64,000 nucleotides of DNA from Dehalococcoidales bacterium (GCA_034413595.1 DAOUMC010000019.1:581-64580), one strand, 5' to 3'. Shown: positions 1 to 64,000, counted from the first letter of the stretch. The notes: a model not told the origin generated them from the sequence alone. Numbers and translations are program-made.

Positions 1-666
1 GAAGCCGGTGCCGCCGCCGCTTTTGTGGATGAGAGCGGTGTTCTTTACCGTCTCAAAGATGGACTCCATGGAGTCCTCAATGGGCAGGACGAAGCAGGCG
101 GAAAGCTGACCCAGCTCCCGGCCGGCGTTCATCAGGGTGGGTGAATTGGGCAAGAACTCGAGGCTGACCATAAGCCGGTAGAACTCCTCCTCCCAGTGCC
201 CGGCGTCTATCTTGGGATTATAGACAAGCTCGGCCGAGGCGATGGTCTGAGCCACCCGGCGGAACATCTCCTCCGGTGTCTCAATGATCTTCCCCTCCCT
301 GTCCTTCCTGAGGTATCTCCGCTCCAGAACCTGGAGCGCATTCGGGGTAAGACTGACACCGTAAACGGCGGGGGTCTTTGCCTTGTCTTTCATAGATGGT
401 TCCTCCCGTTCATAACCTTCTCTTGTCTCATCTTCAGCCAGAAACTCTTTCACCAGGGTAAGGATTTCAAACTCACTGGTCGGCCGGGCTTGCTTAAGGG
501 TCTTAGACACCAGATGTTCCATGCCAGGTAGTGCCTGAGGTCTCTCCAGCCGCTCAATCACCTGGCTGGTCAGCCGCTCAATGCGGCTCCTGTCAGAGAT
601 TCCCATTGACGCCGCCGCCGAAAAGATAATCCTGGCAATCTGGGTGCGGTTGACCGGCTGGCTCAT
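1..666 (-). CDS. nrdJ: Class II (adenosylcobalamin-dependent) ribonucleotide reductase, first 222 codons; gene continues past the left edge
   Basis: My reverse-strand translation from ATG 664-666 gives [24 protein letters not shown] and [34 protein letters not shown], which I recognise as class II RNR motifs. The start overlaps the nrdR stop (ATGA). It is not in the ORF track because it is open at position 1. Confidence 0.8.
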
Positions 667-1202
667 TTTCTTCCCCCGCGATGACCCCTGGCCATCGCCC
701 CTGATTTTTCGTCCGGCAGGAGGGACAGCTGGCTGCCGGGCTGGGTAGCCCCGGCGCCGGCGCTGACCAGGGTATCCACCTCCTGCTTTAAGTCGGTGAT
801 GTCGGCAAAATCACGGTAGACCGAAGCAAAGCGGATATAGGCGATGTAGTCCAGGCGCCTCAACCCTTCCATGACCATATCGCCAATAATGGAGCTGGCG
901 ACTTCGGCCCGGCCCATCTGATATAGCTCGGCCTCTATATCGTCAGCCAGTCGCTCAACAGCCCCGGCTTGCAGGGGCCGTTTCTCACAGGCCTTGCGAA
1001 TACCGGCCAGCAACTTGCCCTTGCTAAACTCCTCGCGCCTCTGGTCTTTTTTGACCACAAAAAGGCTGGCCGGCAGCACTTTCTCGTAGGTAGTGAAACG
1101 GGAGTTACAGTCAAGGCACTGACGGCGGCGCCTTACGCCACTATTGACATCACGGGAGTCTATAACTCTGGAACTGACGCTGCTACAATAGGGACACTTC
1201 AT
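663..1202 (-). CDS. nrdR: Transcriptional repressor NrdR (zinc ribbon + ATP-cone)
   Basis: MKCPYCSS...[12 protein letters not shown] zinc ribbon followed by an ATP-cone ([13 protein letters not shown]). It sits directly upstream of an RNR gene. Confidence 0.93.
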
Positions 1203-1209
1203 GACGATA

Positions 1210-1263
1210 ACTCAAGTTATAGTATGCTGAGGCTAAGATACCACAACATATAGTATTTGTCAA
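1210..1263 (-). promoter_or_regulatory. nrdR-nrdJ promoter with two NrdR boxes
   Basis: On the minus strand: TTGACA (1258-1263), a 17-nt spacer, then TATCTT (1235-1240). Box ATACTATATGTTGTGG (1241-1256) fills the spacer and box ATACTATAACTTGAGT (1210-1225) lies 31 nt downstream. They match 13/16 and 12/16 positions of the NrdR-box consensus acaCwAtATaTwGtgt as I recall it. Confidence 0.6.
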
Positions 1264-1338
1264 GCCTTAGGCAACCCTATATCAGTAACAGATTCACCCT
1301 GAATTATCTTACTATCCTTAGGGGAGATAATAATCAAT

Positions 1339-1367
1339 GAGGGGCTTACACCCCTCTCAGACGCCCC
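1339..1367 (+). repeat. 29-nt hairpin element, copy A (GAGGGGCTTACACCCCTCTCAGACGCCCC)
   Basis: Stem GAGGGG/CCCCTC. 24 of 29 nt are identical to the reverse-strand copy at 61345-61373. Confidence 0.55.
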
Positions 1368-1381
1368 AATATTTACCAAAA

Positions 1382-1419
1382 GCAAGAAGGCCGTGGCACC
1401 GGTGCCACGGCCTTCTTGC
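1382..1419 (-). terminator. Intrinsic terminator of ftsZ (perfect 38-bp palindrome)
   Basis: GCAAGAAGGCCGTGGCACC/GGTGCCACGGCCTTCTTGC is a perfect inverted repeat. On the minus strand it is followed by TTTTGG and lies 17 nt after the ftsZ stop. Confidence 0.75.
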
Positions 1420-1435
1420 CAGTCTAGTTATTAAC

Positions 1436-2563
1436 CTAACAAAACCTGACCCTGGTTTCTGGCTTAATAACCTTGTCAGCAGGAATCGTCGTCTGGCGGC
1501 GGCTAAAGAGCGGACGCCTCAGGAAAGAGGGCACATCCAGCTCGTCCTCGGTTTTGATGTTCTTAAGCTGCCTGGTAAGCTCATCCGCCTCTGTGTCCTG
1601 GTTAAACTCCGTCTTGGTAACAAAGCCGGTGGCAATCAGGGTAATCCTTACTTCCTCATTCATATTGGAGTTATGAGCTACACCGAAGATGATGTTGGCG
1701 TCCGGGTCTACCGCCTTTTTGATTATGTCGGCAGCCTCGTTGACCTCAAACAGGGTAAGGTCGTTACCACCAACGATATTGAACAGCACCCCTTTCGAGC
1801 CTTCGATAGTGACATCCAGAAGCGGGCTGGCCAGAGCTGACTTGGCGGCATCCACCGCCCGGTTCTTACCCGAACCGATGCCAATAGACATCCAGGCCGG
1901 GCCGGCATCCTTCATCACCGCCTTGACATCAGCGAAGTCAAGATTGATCATCCCCGGGACGGTGATGACCTCAGAGATAGCCTGAACGCCATGTCTGAGG
2001 ACATCGTCAGCCATCTGGAAAGCATTGTCCACGGCACACTTCTGGTCACAGAGGTCAAGCAGCCGGTCATTGGGGATAATGATAAGGGTATCAACCTTGC
2101 TCAACAGCTTGGAAATACCTTCCTTGGCCACCTCACCGCGGTGAACGCCCTCAAAAGTGAAGGGCTTGGTAACCACGGCAATGGTAAGAGCCCCGCCATC
2201 CTTGGCCACTTCAGCAATAACAGGGGCAGCCCCGGTGCCAGTGCCACCACCCATGCCGGCGGTGACAAACACCATGTCAGAGCCCGAGACCAGCTCCTTG
2301 AGGTCATCACGATTTTCCTCAGCCGCTCTCTGCCCCATATTGTGGTCACCACCAACCCCCAGCCCCCGGGTAAGCTTCTCTCCGAGCTGGATGCGGGTCG
2401 GGGCTTCGGTAATGGCCAGGGCTTGGGCATCAGTATTCATGGCGATAAATTCCACTCCCTGAATCTCTTCCCTGACCATGCGGGTAACGGCGTTGCAACC
2501 TCCGCCGCCAAGACCGATAACCTTAATCCTGGCCGGATTGGGAACAAAGCTTGTCTTTGCCAT
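1436..2563 (-). CDS. ftsZ: Cell division GTPase FtsZ
   Basis: IKVIGLGGGGCNAV and GGGTGTGAAPV tubulin signature. Confidence 0.97.
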   Translation of the reverse strand: MAKTSFVPNPARIKVIGLGGGGCNAVTRMVREEIQGVEFIAMNTDAQALAITEAPTRIQLGEKLTRGLGVGGDHNMGQRAAEENRDDLKELVSGSDMVFVTAGMGGGTGTGAAPVIAEVAKDGGALTIAVVTKPFTFEGVHRGEVAKEGISKLLSKVDTLIIIPNDRLLDLCDQKCAVDNAFQMADDVLRHGVQAISEVITVPGMINLDFADVKAVMKDAGPAWMSIGIGSGKNRAVDAAKSALASPLLDVTIEGSKGVLFNIVGGNDLTLFEVNEAADIIKKAVDPDANIIFGVAHNSNMNEEVRITLIATGFVTKTEFNQDTEADELTRQLKNIKTEDELDVPSFLRRPLFSRRQTTIPADKVIKPETRVRFC

Positions 2564-2595
2564 TTCCTTCTCTCCTTTCTACCTAATTTCTGAAC

Positions 2596-3813
2596 CTAGC
2601 GAAACAGTTTTCTGAGCCTGAAAGCTACCTGGCGTATCCGGGAACCGAACCAGCCACCGCGCCACTTGTGATTATTCCGGTTCTTGGCCCCCCAGAGCAG
2701 CAGGCCGACACTGGTGGCATAGGCCGGGTCACGAATGGCGTCAGTTATCCCTGTAATGTGGGTGGGAATACCCACTCTAACCGGCAGCCTCAGTATCTCG
2801 CGCCCCAGAGTCTCCATACCCGACAGATTTGAGCTACCACCGGTAAGCACCAGTCCTGCCGGAACCAGTGATTCATAATCCGAACGGGGTAACTCAAGCA
2901 GAATTAGCCTCAGGATTTCCTCAACCCGGGCACGGATAATATCGCACAGGTCCTGATAGGATATGCCATGCCCGTCCTCTGATATCGGACTGGTAGTTTC
3001 CATCCTGCTCTCGTAGACCGGCATGACACTGCCATACCTCTTTTTCATCTCCTCAGCCACCTCAAATGGCAGCCCCAGACCAATGGCGATATCCCGGGTA
3101 AGCTGGTAACCGGCCACTGGCAGAATGGCGGTGTGCCAGATGCTTCCGTCTTTAAAAACACAGATATCGGTAGTACCACCGCCGATATCAGCCAGAATCA
3201 CTCCTACCTGTTTCTCGTCCTCGGTGAGCACCGCCTCGCTTGAGGCCAAGGGCTCCAGCACCATATCATCAATGTCTATACTGAGGCTGCGAATACACTT
3301 CACCAGGTTCTGGATTGAGGTTGCGGCTGCGGTAATAATGTGTGTCTCCACATCCAGCCTGAAGCCATACATTCCCACCGGGTTCTTAACCCCTACCTGA
3401 CCATCAACGGCATAACCCCGCGGGATGACATGCAACAGCTGCCTGTCATTGGGTACGCTGATGTTGTGGGCGTTGTTCAACACCCGCCGCAGGTCATCGG
3501 GCCGCACCAGCCGGTCATTCCGCGTGATGGCCACTACCCCGTGGTTGTTTACCGAGTTCACGTGACGCCCGGTAACACCGACATAGGCCGAGTCCACCTT
3601 GTAGTTGCACGACTGCTCCGCCTTTACCACCGAGTCTCTGATTGCCCCTTTGGCATCGTTGATGTTGACCACCAGGCCCTTGTGCAAACCGTGTGACGGC
3701 GTGACACCAACACCGACAACCCGGACACCGAAGGATTCGTCTACCTCAGCGATCGTGGTACATACCTTGGTGGTGCCAACATCAATTGAAGTTATAGTCG
3801 TCCGCTTTGCCAT
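2596..3813 (-). CDS. ftsA: Cell division protein FtsA (actin-like ATPase)
   Basis: SIDVGTTKV and DIGGGTTD actin-fold phosphate motifs. It lies immediately upstream of ftsZ. Confidence 0.92.
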   Translation of the reverse strand: MAKRTTITSIDVGTTKVCTTIAEVDESFGVRVVGVGVTPSHGLHKGLVVNINDAKGAIRDSVVKAEQSCNYKVDSAYVGVTGRHVNSVNNHGVVAITRNDRLVRPDDLRRVLNNAHNISVPNDRQLLHVIPRGYAVDGQVGVKNPVGMYGFRLDVETHIITAAATSIQNLVKCIRSLSIDIDDMVLEPLASSEAVLTEDEKQVGVILADIGGGTTDICVFKDGSIWHTAILPVAGYQLTRDIAIGLGLPFEVAEEMKKRYGSVMPVYESRMETTSPISEDGHGISYQDLCDIIRARVEEILRLILLELPRSDYESLVPAGLVLTGGSSNLSGMETLGREILRLPVRVGIPTHITGITDAIRDPAYATSVGLLLWGAKNRNNHKWRGGWFGSRIRQVAFRLRKLFR

Positions 3814-3911
3814 CTGTCTCCTCCTTTTTTATAGACCATATTTTTTACTTCCTTGAGTTACTTCTACCCTCACATCTCTAAAACCTCCTCCTCCTAGAAG
3901 TTACAAACCCA

Positions 3912-4964
3912 TCATCCGGCTAGTGAAGAAGCCCCGAGGACTTCCTTCAAAAGAGACGGTTTTCGCCACATTCCGGCAGTGTCATCACCCAGACAGCACA
4001 GCTTCTCAGCCGTCTCACGCCATTCACTGTCAGTTATGATTCGTTCAGCAGCTCTCAATCTGGCACTGCGAGCCCGTGGATTAGCCCGGACCTCGGCCGG
4101 GGAGGGAACAATAACCCTCCGGTTAACCAGCCTGAGCCGAGCGGTGTGGTGGCAGGTGCAGACAGGAATATCCGGGGGGCAGATACAGTCCCGCGACTCC
4201 TGCTTAAGGAATCTCTTGACAATCCTGTCCTCAAGAGAATGATAGCTGATGACCACCAGTCTGCCCTCAAACCCAAGCAGGCCAACCGCCTGCTTGAGGG
4301 CCGACTCCAGATGCTCCAGCTCATCATTAACCACGATTCTTAGCGCCTGGAAGGTCCTGGTGGCGGGATGGAGTCTGCCCCTTCTTGAGCCGACGGCCTT
4401 GTCTATCACCCGGGCTAGCTCAAGGGTGGTTTTTATGGGACGCTCTTTGACAATACCCCTGGCTATCCGGTGGCTCAAGCCCTCTTCGCCAAATCTCTTT
4501 ATAAGTCGGGACAGTTCAACCTCAGGATAGGTGTTAACGATATCGGCAGCGGTCAGCTTCTGGCCGGGGCTGAAACGCATATCCAGAGGGGCATCATACT
4601 GGAAACTGAAGCCGCGGCCGGTACCACCCAGCTGCCAGGAGGAAAGCCCCAAGTCAAAAAGGATGCCGTTAACCGGCACGAAATCGTGCTTAAGGCAGAT
4701 AGCCTCCAGGCGGGCAAAGTTATCATTGATAATAAGAACTGAGTTGCCATAGGCTTTAAGTCTGGCCCGGGCTACCTTTACTGCTTCAGGGTCGGCATCA
4801 ATGCCCAGTAACTGACCACCGGCTGAGCTGTGCCCCAAGATAGCTGCGGCATGCCCGCCGCCATCAATGGTGGCGTCAATATAACGGCCACCAGGCCAAA
4901 CAGCCAGAGTCTCAATGGCCTCATCTAGCAGCACCGGAATATGAACCGGCAGTGTCGCCTCCAC
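3912..4964 (-). CDS. rsmH: 16S rRNA m4C1402 methyltransferase RsmH (MraW)
   Basis: [27 protein letters not shown] and [11 protein letters not shown] motifs. It follows mraZ. Confidence 0.93.
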
Positions 4965-4973
4965 AAGAACCCC

Positions 4974-5399
4974 TTACTTATTCTCTAGACTTTCTATTAT
5001 CTGCCACGCCTGTTGCTGGCTAGCAGCTTTTTCCTCTTGCCAGAGGCTCTTATTCCAGAGCTCAAGGTACTGATTGGCTCCGGCGATAACTACCTCATCC
5101 TCAATCCCGGCGTAGTCCCTCAGCGGGGCCGGCAGACTGATTCTACCCTGTCCATCTATATTGAGGTAAAAGGCAGAGGCAAACAGGGCCCGGTTCAGCC
5201 GTCTCAGTTTACTCCGGGCGATTGAGCCTCCGGTGAGTTCCGTCGCCAGACGCTTCCACTCGGCAAGGGGGTAGGCAGTGATGCACTTCTCGATGCCGGG
5301 CGCCAGCACCGCTCCTTCCTTGAGATAGGTTCTAAAACGGGGCGGTAGGGGTACCCTGCCCTTTTCATCAATCTTATATTCAAACTCACCAAAAAACAT
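4974..5399 (-). CDS. mraZ: Transcriptional regulator MraZ
   Basis: MFFGEFEYKIDEKGRVPLP and a second DGQGRISLP SpoVT/AbrB-like repeat. Confidence 0.93.
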   Translation of the reverse strand: MFFGEFEYKIDEKGRVPLPPRFRTYLKEGAVLAPGIEKCITAYPLAEWKRLATELTGGSIARSKLRRLNRALFASAFYLNIDGQGRISLPAPLRDYAGIEDEVVIAGANQYLELWNKSLWQEEKAASQQQAWQIIESLENK

Positions 5400-5441
5400 C
5401 TCTGCCCTCAGCTAACTCTAATCGGAAATGATTTAGAAAAA

Positions 5442-5505
5442 CCCCAATTCCCCACTTTCTACCACTTTTAACCATTCTACAACACCTTGCCCTCTGTTTG
5501 TCAAT
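5442..5505 (-). promoter_or_regulatory. mraZ promoter region with three 10-bp-phased GTGGN repeats (candidate MraZ operator)
   Basis: The minus strand reads TTGACA (5500-5505), then about 19 nt, then TAGAAT (5475-5480), then GTGGT-agaaa-GTGGG-gaatt-GGGGT (5442-5466). This is the same layout as the E. coli TGGGN x3 operator with 5-nt spacers. The spacer length is non-ideal. Confidence 0.55.
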
Positions 5506-5598
5506 ACTTTTCGGAGCAATTTTTACAAATTTCGGCTACTTTGCTGGAGGCTATATGTATGGTAAAATAGTACTCTTAAAGCCCGATAGGAGTGACAA

Positions 5599-6345
5599 GT
5601 GCGTATCGACATCCTGAGTCTGTTTCCACAGATGTTTGAAGGACCGTTCGGCAGTGGTATCATCCAGAGAGCTATCAGCAAGGGTCTGATTGAGATTGGC
5701 ATCCACAACATCCGGGACTGGGCCCACGATAAACACCGCACCGTCGACGACTACCCCTATGGCGGTGGTGCTGGCATGATACTGAAGCCAGAACCCGTCT
5801 TTGAAGCCGTTGAGCAGATAAGAGGAGAGGCGGAGCTGCCCATCATCTTGCTCAGCCCCCAGGGGCGTCTATTCTCCCAGGCCATAGCCCGGGAGCTGGC
5901 AGGGTATGACTGGATTATGCTCATCTGCGGGCATTATGAAGGTGTTGACGAGCGGATTCGTCAGCACCTGGCCACAGACGAAATCAGCATCGGTGACTAT
6001 GTCCTGAGCGGAGGGGAGATAGCGGCTATGGTGATTGTGGATGCTGTCGCCAGGCTGATACCGGGAGTCCTCGGTTCCCAAGACTCAATCGCCGAAGATT
6101 CTCACACCGACGGCCTCCTTGAGTATCCTCACTACACCCGCCCGGCGGTATACCGCGGCTGGGCAGTACCCGAGGTCTTGCTCTCGGGAAACCACGCCCG
6201 GATTGCCGCCTGGCGCCGTGAGCAGGCCATCCGGCGCACCTTCAAGCGCCGCCCGGAGCTGATTGATAAAGCCGAGCTGAGTTTGAAGGAGAGGCGTCTG
6301 GTCAGCCGTCTGTCAGACCCCCCAGCCACACAACTTGATAAATGA
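5599..6345 (+). CDS. trmD: tRNA (guanine37-N1)-methyltransferase TrmD
   Basis: [13 protein letters not shown] and [11 protein letters not shown] motifs. GTG start with an AGGAG SD. Confidence 0.95.
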
Positions 6346-6383
6346 CCGAGTTAATGATTTACTTTGAACAAGGAGTTTAAAGA

Positions 6384-6767
6384 ATGAATATGGCATCTCT
6401 TGCCCCGACAAAAACAAATCCCCACATCGCTGTCCCATCCCCGGGTGACACCGTTAAGGTCAGTGCCAAGATTGTGGAAGGGGGAAAGGAACGCATCCAG
6501 GTGTTCCAGGGGGTGGTAACCAGGCTCCGTCACGGCGCTGACGGCGGTAATTTCACCGTAAGGCGGGTTGCCTACGGCGTCGGTGTCGAGCGCACTTTCC
6601 CTTTCCTATCACCCAGGGTTGAGAAGCTAGAGGTAATACGCCACGGAAAGGTTCGCCGGGCCAAGCTCTATTACCTGCGTCACCTGAGCGGCAAAGCCGC
6701 CCGTATCAAGGAAAAGCGGGGGGTCAAGGAAAAACAACCTGAATTAGAGCCGAAGCCGGACGAATGA
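6384..6767 (+). CDS. rplS: 50S ribosomal protein L19
   Basis: [25 protein letters not shown] and RRAKLYYLR motifs. trmD-rplS is a conserved pair. Confidence 0.95.
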
Positions 6768-6816
6768 AAAAGACCGCTGGAACTGACCCACCAGGCGATA
6801 AGCCTATATTCCAGCT

Positions 6817-9257
<2,441 letters not shown>

Positions 9258-9261
<4 letters not shown>

Positions 9262-9536
9262 AATCCGGATGACAACCCTTCTCCAAAAGTGGAGGCAGCC
9301 GCCTCATCAGGGACAAAATAGAAAAGGTCATCCAGCCTGTACTGGGGGAAAGCTCTCACTGCGCCGACAATAAACTTCTGGTTGATACTCCGCTTGCCCT
9401 CCTTGACCCGATAAATCTGGCTCACCGATATTCCCATGGCATGGGCAAGCTGTGATAGGTTTCTGTAGTTAGAGTCTTTCAGGTCAAAAACTCTCGTCTT
9501 TACTATCATAGTCGCATCTCTAAGACTATAGGCCAT
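9258..9536 (-). CDS. Small XRE-family HTH protein
   Basis: LSQLAHAMGISVSQIYRVKEGKR helix-turn-helix. The candidate -10 element abuts the first ATG, so the true start may be the in-frame ATG at 9507-9509. Confidence 0.7.
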
Positions 9537-9565
9537 AATATAGCCTATATTATGCCTTTTGTCAA
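9527..9565 (-). promoter_or_regulatory. Promoter of the minus-strand XRE gene with an overlapping inverted repeat
   Basis: On the minus strand: TTGACA (9560-9565), 17 nt, then TATATT (9537-9542). The inverted repeat TATAGGC-N9-GCCTATA (9527-9549) covers the -10 and the first ATG. Confidence 0.45.
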
Positions 9566-9701
9566 TACTTTTAAAAGGAGATTTCTATTTTGAGTCAAAA
9601 TAAATGCCATATGGCGTCAAGTCCCGTCAGGTTTTCCAGTCCTTTAAACGGACAGCAGGGAATACCACTCTGCTTCAAACCGGCCTGACTACATTGCCTC
9701 T

Positions 9702-9759
9702 AGTCAATAAAATTCTTTAGTTATATCCTATTGACTTTTGCCATTTGGCTAATTATAAT
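9702..9759 (+). promoter_or_regulatory. Promoter of the plus-strand XRE gene (TTGACT-17-TATAAT) with an AGTCAATA/TATTGACT inverted repeat
   Basis: TTGACT at 9731-9736 and TATAAT at 9754-9759. The 8-bp inverted-repeat arms are at 9702-9709 and 9729-9736. Confidence 0.5.
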
Positions 9760-9765
9760 TATGTC

Positions 9766-10164
9766 ATGAAAGAAAAGGGAATCGGGTTGGGCGAAATAAT
9801 CCGACAGCAGAGAGTCGCCATACCACTGACTTTGCAGGAGCTGGCCCAGAAAGCGGGGGTCTCTCCGTCTCATCTGGGACGGATGGAGAGGGGTGAGCGC
9901 TTCCCCTCAGCCCGGATTTTACGCCGGATTGCCAAGCCCCTGGGTTTTGATGAGGAAGAGCTTTTTACCCTGGCCGGCTATCTGTCTCCCCAGCCCAGCA
10001 CCCTGTCTGAGGCCCGGCCAAGCTACACCGGCCAGCGGCTAGACCCCTATGTGTCCAAGGTGCTTGCTCAGGAGCCGATTGAGATACAGCACGCCGTTAT
10101 CGGAGTCCTCGCCATGCTAAAGAGCATCGCCAAAGGAATGGTTAAAGAAAGCTCAAAGGTGTAA
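9766..10164 (+). CDS. XRE-family HTH transcriptional regulator (probably leaderless)
   Basis: LTLQELAQKAGVSPSHLGRMERGER helix-turn-helix. The track start (TTG 9745) would place the TATAAT box inside the gene. The ATG at 9766 lies 6 nt after the -10. Confidence 0.75.
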   Translation: MKEKGIGLGEIIRQQRVAIPLTLQELAQKAGVSPSHLGRMERGERFPSARILRRIAKPLGFDEEELFTLAGYLSPQPSTLSEARPSYTGQRLDPYVSKVLAQEPIEIQHAVIGVLAMLKSIAKGMVKESSKV

Positions 10165-10170
10165 GCACTC

Positions 10171-10379
10171 AATCGGCCAGGCGCTGTCTGGCTGGTGTTT
10201 CATCCCGTCATTACAGGCCCTTGACTTGCGTCATTCTGAGCCACGAAGAACCTCAAGGCGCTCAGGGCAGGCCCGCGAGGCAACCTCTTTTGACAGAGAT
10301 TGCCTTTCCCGATAAATCTGAGCCCGCAATGGCAGCCGCTATTAGATTCAACCGAGGCAGGATAGAGCCTTAATCGGCC
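10171..10379. mobile_element. MITE-like insertion flanked by an 8-bp direct repeat
   Basis: AATCGGCC occurs at 10171-10178 and again at 10372-10379. The imperfect terminal inverted repeats are AGGCGCTGTCTGGC (10179-10192) and GCAGGATAGAGCCT (10357-10370), matching 10/14 when reverse-complemented. There is an internal hairpin AGGCAACCTCT...AGAGATTGCCT and no ORF. Confidence 0.4.
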
Positions 10380-10382
10380 TGC

Positions 10383-10411
10383 TTGATAAATACAGGCTGG
10401 TGGAGTATAGT
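10383..10411 (+). promoter_or_regulatory. Promoter TTGATA-17-TATAGT for the nucleotidyltransferase gene
   Basis: The hexamers are at 10383-10388 and 10406-10411. The ATG follows 10 nt later. Confidence 0.45.
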
Positions 10412-10421
10412 TTATTTTCAG

Positions 10422-11930
10422 ATGACCCGCACAGTTGAGGCCGATTTGAAACTATCGCTAAACAGCCCGGTTTTGTCACTGCTGAGCCGTCTAAACGACT
10501 ACCTTTTAAGACAAGATGTCAAGGCTTACATCGTTGGTGGTTTTGTGCGTGACCGGCTGCTGTCAAGAGACACGGCTGATGTTGACATCGCCCTGGGAGC
10601 AGACGCCCTTGAGGTCACCCCCGGAATAGCCGCTGTTCTTGGGGGCAAGTACGTTCTTATGGACAAGGCAAATCAGGTAGCCCGGGTAATTCTGACTAGA
10701 GAAGGAGACGCCGGCAACTGGCAGATAGATTTCTCAACTATCGAGGGCGGCATTGAAAAAGACCTCGGGCGGCGTGACTTCACCATTAACGCCGTAGCCG
10801 TCGACCTTGGTAGATTTGTTACAGGCGAGGCCCGATTTATAGACCCCTTCGGGGGACTTAAGGACATTCAGGACAGGACCGTCCGGGCGGTCAGCCAGAC
10901 AACGTTTGAGCAGGATGCCACCCGTCTGCTAAGGGCGGTGCGCCTGGCGGCCGAACTCGGCTTCACCGTCAGCCCGGAGACCGAGGAACTGATTCGGAAA
11001 AACTGTCACCTTATTTCGGGCGTCGCCGGGGAGAGGATAAGAGAAGAACTGCTAGGGCTGCTGGCGATTGTCGATAGCGGCAAGCTCTGGCTCTATCTGG
11101 ATGACCTGGGGTTATTAACGGCGCTGGTTCCGGAGCTGGGCCAGACCAAGGGGGTGGAACAGCCCAGAGAACACCGCTGGGATGTTTTCCACCATTCAGT
11201 CAGGGCGGTGGATGCCGTTGACTTTGTCCTCAGGCGGGGAGACTGGCAGCACGCTGACAGCAAGGTTCTGGACTATGTCCCATGGTCAACCGAGCTGGCG
11301 CGACACTTTGAGCTCAAGGTCAGTGGCGTAAGCACCAGAAGACTGCTGGTTAAGTTGGCGGCCCTCCTGCATGATATTGCCAAACCGAAGACCAAGGGCA
11401 TTACCGCCGGGGGCAGGGTCCGTTTTCTGGGTCACGCCAGGGAGGGGGCACCGGTAGCCGCTGATATCCTGAAAAGACTCAGGTTCAGCACCAGGGAAAC
11501 GAAACTGGTTGAAGCCGTTGTCCGTTACCATCTTCGCCCGGCCCAGATGAGCCGGGAGGAGGAACTGCCTACCAGGCGAGCTATCTACCGCTACTTCCGT
11601 GATGCCGGTGACGCCGCCATTGACACCCTCTTCTTCAGTCTGGCAGACCATCTGGCCACCAGAGGCTCGGACCTGGACATGGCCAACTGGCGGCAGCACG
11701 CCAGTGTGGTAGAACATGCCCTTAACCAACACCTCCAGCCGGAGAGTGTAACGGCCCCGTCCAGGCTGATAACCGGCCATGATTTGATGGAAAACTTCAA
11801 TCTCAGTCCGGGGCCCAGAATCGGGCAACTCCTTGAGGCAGTGCGGGAAGCCCAGGCCGCCGGTGAGGTGACCAGCCGGCAGGAAGCTATGGCTTATGTC
11901 CAGAACCATCTATTAACCCAGGTGGAGTGA
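10422..11930 (+). CDS. Class II tRNA nucleotidyltransferase (CCA-adding type) with C-terminal HD domain
   Basis: GGFVRDRLL...DVDIAL head domain, RRDFTINA, and HD motif LLHDIAKP...GH. The start was moved from TTG 10383 (which is the -35 box) to ATG 10422. Confidence 0.85.
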   Translation: MTRTVEADLKLSLNSPVLSLLSRLNDYLLRQDVKAYIVGGFVRDRLLSRDTADVDIALGADALEVTPGIAAVLGGKYVLMDKANQVARVILTREGDAGNWQIDFSTIEGGIEKDLGRRDFTINAVAVDLGRFVTGEARFIDPFGGLKDIQDRTVRAVSQTTFEQDATRLLRAVRLAAELGFTVSPETEELIRKNCHLISGVAGERIREELLGLLAIVDSGKLWLYLDDLGLLTALVPELGQTKGVEQPREHRWDVFHHSVRAVDAVDFVLRRGDWQHADSKVLDYVPWSTELARHFELKVSGVSTRRLLVKLAALLHDIAKPKTKGITAGGRVRFLGHAREGAPVAADILKRLRFSTRETKLVEAVVRYHLRPAQMSREEELPTRRAIYRYFRDAGDAAIDTLFFSLADHLATRGSDLDMANWRQHASVVEHALNQHLQPESVTAPSRLITGHDLMENFNLSPGPRIGQLLEAVREAQAAGEVTSRQEAMAYVQNHLLTQVE

Positions 11931-13291
11931 CAGGAAATATGCCCAGAAGAAACACGCTAATTCTAATAGCAGCTCTGGCAATCTTTGCCCTGGCGGTACT
12001 GGTGGCCTTCCCCCTTGAGGCGGGGATTCTGGGGAAAAAGGGGATAAGGCTGGGCCTGGACCTGCAGGGTGGCACCCGCATTGTTTATAAGGCTGACCTG
12101 TCCTCAATAGACCCAAGCCAGTGGGATAGCACCATTGCCGGAGTGATCGCCGTTGTAGAAAACAGGATAAATCCTCTGGGAGTGACCGAATCGTCAGTTC
12201 GTAAACTGGGCAGCGACGAGATACTCATTGAGATACCGGGGAAAAGCCTCACCGACGCCGAAAAGGAGAGCCTGTCACGGGTGGCACTGCTGGAGTTCGG
12301 GGAGCTGGTGACCGGCGATGAACCCTACAAGTGGGAGGACGAGCTGGGCAAGTGGAAACCGGCCACTGCCGTGATTGATGGCGTGGAAAAGGAGCTGACC
12401 AGCCAGTACTTCCAGGAGAACACCTATGTAACCGCGGGCAACCAGGGCCAAATACTGCTGGCATTCCAGTGGAATGACGAAGGCAGCCAGCTATCTGAAG
12501 ACATTACCAGCCGTTTGGTGGGCCAGCGACTGGGTATCTTTGAGGGCGACCAGCCGCTAAGGGGAGACGACGGACAGCCCATAGCTCCGGTTGTCCAGTC
12601 GGTGATAACCCAGCGGGGGCAGATAGAGGGGCTCAGCCTTAATGAGGCCACCCGGTTATCCAGACAGCTCAACGCCGGGCGGCTGCCGGTGCCCCTAGAG
12701 AGAACCGGTGATGAAAAGACTATTGAGCCCTGGCTGGGAGCAGACTTCGTGTCCAAGAGCGTCAAAGCCGGGATAATAGGCATCCTGGCAACCATGCTTT
12801 TCATGATTAGCTACTATCGCCTGTCGGGGCTGATGGCCAGCCTGGCACTGATTTACTATGCCGTTCTGACCCTGGCCATCTTCAAGCTGGTCGGGGTTAC
12901 CCTCACACTGGCCGGCATCGGTGGTTTCGTTCTGTCAGTGGGCATGGCCATAGACGCCAATGTGCTCATCTTTGAGCGGATAAAGGAAGAGATGTGGGGG
13001 GGACGAGGCCTGGGGGCGGCGCTTAACGCCGGCTTCAGTCGTGCCTGGCCGGCGATATGGGACAGCAACATCACCACAATACTGGCCGGGGCCGTTCTGT
13101 ACTGGCTGGGCAGTATCAGCATCGTCGCCAGCGATATGGCCAAGGGTTTTGCGGTGACACTGGTCATCGGCGTGGCCGTAAGCATGTTTACCGCGATAAC
13201 GGTTACCCGGACTTTCCTTCTTCCCTTTGTGGGCACCGGCCTAGCCAGACATCCATCGCTGTTTGCTCCCTATCAGAGGAAGCCCAAATGA
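11927..13291 (+). CDS. secD: Protein translocase subunit SecD
   Basis: LGLDLQGG and a C-terminal 6-TM block with AIDANVLIFERIKEE. Confidence 0.92.
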   Translation: MTGNMPRRNTLILIAALAIFALAVLVAFPLEAGILGKKGIRLGLDLQGGTRIVYKADLSSIDPSQWDSTIAGVIAVVENRINPLGVTESSVRKLGSDEILIEIPGKSLTDAEKESLSRVALLEFGELVTGDEPYKWEDELGKWKPATAVIDGVEKELTSQYFQENTYVTAGNQGQILLAFQWNDEGSQLSEDITSRLVGQRLGIFEGDQPLRGDDGQPIAPVVQSVITQRGQIEGLSLNEATRLSRQLNAGRLPVPLERTGDEKTIEPWLGADFVSKSVKAGIIGILATMLFMISYYRLSGLMASLALIYYAVLTLAIFKLVGVTLTLAGIGGFVLSVGMAIDANVLIFERIKEEMWGGRGLGAALNAGFSRAWPAIWDSNITTILAGAVLYWLGSISIVASDMAKGFAVTLVIGVAVSMFTAITVTRTFLLPFVGTGLARHPSLFAPYQRKPK

Positions 13292-14202
13292 TTAATATTA
13301 TTGGCCATAGATTCTGGTTCTTCCTGATTTCGGGGATAGTCATCCTGGCCGGAATTATCGCCCTCATCGTCTTTGGCCTTCATCCCGGTATTGAGTTCAA
13401 AAGCGGTTCTGAGATCACCATAAGTTTTGAGCAGCCGGTGGCCAAGGAACAGGTGGTCCAGGCACTATCCGACCTGGGTTACGGCGCCGGCAGTGCCATC
13501 GTTCGGAAATCGGGCACCGACTTCATCATTGACCTGCCCGAGCTTAATGACGAAGCCAAAACGGAACTGCTTGCCGGTCTGACCGACAGACTGGGGCCAT
13601 TTCAGGACGGGGGCTTCCAGTTGGTGTCGGCAAAGGCGGCCGCTGACACCACACGCAATGTTGCCATCGCCGTGGCTATCTCGGCCCTTGGCATGCTGCT
13701 CTATATAAGCTGGGCCTTCCACCGCATGCCCAATCCTCTCCGCTGGGGTACCTGCGCCATAGTCGCCCTTGTCCACGATGTACTGGTGGTGGTGGGTGTG
13801 TTTGCCATCCTGAGTGGTATATTCGGCTGGCAGGTTGACCTGATGTTTATCGCCGGCGTTCTGACCGTCATCGGCTACAGTGTCAACGATACCATAGTCA
13901 TCTTCGATAGAATACGGGAGAAGGTGAGCCGAAATCCCGGGGCTGAATTCGAAGCCCTGGTCAATAACAGCCTGCTCGAGACCCTGTCCCGTTCCCTTAT
14001 CACCGGGTTGGGCACACTGTTCGTGCTGGTGGCACTTCTCTTATTCGTGGGCACCTCAATCCAGAACCTGGTGGTGGTGCTTCTGGCAGGAATTGTCACC
14101 GGGAGCTACAGCTCATTTGGTACCGCCGCCTCCCTGCTGGTGGTCTGGGAGAAAAGGGAGTGGGGAAGGCTTATCCCCTGGCGGTCAACAAAAGCGGGGT
14201 GA
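13288..14202 (+). CDS. secF: Protein translocase subunit SecF
   Basis: MINIIGHRFWFFLISG and YSVNDTIVIFDRIRE. ATG 13288 overlaps the secD stop. The longer track ORF (13057) is an out-of-frame extension over secD. Confidence 0.9.
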   Translation: MINIIGHRFWFFLISGIVILAGIIALIVFGLHPGIEFKSGSEITISFEQPVAKEQVVQALSDLGYGAGSAIVRKSGTDFIIDLPELNDEAKTELLAGLTDRLGPFQDGGFQLVSAKAAADTTRNVAIAVAISALGMLLYISWAFHRMPNPLRWGTCAIVALVHDVLVVVGVFAILSGIFGWQVDLMFIAGVLTVIGYSVNDTIVIFDRIREKVSRNPGAEFEALVNNSLLETLSRSLITGLGTLFVLVALLLFVGTSIQNLVVVLLAGIVTGSYSSFGTAASLLVVWEKREWGRLIPWRSTKAG

Positions 14203-14213
14203 GGTAAAGGGCG

Positions 14214-15137
14214 ATGTTCTCTACGCCAAGTGGTGCCGCCAGGCTCCTGCTCATCACCGTCATCGGGCTGTTCGGACTCAAGATTGCCGTCGGTGTCGTC
14301 ACCGGCAGTATAAGCATCTGGGCCCAGGCTGTAGATAGCTCTCTGGACATATTCGCCGTAGTCATCACCTTCCTTACCATCGGTTACTCAGCCAAGCCGG
14401 CTGACCAGGAGCACCCCTTCGGCCACGGCAAGGTTGAGAATATAGCCGCCGGCATCCAGGCGCTTCTTCTCTTTGGCGCCGCCAGCATCATAATCTATTC
14501 CGCTGTCCTGCGCATCATCAAGGGTGAGGCAATCCAGCTCACTGAAGCCGGCATCGGCATTATGCTGGTCTCTATGATAGCCAGCATCCTGTTATCCCGG
14601 CATCTTTTTCGTGTTGCCAGGGCTACCGGCTCGGTAGCCCTGGAGGCCAACGCCAACAACCTCACCGGTGACATATACTCTACGGCCGGGGTGCTGGCAG
14701 GACTAACCATCGTCCGAATTGGCACCTTTTTTGGGCTTGACCTGTATATTATTGACCCGATTGTCGCCCTCGGAGTATCGCTACTCATCCTGGGAGCCAC
14801 CTATCGTGTCAGCCGGATGGCCTGGGAAGGGCTGATTGATGTCAGGCTACCCAGGGCCGAGGAGGCCGAAATCAGCTCCATTCTGAATGAACACACCGGC
14901 CAGCTGGTAGGCTTCCACCAACTGCGTACCAGAAAAGCAGGCAGCCGGCGTTATATTGACCTTCATCTGGAAATGCCCAAGAATACCAGTGTCGAAGACG
15001 CCCACCGGATATGTGACCACCTGGAGCAGGACCTGGAGAAAAGACTGAAAAATGCCGACGTCACCATTCATGTTGAACCCTGCACCATAGAGTGCAACCA
15101 GTGCTCCGTCGTCTGCAACGTGCGAAAAAGAGCCTAG
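14214..15137 (+). CDS. Cation diffusion facilitator (CDF) metal efflux transporter
   Basis: SLDIFAVVI...HPFGHGKVE signature, 6 TM segments and a C-terminal cytoplasmic domain. Confidence 0.85.
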   Translation: MFSTPSGAARLLLITVIGLFGLKIAVGVVTGSISIWAQAVDSSLDIFAVVITFLTIGYSAKPADQEHPFGHGKVENIAAGIQALLLFGAASIIIYSAVLRIIKGEAIQLTEAGIGIMLVSMIASILLSRHLFRVARATGSVALEANANNLTGDIYSTAGVLAGLTIVRIGTFFGLDLYIIDPIVALGVSLLILGATYRVSRMAWEGLIDVRLPRAEEAEISSILNEHTGQLVGFHQLRTRKAGSRRYIDLHLEMPKNTSVEDAHRICDHLEQDLEKRLKNADVTIHVEPCTIECNQCSVVCNVRKRA

Positions 15138-16168
15138 GACAGACGATGGAGCCGGCTCGCTTTTTCAACCAGCAAAGAGACGTCTGGCGCCTTGATGACA
15201 TACGGCGGCTGCCCCACGGGGTCTTCGATATCGGCCTTGCCCAGAAGGATGTCAAAGGCGGCCCCCACTGAAGAAGAAAGCGCCGCCAGGTCATAGCCAC
15301 CCTCCAGGCTCAGCACCAGACGCCCGTGACACAGTTCATTCGCCAGATTTTTAATCGTACCTACCAACCGGGCAAAACCGGTGACAGTAACCTGCATCAT
15401 CGCCAGTTCATCAGCCCAGTGGCCGTCATAGCCCGCCGAGACCAGGATGAGCCGGGGCTCAAAGCGCCTGGTTACCGGGACAACAACCTCCTCAAAGACC
15501 GTCTGATATTCACCGTCACCGCAGCCGGCGGGCAGGGGAACGTTCACCGTGGTGCCCTGACCGAGCCCGATGCCGGTCTCTTCGATGCCTCCGCTTCCCG
15601 GGTAGTAGGGGTACTGGTGGGTTGATATATAGAGCACCCGGGGGTCGTCATAGAAGGCTTCCTGGATGCCATTGCCGTGATGAACATCAAAATCAATGAT
15701 GGCCACGCGCTCAAGGTCATACCTGGCCAGAGCGTAGCTGGCGGCGACAGCCACATTGTTAAACAGGCAGAAGCCCATCGCCATCCGGGCGGTGGCGTGG
15801 TGCCCCGGAGGCCTGACCAGGGCAAAGGCGCTGGCCACCCTGCCCTCCACAACCGCCTCGGTGGCGGCAATAACACCGCCGGCGGCATAACTGGCGGCTA
15901 AGTACGAGCCCGGGGAGACAACCGTATCCGAGTCAAGCCAGCCACCACCCACTTCGGCCACTTCCTGAATGTGCCTTATGTAATCCTCCTCATGCACCAA
16001 GGCTAGCTCCTGAACGGTGGCCGGGCGGGGCTCAACGGACACAAGCTGCCGTCTAAGCCCGGCCTGTTCAAGGTGAGACGTGACCGCCTCCAGCCGCCGG
16101 GCATTCTCAGGGTGTTGCCCGGTGTCATGCCTCAGATAGACGGGGTCATAGACCAGGCCAACGGTCAT
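15134..16168 (-). CDS. Histone deacetylase-family (arginase-fold) deacetylase
   Basis: RPPGHHA, DFDVHHGNG and GGY motifs. Confidence 0.88.
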   Translation of the reverse strand: MTVGLVYDPVYLRHDTGQHPENARRLEAVTSHLEQAGLRRQLVSVEPRPATVQELALVHEEDYIRHIQEVAEVGGGWLDSDTVVSPGSYLAASYAAGGVIAATEAVVEGRVASAFALVRPPGHHATARMAMGFCLFNNVAVAASYALARYDLERVAIIDFDVHHGNGIQEAFYDDPRVLYISTHQYPYYPGSGGIEETGIGLGQGTTVNVPLPAGCGDGEYQTVFEEVVVPVTRRFEPRLILVSAGYDGHWADELAMMQVTVTGFARLVGTIKNLANELCHGRLVLSLEGGYDLAALSSSVGAAFDILLGKADIEDPVGQPPYVIKAPDVSLLVEKASRLHRLS

Positions 16169-16788
16169 AAACCCGCCTCCATCGCCGACTGGATGCCTGA
16201 TACCAGATACCAGACCCCAAAACCGGCAAGGGCCAGGCTGCCGCCGATAAACAGCCTCTCCTGAACCTTCCTTCCCCAGAGTGAGTGGGTACGATAGACC
16301 AGGTTGGAAATGAACGACAGCCAGACCAGGTCACACGACCAGTGGATGACGGTCAACAGAGCCAAGCCTACGGCACCAAAATCAATGATTCTCATAATTA
16401 GCATAAAGCCGATGGTCGCCCACCACAGCAGGAAAAAGGGGTTAAGGATACTGGTCAGTATCCCGGCAATGAAAGAGTTGTAGGGCAGGTCCCGGCTCTT
16501 CTGAACCAGCCCGACACGGGCACGGAACATGGCTATACCCAGCCAGATAGTCACGCCGCTGCCGGCAACGCTGAGCACCAGCCGGGCTACATCATTCTCA
16601 AAGAACCGGGCAAAGCCAAAGTATATCAGCACTATCAGCGGGACTTCTATCACCGCGTGCCCCAGCGAAATCCAGACACCGGCCCAGGCAGACTTAAGGC
16701 TTTTGGCCAGAGTAACTCCAAACATGAGCCCTGGCATCATCACCCCGGAAAAGGAATACACGACCACGCTCAACAGAACCGGCAGCAC
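16165..16788 (-). CDS. LysE/RhtB-like small-molecule exporter (6-TM membrane protein)
   Basis: Size and TM pattern only. ATGA overlap with the deacetylase gene. Confidence 0.4.
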   Translation of the reverse strand: MLPVLLSVVVYSFSGVMMPGLMFGVTLAKSLKSAWAGVWISLGHAVIEVPLIVLIYFGFARFFENDVARLVLSVAGSGVTIWLGIAMFRARVGLVQKSRDLPYNSFIAGILTSILNPFFLLWWATIGFMLIMRIIDFGAVGLALLTVIHWSCDLVWLSFISNLVYRTHSLWGRKVQERLFIGGSLALAGFGVWYLVSGIQSAMEAGL

Positions 16789-16891
16789 AATAAGCCCCCC
16801 AGCCAGATTTAGTTCCTCATTATAACATTTAGAAAGATTTCAAGAGAGAAAGAAGGGGTGAGGCAAAAGACAAGACAGTGCAATACTTGGC

Positions 16892-16920
16892 TTGAGTCCA
16901 CCAGCCCGATGAACTATACT
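16892..16920 (+). promoter_or_regulatory. Promoter TTGAGT-17-TATACT for the nurA operon
   Basis: The hexamers are at 16892-16897 and 16915-16920. The ATG follows 10 nt after the -10, with no SD. Confidence 0.45.
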
Positions 16921-16930
16921 ATCGGCAGAG

Positions 16931-18139
16931 ATGAGCCTGGACTTAAACAAGGTCGCCCCTCAGATTGACGACATGGCAGCCCGGCTAAAGGCAGGCGGCC
17001 AAAAACGGCAGCAACATCTCCTCAAAGCGCTGGGCATATTAAACGATGAGGCCATCAACCTTGACCACCTGAAGACTAAAATCGCCTCAGGCAAGACCAC
17101 CTGGCTGGTAGCCGGGCTGGTGGACAGCCTCAACCGGCACTATGAGGCACCACCACCCCCCGAAGAGTTCACCGTCATCGCCAGCGACGGCTCTCAAATT
17201 GATGTCGACCGCCACCAGCCCACCAGGTGCTACCTGATAAATATAGGCAGTGTTACCCTTAGCTATGGCACAAGACCAAGCGCCGCCCTTGATAGCTTCC
17301 CCAGTCTCTATTCCGGGGATGACGACCTGGTTATAGCGTCACCCGAGGGCGGGCGCGAGCTACCAGTGGAAGGCACGCTGCTGAACATCAAGCGCTGCGT
17401 TGAAGAGTGCCGCCACCTGACCAGTCTGGCAGACGGGCTGCCCCCGGACACCCCCGTTCTGGCACTGCTTGACGGCTCGCTAATTCTCTGGGGTCTGGCC
17501 AGCAAAGACTACCCGGAATTTGTCATCAAGGTGCTGCTGGACAGAGGTTTCATCCACTGTCTCGATGAAATAAAGAGGCTAAGCCAGGACAGAATAATCG
17601 CCCTGGCCAGCTACATCAGCTACCCACGCTCCACTGACGTCGTCAATACCCTACGGGTGGCCATCTGCCCCAATGATGTGGCCGACTGCGACCGCTACTG
17701 TGCCCATAACCCTTTGCGGGGACAGGAGTGTGACGCCGTAGCCGGCGTCCAGGACAGGGAGCTATTCTTCAACCTGCTAGCTGCCGGCGAAAGGTCGGCC
17801 CTGTTCATCAGCCAGTCGTCAATAGTCCAGAAACGCTACGGTGTTCACAGGGTCTATTTCTTCTACCTCAAAGTTGATGATGAAATAGCCAGGGTTGAGG
17901 TTCCCCAGTGGGTGGCACTGGATAAAAATCTGCTGGGCCTGGTTCACGCCCTGGTCCTGGACCAGTGCCGGCGGGGGCAGGGCTATCCGGTGGCGTTATC
18001 CGAGGCCCACGAACAGGCGGTAATAAGCTCTGCCGACCGTGACAACTTCCAGCAGCTTGTAGAGCAATGGCTAATGCAAGAGCACCTGCCCGTGGCGACC
18101 TCAGCCAAGAGCCGGAGCAAAAGGACGAGATGGATTTAG
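16931..18139 (+). CDS. nurA: NurA-domain nuclease
   Basis: FTVIASDGSQID and LALLDGSLILW, the two acidic DGS motifs typical of the NurA domain. About 400 aa. Confidence 0.7.
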   Translation: MSLDLNKVAPQIDDMAARLKAGGQKRQQHLLKALGILNDEAINLDHLKTKIASGKTTWLVAGLVDSLNRHYEAPPPPEEFTVIASDGSQIDVDRHQPTRCYLINIGSVTLSYGTRPSAALDSFPSLYSGDDDLVIASPEGGRELPVEGTLLNIKRCVEECRHLTSLADGLPPDTPVLALLDGSLILWGLASKDYPEFVIKVLLDRGFIHCLDEIKRLSQDRIIALASYISYPRSTDVVNTLRVAICPNDVADCDRYCAHNPLRGQECDAVAGVQDRELFFNLLAAGERSALFISQSSIVQKRYGVHRVYFFYLKVDDEIARVEVPQWVALDKNLLGLVHALVLDQCRRGQGYPVALSEAHEQAVISSADRDNFQQLVEQWLMQEHLPVATSAKSRSKRTRWI

Positions 18140-18149
18140 GAGGTGATCT

Positions 18150-18536
18150 TTGGAGAGCCGGAAACACCGCCTGGCAAAATCAATGAGATGGGTAGCACGG
18201 GTTATGGTGCTGGCTGCCGCCGGGCTCTTCCTGACCTTCCTCATTGGCGAAGCTCTCGGTGCCGGTCTGGACTTGGGTTCAGAGTCAATCACCACAGAAG
18301 GCATCTCGCTGATTGCGCTGGTAGGCATTGCCCTGATTGGCTGTGCTATATCCTGGTGGCGGGAGTGGCTGGCCGGCGTGCTGCTGGTTTTGGTTTCCAT
18401 CGGATTTGGCGTCCATATTGGTGTCTATGCCAGGAGCAACTACCTCCCGGCCTGGTTGATAGCCGGTCTGCCTTATCTTATCGCCGGGATGCTATTATTT
18501 ACCTCCCAGTGGCTGAGAGGAAGGCAGGCTAATTAA
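18150..18536 (+). CDS. 4-TM membrane protein of unknown function
   Basis: TTG start 6 nt after AGGAGG (18138-18143). Four hydrophobic helices. It was chosen over the overlapping 18143 frame, which has no TM or SD logic. Confidence 0.6.
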   Translation: MESRKHRLAKSMRWVARVMVLAAAGLFLTFLIGEALGAGLDLGSESITTEGISLIALVGIALIGCAISWWREWLAGVLLVLVSIGFGVHIGVYARSNYLPAWLIAGLPYLIAGMLLFTSQWLRGRQAN

Positions 18537-18607
18537 AATTATACAATCTGCTATTATTAGGTGGTAGAAGAGGTGGGTGTATAGTTTAAGGCAGGAAGGA
18601 GATCATT

Positions 18608-18769
18608 ATGTCACCGGAAGGGAAAGGTGGCGGTGCACCCGGCAGCTTCGCTGGTATCCTCTGGTTTATCGGCTGGCTGTTCACCATCGGCTTCGCCCAT
18701 CTGGTCTGGTGGAAAATCATACTCGGTATCGTGGTCTGGCCATTCTTCTTGGGCCAAGCCGTAGGGTAA
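18608..18769 (+). CDS. 53-aa two-TM membrane peptide (below the ORF-track cutoff)
   Basis: AAGGAG SD 6 nt before the ATG. Translation: MSPEGKGGGAPGSFAGILWFIGWLFTIGFAHLVWWKIILGIVVWPFFLGQAVG. Confidence 0.5.
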   Translation: MSPEGKGGGAPGSFAGILWFIGWLFTIGFAHLVWWKIILGIVVWPFFLGQAVG

Positions 18770-18815
18770 TAAGTTATCAGCCTCTTAGAGACAGACTGTA
18801 AAGGAGGTTAGACAA

Positions 18816-18884
18816 ATGGGCACTAAAGGCAGAAAGAACGTGAAGAAGCCCAAGCAGAAAAAAGACAAGAAGAAAAAAGGGTAA
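18816..18884 (+). CDS. 22-aa lysine-rich micro-ORF
   Basis: AAAGGAGG SD 8 nt upstream. Translation: MGTKGRKNVKKPKQKKDKKKKG, then TAA. Confidence 0.4.
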   Translation: MGTKGRKNVKKPKQKKDKKKKG

Positions 18885-18964
18885 AAGAATCAAACAGTAT
18901 GCTCTCCCAATCTTTTTGATGAGTCAAGGGGAGGTGACCCGGAACCCGCGGGTAGCAGTCAAAC

Positions 18965-19561
18965 ATGGTTGAATTATCAAAGAAAGTTGGCGAGGTCATA
19001 GAAGCCAGCACCACTGACTTTACCGCCCAGTGCTATGAGCTCTATCAGATTCCGCCGCTGGGCAGTCTGGTCAAGACCGGGGGCTCAGAGCTTGAGCTAT
19101 ACGGTGTGGTCTGTAGTGCCGCCACCGCCAGCCTTGAGCCCGGGCGCCGTCCCATAGCCCGGGGCAGGGACGAGACAAGCGAGGAGGCCATCTACAGGTC
19201 CAGTCCCCAGCTTGAAAGGCTGCTCAGGAGCGAGTTCGGCGCCCTGGTGGTCGGGCATAAGACAAACGACAGGATTTACCACTACCTGCCGCCCGAGCCG
19301 GCGCGCATCCACGGCTTCGTCTACCTCTGCCCGCCACAAGAGGTCAAAGATTTCAGCCAGTCCCTGGACTTCCTCAACCTGATGCTCAACGCCAGCCTGC
19401 CCATACCCAAGGACGAGCTTATCTCTGCCTGCCTGCGCCAGATGAGTCAGGTGCAGGAAGACAGCCGCCGCTTCCTGGTTACTGCCGGCAGAGAGCTGGC
19501 CGGCCGGCTCAGCGGCGATTTTGACCAGCTAAGAGCCATCCTGGAGAGGATGAGGCCATGA
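18965..19561 (+). CDS. 198-aa protein with a HerA-like N-terminal barrel pattern and no P-loop
   Basis: KVGEVIEASTTDFTAQCYE...LGSLVKTGGSELELYGVVCSAAT resembles the barrel at the HerA N-terminus next door. The stop overlaps the herA ATG (ATGA). Confidence 0.6.
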   Translation: MVELSKKVGEVIEASTTDFTAQCYELYQIPPLGSLVKTGGSELELYGVVCSAATASLEPGRRPIARGRDETSEEAIYRSSPQLERLLRSEFGALVVGHKTNDRIYHYLPPEPARIHGFVYLCPPQEVKDFSQSLDFLNLMLNASLPIPKDELISACLRQMSQVQEDSRRFLVTAGRELAGRLSGDFDQLRAILERMRP

Positions 19562-21165
19562 GTGAGGACAGGCTGGGCATGGTCGTCGCCGGTTCGCTCG
19601 CCAAGGGGGTTGAGGTCAGGCTGGACAGCGGAGCCTCGGTGGAGGATATGGCCGTCGGTCGCTACGTGACCATTGAAGGGCAAAAGCGGCGCTTCCTGGG
19701 CATGATAACCGATGTCAGCCTGGGAGCGACCGACCAGAGGCTGGCCAGCAGCCCGCCGGATGTCTCCGACCCCTTTATCGCCGAGGTTCTGGCCGGCACC
19801 AGCACCTACGGCCGGCTCCGGGTGGTGCCCTACCTCGCCATCGGCGGCGACGCCCCGAGCCTGCTCCAGGGCCCCCAGCCGGTAAAGACTGTCCCCAGCC
19901 ACTTTTCGGCGGTCAACATAGCCCAGGACAGTGATATTGAGCTTGTATTTGGCAAAGAGGACAAACAAAGGTTCTGGATTGGCAACCCTCTGGATATGGA
20001 GACCAAGCTGTGCCTCAACCTGCCGGAGCTGGCCAAGCGAAGCAACGGCATCTTCGGCAAGAGCGGCACCGGCAAGACCTTCCTCACCCGAATGCTGCTC
20101 ATCGGCATGTTGCAGAAGGGCGCCTGTGCTAACCTGGTCTTTGACATGCACAGCGAGTACGGCTGGGAAGGCTCAAGCGAGGGAGGGCGCAAGGTCAAGG
20201 CCTTAAAACAGCTCTTCCCGGCAAAGGTGGCCGTGTTCACCCTGGACGAGGAGAACGCCAAAAGGCGCAAGGTCAGCACCGACTGCGTGGTCAAAATCGG
20301 CTATGACGAGATAGAGCCAGAGGACATGGTTCTCCTGCGCCAGACGTTGAACCTCACCGAGCCGGCGGTGGAAGCCATCTACCAGATGCGGCGGAGGTTT
20401 GGCCAGGACTGGCTGCTCAACACTCTAGAGCTGGATGACTCTGAAGGGACCAGGGCGCTGCTGGATGAACTAAGCATCCACGAGAGCACCCTCCAGAACC
20501 TCAAGCGCGGGCTGAACACCATCAGGCGGCTTCCCTTTATAGACAGGCAGACCGTCCAGAAAGTGGTTCCCCAGATTCTCAGCTACCTTGACCGTGGAAT
20601 AAACGTTGTCCTGGAGTTCGGCAGATACGCCGATATCACCGCCTACATCCTGATGGCCAACCTGCTCACCCGGCGCATCTATGACCGGTACCGGGAAAGG
20701 ACAGAAAGGGCGATGGCTGAAGAAACGGCACCTCCCACCCCGCTGGTCATCACCATTGAGGAAGCCCACAAGTTTTTAAACCCGGAGGTATCGGGGCAGA
20801 CCATCTTCGGCACCATCGCCCGCGAGATGCGCAAATACAATGTCACCCTGCTGGTTATTGACCAGCGCCCCAGCGGCATTGATGAGGAGGTCATGTCCCA
20901 GCTGGGCACAAAGATAACCTGCCTGCTGGACAATGAGCGTGACATGGACAGCGTGCTGGCCGGTGTCTCCGGCAGGAGCGAACTCAAATCGGTGCTGGCC
21001 AAGCTGGCGGCCAAGCAGCAGGCGCTCATCTTCGGGCATGCCGTGCCCATGCCGGTGGCCTTCCAGCCCCGGGAGTATGGCTCCGCCGAATCCTACAAAT
21101 GTTTTATGTCAACCGAGGAAGACGACCGGCAAGCTGAAAAAGACATTGAAGAGTTGTGGCAATAG
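19558..21165 (+). CDS. herA: HerA-type (DUF87, FtsK/HerA superfamily) hexameric ATPase/helicase
   Basis: N-terminal barrel, Walker A GKSGTGKT, Walker B LVITIEEAHKF, and LLVIDQRPSGIDEEVMSQLGTKI. Confidence 0.85.
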   Translation: MSEDRLGMVVAGSLAKGVEVRLDSGASVEDMAVGRYVTIEGQKRRFLGMITDVSLGATDQRLASSPPDVSDPFIAEVLAGTSTYGRLRVVPYLAIGGDAPSLLQGPQPVKTVPSHFSAVNIAQDSDIELVFGKEDKQRFWIGNPLDMETKLCLNLPELAKRSNGIFGKSGTGKTFLTRMLLIGMLQKGACANLVFDMHSEYGWEGSSEGGRKVKALKQLFPAKVAVFTLDEENAKRRKVSTDCVVKIGYDEIEPEDMVLLRQTLNLTEPAVEAIYQMRRRFGQDWLLNTLELDDSEGTRALLDELSIHESTLQNLKRGLNTIRRLPFIDRQTVQKVVPQILSYLDRGINVVLEFGRYADITAYILMANLLTRRIYDRYRERTERAMAEETAPPTPLVITIEEAHKFLNPEVSGQTIFGTIAREMRKYNVTLLVIDQRPSGIDEEVMSQLGTKITCLLDNERDMDSVLAGVSGRSELKSVLAKLAAKQQALIFGHAVPMPVAFQPREYGSAESYKCFMSTEEDDRQAEKDIEELWQ

Positions 21166-21234
21166 ACTGCTTTTTGAAAACAAACGGCTAATCACTACCT
21201 GATTTATTACCCCCGACCGTTTCCTCTGGACAAA

Positions 21235-21264
21235 TTGCCAACCGGATAACGGCATTGCTATAAT
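21235..21264 (+). promoter_or_regulatory. tRNA-Ala promoter TTGCCA-18-TATAAT
   Basis: The hexamers are at 21235-21240 and 21259-21264. The -10 ends 8 nt before the mature tRNA 5' end. Confidence 0.5.
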
Positions 21265-21272
21265 GTTCTCCC

Positions 21273-21345
21273 GGGGCCGTAGTTCAGTTGGGAGAACGCT
21301 TGATTTGCATTCAAGAGGTCAGGAGTTCGAATCTCCTCGGCTCCA
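21273..21345 (+). tRNA. tRNA-Ala (anticodon TGC), CCA not encoded
   Basis: Manually folded cloverleaf: acceptor GGGGCCG/CGGCTCC with G3:U70, anticodon loop TTTGCAT, T-loop TTCGAAT, discriminator A, followed by CGT. Confidence 0.93.
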
Positions 21346-21422
21346 CGTTCAGTTTTTCAACCTAAGGTGCCAGTAGGTGGTACCGCTATGTTCTCTTTCC
21401 CAGCAAGTAAAGGGGCCTGTGA

Positions 21423-21971
21423 ATGATAGGAAAAATGAGAGCTTCCATCTTAGCCTTGTTTATAATTCTCGCCCTAATCTCGATTTTCTTTCTGATTGCT
21501 TCCCTTATTTCAAAAATACTGAATCTCCCTTCATCTCTAAATCTGCCCGCTGCACTGCGAGTTGTGGGAGCAGTGTTGATGGGGGTTGGGATTGCGCTTA
21601 TACTTTGGCTTCTCAAGTATAGGAGACCTGTAACCATGCTAGTGTCAACATATTTTACATTCCGGAAGCTATTCACGAGAACTCCAATAGAGGAGATATC
21701 AGGGCGAGCAGAGCCATTAATCATAAGTGGCCCACAAAAGTATGTGAGACATCCGCTCTACCTTGGAGCCATAATCGTCTTTTTGGGCTGGGGCCTCCTG
21801 ACTGGAACAACGTCGAATTTGACCGCGACTTTGTTCATACTACTTTGGTTTCGGTTAGTACAGATTCCATTTGAAGAAAAGGAGATGCGTGCTCTCTTCA
21901 AAGATCAGTACGTGAAATATATGCATGATACACCGATGTTGATCCCATTTACGAAACAAAAGAGTCGTTGA
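21423..21971 (+). CDS. Isoprenylcysteine carboxyl / phospholipid methyltransferase-family membrane protein
   Basis: VRHPLYLGAIIVFLGWGL motif and multiple TM helices. Confidence 0.7.
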   Translation: MIGKMRASILALFIILALISIFFLIASLISKILNLPSSLNLPAALRVVGAVLMGVGIALILWLLKYRRPVTMLVSTYFTFRKLFTRTPIEEISGRAEPLIISGPQKYVRHPLYLGAIIVFLGWGLLTGTTSNLTATLFILLWFRLVQIPFEEKEMRALFKDQYVKYMHDTPMLIPFTKQKSR

Positions 21972-22410
21972 AATTTCTATGCTTAAATGCTAAGGCTGAA
22001 GACCAAGTCAAAGTCCTTGCCAGTATTACTTATTGATACCTCAGCCCCACCAAAGGAGACGATAACTAGAACTCTCCCTCGCGGAAGAGTCTTTTCAATA
22101 ACCTTCCCAAATAGTTTTATCACACCAGTACACTGTTACAGAGCAAATTCCTCAGTGCCAATTTTGTCCAATAGCCTTTATAGTGAAGCTGTCGCGTTTA
22201 TGCCAGATGCAGCGGACTTTACAGGAACTTGACAAGGACTAAAGTGGGTTGTAGTGTTTGCTAACACTACATGTAACATAAACGGCTTAGTCAACCCCGG
22301 GCCTCTGGAAAAGTGTCCGGCCTTGGGAAGGGAATATTTCCTACCACTCTAAAGGAAATGCTGGCAGCCAAAGAGGTATTTCAGGAAGAGGACGACACGG
22401 GACAGCTATC

Positions 22411-22815
22411 ATGAACAATATAGCCGTCTTTATTCTCATTCCCATCACAGGTTATCTAGGCCTTTGGATATTAGGAAGCGCACTTTTTATCGTCTACTTC
22501 AAGATATACAATGTCTCACTGGATTTGAAACATACCGTTGCTATGATTCGAAAGGTGCCCCCGGCACTGGCGATAATAACCGTCCCTCTCTGTAGTTTCC
22601 TGTCATTTTTCACAGCAACAAGGACATTCGGGGGAGCACTGGACGCTTCACAGTTCCTCCGGGTTGGTATAATATCCCTTTTGGCAACGATAGGATTAGA
22701 TTTGTTAATAACGGTAGTTGGTGAAAAGATAAACATCTTAACCTTCCCGCTAAATCTGATGTATTTGTTCGCCTGGTTAGTCATCGTCCCGTCTGTTATC
22801 CTGGCCGGTCACTGA
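22411..22815 (+). CDS. 4-TM membrane protein, unknown function
   Basis: Hydrophobicity pattern only. Confidence 0.45.
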   Translation: MNNIAVFILIPITGYLGLWILGSALFIVYFKIYNVSLDLKHTVAMIRKVPPALAIITVPLCSFLSFFTATRTFGGALDASQFLRVGIISLLATIGLDLLITVVGEKINILTFPLNLMYLFAWLVIVPSVILAGH

Positions 22816-22866
22816 AAATAGGAGAAGCAGCTTGCCTAGCACTCAAGCAATCGGGGTGGATAAAAA

Positions 22867-23289
22867 TTGAGCGCCATTGTAACGACTGCTAGCAGCATCA
22901 AAGCCCTGGTTATTGCCAGAAGTCTGGGCAGAAATGGGGTCAGGGTGACCACAGGAGACAAACAAAGGCACGCCCTGGCTTCCCTTTCCAGGTACTCATC
23001 CGGTTCCTTTATCTACCCCCCTCCCCAGCAATCGCCCCGGGAGTTCATAGCCAGATTGACCGAATTTGCCAAGCAGAATAGGCACGATGTCCTGATACCA
23101 ACTCACTCCGAAGACACCTATATCATCGCCGAGCACAGAGCCGAGCTGGAGCCCTTTATAAAAGTGCCCCTTCACGACTATTCGGCCATCATGAAAGCCA
23201 ACGACAAGGGATATGTGATGCAAGTAGCCGGCAAGCTGGGAATCCCCACCCCCAAGACAGTCTTCATTCAGAACTTTGATGAGCATTAA
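22867..23289 (+). pseudogene. ATP-grasp enzyme fragment (pre-ATP-grasp domain only, about 140 aa)
   Basis: The N-terminus is typical of ATP-grasp ligases (VIARSLGRNGVRV...KANDKGYVMQVAGKLGIPTPKT). The frame stops where the ATP-binding domain should begin. Its 3' end overlaps the convergent gene by 26 nt. Confidence 0.5.
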
Positions 23290-24232
23290 GAGACACGAGA
23301 TAGAAAGAAGCCAAGAAGGCGGTCTTGTCATCGCTCTGTCTCTCATAGACGGAGTATAAACCGAGAGGCACCAAGGCAAAGAGAAAGGGGAAAATGGCTT
23401 TAAATACCCATGTCCCTTCAATGCCAGACAGTGAAGAATAGGTGACAGGCAGGATGGTAACGCTAAGGACACTGTTGCTCTGGTTGGGAAGAGTCCAGTC
23501 CCAGAATAGATTTTGATTGGTCAAACCGTAGACGTAGTACTCAACTTTGATATCAGCCCCGGTAAGATAAGGAGAGATTAACGAGAGGTGATAGAAAAGG
23601 GAAAGGGCAATACTGAATACCGCCAGGGGGTATAGCCGCCTAGGAATGAAGACATTAAAGACAATGAGGACTACGACCAGCGCCACAAGGGCAATCAATA
23701 TCATGAGAACGATGTTGGAGTGGTAATAATTGACAAAATGAGTCCCGATAATGCTGAGCAGGGGAAGCAGGAGCAGAAAAACGGTCGGGGGCGACAGGAT
23801 TTCGCCCACATTCAGGTAATCCGGCGCTGAAAAACCCTTATCCCGGTAGTAGCTCCAGGCAGTTAGAGCGGCGAGGCTTGTCACTATAGTTGTGACCAGA
23901 GACAGTGTTCCCAGCGGAGATGACCACCCAAAGTAAGGGGAGATGACATTTATCAGGAAGCCGGCCAGCATCAGGAAGACGACACTCAAACCAACACAAT
24001 AAAGGATATTCTCGACCGGATTCAGCCGGTGTATCTTTAGCAGTCTGAGGATGATAAATCCAGGGATAAAGGCCAGATAGATAAAACCCACGGCCTCTCT
24101 AAAAACCGGTAAATCCAAACCACCGAGGTAAAACCCGTTGACCAGAAGCATCAGCGAGTGGGCGACTATCATCAGGACAATGTATTCCCTGATTCCCCAG
24201 TCGTTTATCTTGAAGGGGTTAAGTATTCGCAT
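23264..24232 (-). CDS. Polytopic membrane protein (DUF2206-like, possible glycan polymerase/oligosaccharyl-transferase-like), possibly C-terminally truncated
   Basis: About 9 TM helices. It lies in an operon with glycosyltransferase and epimerase genes. The start may be ATG 24230-24232 or 24301. Confidence 0.45.
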   Translation of the reverse strand: MRILNPFKINDWGIREYIVLMIVAHSLMLLVNGFYLGGLDLPVFREAVGFIYLAFIPGFIILRLLKIHRLNPVENILYCVGLSVVFLMLAGFLINVISPYFGWSSPLGTLSLVTTIVTSLAALTAWSYYRDKGFSAPDYLNVGEILSPPTVFLLLLPLLSIIGTHFVNYYHSNIVLMILIALVALVVVLIVFNVFIPRRLYPLAVFSIALSLFYHLSLISPYLTGADIKVEYYVYGLTNQNLFWDWTLPNQSNSVLSVTILPVTYSSLSGIEGTWVFKAIFPFLFALVPLGLYSVYERQSDDKTAFLASFYLVSLNAHQSSE

Positions 24233-24242
24233 CACCCCATCC

Positions 24243-25337
24243 TCATTCGCTTTCTCCCAGAACTTTCCGGTAAACCTGAATGGTCTTTTCACTAATCCCA
24301 TCCCACGAGAAATCCCTCTTTAGCTTCTGATAGCCCTTTTCGCCCATTTCCTCTCTTAAACCGTCATCTTTTAACAATTCAACCACCGCACCCGCCAGCG
24401 CCACTTCGTCCCCCGCGGGTACGATATACCCCGTTTTACCATCTTCTACAGCCTCAGGCAGACTGCCCACTCCGGTCACCACCACCGGTTTTTTAAAGGC
24501 ATAAGCCTGACCTACCACCCCGCTCTGAGACGCCTCAATGTAAGGCAGAACCACCAGAGAGCACTTCTGGAACAATTCCACCGCCTCCTTGAAGCCGACA
24601 TAGTGGTTATACACGATGAAACTCTCCCTGTTAACCATCAAACGCTCATACTTTTTGAAGTTCTCCCCTCTGCCAGCGATGACCATCTTCGCTCCCGGCA
24701 CCTCTCTGATAATTAAAGGTTCAGCCCTAATCAGATACTCCAGCCCCTTATACGGGCGAATCCGGCCGAAAAAGAGAACCACTTTCCCTTCTTCTTTGAG
24801 CCCTTTTACGTATCTTTTAAGCGGAGCGACATTGTGCTCACCGATGGGTATTACTTTTATCCTGCCGGCCGGGTAGCTGCCCGCCAGGAGCTCTTTTATC
24901 TTTTGACCGTGGACAAAGATATGCTCGGAATATCTCCTGGCCAGAAATAAAAGGAGCCTTGACCTGAGGTAATCTTCTCCTAGGTGGGGCCTAACATCGT
25001 GAAGAGTGGTCACCACATGATACCTTCTTAATCTTAGCCAGGGAAGAGTCAGCGAGAACCAGGGATGCCCGACTTGAAGGTGAACAATGTCTGGTTTAAA
25101 GGTAGATAGTTGCTTCAAAATATTCAGCACCAACAGCAAGTTTGCCGGGGAATAAAGCCGCGGCTGCTTATAGAAATATCTTTTGACCTGCCTCTCTATG
25201 GAGTCCAGATGCTCTTCTATACGTTGGTCGGGCAGCAGGAGAAAAGTATCTATTCCCCTCTGGGCCAGGGCATTGGCTAGTTGTATAGTATAGTCATTAA
25301 AGCCAAAGCCAAGCAGGGCAACCCTGATCGGGCGCAA
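24243..25337 (-). CDS. Glycosyltransferase family 4 (GT-B, GT1 clan)
   Basis: C-terminal E-x7-E region (LPYIEASQSGVVGQAYAFKKPVVVTGVGSLPEAVEDGKTGY). Confidence 0.85.
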   Translation of the reverse strand: MRPIRVALLGFGFNDYTIQLANALAQRGIDTFLLLPDQRIEEHLDSIERQVKRYFYKQPRLYSPANLLLVLNILKQLSTFKPDIVHLQVGHPWFSLTLPWLRLRRYHVVTTLHDVRPHLGEDYLRSRLLLFLARRYSEHIFVHGQKIKELLAGSYPAGRIKVIPIGEHNVAPLKRYVKGLKEEGKVVLFFGRIRPYKGLEYLIRAEPLIIREVPGAKMVIAGRGENFKKYERLMVNRESFIVYNHYVGFKEAVELFQKCSLVVLPYIEASQSGVVGQAYAFKKPVVVTGVGSLPEAVEDGKTGYIVPAGDEVALAGAVVELLKDDGLREEMGEKGYQKLKRDFSWDGISEKTIQVYRKVLGESE

Positions 25338-25373
25338 ACTGACTCTACCTCCTATGACTATTGTTGTATCAGG

Positions 25374-25568
25374 TTAAATATCTAGCTCGGCAGTCTGCTC
25401 TGGCGGCAACAGGTTGGGGATGCCATTCGTGATTGGATAGTGATGACCACATCTGGGGCAATACAGAGAACCACTGATTATCTCCTGTCCCTTCTCCTCT
25501 TCAATAGTGAGTTCAAGCTCCTGCTTGCACACCGGGCACACAAGTATTGCCATCATTTCCTTCTTCAT
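25374..25568 (-). CDS. Trm112-family zinc-ribbon protein
   Basis: LVCPVCKQ...YCPRCGHHYPITNGIPNLL. The start is set at the ATG that forms an ATGA overlap with the epimerase stop. Confidence 0.75.
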   Translation of the reverse strand: MKKEMMAILVCPVCKQELELTIEEEKGQEIISGSLYCPRCGHHYPITNGIPNLLPPEQTAELDI

Positions 25569-26512
25569 GGCTTGCTTCCTGTGAGATGCCATCCTATCGT
25601 CTCCCTCAGCCCGGCTTCCAGACTGTACCCCGGTTCATAACCAAAGGCCTTAGCCCTGGAAATATCAGCCAGGCTGTGCCTTATATCACCCGGTCTTGGC
25701 GCCTCATAAACCAGGGCAAGGTTGCTGCCCATAAGCTCAGCGATAAGCTTGGCCAGCCGGTTAATAGATATACCTTTGCCTCCGCCGATGTTGAAGATAC
25801 CGGTGGCACCGCTCTCGGCGGCCAATATATTGGCTTCCGCAGCGTCTCTGGCAAAGGTAAAATCCCTTGTCTGTTCTCCATCACCATAGATAACCGGCGG
25901 GCTTCCCTGAGAAATCTGGCTGATGAACCTGGGAATGACGGCAGCATATTCGGACTCTGAGTCCTGCCTGGGGCCATAAACATTGAAATATCTCAGGCAA
26001 ACAGCGGGCAGCCCGTAGACCCTGCGAAACACCCGGCAGTAGTACTCTCCGGCCAGCTTGGTTGTGGCATAAGGCGATTGCGGGCCCGGCAGCACATCCT
26101 CTTTCTGAGGCAAAACAGGACTATCGCCGTAGACCGACGATGACGAGGCATAGACCACTTTACTGACCCCACAATCCCTGGCCGCCAGAAGAACGTTAAG
26201 CGTCCCGGTGACATTTACCTCGTGATAGGCTTTCGGGTTATCTATGCTGAGGGGAACACCGGGGAGAGCCGCCAGGTGAAAGACACAACAAGTACCCTGG
26301 AAAACACTTTTGAGCAGAGGGAGGTCAACCACACTCCCCTGGATGAACTCCGCGCTCCCCTTGCCCAGCAGAGTCTCAATATTGGCCATTTTGCCACTGG
26401 ACAGGTCATCAAGGATGACAACCCGATAGCCCCGGCTGGCCAGCAGTTCCGCCAGATGCGAGCCAATGAAGCCGGCGCCGCCGGTAACGGCCACCTTCTT
26501 ATTATTTCTCAC
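25565..26512 (-). CDS. NAD-dependent sugar-nucleotide epimerase/dehydratase (SDR)
   Basis: VTGGAGFIGSHL Rossmann motif and catalytic YATTK. Confidence 0.88.
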   Translation of the reverse strand: MRNNKKVAVTGGAGFIGSHLAELLASRGYRVVILDDLSSGKMANIETLLGKGSAEFIQGSVVDLPLLKSVFQGTCCVFHLAALPGVPLSIDNPKAYHEVNVTGTLNVLLAARDCGVSKVVYASSSSVYGDSPVLPQKEDVLPGPQSPYATTKLAGEYYCRVFRRVYGLPAVCLRYFNVYGPRQDSESEYAAVIPRFISQISQGSPPVIYGDGEQTRDFTFARDAAEANILAAESGATGIFNIGGGKGISINRLAKLIAELMGSNLALVYEAPRPGDIRHSLADISRAKAFGYEPGYSLEAGLRETIGWHLTGSKP

Positions 26513-26769
26513 AGCGCATCACCGATATTCAATTTCCTTGTCGCCTAATTATAATCATCTGGTAGACAATTGACAATATTACTGTCCTTTAAGTGTCATA
26601 TGTCCAGTATATCGTCCTGTAAAATTTCTAAAAATTAATAACCTAACACTATCACAATCCATCACGCTAATTCCAGTGATGTCTTTTCATCAATATTATT
26701 TATCTTGACAAAAAGAAATACTTATGATAATCTATTCATTGAATAAACAAAGCGGAGGAGCCTTTAAAA

Positions 26770-27870
26770 ATGAGACCAGGGCGAATTCTAAAACGGTCAG
26801 CCGGAAAATGGCAACCCATCATCCTGCTTCTGGCTGCCTTGCTCATGCTTGCTATCCTGCCGGCGTGTCAGGGGAAGGCAAATAATTATCGCTCTACCGA
26901 AGAGGTCACAGCCAAGGAGAAGCAAGGGGTGGTGACCTTTGACATTACCATAGACACGCCGGAGAACGCCGGGAAGGTCAGCTTGTGGCTTCCCTACGTG
27001 ACCTCTAACGACTACCAGACAATTGAAGATGTCAGCGTAGAGGGCAATTTTGACTACAGCGGTGTTTACCGGGAAGCGGAACACGGCATCATCAGCCTCT
27101 ACGCCGAGTGGGACGAGCCTAAGGGGGATGCCAGACTGACCTACTCCTTCAAGATAACAAGGAAAGAAATCATAATGAAGAATTTCCCCAAGGAAGAGGG
27201 GCCGATTCCGGTCGAAATAGAGCAGTACCTGCTGCCGACGAGCCTGGGGCCGACCACCGGCGACGTCAAGGACGTTGCCGTTAAGGTCACCAAGGGACAA
27301 AAGACCATCCTGGGCAAGGCGATCGCCATCTATGATTACATCGTGGAAGAGGGTGAGCGCAATCCGGATATAAAGGGCTGTGGCATAGGCGATGTCGAAG
27401 CTCTGCTCCAAGACCTCTCAGGCAAGTGCAGCGACATTTCCTCGGTCTTTGTCGCCATGGCCAAGAGTGTCGGTGTTCCGGCGAGAGAGATTCTCGGCAT
27501 CAGAATGGCCCAGGAGGGGGATATAACAGGCGCTTATCACTGCCGGGCTGAATTCTATCTCCCGGGTTACGGCTGGGTGCCGGTTGACCCGTCAGACGTC
27601 CTCAAGTTCATGCTGACGCAGGGGTGCAGCCTTGCCGACCCGAAAACAGCCGAGGCCCGCCAGTATTTCTTCGGGGCCCAGACCGAGACCTACATTGACT
27701 TTTACCCGGGGAGAGACGTCATCCTGAGCCCGGCACAGGGCGGAGACCCGCTCAACTACTTTATGTACCCCTATGCCGAGGTCAACGGCAAACACCTGCC
27801 TTTTACCACCCCGGGACACCCGGTCAGCCAGGAAGGCCTGAAATACACGGTCACCTTCAGAGGGCTATAG
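26770..27870 (+). CDS. Transglutaminase-like cysteine protease-fold lipoprotein
   Basis: Lipobox LPAC. GKCSDISSVFVAMAKSVGVPAR...YHCRAEFYLPGYGWVPVDPSD forms a Cys-His-Asp core. Confidence 0.8.
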   Translation: MRPGRILKRSAGKWQPIILLLAALLMLAILPACQGKANNYRSTEEVTAKEKQGVVTFDITIDTPENAGKVSLWLPYVTSNDYQTIEDVSVEGNFDYSGVYREAEHGIISLYAEWDEPKGDARLTYSFKITRKEIIMKNFPKEEGPIPVEIEQYLLPTSLGPTTGDVKDVAVKVTKGQKTILGKAIAIYDYIVEEGERNPDIKGCGIGDVEALLQDLSGKCSDISSVFVAMAKSVGVPAREILGIRMAQEGDITGAYHCRAEFYLPGYGWVPVDPSDVLKFMLTQGCSLADPKTAEARQYFFGAQTETYIDFYPGRDVILSPAQGGDPLNYFMYPYAEVNGKHLPFTTPGHPVSQEGLKYTVTFRGL

Positions 27871-27899
27871 ATAGACGCTGGATGAAGAAAGGGGGCTAC

Positions 27900-28943
27900 C
27901 TAAGAACGCCGGGCGTAGCCCAGCCCTGCTATGCGCAGGCTATTGCCCTCAAGCTCTGTTCGCGCCCCAAACTTCTCCACCAGCCACAGGTTAGCGTCAA
28001 TATGCTCGGTGAGGCGGGGTATGGTGTACGCTGTGGTTCCACCGGCCAGGGCGGCATAGATAACTAACTGGTCTGCCAGGTGCCGGTCGACAGTGGCACC
28101 GGTGGCCAGGTCGGCCAGCAGGCTCCCGGCCACGTAGCGGCCTATTTCTTCAGAGCTGCGCCCTCTCTTGCCTGCCTGGTCCGCGCCCAGCAAGCAACCG
28201 GAATCGGTCTCAGCCCACAGAGCCAGGCTGGCCCCCGGCTGCGGAGCGGTCTCATCATACAGGGTCTCGAACCGGGCCTGGTAGCCTTTCTGGGCCAGGA
28301 CCTTCCGGCACTCCTGAGCCATCCGGTGGCTGACCCGGCGTTCCTCAAGATGGGAGGAAAGGGCCAGCCCGCTCAACTTCTTGACCTTTCCCTGCTCGGG
28401 CAGGTTGAGGGGCCTTATCTTGCCCGTCACCGGCCTGATGCTGAGCTGGATGATGCCACCTCCTCTGGGGACATAGCCCGGGCGGACTATCTCAAGTTCT
28501 ACCTGGATGCCCATCTTGCTCAGGGTGGGCAGCAGCACGTGCTGCACATGATGGGCCGAGGGAGCAAAGTCCTGGAACAGCCCGCCGGATACTCTGAGCA
28601 CGGTCTCCTCCCCGGCAAAGAGGGCGACCGGGAGCAGGGCCATTACCAGCAGGGTGGTTGAACCAGCGGTGCCGATATCCCACTGGTAATAGCCGCCCCT
28701 TATGTCGCCACCGGGTAAAAAAGTCAGCTCTCTGGAGCTGACAACAGCTCCGTCAACCCGGGCACGGCACATCTGGGCACAGGCATTAACCGAAGCCAGG
28801 TGCTGAGGCCTGAGCCCGGGCTTTTCCCTCCTGGCCCTGATATTTTTGATATCTAACCCCTCACCCAGCAGGCACGATAGGGCCATCGCATACCGCAGGA
28901 GGGTACCGCTGCCCGACTTCGCCGAGCCATCAATATGAATCAT
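27900..28943 (-). CDS. rtcA: RNA 3'-terminal phosphate cyclase
   Basis: MIHIDGSAKSGSGTLLRYAMALS, RREKPGLRPQHL and HLADQLVIYAALA. The start was moved to ATG 28941-28943 because the track extension overlaps feoB. Confidence 0.88.
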   Translation of the reverse strand: MIHIDGSAKSGSGTLLRYAMALSCLLGEGLDIKNIRARREKPGLRPQHLASVNACAQMCRARVDGAVVSSRELTFLPGGDIRGGYYQWDIGTAGSTTLLVMALLPVALFAGEETVLRVSGGLFQDFAPSAHHVQHVLLPTLSKMGIQVELEIVRPGYVPRGGGIIQLSIRPVTGKIRPLNLPEQGKVKKLSGLALSSHLEERRVSHRMAQECRKVLAQKGYQARFETLYDETAPQPGASLALWAETDSGCLLGADQAGKRGRSSEEIGRYVAGSLLADLATGATVDRHLADQLVIYAALAGGTTAYTIPRLTEHIDANLWLVEKFGARTELEGNSLRIAGLGYARRS

Positions 28944-28950
28944 CTCAGCA

Positions 28951-30936
28951 TTAAGATACAAAAAGGCTGCCGATCTGGTATATGAGCACCGCTGCCAGCC
29001 AGCCCAGTGACAGTGTATAACCAACGACAAAAGCAGTCCAGCGCCAGGAGCCAGTCTCCCGCTTGATGACGGCAATGGTGGCGGTGCAGGGTATGTACAG
29101 CAGGCACATGGTCATAAAGGCAAAGGCAACCAGCGGCGTCCAGCCCAGCTGCGAGGCAATGGTCTGCCCCAGGGTCGCCTGGTCAACAACCAGCAGGGCG
29201 CCCAGGGTACCGACCACCGCTTCCTTGGCCAGGACGCCAAGCATCAGGGTTACCACCGCCTGCCACTGGCCGAAACCGGCCGGGCTGAATACCGGGGCAA
29301 CAGCTCTGCCTATCGGCTCCAGTGCCCCGACATAGTCAAGTAGCCAGACAAACACGGCGGCGGAGAAGATGATTGTTCCCGCCCGGACCAGAAAGGCACG
29401 GCCCCGCTCCCACATGTGGGTCAGTACACCAGCGATGGTGGGCAGCCGGTAGGAAGGGAGCTCCATAACAAAATGACCGCTCTCACCCCTGACCAGTCCC
29501 CTGCGGAAAAGCCAGGCCAGCAGGATGGACAGGGTAATGCCGATGGCATAGATAGCGAAGACCACCAGTCCCTGATAGGCCGCGAAGAAGGCGCCGGCAA
29601 AGAGAACGTAGATAGGCAGCCGGCCACCACAGGACATCAAGGGGGTAACCAGAATGGTTACCAGCCTGTCCCTTGGGTTTTCTATAGTCCTGGCGGCCAT
29701 AACCGCCGGCACATTGCAGCCAAAGCCCAGCACCAGGGGGATAAATGACCGGCCGTGAAGCCCTATCCGGTGCATAAGCCGGTCCATAACAAAGGCGGCC
29801 CGGGCCAGATAGCCGCTGTCCTCAAGAATGGACAGGCCCAGATAGAGAAGAAGTATCACCGGGGTAAAAGAAAGAACCAGACCCACTCCACCGATAACAC
29901 CATCAGCCAGCAGGGAGCCCAGCCAGTCCGGGGATATGCCCGAAGCCAGTCCGGCCAGCCAGCCGAAGCCGCTGTTAATCCACTTCATCAAGGGCAGCGA
30001 CAGGGTGAAGACAAACTGGAAAAGCCCGAAGAGAACAGCGGCGAATATGGGAATCCCCAGCCAGCGGTTGAGGACCACCCGGTCAACCCTGTCAGAAAAC
30101 CTGGGGCTCTCAACCACCGGCTTCTCCAGAACGTCCTTCAGCAAACCGCTGATGAAGCCGTACCGGGCATCAGCGATTATCGTCTCGGCCTGGTCGCCAT
30201 AAATGCTCTTTAAGTGGGTCAGGCTCCTCTCTTGAGCCTTAAGAACCTCCCCTTCTTTGTCGCCTTGCTCCCTGAACTTCCTGATTATCTCCCCGTCCTC
30301 CTCCAGGAGCTTCAGCGCCAGCCACCTCGGAGAATACCCTGGGAAACTGGAGTTAGTGGCGATAAGCTTCTCCAGCCTGGTTATCTCTTCCTCCATGTCA
30401 CAGCCATAGTTAAGCCGTAAACCTGTTAGCTGAATCCTGCCCCGGACAACACCGGCCGCAGTGGCCAGAAGCTGCCGCATCCCCTGGCTCTGGGTGGCCA
30501 CCATAGGCACTACCGGGACACCCAGGAGACGAGAAAGCTGGGGAACATCAATTTGGTAGCCCCGGGAGCGGGCCACGTCCATCATGTTAAGGGCGACCAC
30601 TAGCTTGGCCCCCATCTCCAGGAGCTGCACCACAAGGTAAAGGTTCCTCTCTAGGTTGGAGGCGTCAACAATGACCACGACCACATCCGGGTGGTCATCA
30701 ACAACGAAGTTCCGGGCGATAACCTCGTCCAGAGAATAGGCGGTCAGACCATAGACACCGGGCAGGTCAACCACCTTTATATCGTAGCCGGGGACACTGA
30801 CGTCCCCCTCTTTTTTCTCCACTGTTACCCCGGGCCAGTTGCCGACGTGCTGCCTGGCTCCGGTCAGGCTGTTGAACACCGTGGTCTTGCCCGAGTTGGG
30901 ATTGCCGGCCAGGGCGATAGTTATCCTCTCAGTCAT
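28951..30936 (-). CDS. feoB: Ferrous iron transporter FeoB
   Basis: IALAGNPNSGKTT G-domain plus a polytopic C-terminus. An alternative upstream ATG at 30957 would overlap feoA by 29 nt. Confidence 0.93.
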   Translation of the reverse strand: MTERITIALAGNPNSGKTTVFNSLTGARQHVGNWPGVTVEKKEGDVSVPGYDIKVVDLPGVYGLTAYSLDEVIARNFVVDDHPDVVVVIVDASNLERNLYLVVQLLEMGAKLVVALNMMDVARSRGYQIDVPQLSRLLGVPVVPMVATQSQGMRQLLATAAGVVRGRIQLTGLRLNYGCDMEEEITRLEKLIATNSSFPGYSPRWLALKLLEEDGEIIRKFREQGDKEGEVLKAQERSLTHLKSIYGDQAETIIADARYGFISGLLKDVLEKPVVESPRFSDRVDRVVLNRWLGIPIFAAVLFGLFQFVFTLSLPLMKWINSGFGWLAGLASGISPDWLGSLLADGVIGGVGLVLSFTPVILLLYLGLSILEDSGYLARAAFVMDRLMHRIGLHGRSFIPLVLGFGCNVPAVMAARTIENPRDRLVTILVTPLMSCGGRLPIYVLFAGAFFAAYQGLVVFAIYAIGITLSILLAWLFRRGLVRGESGHFVMELPSYRLPTIAGVLTHMWERGRAFLVRAGTIIFSAAVFVWLLDYVGALEPIGRAVAPVFSPAGFGQWQAVVTLMLGVLAKEAVVGTLGALLVVDQATLGQTIASQLGWTPLVAFAFMTMCLLYIPCTATIAVIKRETGSWRWTAFVVGYTLSLGWLAAVLIYQIGSLFVS

Positions 30937-31408
30937 TTTCGACCTTGACTTCGCCAACCATTATGTGGTGAGCCGCGCCCCGCCCCAAAGCCAGCCTTGA
31001 ACCCCTTATTTCAATCACCACCGGGCCCGGTTTCTGGCTGTTTACAACCCTGACCGGAACACCGGGAGTGAGCCCCATATCGGCCAACCTTCTCTGTAGT
31101 CCCCGGCCACCCCTTATGGCGACCACCTGAACCAGCCCCCCGGGCAAAACCATGTTCAGGGGCATCACAGGCTCCTGGACAAGCTCCACCTGAATATTGG
31201 CCGCCTCTGCCCTACGCAGGGTGAGGTGGTACCCCTTCAGCTTGATTTCCATCGGGTCTCCCAGGGGCGCCAAGCGCTCAACCTCAATCACGGTCCCTGA
31301 CACCACCCCCATATCAAGAAGGCGCCGATAGATACCTCCTCTGCCAGCCACTCTAGCTACCCTGCCCTTAGCCCCGGGCTCTAATTCGCTTAGCCGCCTG
31401 GTCACCAT
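30929..31408 (-). CDS. feoA: FeoA protein with two tandem FeoA (SH3-like) domains
   Basis: Two repeats of the L..L..G..G.V..V..........RL.DMG...G motif. Confidence 0.85.
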   Translation of the reverse strand: MVTRRLSELEPGAKGRVARVAGRGGIYRRLLDMGVVSGTVIEVERLAPLGDPMEIKLKGYHLTLRRAEAANIQVELVQEPVMPLNMVLPGGLVQVVAIRGGRGLQRRLADMGLTPGVPVRVVNSQKPGPVVIEIRGSRLALGRGAAHHIMVGEVKVEND

Positions 31409-31425
31409 CTCTGCCTCAAATTATT

Positions 31426-31501
31426 ATAGGCTACCCTTACATTATTATTAGGCTAGCCTTATTTTAAGGACAATTATAGCAACTATCCCGCGTGTTGTCA
31501 A
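31426..31501 (-). promoter_or_regulatory. feoA promoter (TTGACA-17-TATAAT) with two DtxR-type boxes between the -10 and the start codon
   Basis: On the minus strand: TTGACA at 31496-31501 and TATAAT at 31473-31478. The plus-strand boxes are TTAGGCTAGCCTTA (31448-31461, core AGGCTAGCCT is a perfect palindrome) and ATAGGCTACCCTTA (31426-31439). The first box matches about 14/19 positions of the DtxR consensus TTAGGTTAGCCTAACCTAA. Confidence 0.6.
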
Positions 31502-31541
31502 GGATACCTAATAACATTTTTAAAATAACCTAAAAATATTA

Positions 31542-31570
31542 TTGACATTCCCTAAAATATGCTCTAGAAT
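31542..31570 (+). promoter_or_regulatory. Promoter TTGACA-17-TAGAAT of the DtxR-family gene
   Basis: The hexamers are at 31542-31547 and 31565-31570. A GGAG SD precedes ATG 31592. Confidence 0.5.
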
Positions 31571-31591
31571 TAACTAGCTTGGAGTATCAGT

Positions 31592-32263
31592 ATGGGGTCT
31601 AACTTGGGCCAGCGTATTGTTGAGGAATACCTGGAAGCCATATACGACCTGGAAGAGAGAGCGGAAAACCCGGTCAGGACTTCTTCCTTGGCTCACGTTC
31701 TGGAAGTGTCCCCGGCCTCGGTCAGCGAGATGCTGCATCGTCTATCAGAAAAGGGGCTGGTGGAGCATACCCCCTACGGGGGTGTCAGCCTGACCGAAGA
31801 AGGCCGACGAAGGGTGCTGAAGTTAATCCGCCGTCACCGCCTGTGGGAGGTGCTGCTCAACAACCACCTGGGGATTGGCTGGGAGGATGTCTATCCGGAA
31901 GCCTGCAATCTGGAGCATGCCACGTCTGACCTGGTATCCGAAAAGCTAGCCCGGTTTCTGGATAACCCCCGTGTCTGTCCCCACGGCAGCCCCATACCCC
32001 GGAAAGACCTTAAACAGCCCAGAGCCTCGGGTATCCCGCTGTCTGACCTCGGGGTGGGCCAAGAAGCCAGGATGGTGCGCGTTGTCCGTGAGAGCAACAC
32101 CAGACTGCTACACCACCTGACCAGCCTGGGTCTTGTTCCCGGAACCAGGGTAAAAGTTCTGGAAAAGGCACCCTTTGACGGCACCCTGACCATTGAGGTC
32201 GGCGACCAGACCAGGGCCATCGGGCAAGAGGCTTCCTCCTTCATCATGGTAGAGCCGGATTGA
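31592..32263 (+). CDS. DtxR/IdeR/MntR-family metal-dependent repressor with C-terminal FeoA/SH3-like domain
   Basis: EEYLEAIYDLEE..., HTH SVSEMLHRLSEKGLV, and RRHRLWEVLL dimerisation/metal-site region. Confidence 0.88.
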   Translation: MGSNLGQRIVEEYLEAIYDLEERAENPVRTSSLAHVLEVSPASVSEMLHRLSEKGLVEHTPYGGVSLTEEGRRRVLKLIRRHRLWEVLLNNHLGIGWEDVYPEACNLEHATSDLVSEKLARFLDNPRVCPHGSPIPRKDLKQPRASGIPLSDLGVGQEARMVRVVRESNTRLLHHLTSLGLVPGTRVKVLEKAPFDGTLTIEVGDQTRAIGQEASSFIMVEPD

Positions 32264-32314
32264 AGCCATTATCATTTTGGTTAAGATATCTTGGACGAGA
32301 CACTTAATCGCCAT

Positions 32315-32686
32315 ATGGACAGAGCCAGGTTCGAACAGTTAGTGGCCAGCGCGGTTGAGGGTTTACCCGAAGAGTTTCGCATCAAGCTCAGCAATGTCGA
32401 TGTTGTGGTTCAGGCAAATCCGACCCCGGGGCAGCTTGCCAAAACCAGATTGAGGCCGGGTCACATTCTGCTCGGGCTTTACGAAGGCATACCCCGGACC
32501 ATGCGGGGGCAAAACTACGGCCTGGTGCCGCCGGACAAAATAACGATATTTCAGCAGTCTATCGAGGCCAGCTGCCAGCGTGATGCCGAGATTATAGCCA
32601 CCATACAAAGGGTGGTCAGACATGAGATAGCCCACCACTTTGGCCTTGATGATGCCCGGCTTAAACAAATAGAGGGCAGCTCTTAA
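32315..32686 (+). CDS. Zincin-fold metallopeptidase-family protein (DUF1025-like)
   Basis: FEQLVASAVEGLPEEFR...LLGLYEGIP...PDKITIFQ...HEIAHHFG. The start is probably ATG 32315 rather than TTG 32291. Confidence 0.7.
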   Translation: MDRARFEQLVASAVEGLPEEFRIKLSNVDVVVQANPTPGQLAKTRLRPGHILLGLYEGIPRTMRGQNYGLVPPDKITIFQQSIEASCQRDAEIIATIQRVVRHEIAHHFGLDDARLKQIEGSS

Positions 32687-32741
32687 GGCAGACCCGCTGT
32701 TGTATTGACTTCAGCCTGTGACCAAGGTAGAATTTTGCCAA

Positions 32742-35700
32742 ATGGCAAAATTACCATTTGCCATCGGGCTAAGCCTGCTCCTCAGTTTGTTCAACCTTCT
32801 AGCTGATGCTCCGGCTACCGCCCAGGGCGAGCTAAGGTGGCTCCCGAAGAATATCCCGGCCCAGGGTGATGCCGGGGGCTGGACGCTGGCTAAAGGCTCT
32901 GATGTAAACAACCTGGCTGTGGCAATAGATGGCAGCCTTTATGCCGGTGTAGATGGTCTTGACTACACCCTGTTCAAATCCACCGATGGTGGCTCCAGCT
33001 GGCAGCCTGCGGGTGGTGTTACCGATGACATAGTTGATATTGTCACTGACCCGGACGATGCCGGCACCGTCTACTACGCCACCGCCACCAACGTCTACAA
33101 GTCTATCGATTCTGGTAACAGCTTCTTGCCCTTGGGGGTAAACCCGGCCCTGGGCAGTTCGGATAACACAGAAATAATGGCTATCGATGTCGCCCGCTGG
33201 GGCGGCAGAAATTTCGTCGTTGCTGGCATCCGGGACAGGGATGCCGGCGAATACGGCGGCGTCTATATCCTTGACGAAGGGCAGGCTTTTGCCCAGTGGC
33301 TGGACACGGCCGTGGGTAACTATGATGTCTATTGCGTCGCCTTCTCCCCCCGTTTTGGCCATGACCAGCAGATAGTGGCCGTGGTCACTGACGAGACCGA
33401 TACACTTATCACCACCAAAATCGGCGATGCCGACTGGGGCCAGACGATAGGTGATGCCAGGCTGGGGAAAGATAACACAGGGACACCGGTCATAGTGGCC
33501 AACTCGGCTGATATCGTCTTCCCCGACGACTACAGCTCTGATTGGACTACCGGGCAATGCATTCAGTTTGTGGCCATTGATACCGGCAATGATAGCGGGG
33601 ATGTCTACGCCATTTATGGTATGGCGGCCCCGGATAACTCGGAGGCTGTTGACCTTAATATCGGCTCAGGCTACGAGTTGAATAATATGGATGTTACCAG
33701 CCTGGCCATAAGCGGTCAGGCGGCTAATGGCCAACTGCTGGCCGGTGCCGCCAGCAGCAGCCAGATTTATCACAGCCGGGATGGCGGCTCAAGCTGGACG
33801 AGGAGTCTGAAGGAACCAACCGGGCAGTCCGAAACCCGGGTGATTATGTCGGCTGATTTTCCCGACCAGGGCAGGGCCTACGCCGCCACCAGCGGCGCCG
33901 AGAGTGCCGTCTCCACCACCCTGGACGGCGGTGCCAGCTGGAACCAGACCGGCCTGATTGACACCGAGATTAGCACCATTGTCGACCTGGCAGTCTCCCC
34001 GAACTACGAACAGGATAAATCCCTCTTTATGCTCACCTGGGGCGGCAAGTCCAGCCTGTGGCGCAGCCTGGACGATGGTGCTCACTGGCAGAGAGTTTTC
34101 TCCGGCGCACTGGAAGATGTCGATGTCATTGACCTGGTTCGGCTTTCTCCACAGTACGGCAGCGGCAGCCAGGTGGTATTCCTGGCCGGGAGCCGGGCAG
34201 GCAGCCCGGTGATATGGGAAGCGACCGACAACGGACAGAGCTTCATATATCATAATACTCCACTTCCTGTTGACCAGTGGGCTATAGCAGATGACACCAC
34301 CCTATTTCTAGGCGGATTTGATGGCAATAACGGGCTGGTCTATAGGACAACTGATAGTGGTCTGAATTATTCTGCGGCCGTGGTCGGCAGCCAGCCCGTA
34401 AGCTCTATAGCCCTGTCTCCGAGTTATGACCAGGACAGGACTATCCTGGTGGGTAATAGCAACGGCTGGATATACATCTCCAGTGATAATGGCGCTTCGT
34501 TTGCGCCGCTACCGCTAACGGCGACACCTCCCCTGACCGGTGATATAAGCGTTGCTTTTGACCCTCAATTCTCCAGTAACCACACCGTCTACGCCGCAAG
34601 CGATAGCCCCGACGCCGGGATATCCCGCTTTGACGTCGGCACCAGCACCGACTGGGAAAATATAGACACCAGCCTCCCTGATGGCAGTATGATTGGTAAA
34701 CTGGAAATCTCAACCGGGGATACGCTATACGCCGCCAACTTCCAACAGGTGGACTCAGCAAATGATAGAGGTGGCATTGAGCGCTGCCTTAACCCAGAAT
34801 CAGAGTCACACTTTGAAACCATTACCCAGGGGCTTGATAACGGGGTTACCCTGTTTGACTTATGGCTTTGCGGCCACCAGCTCTGGTCAATTGATACCAC
34901 CGATAACCACCTGATGACCTACATTGACAGTTTGGCTGTACCCATCAACCTGACCTGGCCACCCGACCAGGCATCGGGTATAGGCACCGTTACCAATGGT
35001 ACTGTCAGCGGCCTCAGCCTTGACTGGGAGATAGCCAGTGGCGCCACTGGCTACCAGTGGCAGCTGGACGATGATGACGACTTCTCCTCTATCCCAGCCG
35101 GATTTGAGGGTAGCATCGAAGAAAGTTCGACTACACTGCCCGCCCTCAAGCCTGACACCACCTACCGCTGGCGGGTAAGAGCCGTCCAGCCGGTGGCAAG
35201 CCCGTGGTCGGAAAAGTGGTCTTTCACCACCTCATCTGACGTGAATATGGTCGCTCCCGAGCCAGAAAGCCCACCGGATGGTGCCACCGGCCTACCCATA
35301 AGACCGGTGTTCCAGTGGAGTCCGGTGGCCGGGGCCACTGGCTACGAAATTGCGATAGCTGCTAGCCCCGACTTTGCTAATTCAATAACTATAAAAGTTG
35401 GCGGGCAACCGGTGCCCGGCCACAGCTACCAGCTTGAGGTGTCACTTAGCTATGCTACAACATATTACTGGAAGGTCAGGGCGGTCAGCTCCGACCTCCG
35501 TAGTGCCTGGAGTACCGCAGGCATCTTCACCACTGAGCCTGAACCAGAACCAAACCAGTCCTCGGAACCAGCTCCGCAGCCGCCGGTAACCTTGACCACG
35601 GTGACAGTCCTGGCGCCGGAGTCAACCGCCAATACAGAAATCAATCCGGGAGCGAACTCTACAATTGGAACAACAACCCAACCAGCCCAACCCCAACCAC

Positions 35701-35816
35701 CTCCTGCTCAGACAGCCTCAGCTATCCCGGAGTGGGTGTTCTACACCCTGAGCTCTATGGGGGCTATCATCATACTGCTGATAGCCATTCTAGCGCTGGT
35801 CATAAAGAGGCACTAA
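32742..35816 (+). CDS. Large secreted Asp-box (BNR) beta-propeller protein with two FN3-like domains, Pro/Thr-rich stalk and C-terminal TM anchor
   Basis: Signal peptide MAKLPFAIGLSLLL...ATAQG. SxDxGxxW repeats (STDGGSSW, SRDGGSSW, TLDGGASW, SLDDGAHW). Two ATGY..W..Y.WRVRA FN3-like modules. Terminal hydrophobic helix plus KRH. Confidence 0.75.
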   Translation: MAKLPFAIGLSLLLSLFNLLADAPATAQGELRWLPKNIPAQGDAGGWTLAKGSDVNNLAVAIDGSLYAGVDGLDYTLFKSTDGGSSWQPAGGVTDDIVDIVTDPDDAGTVYYATATNVYKSIDSGNSFLPLGVNPALGSSDNTEIMAIDVARWGGRNFVVAGIRDRDAGEYGGVYILDEGQAFAQWLDTAVGNYDVYCVAFSPRFGHDQQIVAVVTDETDTLITTKIGDADWGQTIGDARLGKDNTGTPVIVANSADIVFPDDYSSDWTTGQCIQFVAIDTGNDSGDVYAIYGMAAPDNSEAVDLNIGSGYELNNMDVTSLAISGQAANGQLLAGAASSSQIYHSRDGGSSWTRSLKEPTGQSETRVIMSADFPDQGRAYAATSGAESAVSTTLDGGASWNQTGLIDTEISTIVDLAVSPNYEQDKSLFMLTWGGKSSLWRSLDDGAHWQRVFSGALEDVDVIDLVRLSPQYGSGSQVVFLAGSRAGSPVIWEATDNGQSFIYHNTPLPVDQWAIADDTTLFLGGFDGNNGLVYRTTDSGLNYSAAVVGSQPVSSIALSPSYDQDRTILVGNSNGWIYISSDNGASFAPLPLTATPPLTGDISVAFDPQFSSNHTVYAASDSPDAGISRFDVGTSTDWENIDTSLPDGSMIGKLEISTGDTLYAANFQQVDSANDRGGIERCLNPESESHFETITQGLDNGVTLFDLWLCGHQLWSIDTTDNHLMTYIDSLAVPINLTWPPDQASGIGTVTNGTVSGLSLDWEIASGATGYQWQLDDDDDFSSIPAGFEGSIEESSTTLPALKPDTTYRWRVRAVQPVASPWSEKWSFTTSSDVNMVAPEPESPPDGATGLPIRPVFQWSPVAGATGYEIAIAASPDFANSITIKVGGQPVPGHSYQLEVSLSYATTYYWKVRAVSSDLRSAWSTAGIFTTEPEPEPNQSSEPAPQPPVTLTTVTVLAPESTANTEINPGANSTIGTTTQPAQPQPPPAQTASAIPEWVFYTLSSMGAIIILLIAILALVIKRH

Positions 35817-35994
35817 GCAAAAGAGGAACCGGGAGCCGGCGCCGCCTCTTTATATAACATAAAAGTGTCACAACTTTGTAATTATTTCCCACCCGATTTT
35901 ATAACTATTTTATGTTATTTTCTGTTTAATTTCTTTAGAAGCTAGAATGCTCTGAGTGTTCATCCTTTTAAGTCTGTTCAGAAGGGGGCCAAAG

Positions 35995-36858
35995 ATGGGA
36001 AATAGGCGCTTGCGCTTTTTATCGCTTTATCTGCTCACTCCGGCCTTGTTAATCGCAATTTTCTGCTCTGGCTGCGGCACCACTACGGCCACTGTGACTA
36101 GTACGGTGACCTCTCCGGGAAAGACGCACACGACAACGGTGACCAGCACTCCGCCGCCACTGTCGGTGACACAAACAATAACTCAGACATTAACACCGGT
36201 AGCGATAACCACCACGGTATCCACAAGTGACCCAAGCAGTAACTTTATCGCCGCTTACGGAAAAGTAGCGCCGGCCACCGTTATCATTGAAGTCCAGATT
36301 AGCAGTCAGGCTGGAGGCGGAGGGGAAGCCGGTACCGGCTGGATAATTGATAACAGTGGCATCATTGTCACCAACGCCCATGTCGTGGCCAACGCCACCA
36401 CAATTGACATTACCTTGGCTGACGGGAGGAAGTTCACTGCTACCGCCGTGAAGAGCGATACCCAGAATGACATAGCCGTAATCAGGATTAACGCCCAGAA
36501 CCTACCGGTGGTCGCCTTAGGCGATTCCTCACTCTTAAAACCAGGGCAGCCGGTGGCGGCTATCGGCAATTCACTTGACATGGGCGTCCGCATAACCACC
36601 GGCGTGGTTAGCCGCCTGAGTGTTAGCATAACACTCACTAACAACCTGACGATGGATGGCATGATTGAGACCGATACTGATATCAACCCCGGCAACAGCG
36701 GCGGCACACTGATAAACATCAACGGAGAGGTGGTGGGCATCACCAATGCCGGGTTAACTGCGGCTGGCTCTGTCACAGACGTGGAGGGTTTTGGCTACGC
36801 CATACCCATAAACAAGGCGATGCCGGTGATTAACAGCCTAAGGGCATCATTACCATGA
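35995..36858 (+). CDS. Trypsin-like serine protease (S1C/HtrA-like, no PDZ) with N-terminal anchor and Thr-rich linker
   Basis: TNAHVV (His), NDIAVIRI (Asp) and NPGNSGGTLIN (Ser). ATG 35995 follows a GGGGG SD-like run. Confidence 0.82.
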   Translation: MGNRRLRFLSLYLLTPALLIAIFCSGCGTTTATVTSTVTSPGKTHTTTVTSTPPPLSVTQTITQTLTPVAITTTVSTSDPSSNFIAAYGKVAPATVIIEVQISSQAGGGGEAGTGWIIDNSGIIVTNAHVVANATTIDITLADGRKFTATAVKSDTQNDIAVIRINAQNLPVVALGDSSLLKPGQPVAAIGNSLDMGVRITTGVVSRLSVSITLTNNLTMDGMIETDTDINPGNSGGTLININGEVVGITNAGLTAAGSVTDVEGFGYAIPINKAMPVINSLRASLP

Positions 36859-36900
36859 TTCCGCCAGGAGAAGAGGAGTCAAAGAAACCAAAGTAGCACC

Positions 36901-37554
36901 TTAATACTCAAGGAGAAAGACCTGAGTGGTCTGGGGCAGGTTTGACTTGGTCAAGGAGAGCTTGGCCTGCGGAGTAATACCTGAAGCCCCCATCTCCTTG
37001 AGAAAACTGTCCACTGGGTCCAGCCCTACCGCTTGCGCCGGTGTCTTGTAGTGCATGGGGATGACCGCTCTGGGCTCCAGCTGCCGCACCACTTCAGCGG
37101 CCAGGGAGGCATTTATGGTGGAAACCCCTCCCGCCGGCACCAACAGGACATCAACATTACCCAGCTCCTCCACCTGCTCGTCAGTGAGCGCGTGCCCCAG
37201 GTCACCGAGGTGGCAGATGGCTATCTCGTCTATCTCTATAAGGTAGACGGTATTTTTGCCCCTTAAGCTGCCCTTCTCCTTATCATGAAAGGTGACGATA
37301 CCGATGATGAGCACGTTGCCAACCTCATACTCGCCGGGCCCGGAAATTATCTTTGGGTTGCCGGCTACGCCCTCAGCGAAGCTGTGCCCCGGGTGCTGGT
37401 GGCTTATGGTCACAATGCCGGCCGTGGGTTTGCCCAGAGAGTAACCCAAACCCGGGGAATAAGGGTCGGTGATGACCGTAGTCTGCTTACCCCTGAGCCT
37501 GAAGCATGAGTGGCCCAGCCAGCTAATCTCCATATCAAAGATAGATTTTAACAC
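36901..37554 (-). CDS. Metallo-beta-lactamase-fold hydrolase (UPF0173-like)
   Basis: ISWLGHSCFRL...VITDPY and SHQHPGH motif. Confidence 0.8.
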   Translation of the reverse strand: MLKSIFDMEISWLGHSCFRLRGKQTTVITDPYSPGLGYSLGKPTAGIVTISHQHPGHSFAEGVAGNPKIISGPGEYEVGNVLIIGIVTFHDKEKGSLRGKNTVYLIEIDEIAICHLGDLGHALTDEQVEELGNVDVLLVPAGGVSTINASLAAEVVRQLEPRAVIPMHYKTPAQAVGLDPVDSFLKEMGASGITPQAKLSLTKSNLPQTTQVFLLEY

Positions 37555-37611
37555 GGGCGTCTGCTCCGGTCAATTAAATATTGTCCCCCATTGTGATATG
37601 ATGTTTCAGGA

Positions 37612-38346
37612 ATGCGTTATGCCATACTAGCCGATATTCATGCCAACCTGGCTGCTTTCACCGCCGTGTTGGAGGACATTGCCCACCGGGGAGAGGTAGA
37701 AGAGCTCTGGTGCCTGGGGGACATTGTCGGCTACGGCCCTGACCCCAGCCAGTGCCTTGAACTCCTGCGCCAGCACAGGCACATATCCATCTGCGGCAAC
37801 CATGACCTGGCGGCTATAGGTAAGGCAGACATAAGGCGTTTTAACCCCGATGCCGCCTTTGCCGCCCGCTGGACGGCAGAGCAGTTAAGCCAGGAGCACA
37901 TCAACTACCTGGAGGGTCTGCCCAGGGTCATTGAGAAAGACAATTTCACTCTGGTACACGGCAGCCCCAGGGAGCCGATATGGGAGTACCTTCTATCCAC
38001 CAACAGTGCCCGGGAGAGCTTCGCTCACTTCAGTTCAAAGTTCTGCCTGGTGGGGCACTCCCACGTCCCCCTGATATTCAGACAGGAGGAGAACGGCGAC
38101 TGCTCATCTATACCTTTTACCACCGGCATCGGACAGGTCTTGGGCAGGAGCCGGACGATTATCAATCCGGGCAGCGTTGGGCAGCCCAGGGACGGCGACC
38201 CCAGAGCCAGCTACGCCACCTACGACAGCCAATCAGGGGTGGTCAGGCTGTACCGCGTCGCCTACGACATCCAAGCCACACAGACGAAGATGGTCAAAAA
38301 CAACCTGCCCGTGCGCCTGGTAGTCCGCCTGGAGCACGGGCTGTGA
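37612..38346 (+). CDS. Calcineurin-like metallophosphoesterase
   Basis: ILADIHAN, LGDIVGYGP, GNHD and GHSH motifs. Confidence 0.85.
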   Translation: MRYAILADIHANLAAFTAVLEDIAHRGEVEELWCLGDIVGYGPDPSQCLELLRQHRHISICGNHDLAAIGKADIRRFNPDAAFAARWTAEQLSQEHINYLEGLPRVIEKDNFTLVHGSPREPIWEYLLSTNSARESFAHFSSKFCLVGHSHVPLIFRQEENGDCSSIPFTTGIGQVLGRSRTIINPGSVGQPRDGDPRASYATYDSQSGVVRLYRVAYDIQATQTKMVKNNLPVRLVVRLEHGL

Positions 38347-38351
38347 TTAAA

Positions 38352-39266
38352 ATGATGGTCAAGAAGACAAGAAGTGGAAAGACCTGCCCCGAGGCGTCAC
38401 TGCTCAGCCAGACGAAATCTCTGTTGCGACGCCTCGGGCTTAAAGCCAGGAAAGGCCTGGGACAACACTTCCTTGTTGACCGGGAGGTATTGAAAACCAT
38501 AGTCTCGGCCGCCAAGCTCACCCCGGCTGATATTGTTATTGAGGTCGGGCCCGGGCTTGGGCTGATGACGCGGGAGCTCGCCAGACAAGCCGGCTGGGTG
38601 GCGGCGGTTGAGCTTGACAAGCAGCTGGCTGATGCCCTGAAACAGACCTTAGACCAAGCCAAGAATGTGACCATTATCAATAAGGATATACTTGATACTG
38701 AACCATCGGCTCTTCTCAGGGAATTAACAACAGGCCTGCCACAAGGGATAGACGAATCGGGTTACAAGGTGGTGGCCAATCTGCCCTACTATATCACCTC
38801 AGCGGTGCTGCGCCACTTTCTTGAGGCTTTGCCCAGACCAAGGCTCATGGTGGTCATGGTGCAGAAGGAGGTGGCTCAGGCTATTGCGGCAAAACCGGGC
38901 GATATGAGCCTGCTTGCTGTTAGCGTGCAGTTCTACGGCCGGCCTGAGATCATAAGCTATGTTCCCGCCGGCTGCTTCTACCCGGCACCGGAGGTGGACT
39001 CAGCCGTCCTTAAGATTGTTCCACACCCCGAGCCGGCGGTGGCGGTTAAAGACAGAGAGGGCTTTTTCAGGCTGGTGCGGGCTGGCTTTACCGCCCCCCG
39101 CAAGCAGCTGGCCAACTCGCTGGCCCAGGGACTGGGAATCGGCAAGCCCGGGATGCTGCCGCTGCTGGAGAAAGCCGGCATAATGCCCCAGAGGCGGGCA
39201 GAGACTCTTACCCTGGAAGAATGGGCAGAGTTGTGGCGGGTATCTGGCCGGGCGGAGAGACCGTGA
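38352..39266 (+). CDS. rsmA: 16S rRNA (adenine1518/1519-N6)-dimethyltransferase RsmA/KsgA
   Basis: GQHFLVD, EVGPGLGLMT and ANLPYYITS. The track ORF from 37980 is an out-of-frame run over the preceding gene. Confidence 0.92.
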   Translation: MMVKKTRSGKTCPEASLLSQTKSLLRRLGLKARKGLGQHFLVDREVLKTIVSAAKLTPADIVIEVGPGLGLMTRELARQAGWVAAVELDKQLADALKQTLDQAKNVTIINKDILDTEPSALLRELTTGLPQGIDESGYKVVANLPYYITSAVLRHFLEALPRPRLMVVMVQKEVAQAIAAKPGDMSLLAVSVQFYGRPEIISYVPAGCFYPAPEVDSAVLKIVPHPEPAVAVKDREGFFRLVRAGFTAPRKQLANSLAQGLGIGKPGMLPLLEKAGIMPQRRAETLTLEEWAELWRVSGRAERP

Positions 39267-40126
39267 TGCTGACCGTTCTGACACCAGCCAAAGTCAATCT
39301 GACCCTAGAGGTCCTGGCCAAGAGGACCGACGGCTTCCACGAAATCCGCAGCGTCATCCAGACCATCGGCCTGTGTGACCAACTCTGCTTCAGCCCGAAC
39401 AGCAGGCTGGTCTTCAGGTGCGACGAGCCCGGATGGCTGGCCGGAAAAAGCCTGGTACCCAGGGCCGCCCGCTGGCTTAAGAAAGCCTCGGCATGCCGCA
39501 AGGGTGCAATAATAGACATCCATAAGAAAATCCCTCTTCTCTCCGGACTGGCCGGGGATTCCAGTGACGCCGCCGCTGTCCTGCGTGGTCTCAGCAAGCT
39601 CTGGAGCTTGTCCCTGCCACCCGGTAACCTGGCCCGACTGGCATCTGAGCTGGGTTCGGACGTACCTTTCTTCCTGTTCGGTGGCACCGCCCTAGCTCAG
39701 GGCAGGGGTGAAATGGTTAGTCCGCTACCTCCGCTACCCCATATGTGGCTTGTCCTGCTAGTGCCAGATACAACCAGACCAGAGGGAAAGACAGGGCAGC
39801 TTTATGCCAGCCTTGAACCGAAACACTACACAAATGGGAGGGTAACCGAAGGACTGGTGGCACTTTTGACCCGGGGTGGCGGGATAACACAAGATAATCT
39901 GTTCAACGTTTTTGAATCTATTGCCGACAACAGCTTTGATGGGCTGGACGACTATCGGCAAAGGTTCTTAAAAGCCGGGGCGAAAAGCGTTCACCTGGCT
40001 GGCTCAGGGCCGACCCTGTTCACCCTGACCAAGGCCAAGGCCAAGGCCAAGAAGATATATGACCGGCTCCAAAAACAGGGATTGGAATGCTATCTGACAG
40101 AGACACTCAGGTCTATTGAACCTTAG
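39266..40126 (+). CDS. ispE: 4-diphosphocytidyl-2-C-methyl-D-erythritol kinase
   Basis: PAKVNLTLEV, DGFHEIRSV and GLAGDSSDAAAVL (GHMP kinase motif). The ATG overlaps the rsmA stop. Confidence 0.9.
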   Translation: MLTVLTPAKVNLTLEVLAKRTDGFHEIRSVIQTIGLCDQLCFSPNSRLVFRCDEPGWLAGKSLVPRAARWLKKASACRKGAIIDIHKKIPLLSGLAGDSSDAAAVLRGLSKLWSLSLPPGNLARLASELGSDVPFFLFGGTALAQGRGEMVSPLPPLPHMWLVLLVPDTTRPEGKTGQLYASLEPKHYTNGRVTEGLVALLTRGGGITQDNLFNVFESIADNSFDGLDDYRQRFLKAGAKSVHLAGSGPTLFTLTKAKAKAKKIYDRLQKQGLECYLTETLRSIEP

Positions 40127-40147
40127 AACACGCTGAAGGTTAAGACG

Positions 40148-40771
40148 ATGCTAGAACCAGCTTTGGCCATAATTACCGGCTATCTTCTGGGCTCTGTTCC
40201 CTTTGCCTATATCGCCGGCCGCCTGATAAAGAGAGTTGATATAGGCCAGGTGGGCGGCGGCAATATAGGGGCGACCAATGTCATGCGGGAAGTCGGGACT
40301 GCCGCCGGCATCGGCGTTCTCCTGGCTGACATGGCCAAGGGCGCCCTGGCAGTGATGATCGCCCAACAGCTAAGTCCGTCCCTGGTAATCACGTTTATCG
40401 CCGGCTTCGCCGCCGTGGTCGGTCACAACTGGTCTGTCTTCCTCAAGTTCCAGGGAGGAATGGGAGCGGCGACCACCATCGGGGTCTTCTTCGCCCTGGT
40501 GCCCATCCCCTGCGCCATCAGCTTTGCGGTGATGGTGTTAGTCATCCTGCCCACCAGCAACATCAGGCTTGGAATAGGTGTCGGCTATGTTTTTCTGCCC
40601 TTTATCATCTGGGGGTTTGGTGGCGAGCCAAGTCTCATCATCTATTCGGTAGCCCTGCCCCTGTTTACCGCTCTCCGGCTGATACCGGAGGTCAAAAAAA
40701 TCAGCCCCGAGGAGAGAAAGGGGCTGATTTTTGACCGGGAGCACACCTGGTGGCAGAGAAAGAGAAAGTAA
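40148..40771 (+). CDS. plsY: Glycerol-3-phosphate acyltransferase PlsY
   Basis: GYLLGSVPFAYI, GGGNIGATNV, LLADMAKG and VGHNWSVF. Confidence 0.92.
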   Translation: MLEPALAIITGYLLGSVPFAYIAGRLIKRVDIGQVGGGNIGATNVMREVGTAAGIGVLLADMAKGALAVMIAQQLSPSLVITFIAGFAAVVGHNWSVFLKFQGGMGAATTIGVFFALVPIPCAISFAVMVLVILPTSNIRLGIGVGYVFLPFIIWGFGGEPSLIIYSVALPLFTALRLIPEVKKISPEERKGLIFDREHTWWQRKRK

Positions 40772-42019
40772 TCAGCCACTTTCCATCCACTCCCTTACCA
40801 GTTTCTCCTCGTCCTGCCTTGTCTTAACCTCGCCGTCCAGCCTGGCGTCAAGGAGCCGGTTCAGTATCTCTTTTATTCGAGGCCCGGGGGCGATGCCCAT
40901 ATTTATCAGGTCGTCGCCGGTAAGTCTGGACTTTACCAGGCGGAGCTTGTCAAGATAAAGCCGGATATTCCGGTGGGCTTCCGGTGATTCACTGGCTATA
41001 AGGTTAGCAGTGATTGCCGGCAGAGCATAGCCGTGAAGGAGATGATATATATGGCTTGGCTTAAGAGTGGGGCTGGCGAGCTCGGGGGGCCTGGTCCTTA
41101 TTCTGCCGCTGTCCCTCAGTGTCTGGGCGAGCGTCTTGGGCAGCCTGAGGAAAGAGATGAGTTTTTCCTTCTCTTCGTCGGTCAGATGGTAGGTAAACAG
41201 CGCCAGGTAGAGGTCAGGCGGCGGCTGGTGGGGTAAGCAAACCCGGCGTGCTTCGTCAAATCTTGCCTCAAGCCAGCCGTTGCCTCTGAGCGATGGGCCT
41301 AGCTTGTTCAGCACGCCAAGCTCCCCGGCCCGCCTGAAAACCCTCTCGGGGTACCCCTCACTAAGCACGCACTCCAGCTCATAGCGGATGCGGTCGCCGC
41401 TTATGGTGTCCAGCATGGGTATATCCCGCCTGAGGAGCCCCAGCGTATTTGGCTCCAGCTTGAAGCCCAGCCGCTGTTCGTAGCGGACTGCCCGCCAGAT
41501 GCGGGTGGCGTCGTCAACAAAACTGTTATCATGCAGGATGCGAATAATTTTGTGTTCAAGGTCATTCATACCGCCGTAGAGGTCAATCAGCTTGCCATAG
41601 TCTTCCGGGCTGAGCTCAGCCGCCATGGCATTGATGGTAAAGTCCCGGCGAAAGAGGTCGTCATTCAACGAGCCGGGCCTGACGGTGGGCAAAGCTCCCG
41701 GCCGGGCATAGCTCTCGGAGCGGGCCGTCGCCAGGTCAACAGACCACTTCCGCCACCTGAGCTTGGCGGTGCTGAAGCGGTGGTGAATGGTGATTTCACC
41801 CGGTTCCTTTTCCGCAAGCCGCCTGGCCAGAGCCACGGCGTCACCCTCCACCACCAGGTCGATGTCAAAGTTGCCCTTGCCCAGAACAAGGTCGCGGACG
41901 ATGCCGCCAACAAGATAGAGCTTCTCCCCCTTTCGGGCGGCAAGGTCTCCGGCGGCCTTAATAAAACTGACCAGCTCAGCTGGCAGCCGTTTTTCTATTT
42001 TGTCAGTCAGATTCTGCAC
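40772..42019 (-). CDS. Second class II nucleotidyltransferase (CCA/CC/A-adding or poly(A) polymerase type), no HD domain
   Basis: LYLVGGIVRDLVLGK..FDIDLVVEG and RRDFTINAMA. 415 aa. Its stop abuts the plsY stop (TAATCA). Confidence 0.82.
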   Translation of the reverse strand: MQNLTDKIEKRLPAELVSFIKAAGDLAARKGEKLYLVGGIVRDLVLGKGNFDIDLVVEGDAVALARRLAEKEPGEITIHHRFSTAKLRWRKWSVDLATARSESYARPGALPTVRPGSLNDDLFRRDFTINAMAAELSPEDYGKLIDLYGGMNDLEHKIIRILHDNSFVDDATRIWRAVRYEQRLGFKLEPNTLGLLRRDIPMLDTISGDRIRYELECVLSEGYPERVFRRAGELGVLNKLGPSLRGNGWLEARFDEARRVCLPHQPPPDLYLALFTYHLTDEEKEKLISFLRLPKTLAQTLRDSGRIRTRPPELASPTLKPSHIYHLLHGYALPAITANLIASESPEAHRNIRLYLDKLRLVKSRLTGDDLINMGIAPGPRIKEILNRLLDARLDGEVKTRQDEEKLVREWMESG

Positions 42020-42075
42020 CGTTTTTTCTATCCCTCAGCTCTGGCCGATTATAGCACAGGCCGTTACGGAGTTCA

Positions 42076-42104
42076 TTGCCTTTGGCCGACTGTTCTCCTA
42101 TAAT
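42076..42104 (+). promoter_or_regulatory. Promoter TTGCCT-17-TATAAT
   Basis: The hexamers are at 42076-42081 and 42099-42104. The track start TTG 42076 is the -35 box. Confidence 0.45.
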
Positions 42105-42123
42105 ATACTTTAAGGCAGAAACT

Positions 42124-42672
42124 ATGACAGTAGTCGCCATCGTGGGTATGGCTGGCGCCGGCAAATCGGAGGCAGCCAGGTTATTTGAAGCCAAGGGCTT
42201 TCACAGGATAAGGTTCGGCGATGTTACCGATGAAGAAGTAACAAGGCAGGGGCTCAAACTAAACGAGGAAAACGAGCGCCGCATAAGAGAGCAACTCAGA
42301 GAAAGATACGGCATGGCCGCCTACGCCAGACTCAATCTTCCGCGAATTGATTCGGCACTGAAGTCGCCGGTAGTCATTGACGGGCTCTACTCCTGGGAGG
42401 AGTATCTTCTGCTCAAGGATTACTACGGGGAAGACTTCTCTGTCGTCGCCGTCTGGGCTTCACCAAAAACAAGATATGCCCGTCTGGCGGCCAGGGCAGA
42501 GAGGCCGCTGACTTTAGAAGAGGCAGCCGGCCGCGATAGAACCGAAATAGAAAACCTGAACAAGAGCGGACCTATCGCCATAGCCGATTTCACCATCCTG
42601 AACGAGGCTTCCTTAGAAAATCTGCGAAAGGAAGTGAAGAAGATAATTTCCGCTTTAGGGGGAAGGCATTGA
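42124..42672 (+). CDS. P-loop nucleoside/nucleotide kinase-like protein (UPF0200 / dephospho-CoA-kinase-like)
   Basis: VAIVGMAGAGKSEAA Walker A. Its size and its overlap with the dCMP deaminase gene suggest a dNMP-related role. Confidence 0.6.
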   Translation: MTVVAIVGMAGAGKSEAARLFEAKGFHRIRFGDVTDEEVTRQGLKLNEENERRIREQLRERYGMAAYARLNLPRIDSALKSPVVIDGLYSWEEYLLLKDYYGEDFSVVAVWASPKTRYARLAARAERPLTLEEAAGRDRTEIENLNKSGPIAIADFTILNEASLENLRKEVKKIISALGGRH

Positions 42673-43142
42673 CCCGGCCGTCCGCTGATGAATACTTTCT
42701 CAAGGTGGCCGCCGTGGTGGCCGAGCGCTCTACCTGCCGCCGGCACCATATCGGCGCCGTGGCCGTGAGGGACAAGCACATACTGGCCACTGGTTATAAC
42801 GGTGCCCCGGCCGGCTCGCCGGACTGCCTTGAGCTGGGCTGTCTCAGGGATGAGCTGGGCATACCCTCGGGGGAAAGACACGAGATATGCCGGGCTATCC
42901 ATGCCGAGCAGAACGTCATCATCCAGGCGGCGCTCCACGGAGTCAGCCTTGAGGGGGCGACCATCTATGCCACTCATACTCCCTGCGTCCTGTGCGCCAA
43001 GATGCTGGTCAACGCCAGGATAAGGTGCTACATCAGCTTTGGTAAGTACAACGATGACAACTTCATCTGCCTTTTCCAGGAAGCCGGTATAGGGTTTAAG
43101 AAGATGGCAAGACCGCCATCACAAATCGGCTATCTGGATTAG
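42669..43142 (+). CDS. dCMP deaminase (ComEB-type cytidine/deoxycytidylate deaminase)
   Basis: DEYFLKVAAVVAERSTC, HAEQNVI and PCVLCAKMLVNA zinc motifs. Confidence 0.9.
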   Translation: MTRPSADEYFLKVAAVVAERSTCRRHHIGAVAVRDKHILATGYNGAPAGSPDCLELGCLRDELGIPSGERHEICRAIHAEQNVIIQAALHGVSLEGATIYATHTPCVLCAKMLVNARIRCYISFGKYNDDNFICLFQEAGIGFKKMARPPSQIGYLD

Positions 43143-43197
43143 AGTCTTGACACCGATGGTAAAATTGATAAACGCTGATTAACGGTAGGGATTTAGG

Positions 43198-43923
43198 ATG
43201 AGTCAGCCTATAGTTATCGAGAACCTGAGTAAGTATTACAACCATTTCCTGGCTCTGGATAAGCTGTCACTCAGCATAGCCGAGAACAAGGATGTCGGGC
43301 TCCTTGGCCCCAACGGTGCCGGCAAGAGCACCACCCTCAAGATACTGTGCGGCCTCATCCACTCCTCCTCCGGTGCCGCCTATATCGACGGCATCAACAT
43401 AGCCGAGAAGCCGGAGCAGGCACTCTCCAGGATCGGGGCTATCGTGGAGACACCGGAGTTCTATTCCTTCCTCACTCCGGAAGAGACACTCAGCTACCTG
43501 GGCAGGCTCCGGGGGATGCAGGGGAACAGGCTAAGAAACAGGATAAAGGAATTAATCCATCTGGTCAGGCTTGACGAGTGGGTCTCGGTCAGGATAGAGA
43601 AATTTTCCCGGGGGATGAAGCAGCGGCTGGCCGTGGCACAGGCCCTGCTGCACGACCCCCCGATTCTAATCCTGGATGAACCGGCCCTGGGACTCGACCC
43701 CAAGGGCGTGGTTGAATTCCGCAAAATCATCGCCGGAGCCGGGGAGGAGAAAACGGTCCTCTTCGCCTCACACCAGCTTGTCGAGGTCGCTCAGATATGC
43801 ACCGATGTAGCCATCATAGACCACGGGAAGCTGCTGGCCTATGACAGCATCGCCGAGCTGGAGAAGAAATACCAGTCGCTTGAGAACGCCTACCTCGAGC
43901 TGACAGGAGGCTCTGTTGAGTGA
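43198..43923 (+). CDS. ABC transporter ATP-binding protein (ABC-2 type)
   Basis: GPNGAGKST, signature FSRGMKQRL and ILILDEP. Confidence 0.9.
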   Translation: MSQPIVIENLSKYYNHFLALDKLSLSIAENKDVGLLGPNGAGKSTTLKILCGLIHSSSGAAYIDGINIAEKPEQALSRIGAIVETPEFYSFLTPEETLSYLGRLRGMQGNRLRNRIKELIHLVRLDEWVSVRIEKFSRGMKQRLAVAQALLHDPPILILDEPALGLDPKGVVEFRKIIAGAGEEKTVLFASHQLVEVAQICTDVAIIDHGKLLAYDSIAELEKKYQSLENAYLELTGGSVE

Positions 43924-44719
43924 ATTAGCAAAGCTGAGAGTGGTTACCGGTTATGAGTTCCTGAAGCACATCCGCCGGAGACGGCTGTATGTCATCCTGG
44001 GTCTCACACTGGTTGCCGAACTGGCGGTTGTCATCCTCTTACCAGCGCTGGGCACGGGTTACCCCGATAATGTCTTGGTGATGGCGGCCCTGCTTACCAT
44101 TGGCCCCAGTCTGGCGGCCATCGGGGCGGTCTTCTTTGCCGGAGACGCCATAGCCGGGGAGTTTGAGACCAAGACCGGCTTTATACTTTTTACCAACCCT
44201 ATCCGGCGAACCACGCTGGTAATCGGCAAGTACCTGGCCAGCTTTGCCGCGGTGATAATACTGGTGGCTTTCGGCTATGTCATTAGCTGCATCACCCTGC
44301 TGTCGATATACGGCAGCATCCCGGTGGCCACGGCCGAGTCATTCGGGCTGTGCCTGCTGTACGCCGGCGCCGTCCTATCGCTGACCTTCTTCTTCAGCTC
44401 TCTATCAAAAGGGGCTATGGGAGCCACCGTTATAACACTGGTGTTCATAATGGTAATTTCTTCTATTATTGACTCCGTGCTTATGATGGCCGGTGAGCCG
44501 CACTGGTTTCTCCTGTCGACCAACGGCGACACCATCGCTACCGTTTACGGAGGGTATGAGCTTTTCATGCAGGGACTCATACCCCAGGGCGGCATGAGCA
44601 CGCTACCTTTTGAGCTGGAGAACCCAAACGTCGGCCTTAGCGTTCTCTCGATGTCAATCTACCTGGTGGCAGGTTTCGTCCTGAGCCTCTGGATAAGCAG
44701 AAGGAGGCAGCTGGCCTAG
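43916..44719 (+). CDS. ABC-2 family transporter permease
   Basis: 6-TM pattern and an 8-nt overlap with the ATPase gene. Confidence 0.75.
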   Translation: MSELAKLRVVTGYEFLKHIRRRRLYVILGLTLVAELAVVILLPALGTGYPDNVLVMAALLTIGPSLAAIGAVFFAGDAIAGEFETKTGFILFTNPIRRTTLVIGKYLASFAAVIILVAFGYVISCITLLSIYGSIPVATAESFGLCLLYAGAVLSLTFFFSSLSKGAMGATVITLVFIMVISSIIDSVLMMAGEPHWFLLSTNGDTIATVYGGYELFMQGLIPQGGMSTLPFELENPNVGLSVLSMSIYLVAGFVLSLWISRRRQLA

Positions 44720-44766
44720 CTAAACCACGGTGCTCCAGGAGAAGGATTTTGGGGCGAGTTTAAGAA

Positions 44767-45684
44767 ATGTCATCGCTGTACGCCAGGGTGATTGTCAACC
44801 CGGTAGCCGGAGCTAAAGCCACCGGCCGCAAATGGCCCCGTATCAGCCGACTGCTACGGCACATCGGCCTGACTTTTGACTACCAGTACACCGAGGGCGT
44901 CGGCCACGCCATTGAGCTTGCCCGAGAGGCGGTGAGCTGTGGCTGCCAGTTTCTGGTAGCCGTCGGCGGGGACGGCACGGTTAATGAGGTAGCCAACGGC
45001 ATACTATCCTCCAGCCAGGCAGACATGACGGCTATCGGCGTCGTCAGCACCGGAACCGGCAGCGATTTTGTCCGTTCGGTAGGCATCCCCCGAAATTACG
45101 TCAGAGCCTGCTCCTGCCTTGCCGGGGCCAGAAGGCTACTGATTGATGTCGGCGTTGTTGAATACCAGAAGAACGGGCAGACCCTCAGGCGTTTCTTTGT
45201 TAACTCGGCCGGCGTTGGCTTTGATGCCCAGGTAGCCGAGCTGGCCAATCGCCTGCCCAAGTACTTTGGCGGCACCATACCTTACGTGTTTGGCCTGCTC
45301 CGCTCTCTGGCCAGTTACAGGAACAAAACGGTTGACCTTACCCTGGACAACCAGATGACAACCAAAAGGGTGTTGAGTGTCGTGGTGGCTAATGGCCGCT
45401 ACATCGGCGGCGGTATGCTGGTGGCGCCACAGGCCGAGCTGGGTGACAGCCTGCTTGATGTCATGGCTGTTGGTGATATGGGCAGGCTGGAGCTGTTAAG
45501 GGCATTCCCCAGGATATACAAGGGCACCCATATAACCCACCCCAAGGTCAGAATAGAAAGGGCAACCAGGGTCGCCATCATCCCTTCAACAGACAACTTC
45601 CTGGTACACGCCGATGGCGAGTTCCTGGGACAGGGCCCGGCCTCATTCCGGATTCTACCCCGGGCCTTGAGCGTCGCCGTTTAG
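44767..45684 (+). CDS. Diacylglycerol-kinase-family lipid kinase (YegS-like)
   Basis: VAVGGDGTVNEV and VSTGTGSDF. Confidence 0.85.
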   Translation: MSSLYARVIVNPVAGAKATGRKWPRISRLLRHIGLTFDYQYTEGVGHAIELAREAVSCGCQFLVAVGGDGTVNEVANGILSSSQADMTAIGVVSTGTGSDFVRSVGIPRNYVRACSCLAGARRLLIDVGVVEYQKNGQTLRRFFVNSAGVGFDAQVAELANRLPKYFGGTIPYVFGLLRSLASYRNKTVDLTLDNQMTTKRVLSVVVANGRYIGGGMLVAPQAELGDSLLDVMAVGDMGRLELLRAFPRIYKGTHITHPKVRIERATRVAIIPSTDNFLVHADGEFLGQGPASFRILPRALSVAV

Positions 45685-46196
45685 CCTGTATTTTCACCCT
45701 GATAAACACCGTTATAACCTTCTGTCTTTTGGCTCAGACGAAAGAAGATAAGCTGCACCACACGGGCGTTCCTTTGCAGTCGAAATCCCTGCTCATTATA
45801 GACCACCAGGAGAGACTGGGAACGGCCCGAATATCCAGCATCCCAGACGGCGGTGTTTATGGTAACACCACAGCGGAGCAGGCTTGAGCGGGGGGTTGCC
45901 AGCGCCATAATGTTCCGGGGCAGATGGACAACCTCGTTATAGGTGATGCTATAAATACCCAGCACCAGGTAAATAAAGTCCAGGCCGTCAAACACCAGGG
46001 GGGCTAAATCAGACACCTGTCGCTCACTGTTGCTGGTAGCGATTCTGCCCGATGACTGGAACAGGGCAATCTGGCGCAGGGTCAGGTCGATGCCGTTAGG
46101 CTGGAGCTGCTCCTTAAGGTTAACACAGCCCTCTATCAAGGGTGGTTGTTGCTCCAGCAGACTCTGGATTTCCCGCCGGGACAAAACAGATGCCAT
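45681..46196 (-). CDS. dCTP deaminase/dUTPase-superfamily protein
   Basis: NGIDLTL, R.S..R.G and AVWDAGYSGRSQ resemble the archaeal-type dUTPase/dCTP deaminase fold. Confidence 0.65.
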   Translation of the reverse strand: MASVLSRREIQSLLEQQPPLIEGCVNLKEQLQPNGIDLTLRQIALFQSSGRIATSNSERQVSDLAPLVFDGLDFIYLVLGIYSITYNEVVHLPRNIMALATPRSSLLRCGVTINTAVWDAGYSGRSQSLLVVYNEQGFRLQRNARVVQLIFFRLSQKTEGYNGVYQGENTG

Positions 46197-46394
46197 TTAC
46201 GCCCTTCATTTTAATAGCTCCTCTATGTATTATCAACCTTGTGCTAGACTAACCTGAACATCGCTTCGAGCATGTCCAGGGTTTTTGGTAAAAGTCAGCA
46301 CAGGTATACCGCTTTTATCCTAATATTCAGGTATAATATTGCGATGTCAAATTTTGCTTTAGTTATGTTAAACTAAGCACCAAAGTGTAATCTT

Positions 46395-47675
46395 ATGTAT
46401 CGCAGAATCGTCTGGTTGATACAGTGGATACGGGAAAGGCCGCTGGTCTTTTTCATTCTTGTCCACGCCGTACTCTTTCTGGCCGTCTTCGCCAACCTGG
46501 ACTACGCCATCGGCAACGCCGGAGTGGAACACGGGCTGGCGGCAAAGATACTTGATGACCAGTTGCCCTACCGGGATTTCTTCAGCGAGTATCCTCCCCT
46601 GGCTCTCCTCGGTTTTCTTGTACCCGCTTTATTCCGCCCTGATTATCCCGCCTATGGCTTCGCCTTCGCGGCGGAGATGCTCTTCCTTGACCTGGTGGTG
46701 CTCTTTGTCCTCCATAAGCTGGCTCGCCGCCTGAGGACGCGAGAATGGTACGTCCTGGGCCTCTACACCCTGTGCCTGATAGCCGTGGGTCCTCTGGTGA
46801 CCGGTCGCTACGATCTGCTGCCAACCGCCCTGGTGTTGGTGGCGATGTACGCCTTCATCAAAGACAAAAACAAGACCGCCTGGGCATTTCTGGCGCTGGG
46901 GGCAACGGCAAAGATATTTCCCGTCATCATAGCCCCACTCTTTGCTTTAAGTCTGCTACGCCGGCAACAATACCGGCGGCTGGCACAGGGTATTGCCGTC
47001 TTCGGCGGCGTCATTCTGGTCATCTACCTTCCCTGGGTAATCATCAGCCCCGATGGTTCCTGGCAGTCTATAAGCTATCATCTGGAGCGGGGGCTTCACA
47101 TCGAAAGCAGCTACGGCACGGGGCTCATGGCAGCACAGGCACTGGGGCTGACCCAGGTGCAGGGGTCGTTGACCTACGGCTCCTGGAATCTAAGCTCCCC
47201 GCTGGCTGATGCTCTGGCCCAGGCATCATCCTATGTCACTGTCGGCCTTCTCTTTCTCGCTTACGCCCTTTACGCCAGACGGCTGTGGAAAAACTCAGAG
47301 GCAATAGCCGGGACAGCAATTAGTAATGAGCCGGTAGAACTGTTGCTCCGCTACTCAATGCTGGCCATTCTCATAATGCTGCTCAGTAGCAAGCTCTTCT
47401 CACCACAGTTTCTCACCTGGCTCTGCCCTTTTGTGGCCCTGGTCAGGACAAGGTGGCGTTACATCCCGCCGCTGCTCTTCCTGGCCGCCAGCGGGATAAC
47501 CCAGTACGTCTTTCCCTACCGTTATGTCGATTTTGAGGCCGCCGTCCCATATCTCGTAGCTCTGATGGCTGGCCGAAACTTCCTGCTAGTGGCTATGACC
47601 ATCCTCGTCATACCTCCGCCCCGTTCTCTGTCGGTAAACGGAGGCGTTTGCACTCAACCACCGATATTAGACTGA
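46395..47675 (+). CDS. Polytopic membrane protein, putative glycosyltransferase (DUF2029/GT87-like)
   Basis: About 11 TM helices with a YRDFFSEYPPL loop motif near the N-terminus. Confidence 0.5.
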   Translation: MYRRIVWLIQWIRERPLVFFILVHAVLFLAVFANLDYAIGNAGVEHGLAAKILDDQLPYRDFFSEYPPLALLGFLVPALFRPDYPAYGFAFAAEMLFLDLVVLFVLHKLARRLRTREWYVLGLYTLCLIAVGPLVTGRYDLLPTALVLVAMYAFIKDKNKTAWAFLALGATAKIFPVIIAPLFALSLLRRQQYRRLAQGIAVFGGVILVIYLPWVIISPDGSWQSISYHLERGLHIESSYGTGLMAAQALGLTQVQGSLTYGSWNLSSPLADALAQASSYVTVGLLFLAYALYARRLWKNSEAIAGTAISNEPVELLLRYSMLAILIMLLSSKLFSPQFLTWLCPFVALVRTRWRYIPPLLFLAASGITQYVFPYRYVDFEAAVPYLVALMAGRNFLLVAMTILVIPPPRSLSVNGGVCTQPPILD

Positions 47676-47701
47676 CGAGACGGAAGGTGTCATTTCTATT
47701 G

Positions 47702-47760
47702 TTGACAATTTCCATACTCTGTGGTAATGTATACTAAATTGAGTACTTTAGTCAAGATAT
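47702..47760 (+). promoter_or_regulatory. Promoter TTGACA-17-TAATGT followed by a candidate Rrf2 operator
   Basis: The hexamers are at 47702-47707 and 47725-47730. The inverted repeat ACTAAA-N9-TTTAGT lies within 47731-47760. Confidence 0.4.
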
Positions 47761-47766
47761 TATAAG

Positions 47767-48216
47767 ATGTCAATAAAGATTTCTACCAGAGGTCGCTACG
47801 GCACCAGAGCGCTGCTAGACCTGGCCCTTCACCAGGGCGAGGAGCCTATTCTGTTAAAGGATATCGCTCGGAGACAGCAGTTTTCGCTGCGATATCTGGA
47901 GCATCTCATCGCTCCGCTAAAAGCCGGGGGTATGGTGCGGAGCACCCGCGGTGCCAGGGGCGGCGTCTCACTGGCCCGGCATCCCAATGATATCAGGTTG
48001 AGTGAGGTCTTTCAACTTCTTGAAGGCTCGGTTGCGCCGGTGGAGTGTATCAGTGACCCCGGCGTATGCGACCGCTCCGGGGCATGCGCTACCCGGGATG
48101 TCTGGGGCGAGATGAAACTGGCCATTGATGAGATTCTGGAGTCCACCACTCTGCAGGACCTGGTTGAGCGGCAGAAAGGGAAGGAACAGCCGGAAGCCGC
48201 CATGTATCATATCTGA
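47767..48216 (+). CDS. Rrf2-family transcriptional regulator (IscR/CymR-like, three Cys)
   Basis: TRGRYGTRALLDLA, winged helix, and a C..(5)..C..(5)..C cluster ligand region (ECISDPGVCDRSGAC). Confidence 0.9.
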   Translation: MSIKISTRGRYGTRALLDLALHQGEEPILLKDIARRQQFSLRYLEHLIAPLKAGGMVRSTRGARGGVSLARHPNDIRLSEVFQLLEGSVAPVECISDPGVCDRSGACATRDVWGEMKLAIDEILESTTLQDLVERQKGKEQPEAAMYHI

Positions 48217-48254
48217 GCCGAGTTGAGTTCTATTAAATTGGGAAGGAGATAATT

Positions 48255-49250
48255 ATGGCAGAGTTAGCACAAAAAATGGACAGGCTTAGGTACAAGACCT
48301 TAGAGATACCAAAATTGACCAGAGGGATAGCCAAAGATTCAACCGAGCTTATCGGCAACACTCCTCTGGTCAGACTAAACCGCCTAGCCCTGGGAGCAAA
48401 GGCAGAGCTGGTGGCCAAGCTTGAATCCTTCAACCCCCTGGGCAGCGTCAAGGACAGGATAGGGGTGTCAATGATTGTTGATGCCGAGGACAAGGGACTA
48501 ATCAACAGGGACACGGTTATCGTTGAACCCACCAGCGGCAATACGGGCATCGCTCTGGCTTTTGTCTGCGCCGCCAGGGGATACAGGCTCATCCTCACCA
48601 TGCCTGACACCATGTCTCTGGAGCGGAGGCAGCTCCTGTCTGTCCTGGGTGCCGAGCTGATACTGACCCCCGGCGCCGAGGGGATGACCGGAGCGGTAAG
48701 GGCAGCCGAAAAACTGGTCCGTGAAAACGCCAACTACTTTATGCCCCAGCAGTTCAAAAATCCGGCCAATCCGGAGATACATCAACTGACCACGGCTGAG
48801 GAAATCTGGAGGGACACCGGGGGCAGAGTGGATATCCTGGTCTCCGGCGTCGGAACCGGTGGCACAATCACCGGAGTGGCCGAAGCAATCAAGTCCCGAA
48901 AGCCGGAATTTAAGACCGTTGCTGTTGAGCCGGCAGATTCGCCGGTACTCTCCGGCGGAAAACCGGGAGCCCATAAGATTCAGGGCATCGGTGCCGGCTT
49001 TATCCCTGAAATACTGAGGCGGGAGCTGATTGATGAGATTATCACGGTCACCAATGAGGATGCCGGAGAGACGGCCAGAAGGTTAGCCAGAGAGGAAGGC
49101 ATTTTAGCCGGTATATCCTCCGGGGCGGCAACCTGGGGGGCGCTTGAGGTAGCCAGAAGGCCAGAAAATAGGGGCAAGCTCATAGTCGTCATCCTGCCTG
49201 ACACCGGTGAGCGCTACCTGTCCACCTGGCTCTTCAAAGACCTGCGTTAG
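48255..49250 (+). CDS. cysK: Cysteine synthase A (O-acetylserine sulfhydrylase)
   Basis: [12 protein letters not shown] lysine motif and GTGGTITG. Confidence 0.93.
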
Positions 49251-49276
49251 ATATATCCAGTGATGAAAGGACTGCC

Positions 49277-49993
49277 TTGTTCAAAACTCTGAAAGAAGAC
49301 ATCCAGACGGTTTTTCTAAAAGACCCGGCGGCAAGGAGTGTTTTTGAGGTCATCCTGTGCTATCCGGGGCTGCACGCCCTGTGGCTTCACCGCCTGGCCC
49401 ACTACCTGTGGCGGCACAACTTTAAGCTTCTGGCACGGTTCATCGCATACCTCAGTCGTTTTCTGACCCATATTGAGATTCATCCCGGCGCCACCATCGG
49501 CAGAAGGTTCTTCATAGACCACGGGTCCGGGGTGGTTATCGGCGAGACGGCCAAAGTGGGCGATGGCGTGCTTATGTACCAGGGGGTAGTCCTTGGCGGC
49601 ACCAGCCTGGAGAAGAAGAAACGCCACCCCACAGTGGGTAACAACGTGGTCATCGGAGCCGGAGCCGTTGCCCTGGGAGACATCACCATCGGTGACGATT
49701 CCAGAGTCGGGGCCGGCTCGGTGGTCATAAAAACGGTGCCGCCGGGGTCAACGGTTGTCGGAATCCCGGGAAGGACTGTTGGTGACCACCACGGCCCGGT
49801 GATAGACCTGGAGCACGGCAATTTGCCCGACCCGGTGGCCCAGGCCATAAGGCTTATACTCAGGAACCAGGACAAGCTGGGGCAACGCTTGAAGAATATT
49901 GAGGACTCACACGCCGTGCAGGCCCACGAAGAAGAGTTCCTGGAGTGGCTAAAAAGGCTAGAAGCAGTATTCTACCAGGGTAGCGGAATATAG
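49277..49993 (+). CDS. cysE: Serine O-acetyltransferase
   Basis: DPAARS...YPG.HA...HR.AH N-domain plus hexapeptide repeats. Confidence 0.9.
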
Positions 49994-50041
49994 ACCTATG
50001 GAGAAAAAGACAACAAACAGATTGCACGGCCATCCGCTAAC

Positions 50042-50156
50042 CACTCCTCACAAGAGAGCAGGAGCAGCGAAGAGCGGGCAGGGGGTGATGGCAACACTAT
50101 GGACAATGCCCTGCCCCCAGGGGCTGTTCGACTGAAAAAACCAATATCGAGGAGTG
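50042..50156 (+). promoter_or_regulatory. Structured 5' leader whose outer helix sequesters the SD of the downstream gene (unclassified riboswitch candidate)
   Basis: CACTCCTC (50042-50049) is complementary to GAGGAGTG (50149-50156), which contains the SD. There is an inner 8-bp hairpin GGGCAGGG (50076-50083) / CCCTGCCC (50109-50116). AAGAGAG follows the 5' helix arm. Confidence 0.35.
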
Positions 50157-50162
50157 AATCAG

Positions 50163-51368
50163 ATGGCAAAAACAATCGCCGAAATTAATCAGAGAATCAA
50201 AAAAGGGCAGGCGGTGGTGGCAACCGCCGAAGAGATAATCGGCATCGTTAAGGAAAAGGGCATCGCCAGGGCCGCCCAGGAGGTGGACGTGGTGACCACC
50301 GGCACCTTTGGCCCGATGTGTTCCTCCGGCGCCTATCTTAATGTTGGTCACTCCCAGCCGAGAATCAAATTCGGCGGTGGACACGTCTATCTCAACGATG
50401 TTCCGGCCTACGCCGGGCTGGCGGCAGTGGACCTATTCATTGGTTCAGCTGCTCTTCCCGACGACGACCCGAGAAACAGGCTGCACCCGGGTGACTTTAA
50501 CTATGGCGGAGGGCATGTCATCGAAGACCTGGCGGCCGGCAAGGATATCCGGCTAATCGCCAGCGCCTACGGCACCGATTGCTACCCCAGGAGGAAGCTG
50601 GAGACACTGCTCAATCTGCAAGATGTCAACGAGGCGGTGTTGTTTAACATGAGGAACGCCTACCAGAACTACAACGTAGCCGTCAACCTCTCCGACAAGA
50701 CTATCTATACCTATATGGGGGTGCTCAAGCCCCGCCTGGGAAATGCCAACTACTGCAGCGCCGGGCAGCTGTCACCCCTGCTCAACGACCCTAGCTACAA
50801 GACCATAGGTATCGGGACGAAGCTCTTCCTCGGCGGCGGTACCGGCTTTGTCGTCTGGCAGGGCACACAGCACAATCCGGGTGTTCCCAGAGGAGAGAAC
50901 GGAGTGCCCAGGAGACCGGCGGGGACTCTGGCGGTAATCGGCGACCTGAAGCAGATGAAGCCCGAGTGGCTGCGCGGCACGAGCATGCTGGGTTATGGCT
51001 GCACCATCACCGTTGGCATCGGTGTCCCCATCCCGATACTGTCCGAGGAAATCCTGGGCTATACGGCGGTAACGGATGCCGAAATCTTCGCCCCTATCGT
51101 GGACTATTCTGAGGTTTACCCCCAGAGAAGGCCAGATATACTGGGGGAGGTCAGCTACTCCCAGCTCAGGAGCGGGAAGATTGAGGTAGAGGGCCGGGAA
51201 ATACCGACCGCCAGTTTGTCCAGCTATTCCAAGGCTAAGGGAATTGCCCACCTACTCAAGGACTGGATAGAAACCGGCAAGTTTCTGCTGACGGAACCGG
51301 TAGCGCCGCTGCCCGGAGTGGAATCGGGTATAACATTCAAGAGTATAAAGGAACGCCCGATAGAGTAA
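50163..51368 (+). CDS. COG1900-family homocysteine biosynthesis protein (L-aspartate-semialdehyde sulfurtransferase type)
   Basis: MAKTIAEINQRIKKGQAVVATAEEI resembles the N-terminus of the methanogen family as I recall it. About 400 aa. ATG 50163 lies 8 nt after GAGGAG. Confidence 0.75.
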   Translation: MAKTIAEINQRIKKGQAVVATAEEIIGIVKEKGIARAAQEVDVVTTGTFGPMCSSGAYLNVGHSQPRIKFGGGHVYLNDVPAYAGLAAVDLFIGSAALPDDDPRNRLHPGDFNYGGGHVIEDLAAGKDIRLIASAYGTDCYPRRKLETLLNLQDVNEAVLFNMRNAYQNYNVAVNLSDKTIYTYMGVLKPRLGNANYCSAGQLSPLLNDPSYKTIGIGTKLFLGGGTGFVVWQGTQHNPGVPRGENGVPRRPAGTLAVIGDLKQMKPEWLRGTSMLGYGCTITVGIGVPIPILSEEILGYTAVTDAEIFAPIVDYSEVYPQRRPDILGEVSYSQLRSGKIEVEGREIPTASLSSYSKAKGIAHLLKDWIETGKFLLTEPVAPLPGVESGITFKSIKERPIE

Positions 51369-51391
51369 GCCAAAAGTAGCAAAATAAAGGC

Positions 51392-51433
51392 GGTTCGCAG
51401 AGGGCATATGAATTGTGTAGCCCTCTGCGAACC
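51392..51433 (+). repeat. Perfect 14-bp inverted repeat (GGTTCGCAGAGGGC / GCCCTCTGCGAACC) with a 14-nt loop
   Basis: Seen directly. There is no U-tract after it. It lies between the COG1900 gene and iscS. Confidence 0.7.
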
Positions 51434-51482
51434 CAGGTCGTGTAAGCCACTCATTATCAATATATGTAATAGGGATGGGAAG

Positions 51483-52646
51483 ATGAAAAGGATATATCTT
51501 GATTATGCCGCCACCACACCGACACACCCCGAGGTAGTCAAGGCGATGCTGCCCTACTTTACCGAGGTCTTTGGCAACCCCTCAAGCATACATTCCTGTG
51601 GGCAGGAAGCGAGAAGAGCTATTGAGGCCGCCAGGGCTAAGATTGCCGGCCTTATCGGTGCTCGGGATGAGGAAATCGTCTTTACCAGCGGAGGCACCGA
51701 GGACAACAACCTTGCCTTGAAGGGCGTTGCCTGGGCCAACGAGAAAAAGGGGAACCACATCATCACCAGTTCTGTCGAGCACCACGCGGTGATAGAGACC
51801 TGCAAATTCCTGGAGAAGAGGGGGTTCAGGGTGACCTATCTGCCAGTGGATAAGTACGGCCTGGTCAACCCGGACGATGTCAGAGAGGCGATTAACGACA
51901 AGACCGTACTCATTTCGGTGATGCACGCCAACAACGAGGTGGGCACAATAGAGCCGATAGCCGAGATTGGCAAGATTGCCAAAGAGGCCGGGGTCTACTT
52001 CCACACCGACGCAGTACAGACCGTGGGACACATTCCGGTAAACGTGAACGAACTCGGGGTAGACCTGCTCTCTATGTCGGCCCACAAGCTCTACGGCCCG
52101 AAGGGTGTAGGGGCATTATATGTCAGGAAGGGCACCAGGCTGTTACCCCTGATGCACGGTGGCGGCCAGGAGAGGGGGCAGCGTTCAAGCACAGAGAACA
52201 TACCCGGGATTGTCGGCCTCGGCAGAGCAATAGAACTGGCCCAGCAGGAAATGAATGAAGAGGCAGAACGGCTGACTCATCTCCGTGGCCAGCTTATTCA
52301 GGGGCTCCTGGGAAAAATCGAAAACACCTACTTGAACGGTCACCCGAAAACGAGACTACCCAACAATGTCAATGTAAGTGTCGGCTATGTCGAAGGCGAG
52401 TCAATGGTCTTGAACCTCGACCTGGAAGGTATCTGTGTCTCTACCGGTTCCGCCTGCAGCTCATCAAGCCTGGAGCCATCTCACGTTCTTCTGGCGATGG
52501 GGCTTTCCCACGAGCAGGCACACGGTTCGCTACGGCTTAGCCTGGGCAAGTGGACCACCGATGAGCACGTTTATCGGGTCCTGGAAGTACTACCCAGGGT
52601 GGTAACCAAGCTCAGGGCTATGTCACCACTCTATAAAAACAGATAG
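51483..52646 (+). CDS. iscS: Cysteine desulfurase (NifS/IscS type)
   Basis: [23 protein letters not shown] lysine and SSGSAC-like active-site loop STGSACSS. Confidence 0.92.
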
Positions 52647-52655
52647 GAGCAGAAA

Positions 52656-53048
52656 GTGTCTGATGTTTGGTCGCTTTATAGCAGCAAGGTAATGGAGCAC
52701 TTTAAGAATCCCAGGAACGTAGGGGAGATTGAAAACCCCGACGGCATCGGGCATGTCGGCAACCCGGTGTGTGGCGACATCATGGAGCTGTACATCAAGG
52801 TAAAGGACAGCACCATAGTCGATGCCAAATTCAAGACCTTCGGCTGTGGCGCCGCCATCGCCACCAGCTCTATGGTGACCGAAATGGTAAAAGGCAAGAG
52901 TATAGACGAGGCGCTGAAAATCTCCAATAGTGCCGTAGCCGAGGCCTTGGACGGGCTGCCCCGGGTCAAGATGCACTGCTCGGTTCTGGCCGAGGAGGCG
53001 CTCAAATCGGCCATCGATGACTATCTAAGCAAGTCTAAGGCTAAATAA
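52656..53048 (+). CDS. iscU: Fe-S cluster scaffold protein (IscU/NifU N-terminal type)
   Basis: HFKNPRNVG, GNPVCGD, FGCGAAIA and KMHCS. Confidence 0.92.
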   Translation: MSDVWSLYSSKVMEHFKNPRNVGEIENPDGIGHVGNPVCGDIMELYIKVKDSTIVDAKFKTFGCGAAIATSSMVTEMVKGKSIDEALKISNSAVAEALDGLPRVKMHCSVLAEEALKSAIDDYLSKSKAK

Positions 53049-53056
53049 AGGGACAG

Positions 53057-53863
53057 ATGGATATAGAGGAAGGCATAGAGGTATTTCCTGTATTACGGCT
53101 CACCGAGGAAGGTGAAGACAGGACTCAGGGAGCCGTTGCCAGAGAATTTCCTATCACCATTATCCTGAACGATGAGGAGCTGGTAACCCTGCTCGGCTCA
53201 CCCACAGACCTGGAGTATCTAGCCGTTGGCTTCCTCGCCTCGGAAGGGCTGCTCAAAAGCAAGGATGAAATCAAGAGCATAACGGCAGACTATAAGACGG
53301 GTGTGGTCCGTCTGGAAACCCTGGTAAAAAGGGAACTGGCCCAGGATACCCTTTTCAAGAGGGTTATATCAACGGGGTGTGGTAGAGGGGCTTCTTTTTA
53401 CAGTGTCGCCGATGCCGTCGACCAGAAGGTAGACTCGCAGATGAAGATATCAGTCGGTGAAGTCGTCAGCCTGACGACTGAGTTCCAGCGTCGCTCTCGG
53501 ACTTGGCTAGCGACCCATGGTGTCCACGGCGCTGCCCTGTGTGACACAAAAAGCATCCTGGCCTTTAATGAGGATGTCGGCCGGCACAACGCCATTGACA
53601 AAGTCTTTGGTGAATGCCTCCTGAAAGACATACCTACCAGCGACCGGGCGGTATTAACCACCGGTAGAGTGACCTCAGAGATACTTCACAAGGTCTCCAA
53701 GAGGGGCATTCCAATAGTCATCTCCATATCTGCGCCCACCAATCTGGGAGTGAAAATCGCCGATGCCCTGGGTATCACTCTAATGGCCTCAGCCAGAGGA
53801 AAGAGGATGAGAGTCTACACCGATGACTGGAGAGTAGTTCGTAACAAAACCAGAGCAGTTTGA
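53057..53863 (+). CDS. fdhD: Sulfurtransferase FdhD
   Basis: ISTGCGRG loop, HGAAL and GRHNAIDK motifs. Confidence 0.85.
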   Translation: MDIEEGIEVFPVLRLTEEGEDRTQGAVAREFPITIILNDEELVTLLGSPTDLEYLAVGFLASEGLLKSKDEIKSITADYKTGVVRLETLVKRELAQDTLFKRVISTGCGRGASFYSVADAVDQKVDSQMKISVGEVVSLTTEFQRRSRTWLATHGVHGAALCDTKSILAFNEDVGRHNAIDKVFGECLLKDIPTSDRAVLTTGRVTSEILHKVSKRGIPIVISISAPTNLGVKIADALGITLMASARGKRMRVYTDDWRVVRNKTRAV

Positions 53864-53920
53864 GACATCGGCCCTCTTTTTGCATCGGGCGAATTAAAGG
53901 CCTTATATTTTTCCAATTAA

Positions 53921-53955
53921 ATGTCTCTAGGTGAGTTCGTGCCGCCTAGAGACAT
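53921..53955 (+). terminator. Hairpin after fdhD (11-bp perfect stem ATGTCTCTAGG/CCTAGAGACAT)
   Basis: Seen directly. It is followed by ACTGTTTTAG, a weak U-tract. Confidence 0.5.
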
Positions 53956-54041
53956 ACTGTTTTAGTACAAAGGCGGCGGTTCTCTGCTGTCATCGGTTTT
54001 TCAGCTTCTCACGGCAGTTTGCGCCGGGTTACGCTTCGCTA

Positions 54042-54070
54042 TTGACAATACAAAAGCTCAGTGTTATATT
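54042..54070 (+). promoter_or_regulatory. Orphan promoter TTGACA-17-TATATT
   Basis: The hexamers are at 54042-54047 and 54065-54070, inside a 583-nt AT-rich intergenic region. Confidence 0.5.
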
Positions 54071-54146
54071 AATGCCTTAATGTAAGGGTATATCATTACA
54101 ACGTCTTTTTCATCCTGCAACCTATAGCCTTGCGGAGTGATTAAAC

Positions 54147-54239
54147 ATGAGCTTTAAAGATTGTGGTCGAGATTTGCATAATAGTTTTAATGGTGGGAAG
54201 TGGCCTGCACCTAGGTGGAGGAATCTGGTCAAAAAGTAA
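54147..54239 (+). CDS. 30-aa small ORF (MSFKDCGRDLHNSFNGGKWPAPRWRNLVKK) or the body of a roughly 185-nt sRNA
   Basis: GGAG lies 9 nt upstream. The stop codon lies inside the terminator stem. It is below the track cutoff. Confidence 0.3.
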   Translation: MSFKDCGRDLHNSFNGGKWPAPRWRNLVKK

Positions 54240-54262
54240 GGAGGCATTTCTCCTTACTTTTT
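54231..54262. terminator. Bidirectional intrinsic terminator (13-bp perfect stem AAAAAGTAAGGAG/CTCCTTACTTTTT)
   Basis: Loop GCATTT. There are T-runs on both strands. Confidence 0.75.
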
Positions 54263-54446
54263 TATTGGTTAGCGGATAAGGTTCTTGCCCTCAGGACTTG
54301 CGGTGGAGAAATATAGCAAAGAGTAGACAAACGAATAATTACCTAGTAATATATATAACACTTAACAATGAAGGAGGTACGGCCCATAAGAGTAACAAAT
54401 ATCATTTGATGGAGCAATAGTGTTAGAGAACAAAAAGGAGTTAAGT

Positions 54447-55187
54447 ATGTCAAAAAAGAAGAAGAAGCCTTTAGGCATCTCAAGAAGGGAATTTCTTAAA
54501 GATGCCGGAATCATCGCCGGTGGAGCTGCCATCGGCTCAACGGTTCTTCTGGCCGCCTGCAAGGGTGCGGAGACAACCAAGACAGTCACCACGACACTGC
54601 CCGGAGCTACCCAAACAGTCACCACTACCACCACACAGCAGGTGGGCACGGCGACAGTCACCACCACCTTGCCCGGGCAGACGCAGACGGTAACCACCAC
54701 GGCAACAGTGACAGGACCAGGAGCAACCGTTGAAGGCCTGGTCGCCCTCACCGTGAACGGCAAAACCACACAGCTAGTTGTACAACCAGAGTGGTCCCTG
54801 GCCTTTGTGCTCAGAGAAAAGCTCGGACTGACAGGAACCAAGATAGGCTGCGACCGCGGGGAGTGCGGCTCCTGCACCATCATCGCGGATGGTCGGGCCG
54901 TCTTCGCCTGCACCATTATGGCCATAGAGGCCGGAGGCATGAACATTCGCACTGTTGAGGGGCTGGCTAATGGCTCCACCCTGCACCCGATCCAGAAGCT
55001 GTTCCTGGACAACAACGCCTTCCAGTGCGGCTACTGCACACCGGGCGTTATAATGTCCTCCGTGGCCCTGCTGGAAAAAACCCCCAGCCCAACGATGGAC
55101 CAGGCAAGAGAAGCCCTTTCCGGGAATCTGTGCATGTGCGGTGACTACACCAGATGGGTAAACACCGTCCTGAAAGGAGGTCAATAG
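54447..55187 (+). CDS. [2Fe-2S] small subunit of a xanthine-dehydrogenase-family Mo-hydroxylase, with Tat signal, lipobox and Thr-rich linker
   Basis: SRREFLK twin-arginine motif, LLAAC lipobox, CDRGECGSCT and QCGYCTPG cluster motifs. AAGGAG SD before ATG 54447. Confidence 0.88.
   Translation: MSKKKKKPLGISRREFLKDAGIIAGGAAIGSTVLLAACKGAETTKTVTTTLPGATQTVTTTTTQQVGTATVTTTLPGQTQTVTTTATVTGPGATVEGLVALTVNGKTTQLVVQPEWSLAFVLREKLGLTGTKIGCDRGECGSCTIIADGRAVFACTIMAIEAGGMNIRTVEGLANGSTLHPIQKLFLDNNAFQCGYCTPGVIMSSVALLEKTPSPTMDQAREALSGNLCMCGDYTRWVNTVLKGGQ
54582..54725 (+). repeat. Two tandem 72-nt (24-aa) coding repeats in the linker
   Basis: TVTTTLPGATQTVTTTTTQQVGTA followed by TVTTTLPGQTQTVTTTATVTGPGA. Confidence 0.8.
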
Positions 55188-55189
55188 AA

Positions 55190-57460
55190 ATGGCTGAACC
55201 AACACCACTGGACCCAACCTTTGAATTTGGTAATGACTTAGCAGTTGTCGGGAAGTACAATCCTGACCCCCAGGGGGATGCCATTGTCACCGGGAAGTAT
55301 ATGTACTCTAATGACCATCTACCGGGCCGGAAGCTCTATGCCGCCCAGCTGGGTTCGCCGTATGCTCACGCCAAGATTACGAGCATCAACACCAGCAAGG
55401 CGGAAGCCGTGGATGGCGTTGAAGCGGTCATCACCTACCAGGACAACCCCACCTGGAGCGATACTATGCTGTGCTGGGGCCAGGAGTTCGCCGCGGTAGC
55501 CGCCACCGACCCGTATACCGCCGAGCGTGCCCTGGACCTCATTGAGGTGGAGTGGCAGGAACTCCCGTTCATCATCGACCCGGTAAAAGCCATGCAGCCC
55601 GGCGCCGACCTAGTGGGCACCTTCCCCGATTCCAATATCTCAAGCAGCCCGCGCCGCAACACCCGCGGTGACACCGAGGCCGGCTTCGCCCAGGCGGATG
55701 TCATCGTTGAGGTGACCACCGGCTTCTGCACTCCCCACACGCAAAACACCATAGAGCCCTGCTCTGGTATCGCCTGGTGGGAGGGAGACCACGTCTATGG
55801 CTACGACCAAAACCAGAACCCTCACTCAAGCAACAGGAATTACGCCTCGGCACTGGGTGTTCCAATCAGCAAGTGCCACATCTCGGTCATCGGCACCGGT
55901 GGCGGCTTCGGCGGCTCCGGCCAGACCAATGAGCCGGTAACCTGCGCCCTGCTGTCCAAGAAGGCAGGCAAGCCCGTGGCCATGAGCCGCGAGCGGAGGT
56001 ACCAGACCCCCAGCCGCAGGAACCACTACTCGCCGAGTTCGACAATCAAGATGGGCTGCAAGAACGACGGCACCATGACGGCCTTTGAGGTCACCATCTA
56101 CGCCGATGGCGGCAGAAACGCTTCCTCGGGCGGCAACAACTACTGGGAAGTCTATGAGTCCACCTGGCTCTGCCCTAATCTAGTAGTCGAAGTCTACGGC
56201 GTAGCCACCAACAAGGGTTTTGGTGCCGGCTACCGCTGCCTGGCCCACCCCGAGGGAGGGCTCATATTTGACAAGGCGGTGCACGAGATGGCCGCCAAGC
56301 TCAACATGACCCCCCTTGAGTTCATGCGCAAGAACTTCGTTAAGGCAGACACGCCTAACCAGGACACCGGAAACCCGATGACCACCTACGGTCTTGGTCC
56401 GGCGCTGGAGAAAGCGGCCGAAGTCATTGACTATGAAGCCAAGTACCACGAACCGGGTGCCAAAACCTTACCCGACGGACGGAAGCACGGTATCGGCATC
56501 CACGCCCACAACGACCGACATGGTACCACCCGCACCGGCCGCGGCATCATCATCAACATAAAAAGGGACGGCTCCATCAACTACAATACCGGCCAGTCAC
56601 GCCAGCAGACGGGCGCCATTGGAGGTCTTTCGGCCATCATCGCCGAGGCGCTGGGTGCTACCTACGACCAGGTCGACTGTGGCGCCTGGGGCAATCCCTC
56701 CAACTCCCCCGACGGAGGCTCCCAGGGTGGCAGCACCGGCCAGACCACCAACGGCGCCGCAGCGCTCATGGCCGCTCTAGACGTCAGGCAGCAGCTATTT
56801 GACTATGCAGCCGGCCAGCTCAAGGTCACACCCGAGGAGCTGGACGCCCGGGAGGGTAAAATCTTCGTCAAGGCGGACCCGACCCAGTCCATAACCCACG
56901 CCCAGGTCATGGCCAAGATAGCCAAGCCCATCATCGGTGTGGGCAAGAGCTTCAACAATGACCTGCGGAGGCCGTTCCAGGGCTTCCCGGCAGGCACAAC
57001 CGCCTGGCACCGCACCGGCACCGCCGCCGCCTACGAAGTGGCCGTTGACACCGAGACCGGTGAGGTGGAGATACTAGACTACGTCAACGTCTGTGACGCC
57101 GGCCGGGTGATACACCGCTTCGGAGCCGAGGGGCAGATATCCTCAGGCCAGCAGGCACACTTTAACAAAACGTTTATCTGGGATGTCAATCACGACCCAC
57201 AGAGGGGCGTGCTGCTCAACCAGACCATGCTGGACATGAAGCACTGCACCACCATGGACGTGCCCATAGACAAGAACAACTTCGTCCTGCTGGAGACGGT
57301 GAATGCCGTCGGCGCCTTCGGTGGCAACGGCATCGGAGAGCCGGCGTCGACGCCAGGCTACGCCGCCCTGTTCAACGCCGTCAACAACGCCCTGGGCACC
57401 GATTTCTATGAGAGGCCTATTCCAACCGACAAGATTCTCAAGGCGCTGGGAAAGGCATAG
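55190..57460 (+). CDS. Molybdopterin-binding large subunit of a xanthine-dehydrogenase/CO-dehydrogenase-family hydroxylase
   Basis: GTGGGFGG, active-site loop GAGYRCLAHPE and catalytic-Glu region GNGIGEPAS. AGGAGG SD before ATG 55190. Confidence 0.9.
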   Translation: MAEPTPLDPTFEFGNDLAVVGKYNPDPQGDAIVTGKYMYSNDHLPGRKLYAAQLGSPYAHAKITSINTSKAEAVDGVEAVITYQDNPTWSDTMLCWGQEFAAVAATDPYTAERALDLIEVEWQELPFIIDPVKAMQPGADLVGTFPDSNISSSPRRNTRGDTEAGFAQADVIVEVTTGFCTPHTQNTIEPCSGIAWWEGDHVYGYDQNQNPHSSNRNYASALGVPISKCHISVIGTGGGFGGSGQTNEPVTCALLSKKAGKPVAMSRERRYQTPSRRNHYSPSSTIKMGCKNDGTMTAFEVTIYADGGRNASSGGNNYWEVYESTWLCPNLVVEVYGVATNKGFGAGYRCLAHPEGGLIFDKAVHEMAAKLNMTPLEFMRKNFVKADTPNQDTGNPMTTYGLGPALEKAAEVIDYEAKYHEPGAKTLPDGRKHGIGIHAHNDRHGTTRTGRGIIINIKRDGSINYNTGQSRQQTGAIGGLSAIIAEALGATYDQVDCGAWGNPSNSPDGGSQGGSTGQTTNGAAALMAALDVRQQLFDYAAGQLKVTPEELDAREGKIFVKADPTQSITHAQVMAKIAKPIIGVGKSFNNDLRRPFQGFPAGTTAWHRTGTAAAYEVAVDTETGEVEILDYVNVCDAGRVIHRFGAEGQISSGQQAHFNKTFIWDVNHDPQRGVLLNQTMLDMKHCTTMDVPIDKNNFVLLETVNAVGAFGGNGIGEPASTPGYAALFNAVNNALGTDFYERPIPTDKILKALGKA

Positions 57461-57470
57461 GAGGTAGCAG

Positions 57471-58418
57471 ATGCAGAAGATAACACACGTCAATGCAACC
57501 ACAATTGATGAAGCGGCATCAGCTCTGGGGTCTACCGCGGCCGTTATTGCCGGCGGCACCGACCTTTATGGCGTGCTGAAGGGAATGATACTCCCCACCC
57601 CTCCAGAAAAGCTGGTCAATATCAAGACTATTCCCGACCTGGACTACATAAAGGTTGAAGGCGGAGTGCTAAAAATCGGCACCCTGACCCGACTCGCCGA
57701 TATCGCCGCATCGAGTGATGTCAGCACTAACTATCCGGCATTAGCTGAAGCGGCTCACAAGGTAGGCTCACCCCAGATACGCAACATGGGCACTATCGGT
57801 GGCAACCTCTGCCAGCATGTCAGGTGCTGGTACTACCGCACCGAGCACGATGAGTTTTTGTGCTTCCGTAAGGGCGGACAGCTGTGCTACATGGTCGGCG
57901 GAAACAACAGAAGGCACAGTGCTATCCTGGGAGGGCAGGTATGCTTTGCCACCTGCCCATCAGACACGGCCATAGCCCTGACCGCTCTTGACGCCACCAT
58001 AGTCACCAGCAAGAGAAGCATTCCTATCGGTGATTTCTTTAATGTGATACCGGGTAATGTCCTGGATGCTGACGAGATAGTTACCGAGGTCCAAGTGCCC
58101 CAGCCTGCGGCAGGGACAAAGCAGGCCTTTGTCAAATGGGCCGAGAGAAAGGCCATTGACTTTGCCGAGGCCAGCGTAGCCTATGTCCTAACCGTTGCCG
58201 GCGGGAATGTCACCGACGCCCGAATCGTGCTGGGTGGTGTGGCACCAGTGCCCTGGAGGGCAACCAGTGCTGAGGATGGCCTAAAGGGAAAGGCAATTAA
58301 TGAGGCTAACGCTGAAGCCGCTGGCACTGCGGCGGTTTCGGGCAATGTACCTCTTTCAGACAACAAGTACAAGGTTCAGATAGCAAAAACCATAGTGAAG
58401 AGGGCATTACTCCTCTAA
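57471..58418 (+). CDS. FAD-binding medium subunit (CoxM/XdhB type)
   Basis: VIAGGTDLYGVLK and TIGGNLC. Confidence 0.88.
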   Translation: MQKITHVNATTIDEAASALGSTAAVIAGGTDLYGVLKGMILPTPPEKLVNIKTIPDLDYIKVEGGVLKIGTLTRLADIAASSDVSTNYPALAEAAHKVGSPQIRNMGTIGGNLCQHVRCWYYRTEHDEFLCFRKGGQLCYMVGGNNRRHSAILGGQVCFATCPSDTAIALTALDATIVTSKRSIPIGDFFNVIPGNVLDADEIVTEVQVPQPAAGTKQAFVKWAERKAIDFAEASVAYVLTVAGGNVTDARIVLGGVAPVPWRATSAEDGLKGKAINEANAEAAGTAAVSGNVPLSDNKYKVQIAKTIVKRALLL

Positions 58419-58445
58419 CCAAAGCCTGCTAAGAGGTTAGCCTTA

Positions 58446-58476
58446 GACAGGGCGAGGGAGACCCCCTCGCCCTGTC
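58446..58476 (+). terminator. Intrinsic terminator of the Mo-hydroxylase operon
   Basis: 13-bp perfect stem GACAGGGCGAGGG/CCCTCGCCCTGTC followed by TTATATT. Confidence 0.65.
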
Positions 58477-58553
58477 TTATATTAACTGAGAAATGTAACC
58501 CCAGACTTCCTCTCTGCACAAACTCACTAACGATGGCGGCTGTGCTTTCTTAG

Positions 58554-58814
58554 CTAACTCGGCTTTCCAGAGTTCTGGGTTATATTTCGGCAGCATTCCC
58601 AGCAGAGGATTTCCCAGGCTGTAATCGCATTCTTACCGTGACTAAGACGACGATGCATCTTCCAGCCACCCGCCAATGGTTTATCATGCCTATCCCAGAC
58701 TAGAGACCTGTTGCACCGTATATAAGGGTGGTCGTGGTCCAAGCGGGTGCACTGACACTTTCCCTCGGCTCTCTGCCACACCTGGCGCAGTACCGTTGAA
58801 AACATGCCTCCCAT
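58554..58814 (-). CDS. Small Cys/His-rich protein, possibly HNH/zinc-finger nuclease-like
   Basis: GKCQC...HDHP...CWECC spacing only. This is weak evidence. Confidence 0.25.
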   Translation of the reverse strand: MGGMFSTVLRQVWQRAEGKCQCTRLDHDHPYIRCNRSLVWDRHDKPLAGGWKMHRRLSHGKNAITAWEILCWECCRNITQNSGKPS

Positions 58815-58944
58815 GACAAGTCAAATCCTAGTTCCAGGCTAGGCAAATGTCAATATAACGAAACGTCGTTCTCAGGCTAACTGATGGCTCTGTATTTTAC
58901 CAGGCAACAAGGTAGATTGCTGTACCTGTGTCGGTCTACACCAT

Positions 58945-59877
58945 CTACACCACTATCAGAATACCGATTAAGGATAAAATGGCGATTGGAGGTAATGCCG
59001 GCACCGGTTTGCCTTTGAAAAAGGTCGCCTGACTCCAGTAAGCGCCAACGAGTCCGAGGAGAGAGAAAACGGCGACAACAAGGGCACTATTAAAGCCATG
59101 GGCGAAATACACCGAAGAAGCCAGAAGAAGAGAGAAGGCGACATCTCCTCCGCCCAGTATGGAATACTTGTTTACCGATGGTTCATCAGCAGTTGACCCG
59201 GAGTAGGGTCTCAGGCTGGAGCTCCACTCAGAAACACGTCGGGGAATGATAAACGCCGGCAGGGTGCTGGATTGGCCCAGCTTCTTTATCATCCACAGCA
59301 TATAGCCAAAACGGACCGCTAAAAGGTCATAAATGGCGATGGCTGATAGAAGAACCATCGCTGTCCAGGGCGTAATGAAGCGTCCAAATACAGCCCCCAG
59401 GCCCACCATTGCCACAATCATGACCAGGTCGTGCAGCCACACCCTGTTTAAAAAGAACCAGCCAAAGCCCACGGCGACAGAAAGAACAATGGTGACTGAA
59501 AGAGGTAACCACAGAACGAGTATGATGAATACACTCCAGCAAAACAAAAGGGCAAATAATATTCTGAAAACCAGTTTTAGTGCCGAAATCGGAATCAGGA
59601 AGAAAACTGCACTCAGTATAACTACAACGGCAAAGAAATATATTAGTATTGGTCCAAGCGATGAATAGGCAGACGTTTGAGTTACTTCCCCAGAAGGAGA
59701 TGTGACCGGCCCAGGCCACAAAGATATAACCTGAGACGGCTGACTGGGGACATATATCTGCTCGGCCTCCAGGAATACATTCTCGCGGGAAATAACACAG
59801 AAGGTGAGTATTTCAGCGACAGCAAAGATTAGAATGCCCCAGTATGCCGGCTTGAACCTTATCCATTTTGGTATCAC
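58945..59877 (-). CDS. Presenilin/signal-peptide-peptidase-like intramembrane aspartyl protease (family A22-like)
   Basis: The motifs occur in order inside TM segments: AIYDLLAV (YD), then about 60 aa, then LGGGDVAF (GxGD), then about 50 aa, then KPVPALPP (PAL). The track start (60024) overlaps tRNA-Ile and its first roughly 49 codons look non-coding. I place the start tentatively at GTG 59875-59877. Confidence 0.55.
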   Translation of the reverse strand: MIPKWIRFKPAYWGILIFAVAEILTFCVISRENVFLEAEQIYVPSQPSQVISLWPGPVTSPSGEVTQTSAYSSLGPILIYFFAVVVILSAVFFLIPISALKLVFRILFALLFCWSVFIILVLWLPLSVTIVLSVAVGFGWFFLNRVWLHDLVMIVAMVGLGAVFGRFITPWTAMVLLSAIAIYDLLAVRFGYMLWMIKKLGQSSTLPAFIIPRRVSEWSSSLRPYSGSTADEPSVNKYSILGGGDVAFSLLLASSVYFAHGFNSALVVAVFSLLGLVGAYWSQATFFKGKPVPALPPIAILSLIGILIVV

Positions 59878-60013
59878 TACTAGCCTATTCCAAACCTGAA
59901 AGTACCATACTGGCCACAGGATACATCCAGAAGAGAACCCACAGTGACGAAGTCTTACTAACCAACGCCGATTCACACCCGAAGAGCAGGCGGGAATTCT
60001 TCGTTCCATGCCC

Positions 60014-60090
60014 TGGTGGGCCATTCTGGACTCGAACCAGAGACCCCAGTCTTATCAGGACTGTGCTCTAACCAACTGAGCTAATGGCCC
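60014..60090 (-). tRNA. tRNA-Ile (anticodon GAT), CCA encoded
   Basis: Manually folded: acceptor GGGCCAT/ATGGCCC, anticodon loop CTGATAA, T-loop TTCGAGT, ending ACCA. Confidence 0.93.
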
Positions 60091-60098
60091 GGAAACCT

Positions 60099-60128
60099 AT
60101 TCTAATGCAAGCTCCGATGATAAATCAA
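60099..60128 (-). promoter_or_regulatory. tRNA-Ile promoter TTGATT-18-TAGAAT
   Basis: The minus-strand hexamers are at 60123-60128 and 60099-60104. The -10 ends 8 nt before the mature 5' end. Confidence 0.5.
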
Positions 60129-60239
60129 GCACTATTCTTGGATTCTGACAACGGTGCCAGCCTATTCAGCAAGATCAGCACTAAATACAAAGAGCACAGT
60201 CCTATCAACTGTGCTAATCCCCAACTTCTGAAGCGGCTT

Positions 60240-60506
60240 TTATTGTTTACCCTTGCCCAAAAGCCCGATTACCTCGCTCAAGTCTTTTTCTATGTCAATG
60301 AACAGGTAAATCAGCTTTGAAGCCGTCAGCAACACCAGCATATAAATCGCGGTGCCGACAAAACCCCCCAACAAGAAAAAAATCTTGGCGATAAAAGTGG
60401 TGGCTCCTATGCTCATAATGATAGATATGGCAACGCCAACTACGGCCACCACCCAGGCCAGAATGCTGAGGCAATAGGCAATGATACGAAGCGTTTGATG
60501 TTTCAT
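60240..60506 (-). CDS. 88-aa membrane protein (2-3 TM), unknown function
   Basis: Hydrophobicity only. Confidence 0.45.
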   Translation of the reverse strand: MKHQTLRIIAYCLSILAWVVAVVGVAISIIMSIGATTFIAKIFFLLGGFVGTAIYMLVLLTASKLIYLFIDIEKDLSEVIGLLGKGKQ

Positions 60507-60595
60507 TTAATGTTCAAGTCTAGCCGAAAAGCTGGCAAAAATCAAGCCGTAAAATAAAGGACTTTTTAATAAACCCAGACGAGCTGGGGTGACGG

Positions 60596-61282
60596 TTACC
60601 TGTCAATCCTCTTCTGCACTGCTTCGCTGGTGAGTTCGCGGAGAGTATCAGCCGCAATCCATCGGGCAGCTCTTGAGTCTATTCGCTGAATTTCTCCGGC
60701 AACTTCGAGCGCACGCCGGTTGAGCACCCGGTTACGCTTACCGATGTTACGCAGCGCCCAGTTGACGGCCTTTTTCACGTAGTTACGCTCATCGGTGGCA
60801 GCACCCTTGATAAGTATAAAAAGATCTTCAAAGTCCTCATCCTTCATTTTTTTATCATACCAAGCAATCTCGGCAATGAGTGAAAAAGCAGCCCTCTTGA
60901 TGAACTCTGCTTCTCTGCCAGACCATTCGTGAATCTTTTTTAATACGAAAGGCGTCTTCGAAATCAGCTCGGAGACCTGGTCTACGACATCCCAGGAATC
61001 GAAGTCCTTGACCCATTGTTCAAGCTGAGCCTCAGTCACTTTCTCCGGCTCTTCAACAAAGCTGGCCAGGATGTGCGCCTCGTGAAAGCCCGAGTCCCAC
61101 AGCTTCAAAGCCAGTTGGTGGTCTTTGCCGATGTCTCTGGCTATCTTGCGGAGGGTGTAGATAGAAATTCCCAGCGTATTGGTGGTGCTAATACCATAGC
61201 GTGCCATGCCGGCGACATTGGCCGGATTGGCCTGGGACTTCAGGGCATCCAGAATATCTTCGTAAGTCTTCACAGCCAGCAA
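60596..61282 (-). CDS. DNA alkylation repair protein (AlkD-like HEAT-repeat family)
   Basis: ANVAGMARYGI...LGISI..LRKIA, LW.S..HEA and VKKAVNWALRNIGKRN. Confidence 0.8.
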   Translation of the reverse strand: MLAVKTYEDILDALKSQANPANVAGMARYGISTTNTLGISIYTLRKIARDIGKDHQLALKLWDSGFHEAHILASFVEEPEKVTEAQLEQWVKDFDSWDVVDQVSELISKTPFVLKKIHEWSGREAEFIKRAAFSLIAEIAWYDKKMKDEDFEDLFILIKGAATDERNYVKKAVNWALRNIGKRNRVLNRRALEVAGEIQRIDSRAARWIAADTLRELTSEAVQKRIDR

Positions 61283-61344
61283 CTTTAACCCTTTCAGGGT
61301 GAGGCGTCAACCCGTCCTCTCGCAAAGCAACCGCTCTCGCTAAC

Positions 61345-61373
61345 GGGGCGCCTAAGAGGGGTGCAGACCCCTC
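61345..61373 (-). repeat. 29-nt hairpin element, copy B (minus strand GAGGGGTCTGCACCCCTCTTAGGCGCCCC)
   Basis: 24/29 nt identical to copy A at 1339-1367. It lies immediately 3' of the recombinase stop. Confidence 0.55.
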
Positions 61374-61375
61374 TT

Positions 61376-63166
61376 TTATAAACCCCCCCTCTCCTTGAAA
61401 GGAGAGGGGGAAGGAATAATCCGAGCAGTATCGGATCCTTTGCCGATTGATAGCTTGAGCACCTGTGTCGGAATCGACCCTTTGATCTCAATGCGGCCGG
61501 GATAGGCGAACACCTTGATATCAAATAGTTGCATGATACCCCTGATGTTTCTATTTATGTCGTAGGCAGGCCGCTCCCAATCAGGCCCGTAAACGTTGAT
61601 GCTGGGACGAATGCCGGGTATGCAGATGGGCTCCGAACCATGCTCCCAATCGATGACGCAGGGATAGATGCTGTTACATGCGGTGGATCCCTGGTACATA
61701 AAATGTTCAGTAGGGGCCGGTCGGCCGATAGCCATCTTACCATCCGAATCGGCGAAGTAGGCGTTGAAGCCCAAGGGCACAAACTGTTCCTCGGTCATGG
61801 CAAAGATACCCAGGTCGGAGATGACGACGTATCCTTGGCTCAGTATGTTCTTTATTCTGGAAATGTGCTCTTCCAGTGCCTCCATCTGGTAAAGCCGAAA
61901 TGGGTCGATGTTATGGCGGCATCTTAGCAGTGCCGCCTCCTGCTTTCTCAGTTGGGCGAGTTTAGACCTGTAGGTGTCCTCGCCGACGGTGCCATCGGCG
62001 AAGGCCATCCCCAGACGCTCTTTTCTGTTTCTGATTACCTCCAGTTTGCTGTCTATCGACAGGGTCTCGGCCCCGATGCGGGACTTTTCCTCTTCCAGCT
62101 CGGTCAGAGCTTTGTTGATGGACTCGAGAAGCGCCTTCTGGTCCCGAATGACAGTCCTGACTCTCTTCCAGACTGCCGCCTCCAGCCAGTCCGCCCTGAT
62201 ATAGGGTAGGTCGCAGCGCCCTCTGCTGCCGGGATACAGCCGGGGCTGTACCCGTCCGCGGCAGGCATAGTAGCGGTAATCGTCTCTCTTCTTCTGCTGG
62301 CATTTCAGGACGTGGCCGCACCGGCCGCAGAAACACATCCCCTGTAGGGCCCAGCCCTTGGGGTCGGCCAGTACGCTGCGGGCCTTTTCACGTCTCTCCT
62401 GCGCCAGTCGGAAGGTAGCCTCATCAATGAGAGGCGGCATGGCTACGCCGATCCGGTGCTGCCCTGTATATCCGGGGCGGATCAATATCGCGTGAACCAG
62501 GCTGTACCGCCAAGGGGCCCCGCCGCGAGTAGCCAGACCGTACCCGTTCAGGGTAGCCACGATTGAATTAATACCCAGTTTCTTGTTGATGTAGAGGTCG
62601 TAGATGCTCCGAACCACCTGAGCCTCGTCCGGTATCACCTCCCATTTCCGCTCTCCGGCAAGCCAGCGGTAGCCGTACGGGGTACGTCCACCCGGCCAGT
62701 TGCCGCCGCCGATAAGATATCTGCGGCTGTCCCTGACCCTCTCTCCTATCCTCTCCCTCTCAAACTCGGCAATGACCCCCATAATCTGTACAGCAAACCT
62801 GCCGTAGGGCGTCGACGTGTCCAGCCCCTCCTGGGTGGAGACAAACTTGATGCCCAGCTGCTCCAAATCATGGAGGTGGTTTAGCAGCAGCCTGAGGTCA
62901 CGGAAGAAGCGGTCCAATTTGCACACCGCGATGACGTTGAAGCTCTTCTGTCTGGCGTCGAGCAGCATACGCCTGAATGCCGGCCTGTCGTCGGTTCCGC
63001 CGCTATAGCCGCCGTCGATGTATTCATCGGCTACCTCCCAGGCTTGGCTCCTGGCGTAGGCCTTAAGGGCGGCTACCTGGGCTTCGATGGAGACGCCCTC
63101 GGTCGCCTGCTCCTGAGAGCTGACCCGGGCGTAAAGCGCCACCATTAGTCGGGGTTCTGTTCTCAT
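61376..63166 (-). mobile_element. Large serine recombinase (resolvase catalytic domain + recombinase domain + zinc ribbon + long C-terminal extension)
   Basis: VALYARVSSQEQ catalytic Ser, DGGYSGGTDDRPAF, VCKLDRFFRD and C..C...C..C zinc ribbon (CFCGRCGH...YYACRG). AAGGAGG SD. Confidence 0.88.
61385..61410. repeat. 10-bp perfect palindrome CCCCCTCTCC-ttgaaa-GGAGAGGGGG inside the last codons of the recombinase ORF
   Basis: Seen directly. Confidence 0.7.
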
Positions 63167-63204
63167 CGTTTTATCCTCCTTGGTCTCTGATTTTTACTAT
63201 GGGT

Positions 63205-63621
63205 TTAGGTGGTAAAAGCAGGCTCCAGGGAATACCTTCCTCCTCCGTGATAGCGAAAGAACTTTCGGCGGGCGGTATAGTATCTATAGGATGGATGGTT
63301 GGGGGCCGAACTCATCACATGGGAACTCCAGGAGTTCCTCTTCAGGTCAAGGTCCGGGTGTTTTTCTTTGGCCGTGTGGTAAAGCTCGGCAGGGCTGAAC
63401 TCGTTCCGCCCGGTTTCCCTGACCAGGGTTCTGGCAGCCTCTAGCACCAGGTCGAAGATGGTCTGCCCCCGCCCGAGCTTCAGCCTTGCCGGCCTGGGCT
63501 CCGGTCCCTCTATCTTCAGCGAAAGCGTGTACGCCCCCAGTTTTATTATAAGCGTGTTTCCTTCAGTGTGGATAAGTTCTCTGGATGGGACTTCGGAGTC
63601 TTGCCCGGTCACTTCATCCAT
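63205..63621 (-). CDS. 139-aa hypothetical protein upstream of the recombinase
   Basis: AGGAGG SD before ATG 63619-63621. The C-terminal region FSPAELYHTAKEKHPDL...NHPSYRYY...FFRYHGGGRYSL resembles small DNA-associated winged-helix-like domains, but I cannot name a family. Confidence 0.45.
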   Translation of the reverse strand: MDEVTGQDSEVPSRELIHTEGNTLIIKLGAYTLSLKIEGPEPRPARLKLGRGQTIFDLVLEAARTLVRETGRNEFSPAELYHTAKEKHPDLDLKRNSWSSHVMSSAPNHPSYRYYTARRKFFRYHGGGRYSLEPAFTT

Positions 63622-64000
63622 GGTTTGATGCCCTCCTTGCCAATAATGTTTATGATACAGCATGATAAGCCACATGTCAATAGCCCCACTTATAATCCAG
63701 AATAACATGGATTAAGTCTTAGACGCCGTGCACTGCACGCCTTATGCACGGTCGCCTGGCAGGCCGTCAGATTGCTGCGCCACGTGGCGAGGGGAATATG
63801 CTTGTTCACGTGAAATCATAAACTGGCGAAGTAGGCTGTCCATATGCCGCTCCGTTATTGCCCGGACGGGCAGCTCATGACATAGTATGCCTGGATACCC
63901 ACCATTTGCTGGACGACTGCTGGTGATTCCTCCTCTGGATGGGGTGATGGGTAGCCTGCGTGATGTTTACGGGTAGACTATTTAGGTAGTCTTTTGGTAG

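Follow-up and report, generated by a model that had tools for sequence, protein, structure and literature searches.

The six-gene locus described here lies within a 64,000-nucleotide stretch of a Dehalococcoidales genome (the window) and probably encodes a double-strand-break end-processing module. The soluble core of this module would consist of three proteins: a NurA-domain nuclease, the translocase HerA, and a 198-aa protein (p198), which is predicted to be a previously undescribed, ATPase-less paralogue of the N-terminal HAS-barrel of HerA. All six ORFs are on the plus strand, exceed chance expectation, and are conserved in other genomes. The features are as follows:

16892-16920, plus strand: promoter-like element TTGAGT-17-TATACT, weak
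16931-18139, plus strand: nurA, 402 aa, Pfam NurA (PF09376), core component
18150-18536, plus strand: DUF7670 membrane protein gene, 128 aa, TTG start, AGGAGG Shine-Dalgarno (SD) site, passenger
18608-18769, plus strand: gene of a 53-aa two-span membrane peptide, real gene, sporadic passenger
18816-18884, plus strand: gene of a 22-aa Lys-rich micro-protein (MGTKGRKNVKKPKQKKDKKKKG), multi-copy family
18965-19561, plus strand: 198-aa HAS-barrel gene (p198), core component, ATGA overlap with herA
19139-19165, plus strand: Arg-rich loop PGRRPIARG of p198, family consensus
19558-21165, plus strand: herA, 535 aa, HerA/FtsK-superfamily translocase with its own HAS-barrel, core component
20056-20079, plus strand: HerA Walker A motif GKSGTGKT, aa 167-174
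20746-20775, plus strand: HerA Walker B region VITIEEAHKF, aa 397-406
21273-21346, plus strand: tRNA-Ala(TGC), downstream boundary of the locus

Successive ORFs are separated by gaps of 10, 71, 46, and 80 nt, followed by the ATGA overlap between the p198 gene and herA, and this layout agrees in coordinates and spacings with the initial annotation of the locus. The 128-aa ORF has AGGAGG 6 nt 5' of its TTG, and the 22-aa ORF has it 8 nt 5' of its ATG. The promoter-like element also exists as initially described, within the 142 nt that separate nurA from the divergently oriented lysE (minus strand). However, it matches at only 9/12 positions, and such sites number 7 in 6.5 kb versus 3.8 ± 2.0 in shuffled sequences, so it is no evidence for a single transcript. 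The tRNA-Ala(TGC) gene has its own strong promoter-like site (21235-21264). Purifying selection acts on all six ORFs; the five that are long enough to be tested have dN/dS values of 0.09-0.40, with dS near saturation. The GC content of the locus (0.577, versus 0.551 for the window) fits the core-genome-like composition noted initially. CDF, HDAC, and LysE genes flank the locus across Dehalococcoidales, SecDF is found upstream even in SAR202, and FtsZ, FtsA, MraW, and PriA are encoded in the same window. The setting of the locus is chromosomal, vertically inherited, and core-like.

The initial assignments of the nuclease and the translocase are supported by profile searches. NurA matches PF09376 with an E-value of 5.4e-27 over model positions 2-254 of 254, and its N-terminus is a helical extension of ~75 aa. 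The residues invariant in the family are D86-G-S, D181-G-S, E159, D344, and H360, and dN/dS is 0.13-0.28. Its homologues, which number at least 6,192 (a lower bound), include relatives labelled by NCBI as 'DNA double-strand break repair nuclease NurA'. Among solved NurA structures, no relative of the window NurA is detectable by sequence, even with a family profile, and the AF2 model is poor (pLDDT 41), so the fold assignment rests on the Pfam HMM. HerA matches DUF87 (2.1e-26) and HAS-barrel (2.7e-8), and both of its annotated motifs, GKSGTGKT and VITIEEAHKF, are present and invariant in the family alignment (dN/dS 0.09-0.19). The window HerA scores far under the cut-off of every NCBIfam HerA equivalog model, suggesting that it belongs to a distinct clade, and D. 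radiodurans HerA gave no phmmer match to it at 1e-3.

The HAS-barrel (PF09378) forms the N-terminal crown of HerA and of F1-type ATPase subunits. The p198 protein has this fold, but its barrel is free-standing and carries its own C-terminal domain of five helices, conserved and unique to the family, together with an Arg-rich loop. The AF2 model of p198 is confident (pLDDT 96.8), and in a Foldseek search against the PDB the best 50 matches are all HerA chains (top E=4.5e-7). In hhalign, p198 residues 3-135 are collinear with HerA residues 2-135. The sequence likeness is weak (E=0.007, probability 5%), so the proposed paralogy is supported mainly by the fold. The window p198 itself falls below Pfam detection, but Pfam HAS-barrel matches 35/72 members of its family (best 2e-9). 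The description of the protein as an ATPase-less barrel is thus backed by Pfam, AF2, and Foldseek together. No family model for the full-length protein was found in Pfam, NCBIfam, or PADLOC. The loop, seen in the AF2 model, has the family consensus DPGRRPxARG with R61 nearly invariant, and nothing in the aligned segment of HerA corresponds to it. Because the match of p198 to HerA is limited to the N-terminal domain of the latter, and an intact herA comes directly after its gene, we considered that it might be a functionless remnant of a herA duplication in the course of decay. This idea is effectively refuted by conservation across the family, which is unnamed, comprises at least 3,431 homologues and 798 clusters at 50% identity, ranges from Dehalococcoidales to Armatimonadota, keeps a constant length of ~200 aa, and retains invariant residues and the unique C-terminal domain. 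The dN/dS of p198 (0.12-0.28) indicates constraint similar to that on NurA and HerA, and the high-confidence model is also at odds with decay.

Across ~150 related loci, only nurA, the 198-aa gene, and herA travel together. The herA gene follows the p198 gene in 54/54 loci; in 44 of these the junction falls between about -9 and +20 nt. One distant p198 homologue (L153) lacks a neighbouring herA. The nurA gene precedes the pair on the same strand in 29/33 loci, at a variable distance (65-2,811 nt), and four loci have none within reach. SAR202 has a compact operon in which 43 nt separate nurA from the barrel gene and herA follows, and the trio is also present in Armatimonadota. The spacer between nurA and p198 is variable and insertion-prone, and elsewhere its cargo includes genes for beta-helix/NosD-like, LOG family, PNPOx, AIG2, and 23S-rRNA-IVP proteins.

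These gene-order data bear on the proposal in the initial annotation that the six ORFs together encode a single machine, associated with the membrane, for DNA end processing or translocation, with the DUF7670, 53-aa, and Lys-rich peptides tethering or regulating NurA-HerA. The hydropathy profiles agree with the membrane topologies on which it was based, with ~4 hydrophobic spans in the 128-aa protein, which matches Pfam PF24709 (DUF7670, 1.4e-11), and ~2 in the 53-aa peptide, which has no family match in Pfam, NCBIfam, or PADLOC. It is also in favor of the proposal that the six ORFs are real genes that share one strand, lie close together, and have good SD sites, that the spacer of many relatives carries some membrane or secreted protein, and that HerA is kin to FtsK/VirB4-related pumps, including a weak match to the CedD model (4e-17). 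However, DUF7670 occurs in 3/24 related genome loci and 0/120 metagenome loci, has 39 homologues versus the thousands of the core families, and elsewhere follows mutS, recO, a Mrp/ParA-like gene, DUF2148, or HGD-D (dN/dS ~0.36-0.40). The 53-aa ORF is found in 4 loci besides the window and is missing from most; its identity is 80-84% in L010, L097, and L134, with dN/dS of 0.09-0.22. Thus, of the intervening ORFs, the 198-aa gene is syntenic while the two membrane genes are not. Moreover, the genes carried in the spacer differ in function, with soluble enzymes among their products, and the operons of SAR202 and Armatimonadota enclose no membrane gene. Hydropathy shows no hydrophobic span in NurA, p198, or HerA. 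The DUF7670 gene and the 53-aa ORF are unrelated passengers in the variable spacer, into which they would have been inserted, and a six-part membrane machine is therefore very unlikely. The arrangement is still non-canonical, as first suggested, but owing to the conserved third protein and not to the membrane and micro-proteins.

We compared the three-gene core with the known NurA-HerA systems. The archaeal HerA-NurA end-resection complex (PDB 4d2i and 9x1l-9x1p) is encoded with Mre11-Rad50 in Sulfolobus, Pyrococcus, and Thermococcus. The window locus shares with it a NurA-domain nuclease and a HerA with HAS-barrel, Walker A, and Walker B, encoded on one strand at one locus, and the p198 fold matches archaeal HerA N-termini. 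It differs in that the third conserved protein is translationally coupled to herA, that the insertion-prone spacer parts nurA from herA, and that NurA is too divergent to match archaeal NurA structures by sequence. To our knowledge, no ATPase-less HAS-barrel paralogue coupled to herA has been reported for the archaeal system. A further difference is that Mre11, Rad50, and SbcCD are not found among window ORFs of at least 280 aa, consistent with the initial annotation. The conclusion drawn there, that the system is unlike the classical resection module, is weakened by a related NurA-less Chloroflexota lineage (L154), where the barrel-herA pair adjoins homologues of sbcD/mre11 and sbcC/rad50, as herA does in archaea. 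Its SbcD scores 153 bits with TIGR00619 (cut-off 78 bits); its SbcC/Rad50 matches TIGR00618 at 5.7e-81, below that model's own cut-off, and Rad50 models down to 6e-41. This neighbourhood supports classical double-strand-break end processing. In L149, a Metallophos gene is found near barrel-herA. In bacteria, the characterised NurA-HerA of Deinococcus radiodurans and Thermus thermophilus (PDB 7wrw and 7f6d) consists of two adjacent genes forming a NurA2-HerA6 complex without a third subunit. The window locus is likewise a bacterial chromosomal nuclease-translocase pair of a kind implicated in end resection, but its HerA belongs to another clade and it has the extra barrel protein.

As an end-processing module, the locus might work as follows. 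The HerA hexamer would thread duplex DNA through its pore in an ATP-driven manner and pass it on to NurA, bound as a dimer at the HAS-barrel face, for degradation or resection of the DNA end. In published structures, the HAS-barrel ring of HerA is the docking surface of NurA (PMC9960219). The ATGA overlap would allow the barrel paralogue to be synthesized in step with HerA, and p198 may then co-assemble with it, either on its HAS-barrel face or next to it, where it would most likely form a ring or collar. We conjecture that such a collar adapts or gates the docking of the very divergent NurA. Within a repair module, p198 could instead be a negative regulator or assembly chaperone, which mimics the docking surface of HerA and caps HerA or sequesters NurA until damage occurs. 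It copies only the HAS-barrel, the surface bound by NurA in solved complexes, without any catalytic domain; its loop and helical tail could make a different contact; and it stays with herA in L003, L020, L149, and L154, where nurA is not adjacent. However, the tight translational coupling to herA seen in most loci speaks for a protein that co-assembles stoichiometrically rather than for a titrating regulator, and we regard this role as rather unlikely.

The similarity of HerA to defence proteins raises another explanation, namely an anti-phage system in which NurA serves as effector nuclease and the barrel protein as a sensor or accessory factor, comparable to Sir2-HerA (Nezha) and DUF4297-HerA. 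In those systems, as in the arrangement predicted here, a HerA hexamer is paired with an effector docking on the HAS-barrel face. The closest solved relatives of the window HerA by sequence are 8wiv (2.8e-21), a Paenibacillus SIR2-HerA defence protein, and 4d2i (4.5e-15), and the top Foldseek matches of p198 include HerA chains from DUF4297-HerA complexes. HerA_antiphage is the top NCBIfam model and HerA models are the top PADLOC ones (up to 6.7e-30), and a variable spacer and a bordering tRNA gene could also fit a defence locus. However, scores for the anti-phage models of NCBIfam are 74 and 52 bits, versus cut-offs of 800 and 850, which is no better than for repair HerA models, and PADLOC profiles have no match for NurA or p198. 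The locus has no Sir2 or DUF4297 gene, in line with the initial distinction from these systems. Its conserved core-genome position is kept across Dehalococcoidales and partly into SAR202, it does not stand out from the window in GC content, and the link of barrel-herA to sbcDC in another lineage points to repair. Relatives of p198 are absent from 50,697 phage records, 72,556 plasmids, and IMG/VR, and the core genes experience strong purifying selection and are found across the sampled loci, unlike patchy defence islands. We therefore consider an anti-phage function improbable.

The 22-aa ORF is, judged by its sequence family, a real coding micro-gene. In this family, 124 different DNA sequences code for 108 peptides (14-29 aa); most third codon positions are free to vary, and an SD-like site precedes 118/124 of the sequences. 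It was not found in SAR202, Armatimonadota, or other Chloroflexota loci and is specific to a Dehalococcoidales subclade. Our best guess for the product is a small basic peptide that binds nucleic acids or associates with ribosomes, not a subunit. Among ~98 informative copies, p198 is visible downstream in 63, while 19 more are in a nurA/LOG context and 16 are elsewhere. The micro-gene is thus usually located just upstream of the barrel gene, a favoured but not exclusive place.

As the initial annotation had described, six ORFs follow one another on the plus strand of the window, separated by gaps of 10, 71, 46 and 80 nt and one ATGA overlap. They are:

16931-18139, + strand: NurA
18150-18536, + strand: 128-aa ORF, DUF7670
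18608-18769, + strand: 53-aa ORF
18816-18884, + strand: Lys-rich micro-ORF, 22 aa
18965-19561, + strand: p198, the 198-aa ORF
19558-21165, + strand: HerA

The products of the 128-aa and 53-aa ORFs are membrane proteins, and no hydrophobic span is found in NurA, p198 or HerA. The promoter-like site placed before these ORFs exists (16892-16920), and its elements match at 9 of 12 positions; because this match is weak and the count of such sites shows no enrichment against shuffled sequences, the proposed single-promoter operon is unproven. The surroundings in the window are core genome, including genes for FtsZ, FtsA, MraW, PriA, SecDF and the CCA-adding enzyme, and the closest related loci all come from Dehalococcoidales MAGs. 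No Mre11, Rad50 or SbcCD was found among window ORFs of at least 280 aa.

Profile searches agree with the enzymes named at the two ends of the locus. NurA matches PF09376 with 95.3 bits (cut-off 21; E=5.4e-27), and the match runs the length of the model (positions 2-254 of 254); the same domain is carried by all 120 NurA relatives listed. Within this NurA clade, D86 and D181 (each in a DGS motif), E159, D344 and H360 are invariant, and the acidic ones among them are candidate catalytic residues of an RNase-H-like core. No NurA structure was matched in sequence and profile searches of the PDB, and the AF2 model, built from a shallow alignment of 64-71% identical sequences, reached a pLDDT of 41; the fold of this putative nuclease is assigned by the Pfam HMM alone. 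Ahead of the Pfam match, which begins at residue 81, the clade conserves a helical N-terminal extension of ~75 aa (window 16931-17160), where the barrel protein p198 may make contact. HerA matches DUF87 (PF01935, 2.1e-26) and HAS-barrel (PF09378, 2.7e-8), and its Walker A (GKSGTGKT) and Walker B (VITIEEAHKF) motifs are both present and invariant in the HerA family alignment. Against the curated NCBIfam equivalogs, whether for repair or anti-phage HerA proteins, its best scores are 52-74 bits with cut-offs of 800-970, and the HerA of this locus belongs to a distinct, uncurated HerA clade.

The protein encoded directly before herA escaped the sequence searches of the PDB and of the profile libraries made with it singly. 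Window p198 gave no HAS-barrel (PF09378) match in Pfam at E<=1 and nothing in the PDB by sequence, and no model in Pfam, NCBIfam or PADLOC covers the full-length protein, so that it could be identified only through a family-wide Pfam scan and a fold search. The family contains 798 clusters at 50% identity, nearly all of them free-standing proteins of ~200 aa. Among 72 diverse members, 35 match the HAS-barrel model (best 2e-9), and the member at L149, a related locus, has a weak precomputed match. In the AF2 model built on the 72-member alignment (pLDDT 96.8, pTM 0.90), residues 7-121 form a beta-barrel and residues 124-196 five helices. All of the top 50 Foldseek hits in the PDB are HerA chains (probability 1.00, E down to 4.5e-7), with matches spanning 127-166 columns, and they come from archaeal and Deinococcus repair complexes and also from defence complexes. 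Profile-profile alignment places p198 residues 3-135 collinear with HerA residues 2-135, with weak significance (E=0.007); this match was obtained with a HerA family profile, and hhalign of the p198 family against a single HerA sequence was uninformative. Taken from the family Pfam hits, the fold matches and the collinear alignment, p198 is a motor-less paralogue of the HerA N-terminal domain, which bears out the ATPase-less barrel proposed initially. An Arg-rich loop (DPGRRPxARG) and the helical tail are specific to the family. The dN/dS of p198 is 0.12-0.28, on par with NurA and HerA, with dS near saturation making these values rough. Members are found in Dehalococcoidia, SAR202, other Chloroflexota and Armatimonadota, a spread drawn from few named members.

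Gene order was compared in 24 genome loci collected via p198, 120 metagenome loci collected independently via the DNA pattern of the micro-ORF, and a third set of loci of distant p198 family members. herA lies downstream of p198 and shares its strand in all 54 informative loci, and 44 of these have a junction of about -9 to +20 nt. Upstream, nurA is present on the same strand in 29 of the 33 loci with enough sequence, at a distance from p198 of 65 to 2,811 nt. The DNA between nurA and p198 is an insertion hotspot. Its cargo in various genomes includes DUF7670, a ~280-aa lipoprotein-like gene, a gene for a beta-helix/NosD-like secreted protein, a LOG-family gene (confirmed by Pfam), and genes for a 23S-rRNA-IVP protein, a PNPOx-like protein, an AIG2/GGACT protein and small membrane proteins. 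A few genomes have an insertion between p198 and herA, namely a transglutaminase-like gene or genes that we take to be GNAT-like and NfeD-like. SAR202 has a compact operon in which nurA is separated by 43 nt from p201, itself followed by herA, and one Armatimonadota genome has the same nurA-barrel-herA trio. The only exception seen to the barrel-herA pairing is L153 (6001-6651), where a distant barrel homologue of 216 aa has no adjoining herA; a DksA/TraR zinc-finger gene and mreB come next. At L020 (320-4000), which has no nurA upstream, barrel and herA directly follow type IV pilus / type II secretion-like genes, presumably for an ATPase, a platform protein and a prepilin-like protein.

The two membrane ORFs are distributed differently from this trio. 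The 128-aa protein matches DUF7670 (PF24709) with 45.2 bits (gathering cut-off 29); 3 of the 24 genome loci carry it and all 120 metagenome loci lack it. In the same database it has 39 homologues, versus at least 3,431 for p198 and at least 6,192 for NurA. In other Dehalococcoidales it is found after mutS, recO, an Mrp/ParA-like gene, DUF2148 and HGD-D. A tie to DNA-repair genes (nurA, mutS and recO) was considered and dropped, as the three further contexts are unrelated. This four-span gene sits 3' of unrelated same-strand genes (window 18150-18536; L155, L156, L157-L162) and looks like a passenger gene that roams between sites. The 53-aa ORF, with 80-84% identity and a dN/dS of 0.09-0.22 (rough, as dS is near saturation), is real, and it was found in only four other loci among the genome and metagenome sets. 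Both membrane ORFs are passengers. The initial annotation had suggested that the locus may be a membrane-associated machine for DNA end processing or translocation, set apart from the classical resection module, and since both membrane ORFs are sparse and not syntenic with the core of nurA, p198 and herA, an outcome that the annotation itself had named as refuting, this reading is refuted; the parts that stand are that the locus is non-canonical and that the 198-aa protein is a barrel. What remains is a NurA-HerA locus with a conserved ATPase-less HAS-barrel third protein, widespread in Dehalococcoidia.

The Lys-rich micro-ORF was found in 14 of ~20 Dehalococcoidales loci with a visible spacer between nurA and p198, among those collected via p198. 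It reads MG[TS]KGRKN[VI]KKPK with a Lys-rich tail that varies, and in these loci it always lies on the herA strand behind an AGGAGG-type SD, with upstream DNA that is not conserved. The metagenome scan gave 108 peptides of 14-29 aa, with tails variable in K/Q/E/A, from 124 distinct DNA versions. An SD-like site precedes 118 of the 124 versions, and third codon positions are free at most codons, with strong preferences for AGA (111/124) and CCC (114/124). A chance ORF is ruled out by the conserved pattern, the SD sites and the codon variation. We note that the public record matching the window, CAZOKD010000002.1 (GCA_964580355.1), does not include the micro-ORF among its called genes; it represents a conserved micro-protein family skipped by gene callers. 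About 98 copies are informative, and 82 lie in a herA locus, a share inflated by selecting the metagenome loci with a pattern from herA-linked copies. Of these 82, 63 have p198 visibly downstream (median 227 nt) and 19 are in a nurA/LOG context. The other 16 lie elsewhere, with neighbours named from sequence and therefore presumptive: between folK and queD (L054, L074, L092, L142), before the 2'-5' RNA ligase gene ligT (L068, L119, L136, L141), before thyX (L069) and after mutM (L081, L121).

Near-identical pairs of micro-ORFs flank an inserted beta-helix/NosD-like secreted-protein gene in L007 (4122-4199 and 5183-5260) and L011 (1168-1245 and 2224-2301). This arrangement suggests the micro-ORF, or a point beside it, as the place where genes insert into the spacer. 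The micro-ORF is absent from the loci of deeper-branching Dehalococcoidia, SAR202, Armatimonadota and other Chloroflexota, which marks it as a clade-specific gain rather than an ancestral subunit. The peptide may resemble tiny ribosomal proteins; searches of Pfam, NCBIfam, the PDB (ribosomes included) and the literature gave nothing for it. An RNA explanation of the spacers was rejected: Rfam at the gathering threshold returned the two tRNAs only, and between micro-ORF and p198 the predicted fold is no better than that of shuffles (z=-0.67).

HerA-NurA of archaeal repair is the model of how a ring translocase hands DNA to a nuclease; in bacteria, HerA rings also serve as platforms for immune effectors. 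A HerA-based anti-phage role of the Sir2-HerA or DUF4297-HerA kind was considered and is not favoured. The six ORFs are all free of Sir2 and DUF4297 domains, PADLOC gave no match for NurA or p198, and HerA scores no higher with the curated anti-phage models than with the repair ones, all of these scores being far below cut-off. The flanking genes (CDF, HDAC, LysE and SecDF) are conserved across the class, not patchy as would be expected for a defence locus, and no p198 relatives were found in phage, plasmid and viral collections, where the viral-contig scan used a single-sequence query that finds close relatives only. Instead, the module points, by analogy, to classical double-strand-break end processing, both because of its NurA and HerA partners and because of a Chloroflexota lineage without an adjacent nurA (L154, 6001-12353) in which barrel and herA adjoin sbcD and an sbcC/rad50-type ATPase gene. 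The L154 SbcD matches TIGR00619 with 153 bits (cut-off 78), and the ATPase matches TIGR00618 at 5.7e-81, below that model's own cut-off, and Rad50 models to 6e-41. This gene order echoes the archaeal herA-mre11-rad50-nurA cluster. L149 (7001-14600) has a similar neighbourhood, and its sbcDC link is probable.

In archaea and Deinococcus, NurA docks on the HAS-barrel ring of HerA, and their joint activity is ATP-driven end resection (PMC9960219). For the Dehalococcoidia locus, we favour a reading in which end processing would be carried out by a three-component machine of NurA, HerA and the barrel protein. The barrel protein would be made in step with HerA and may co-assemble at the HAS-barrel face, where we infer that it could adapt or gate the docking of NurA, which is very divergent here. 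The main rival to this adaptor or gate role is that the barrel protein acts as a regulator or decoy. A far-reaching version, which we consider unlikely, would make p198 an obligate third subunit forming a second ring on HerA, giving a three-tier NurA-barrel-HerA assembly that docks the nuclease and gates DNA entry differently from all solved HerA-NurA complexes, and would have the Lys-rich ~20-aa peptide, as a new class of abundant nucleic-acid-binding or ribosome-associated micro-protein of Dehalococcoidales, also act there.

To our knowledge, in every solved case the partner of HerA docks on its HAS-barrel face. The whole class Dehalococcoidia, with the abundant marine SAR202, and some other Chloroflexota and Armatimonadota have a free-standing copy of this docking domain beside herA, which suggests that HerA machines have a layer of assembly or control not yet described. 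A description of the trio was not found in the literature searched, a set without the comparative-genomics paper on FtsK-HerA by Iyer et al. 2004. p198 offers a defined, highly foldable structural target of 198 aa, and for these hard-to-culture organisms the locus supplies a specific candidate for how double-strand-break ends are processed.

Two tRNA genes of the window have neighbourhoods worth recording. tRNA-Ala(TGC) at 21273-21346 carries a near-consensus promoter-like site, TTGCCA-18-TATAAT (window 21235-21264), and downstream of it (21400-27000) are ~6 kb of lower GC (0.46-0.50) with membrane, glycosyltransferase and epimerase genes. An integrated island at this tRNA was rejected, as the tRNA 3' end is not repeated anywhere in the window. 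A large serine recombinase of 596 aa (Resolvase, Recombinase and Zn_ribbon_recom domains) is encoded on the minus strand at 61376-63166, ~1.3 kb from tRNA-Ile(GAT) at 60014-60090, and an integrated element may have its edge here.
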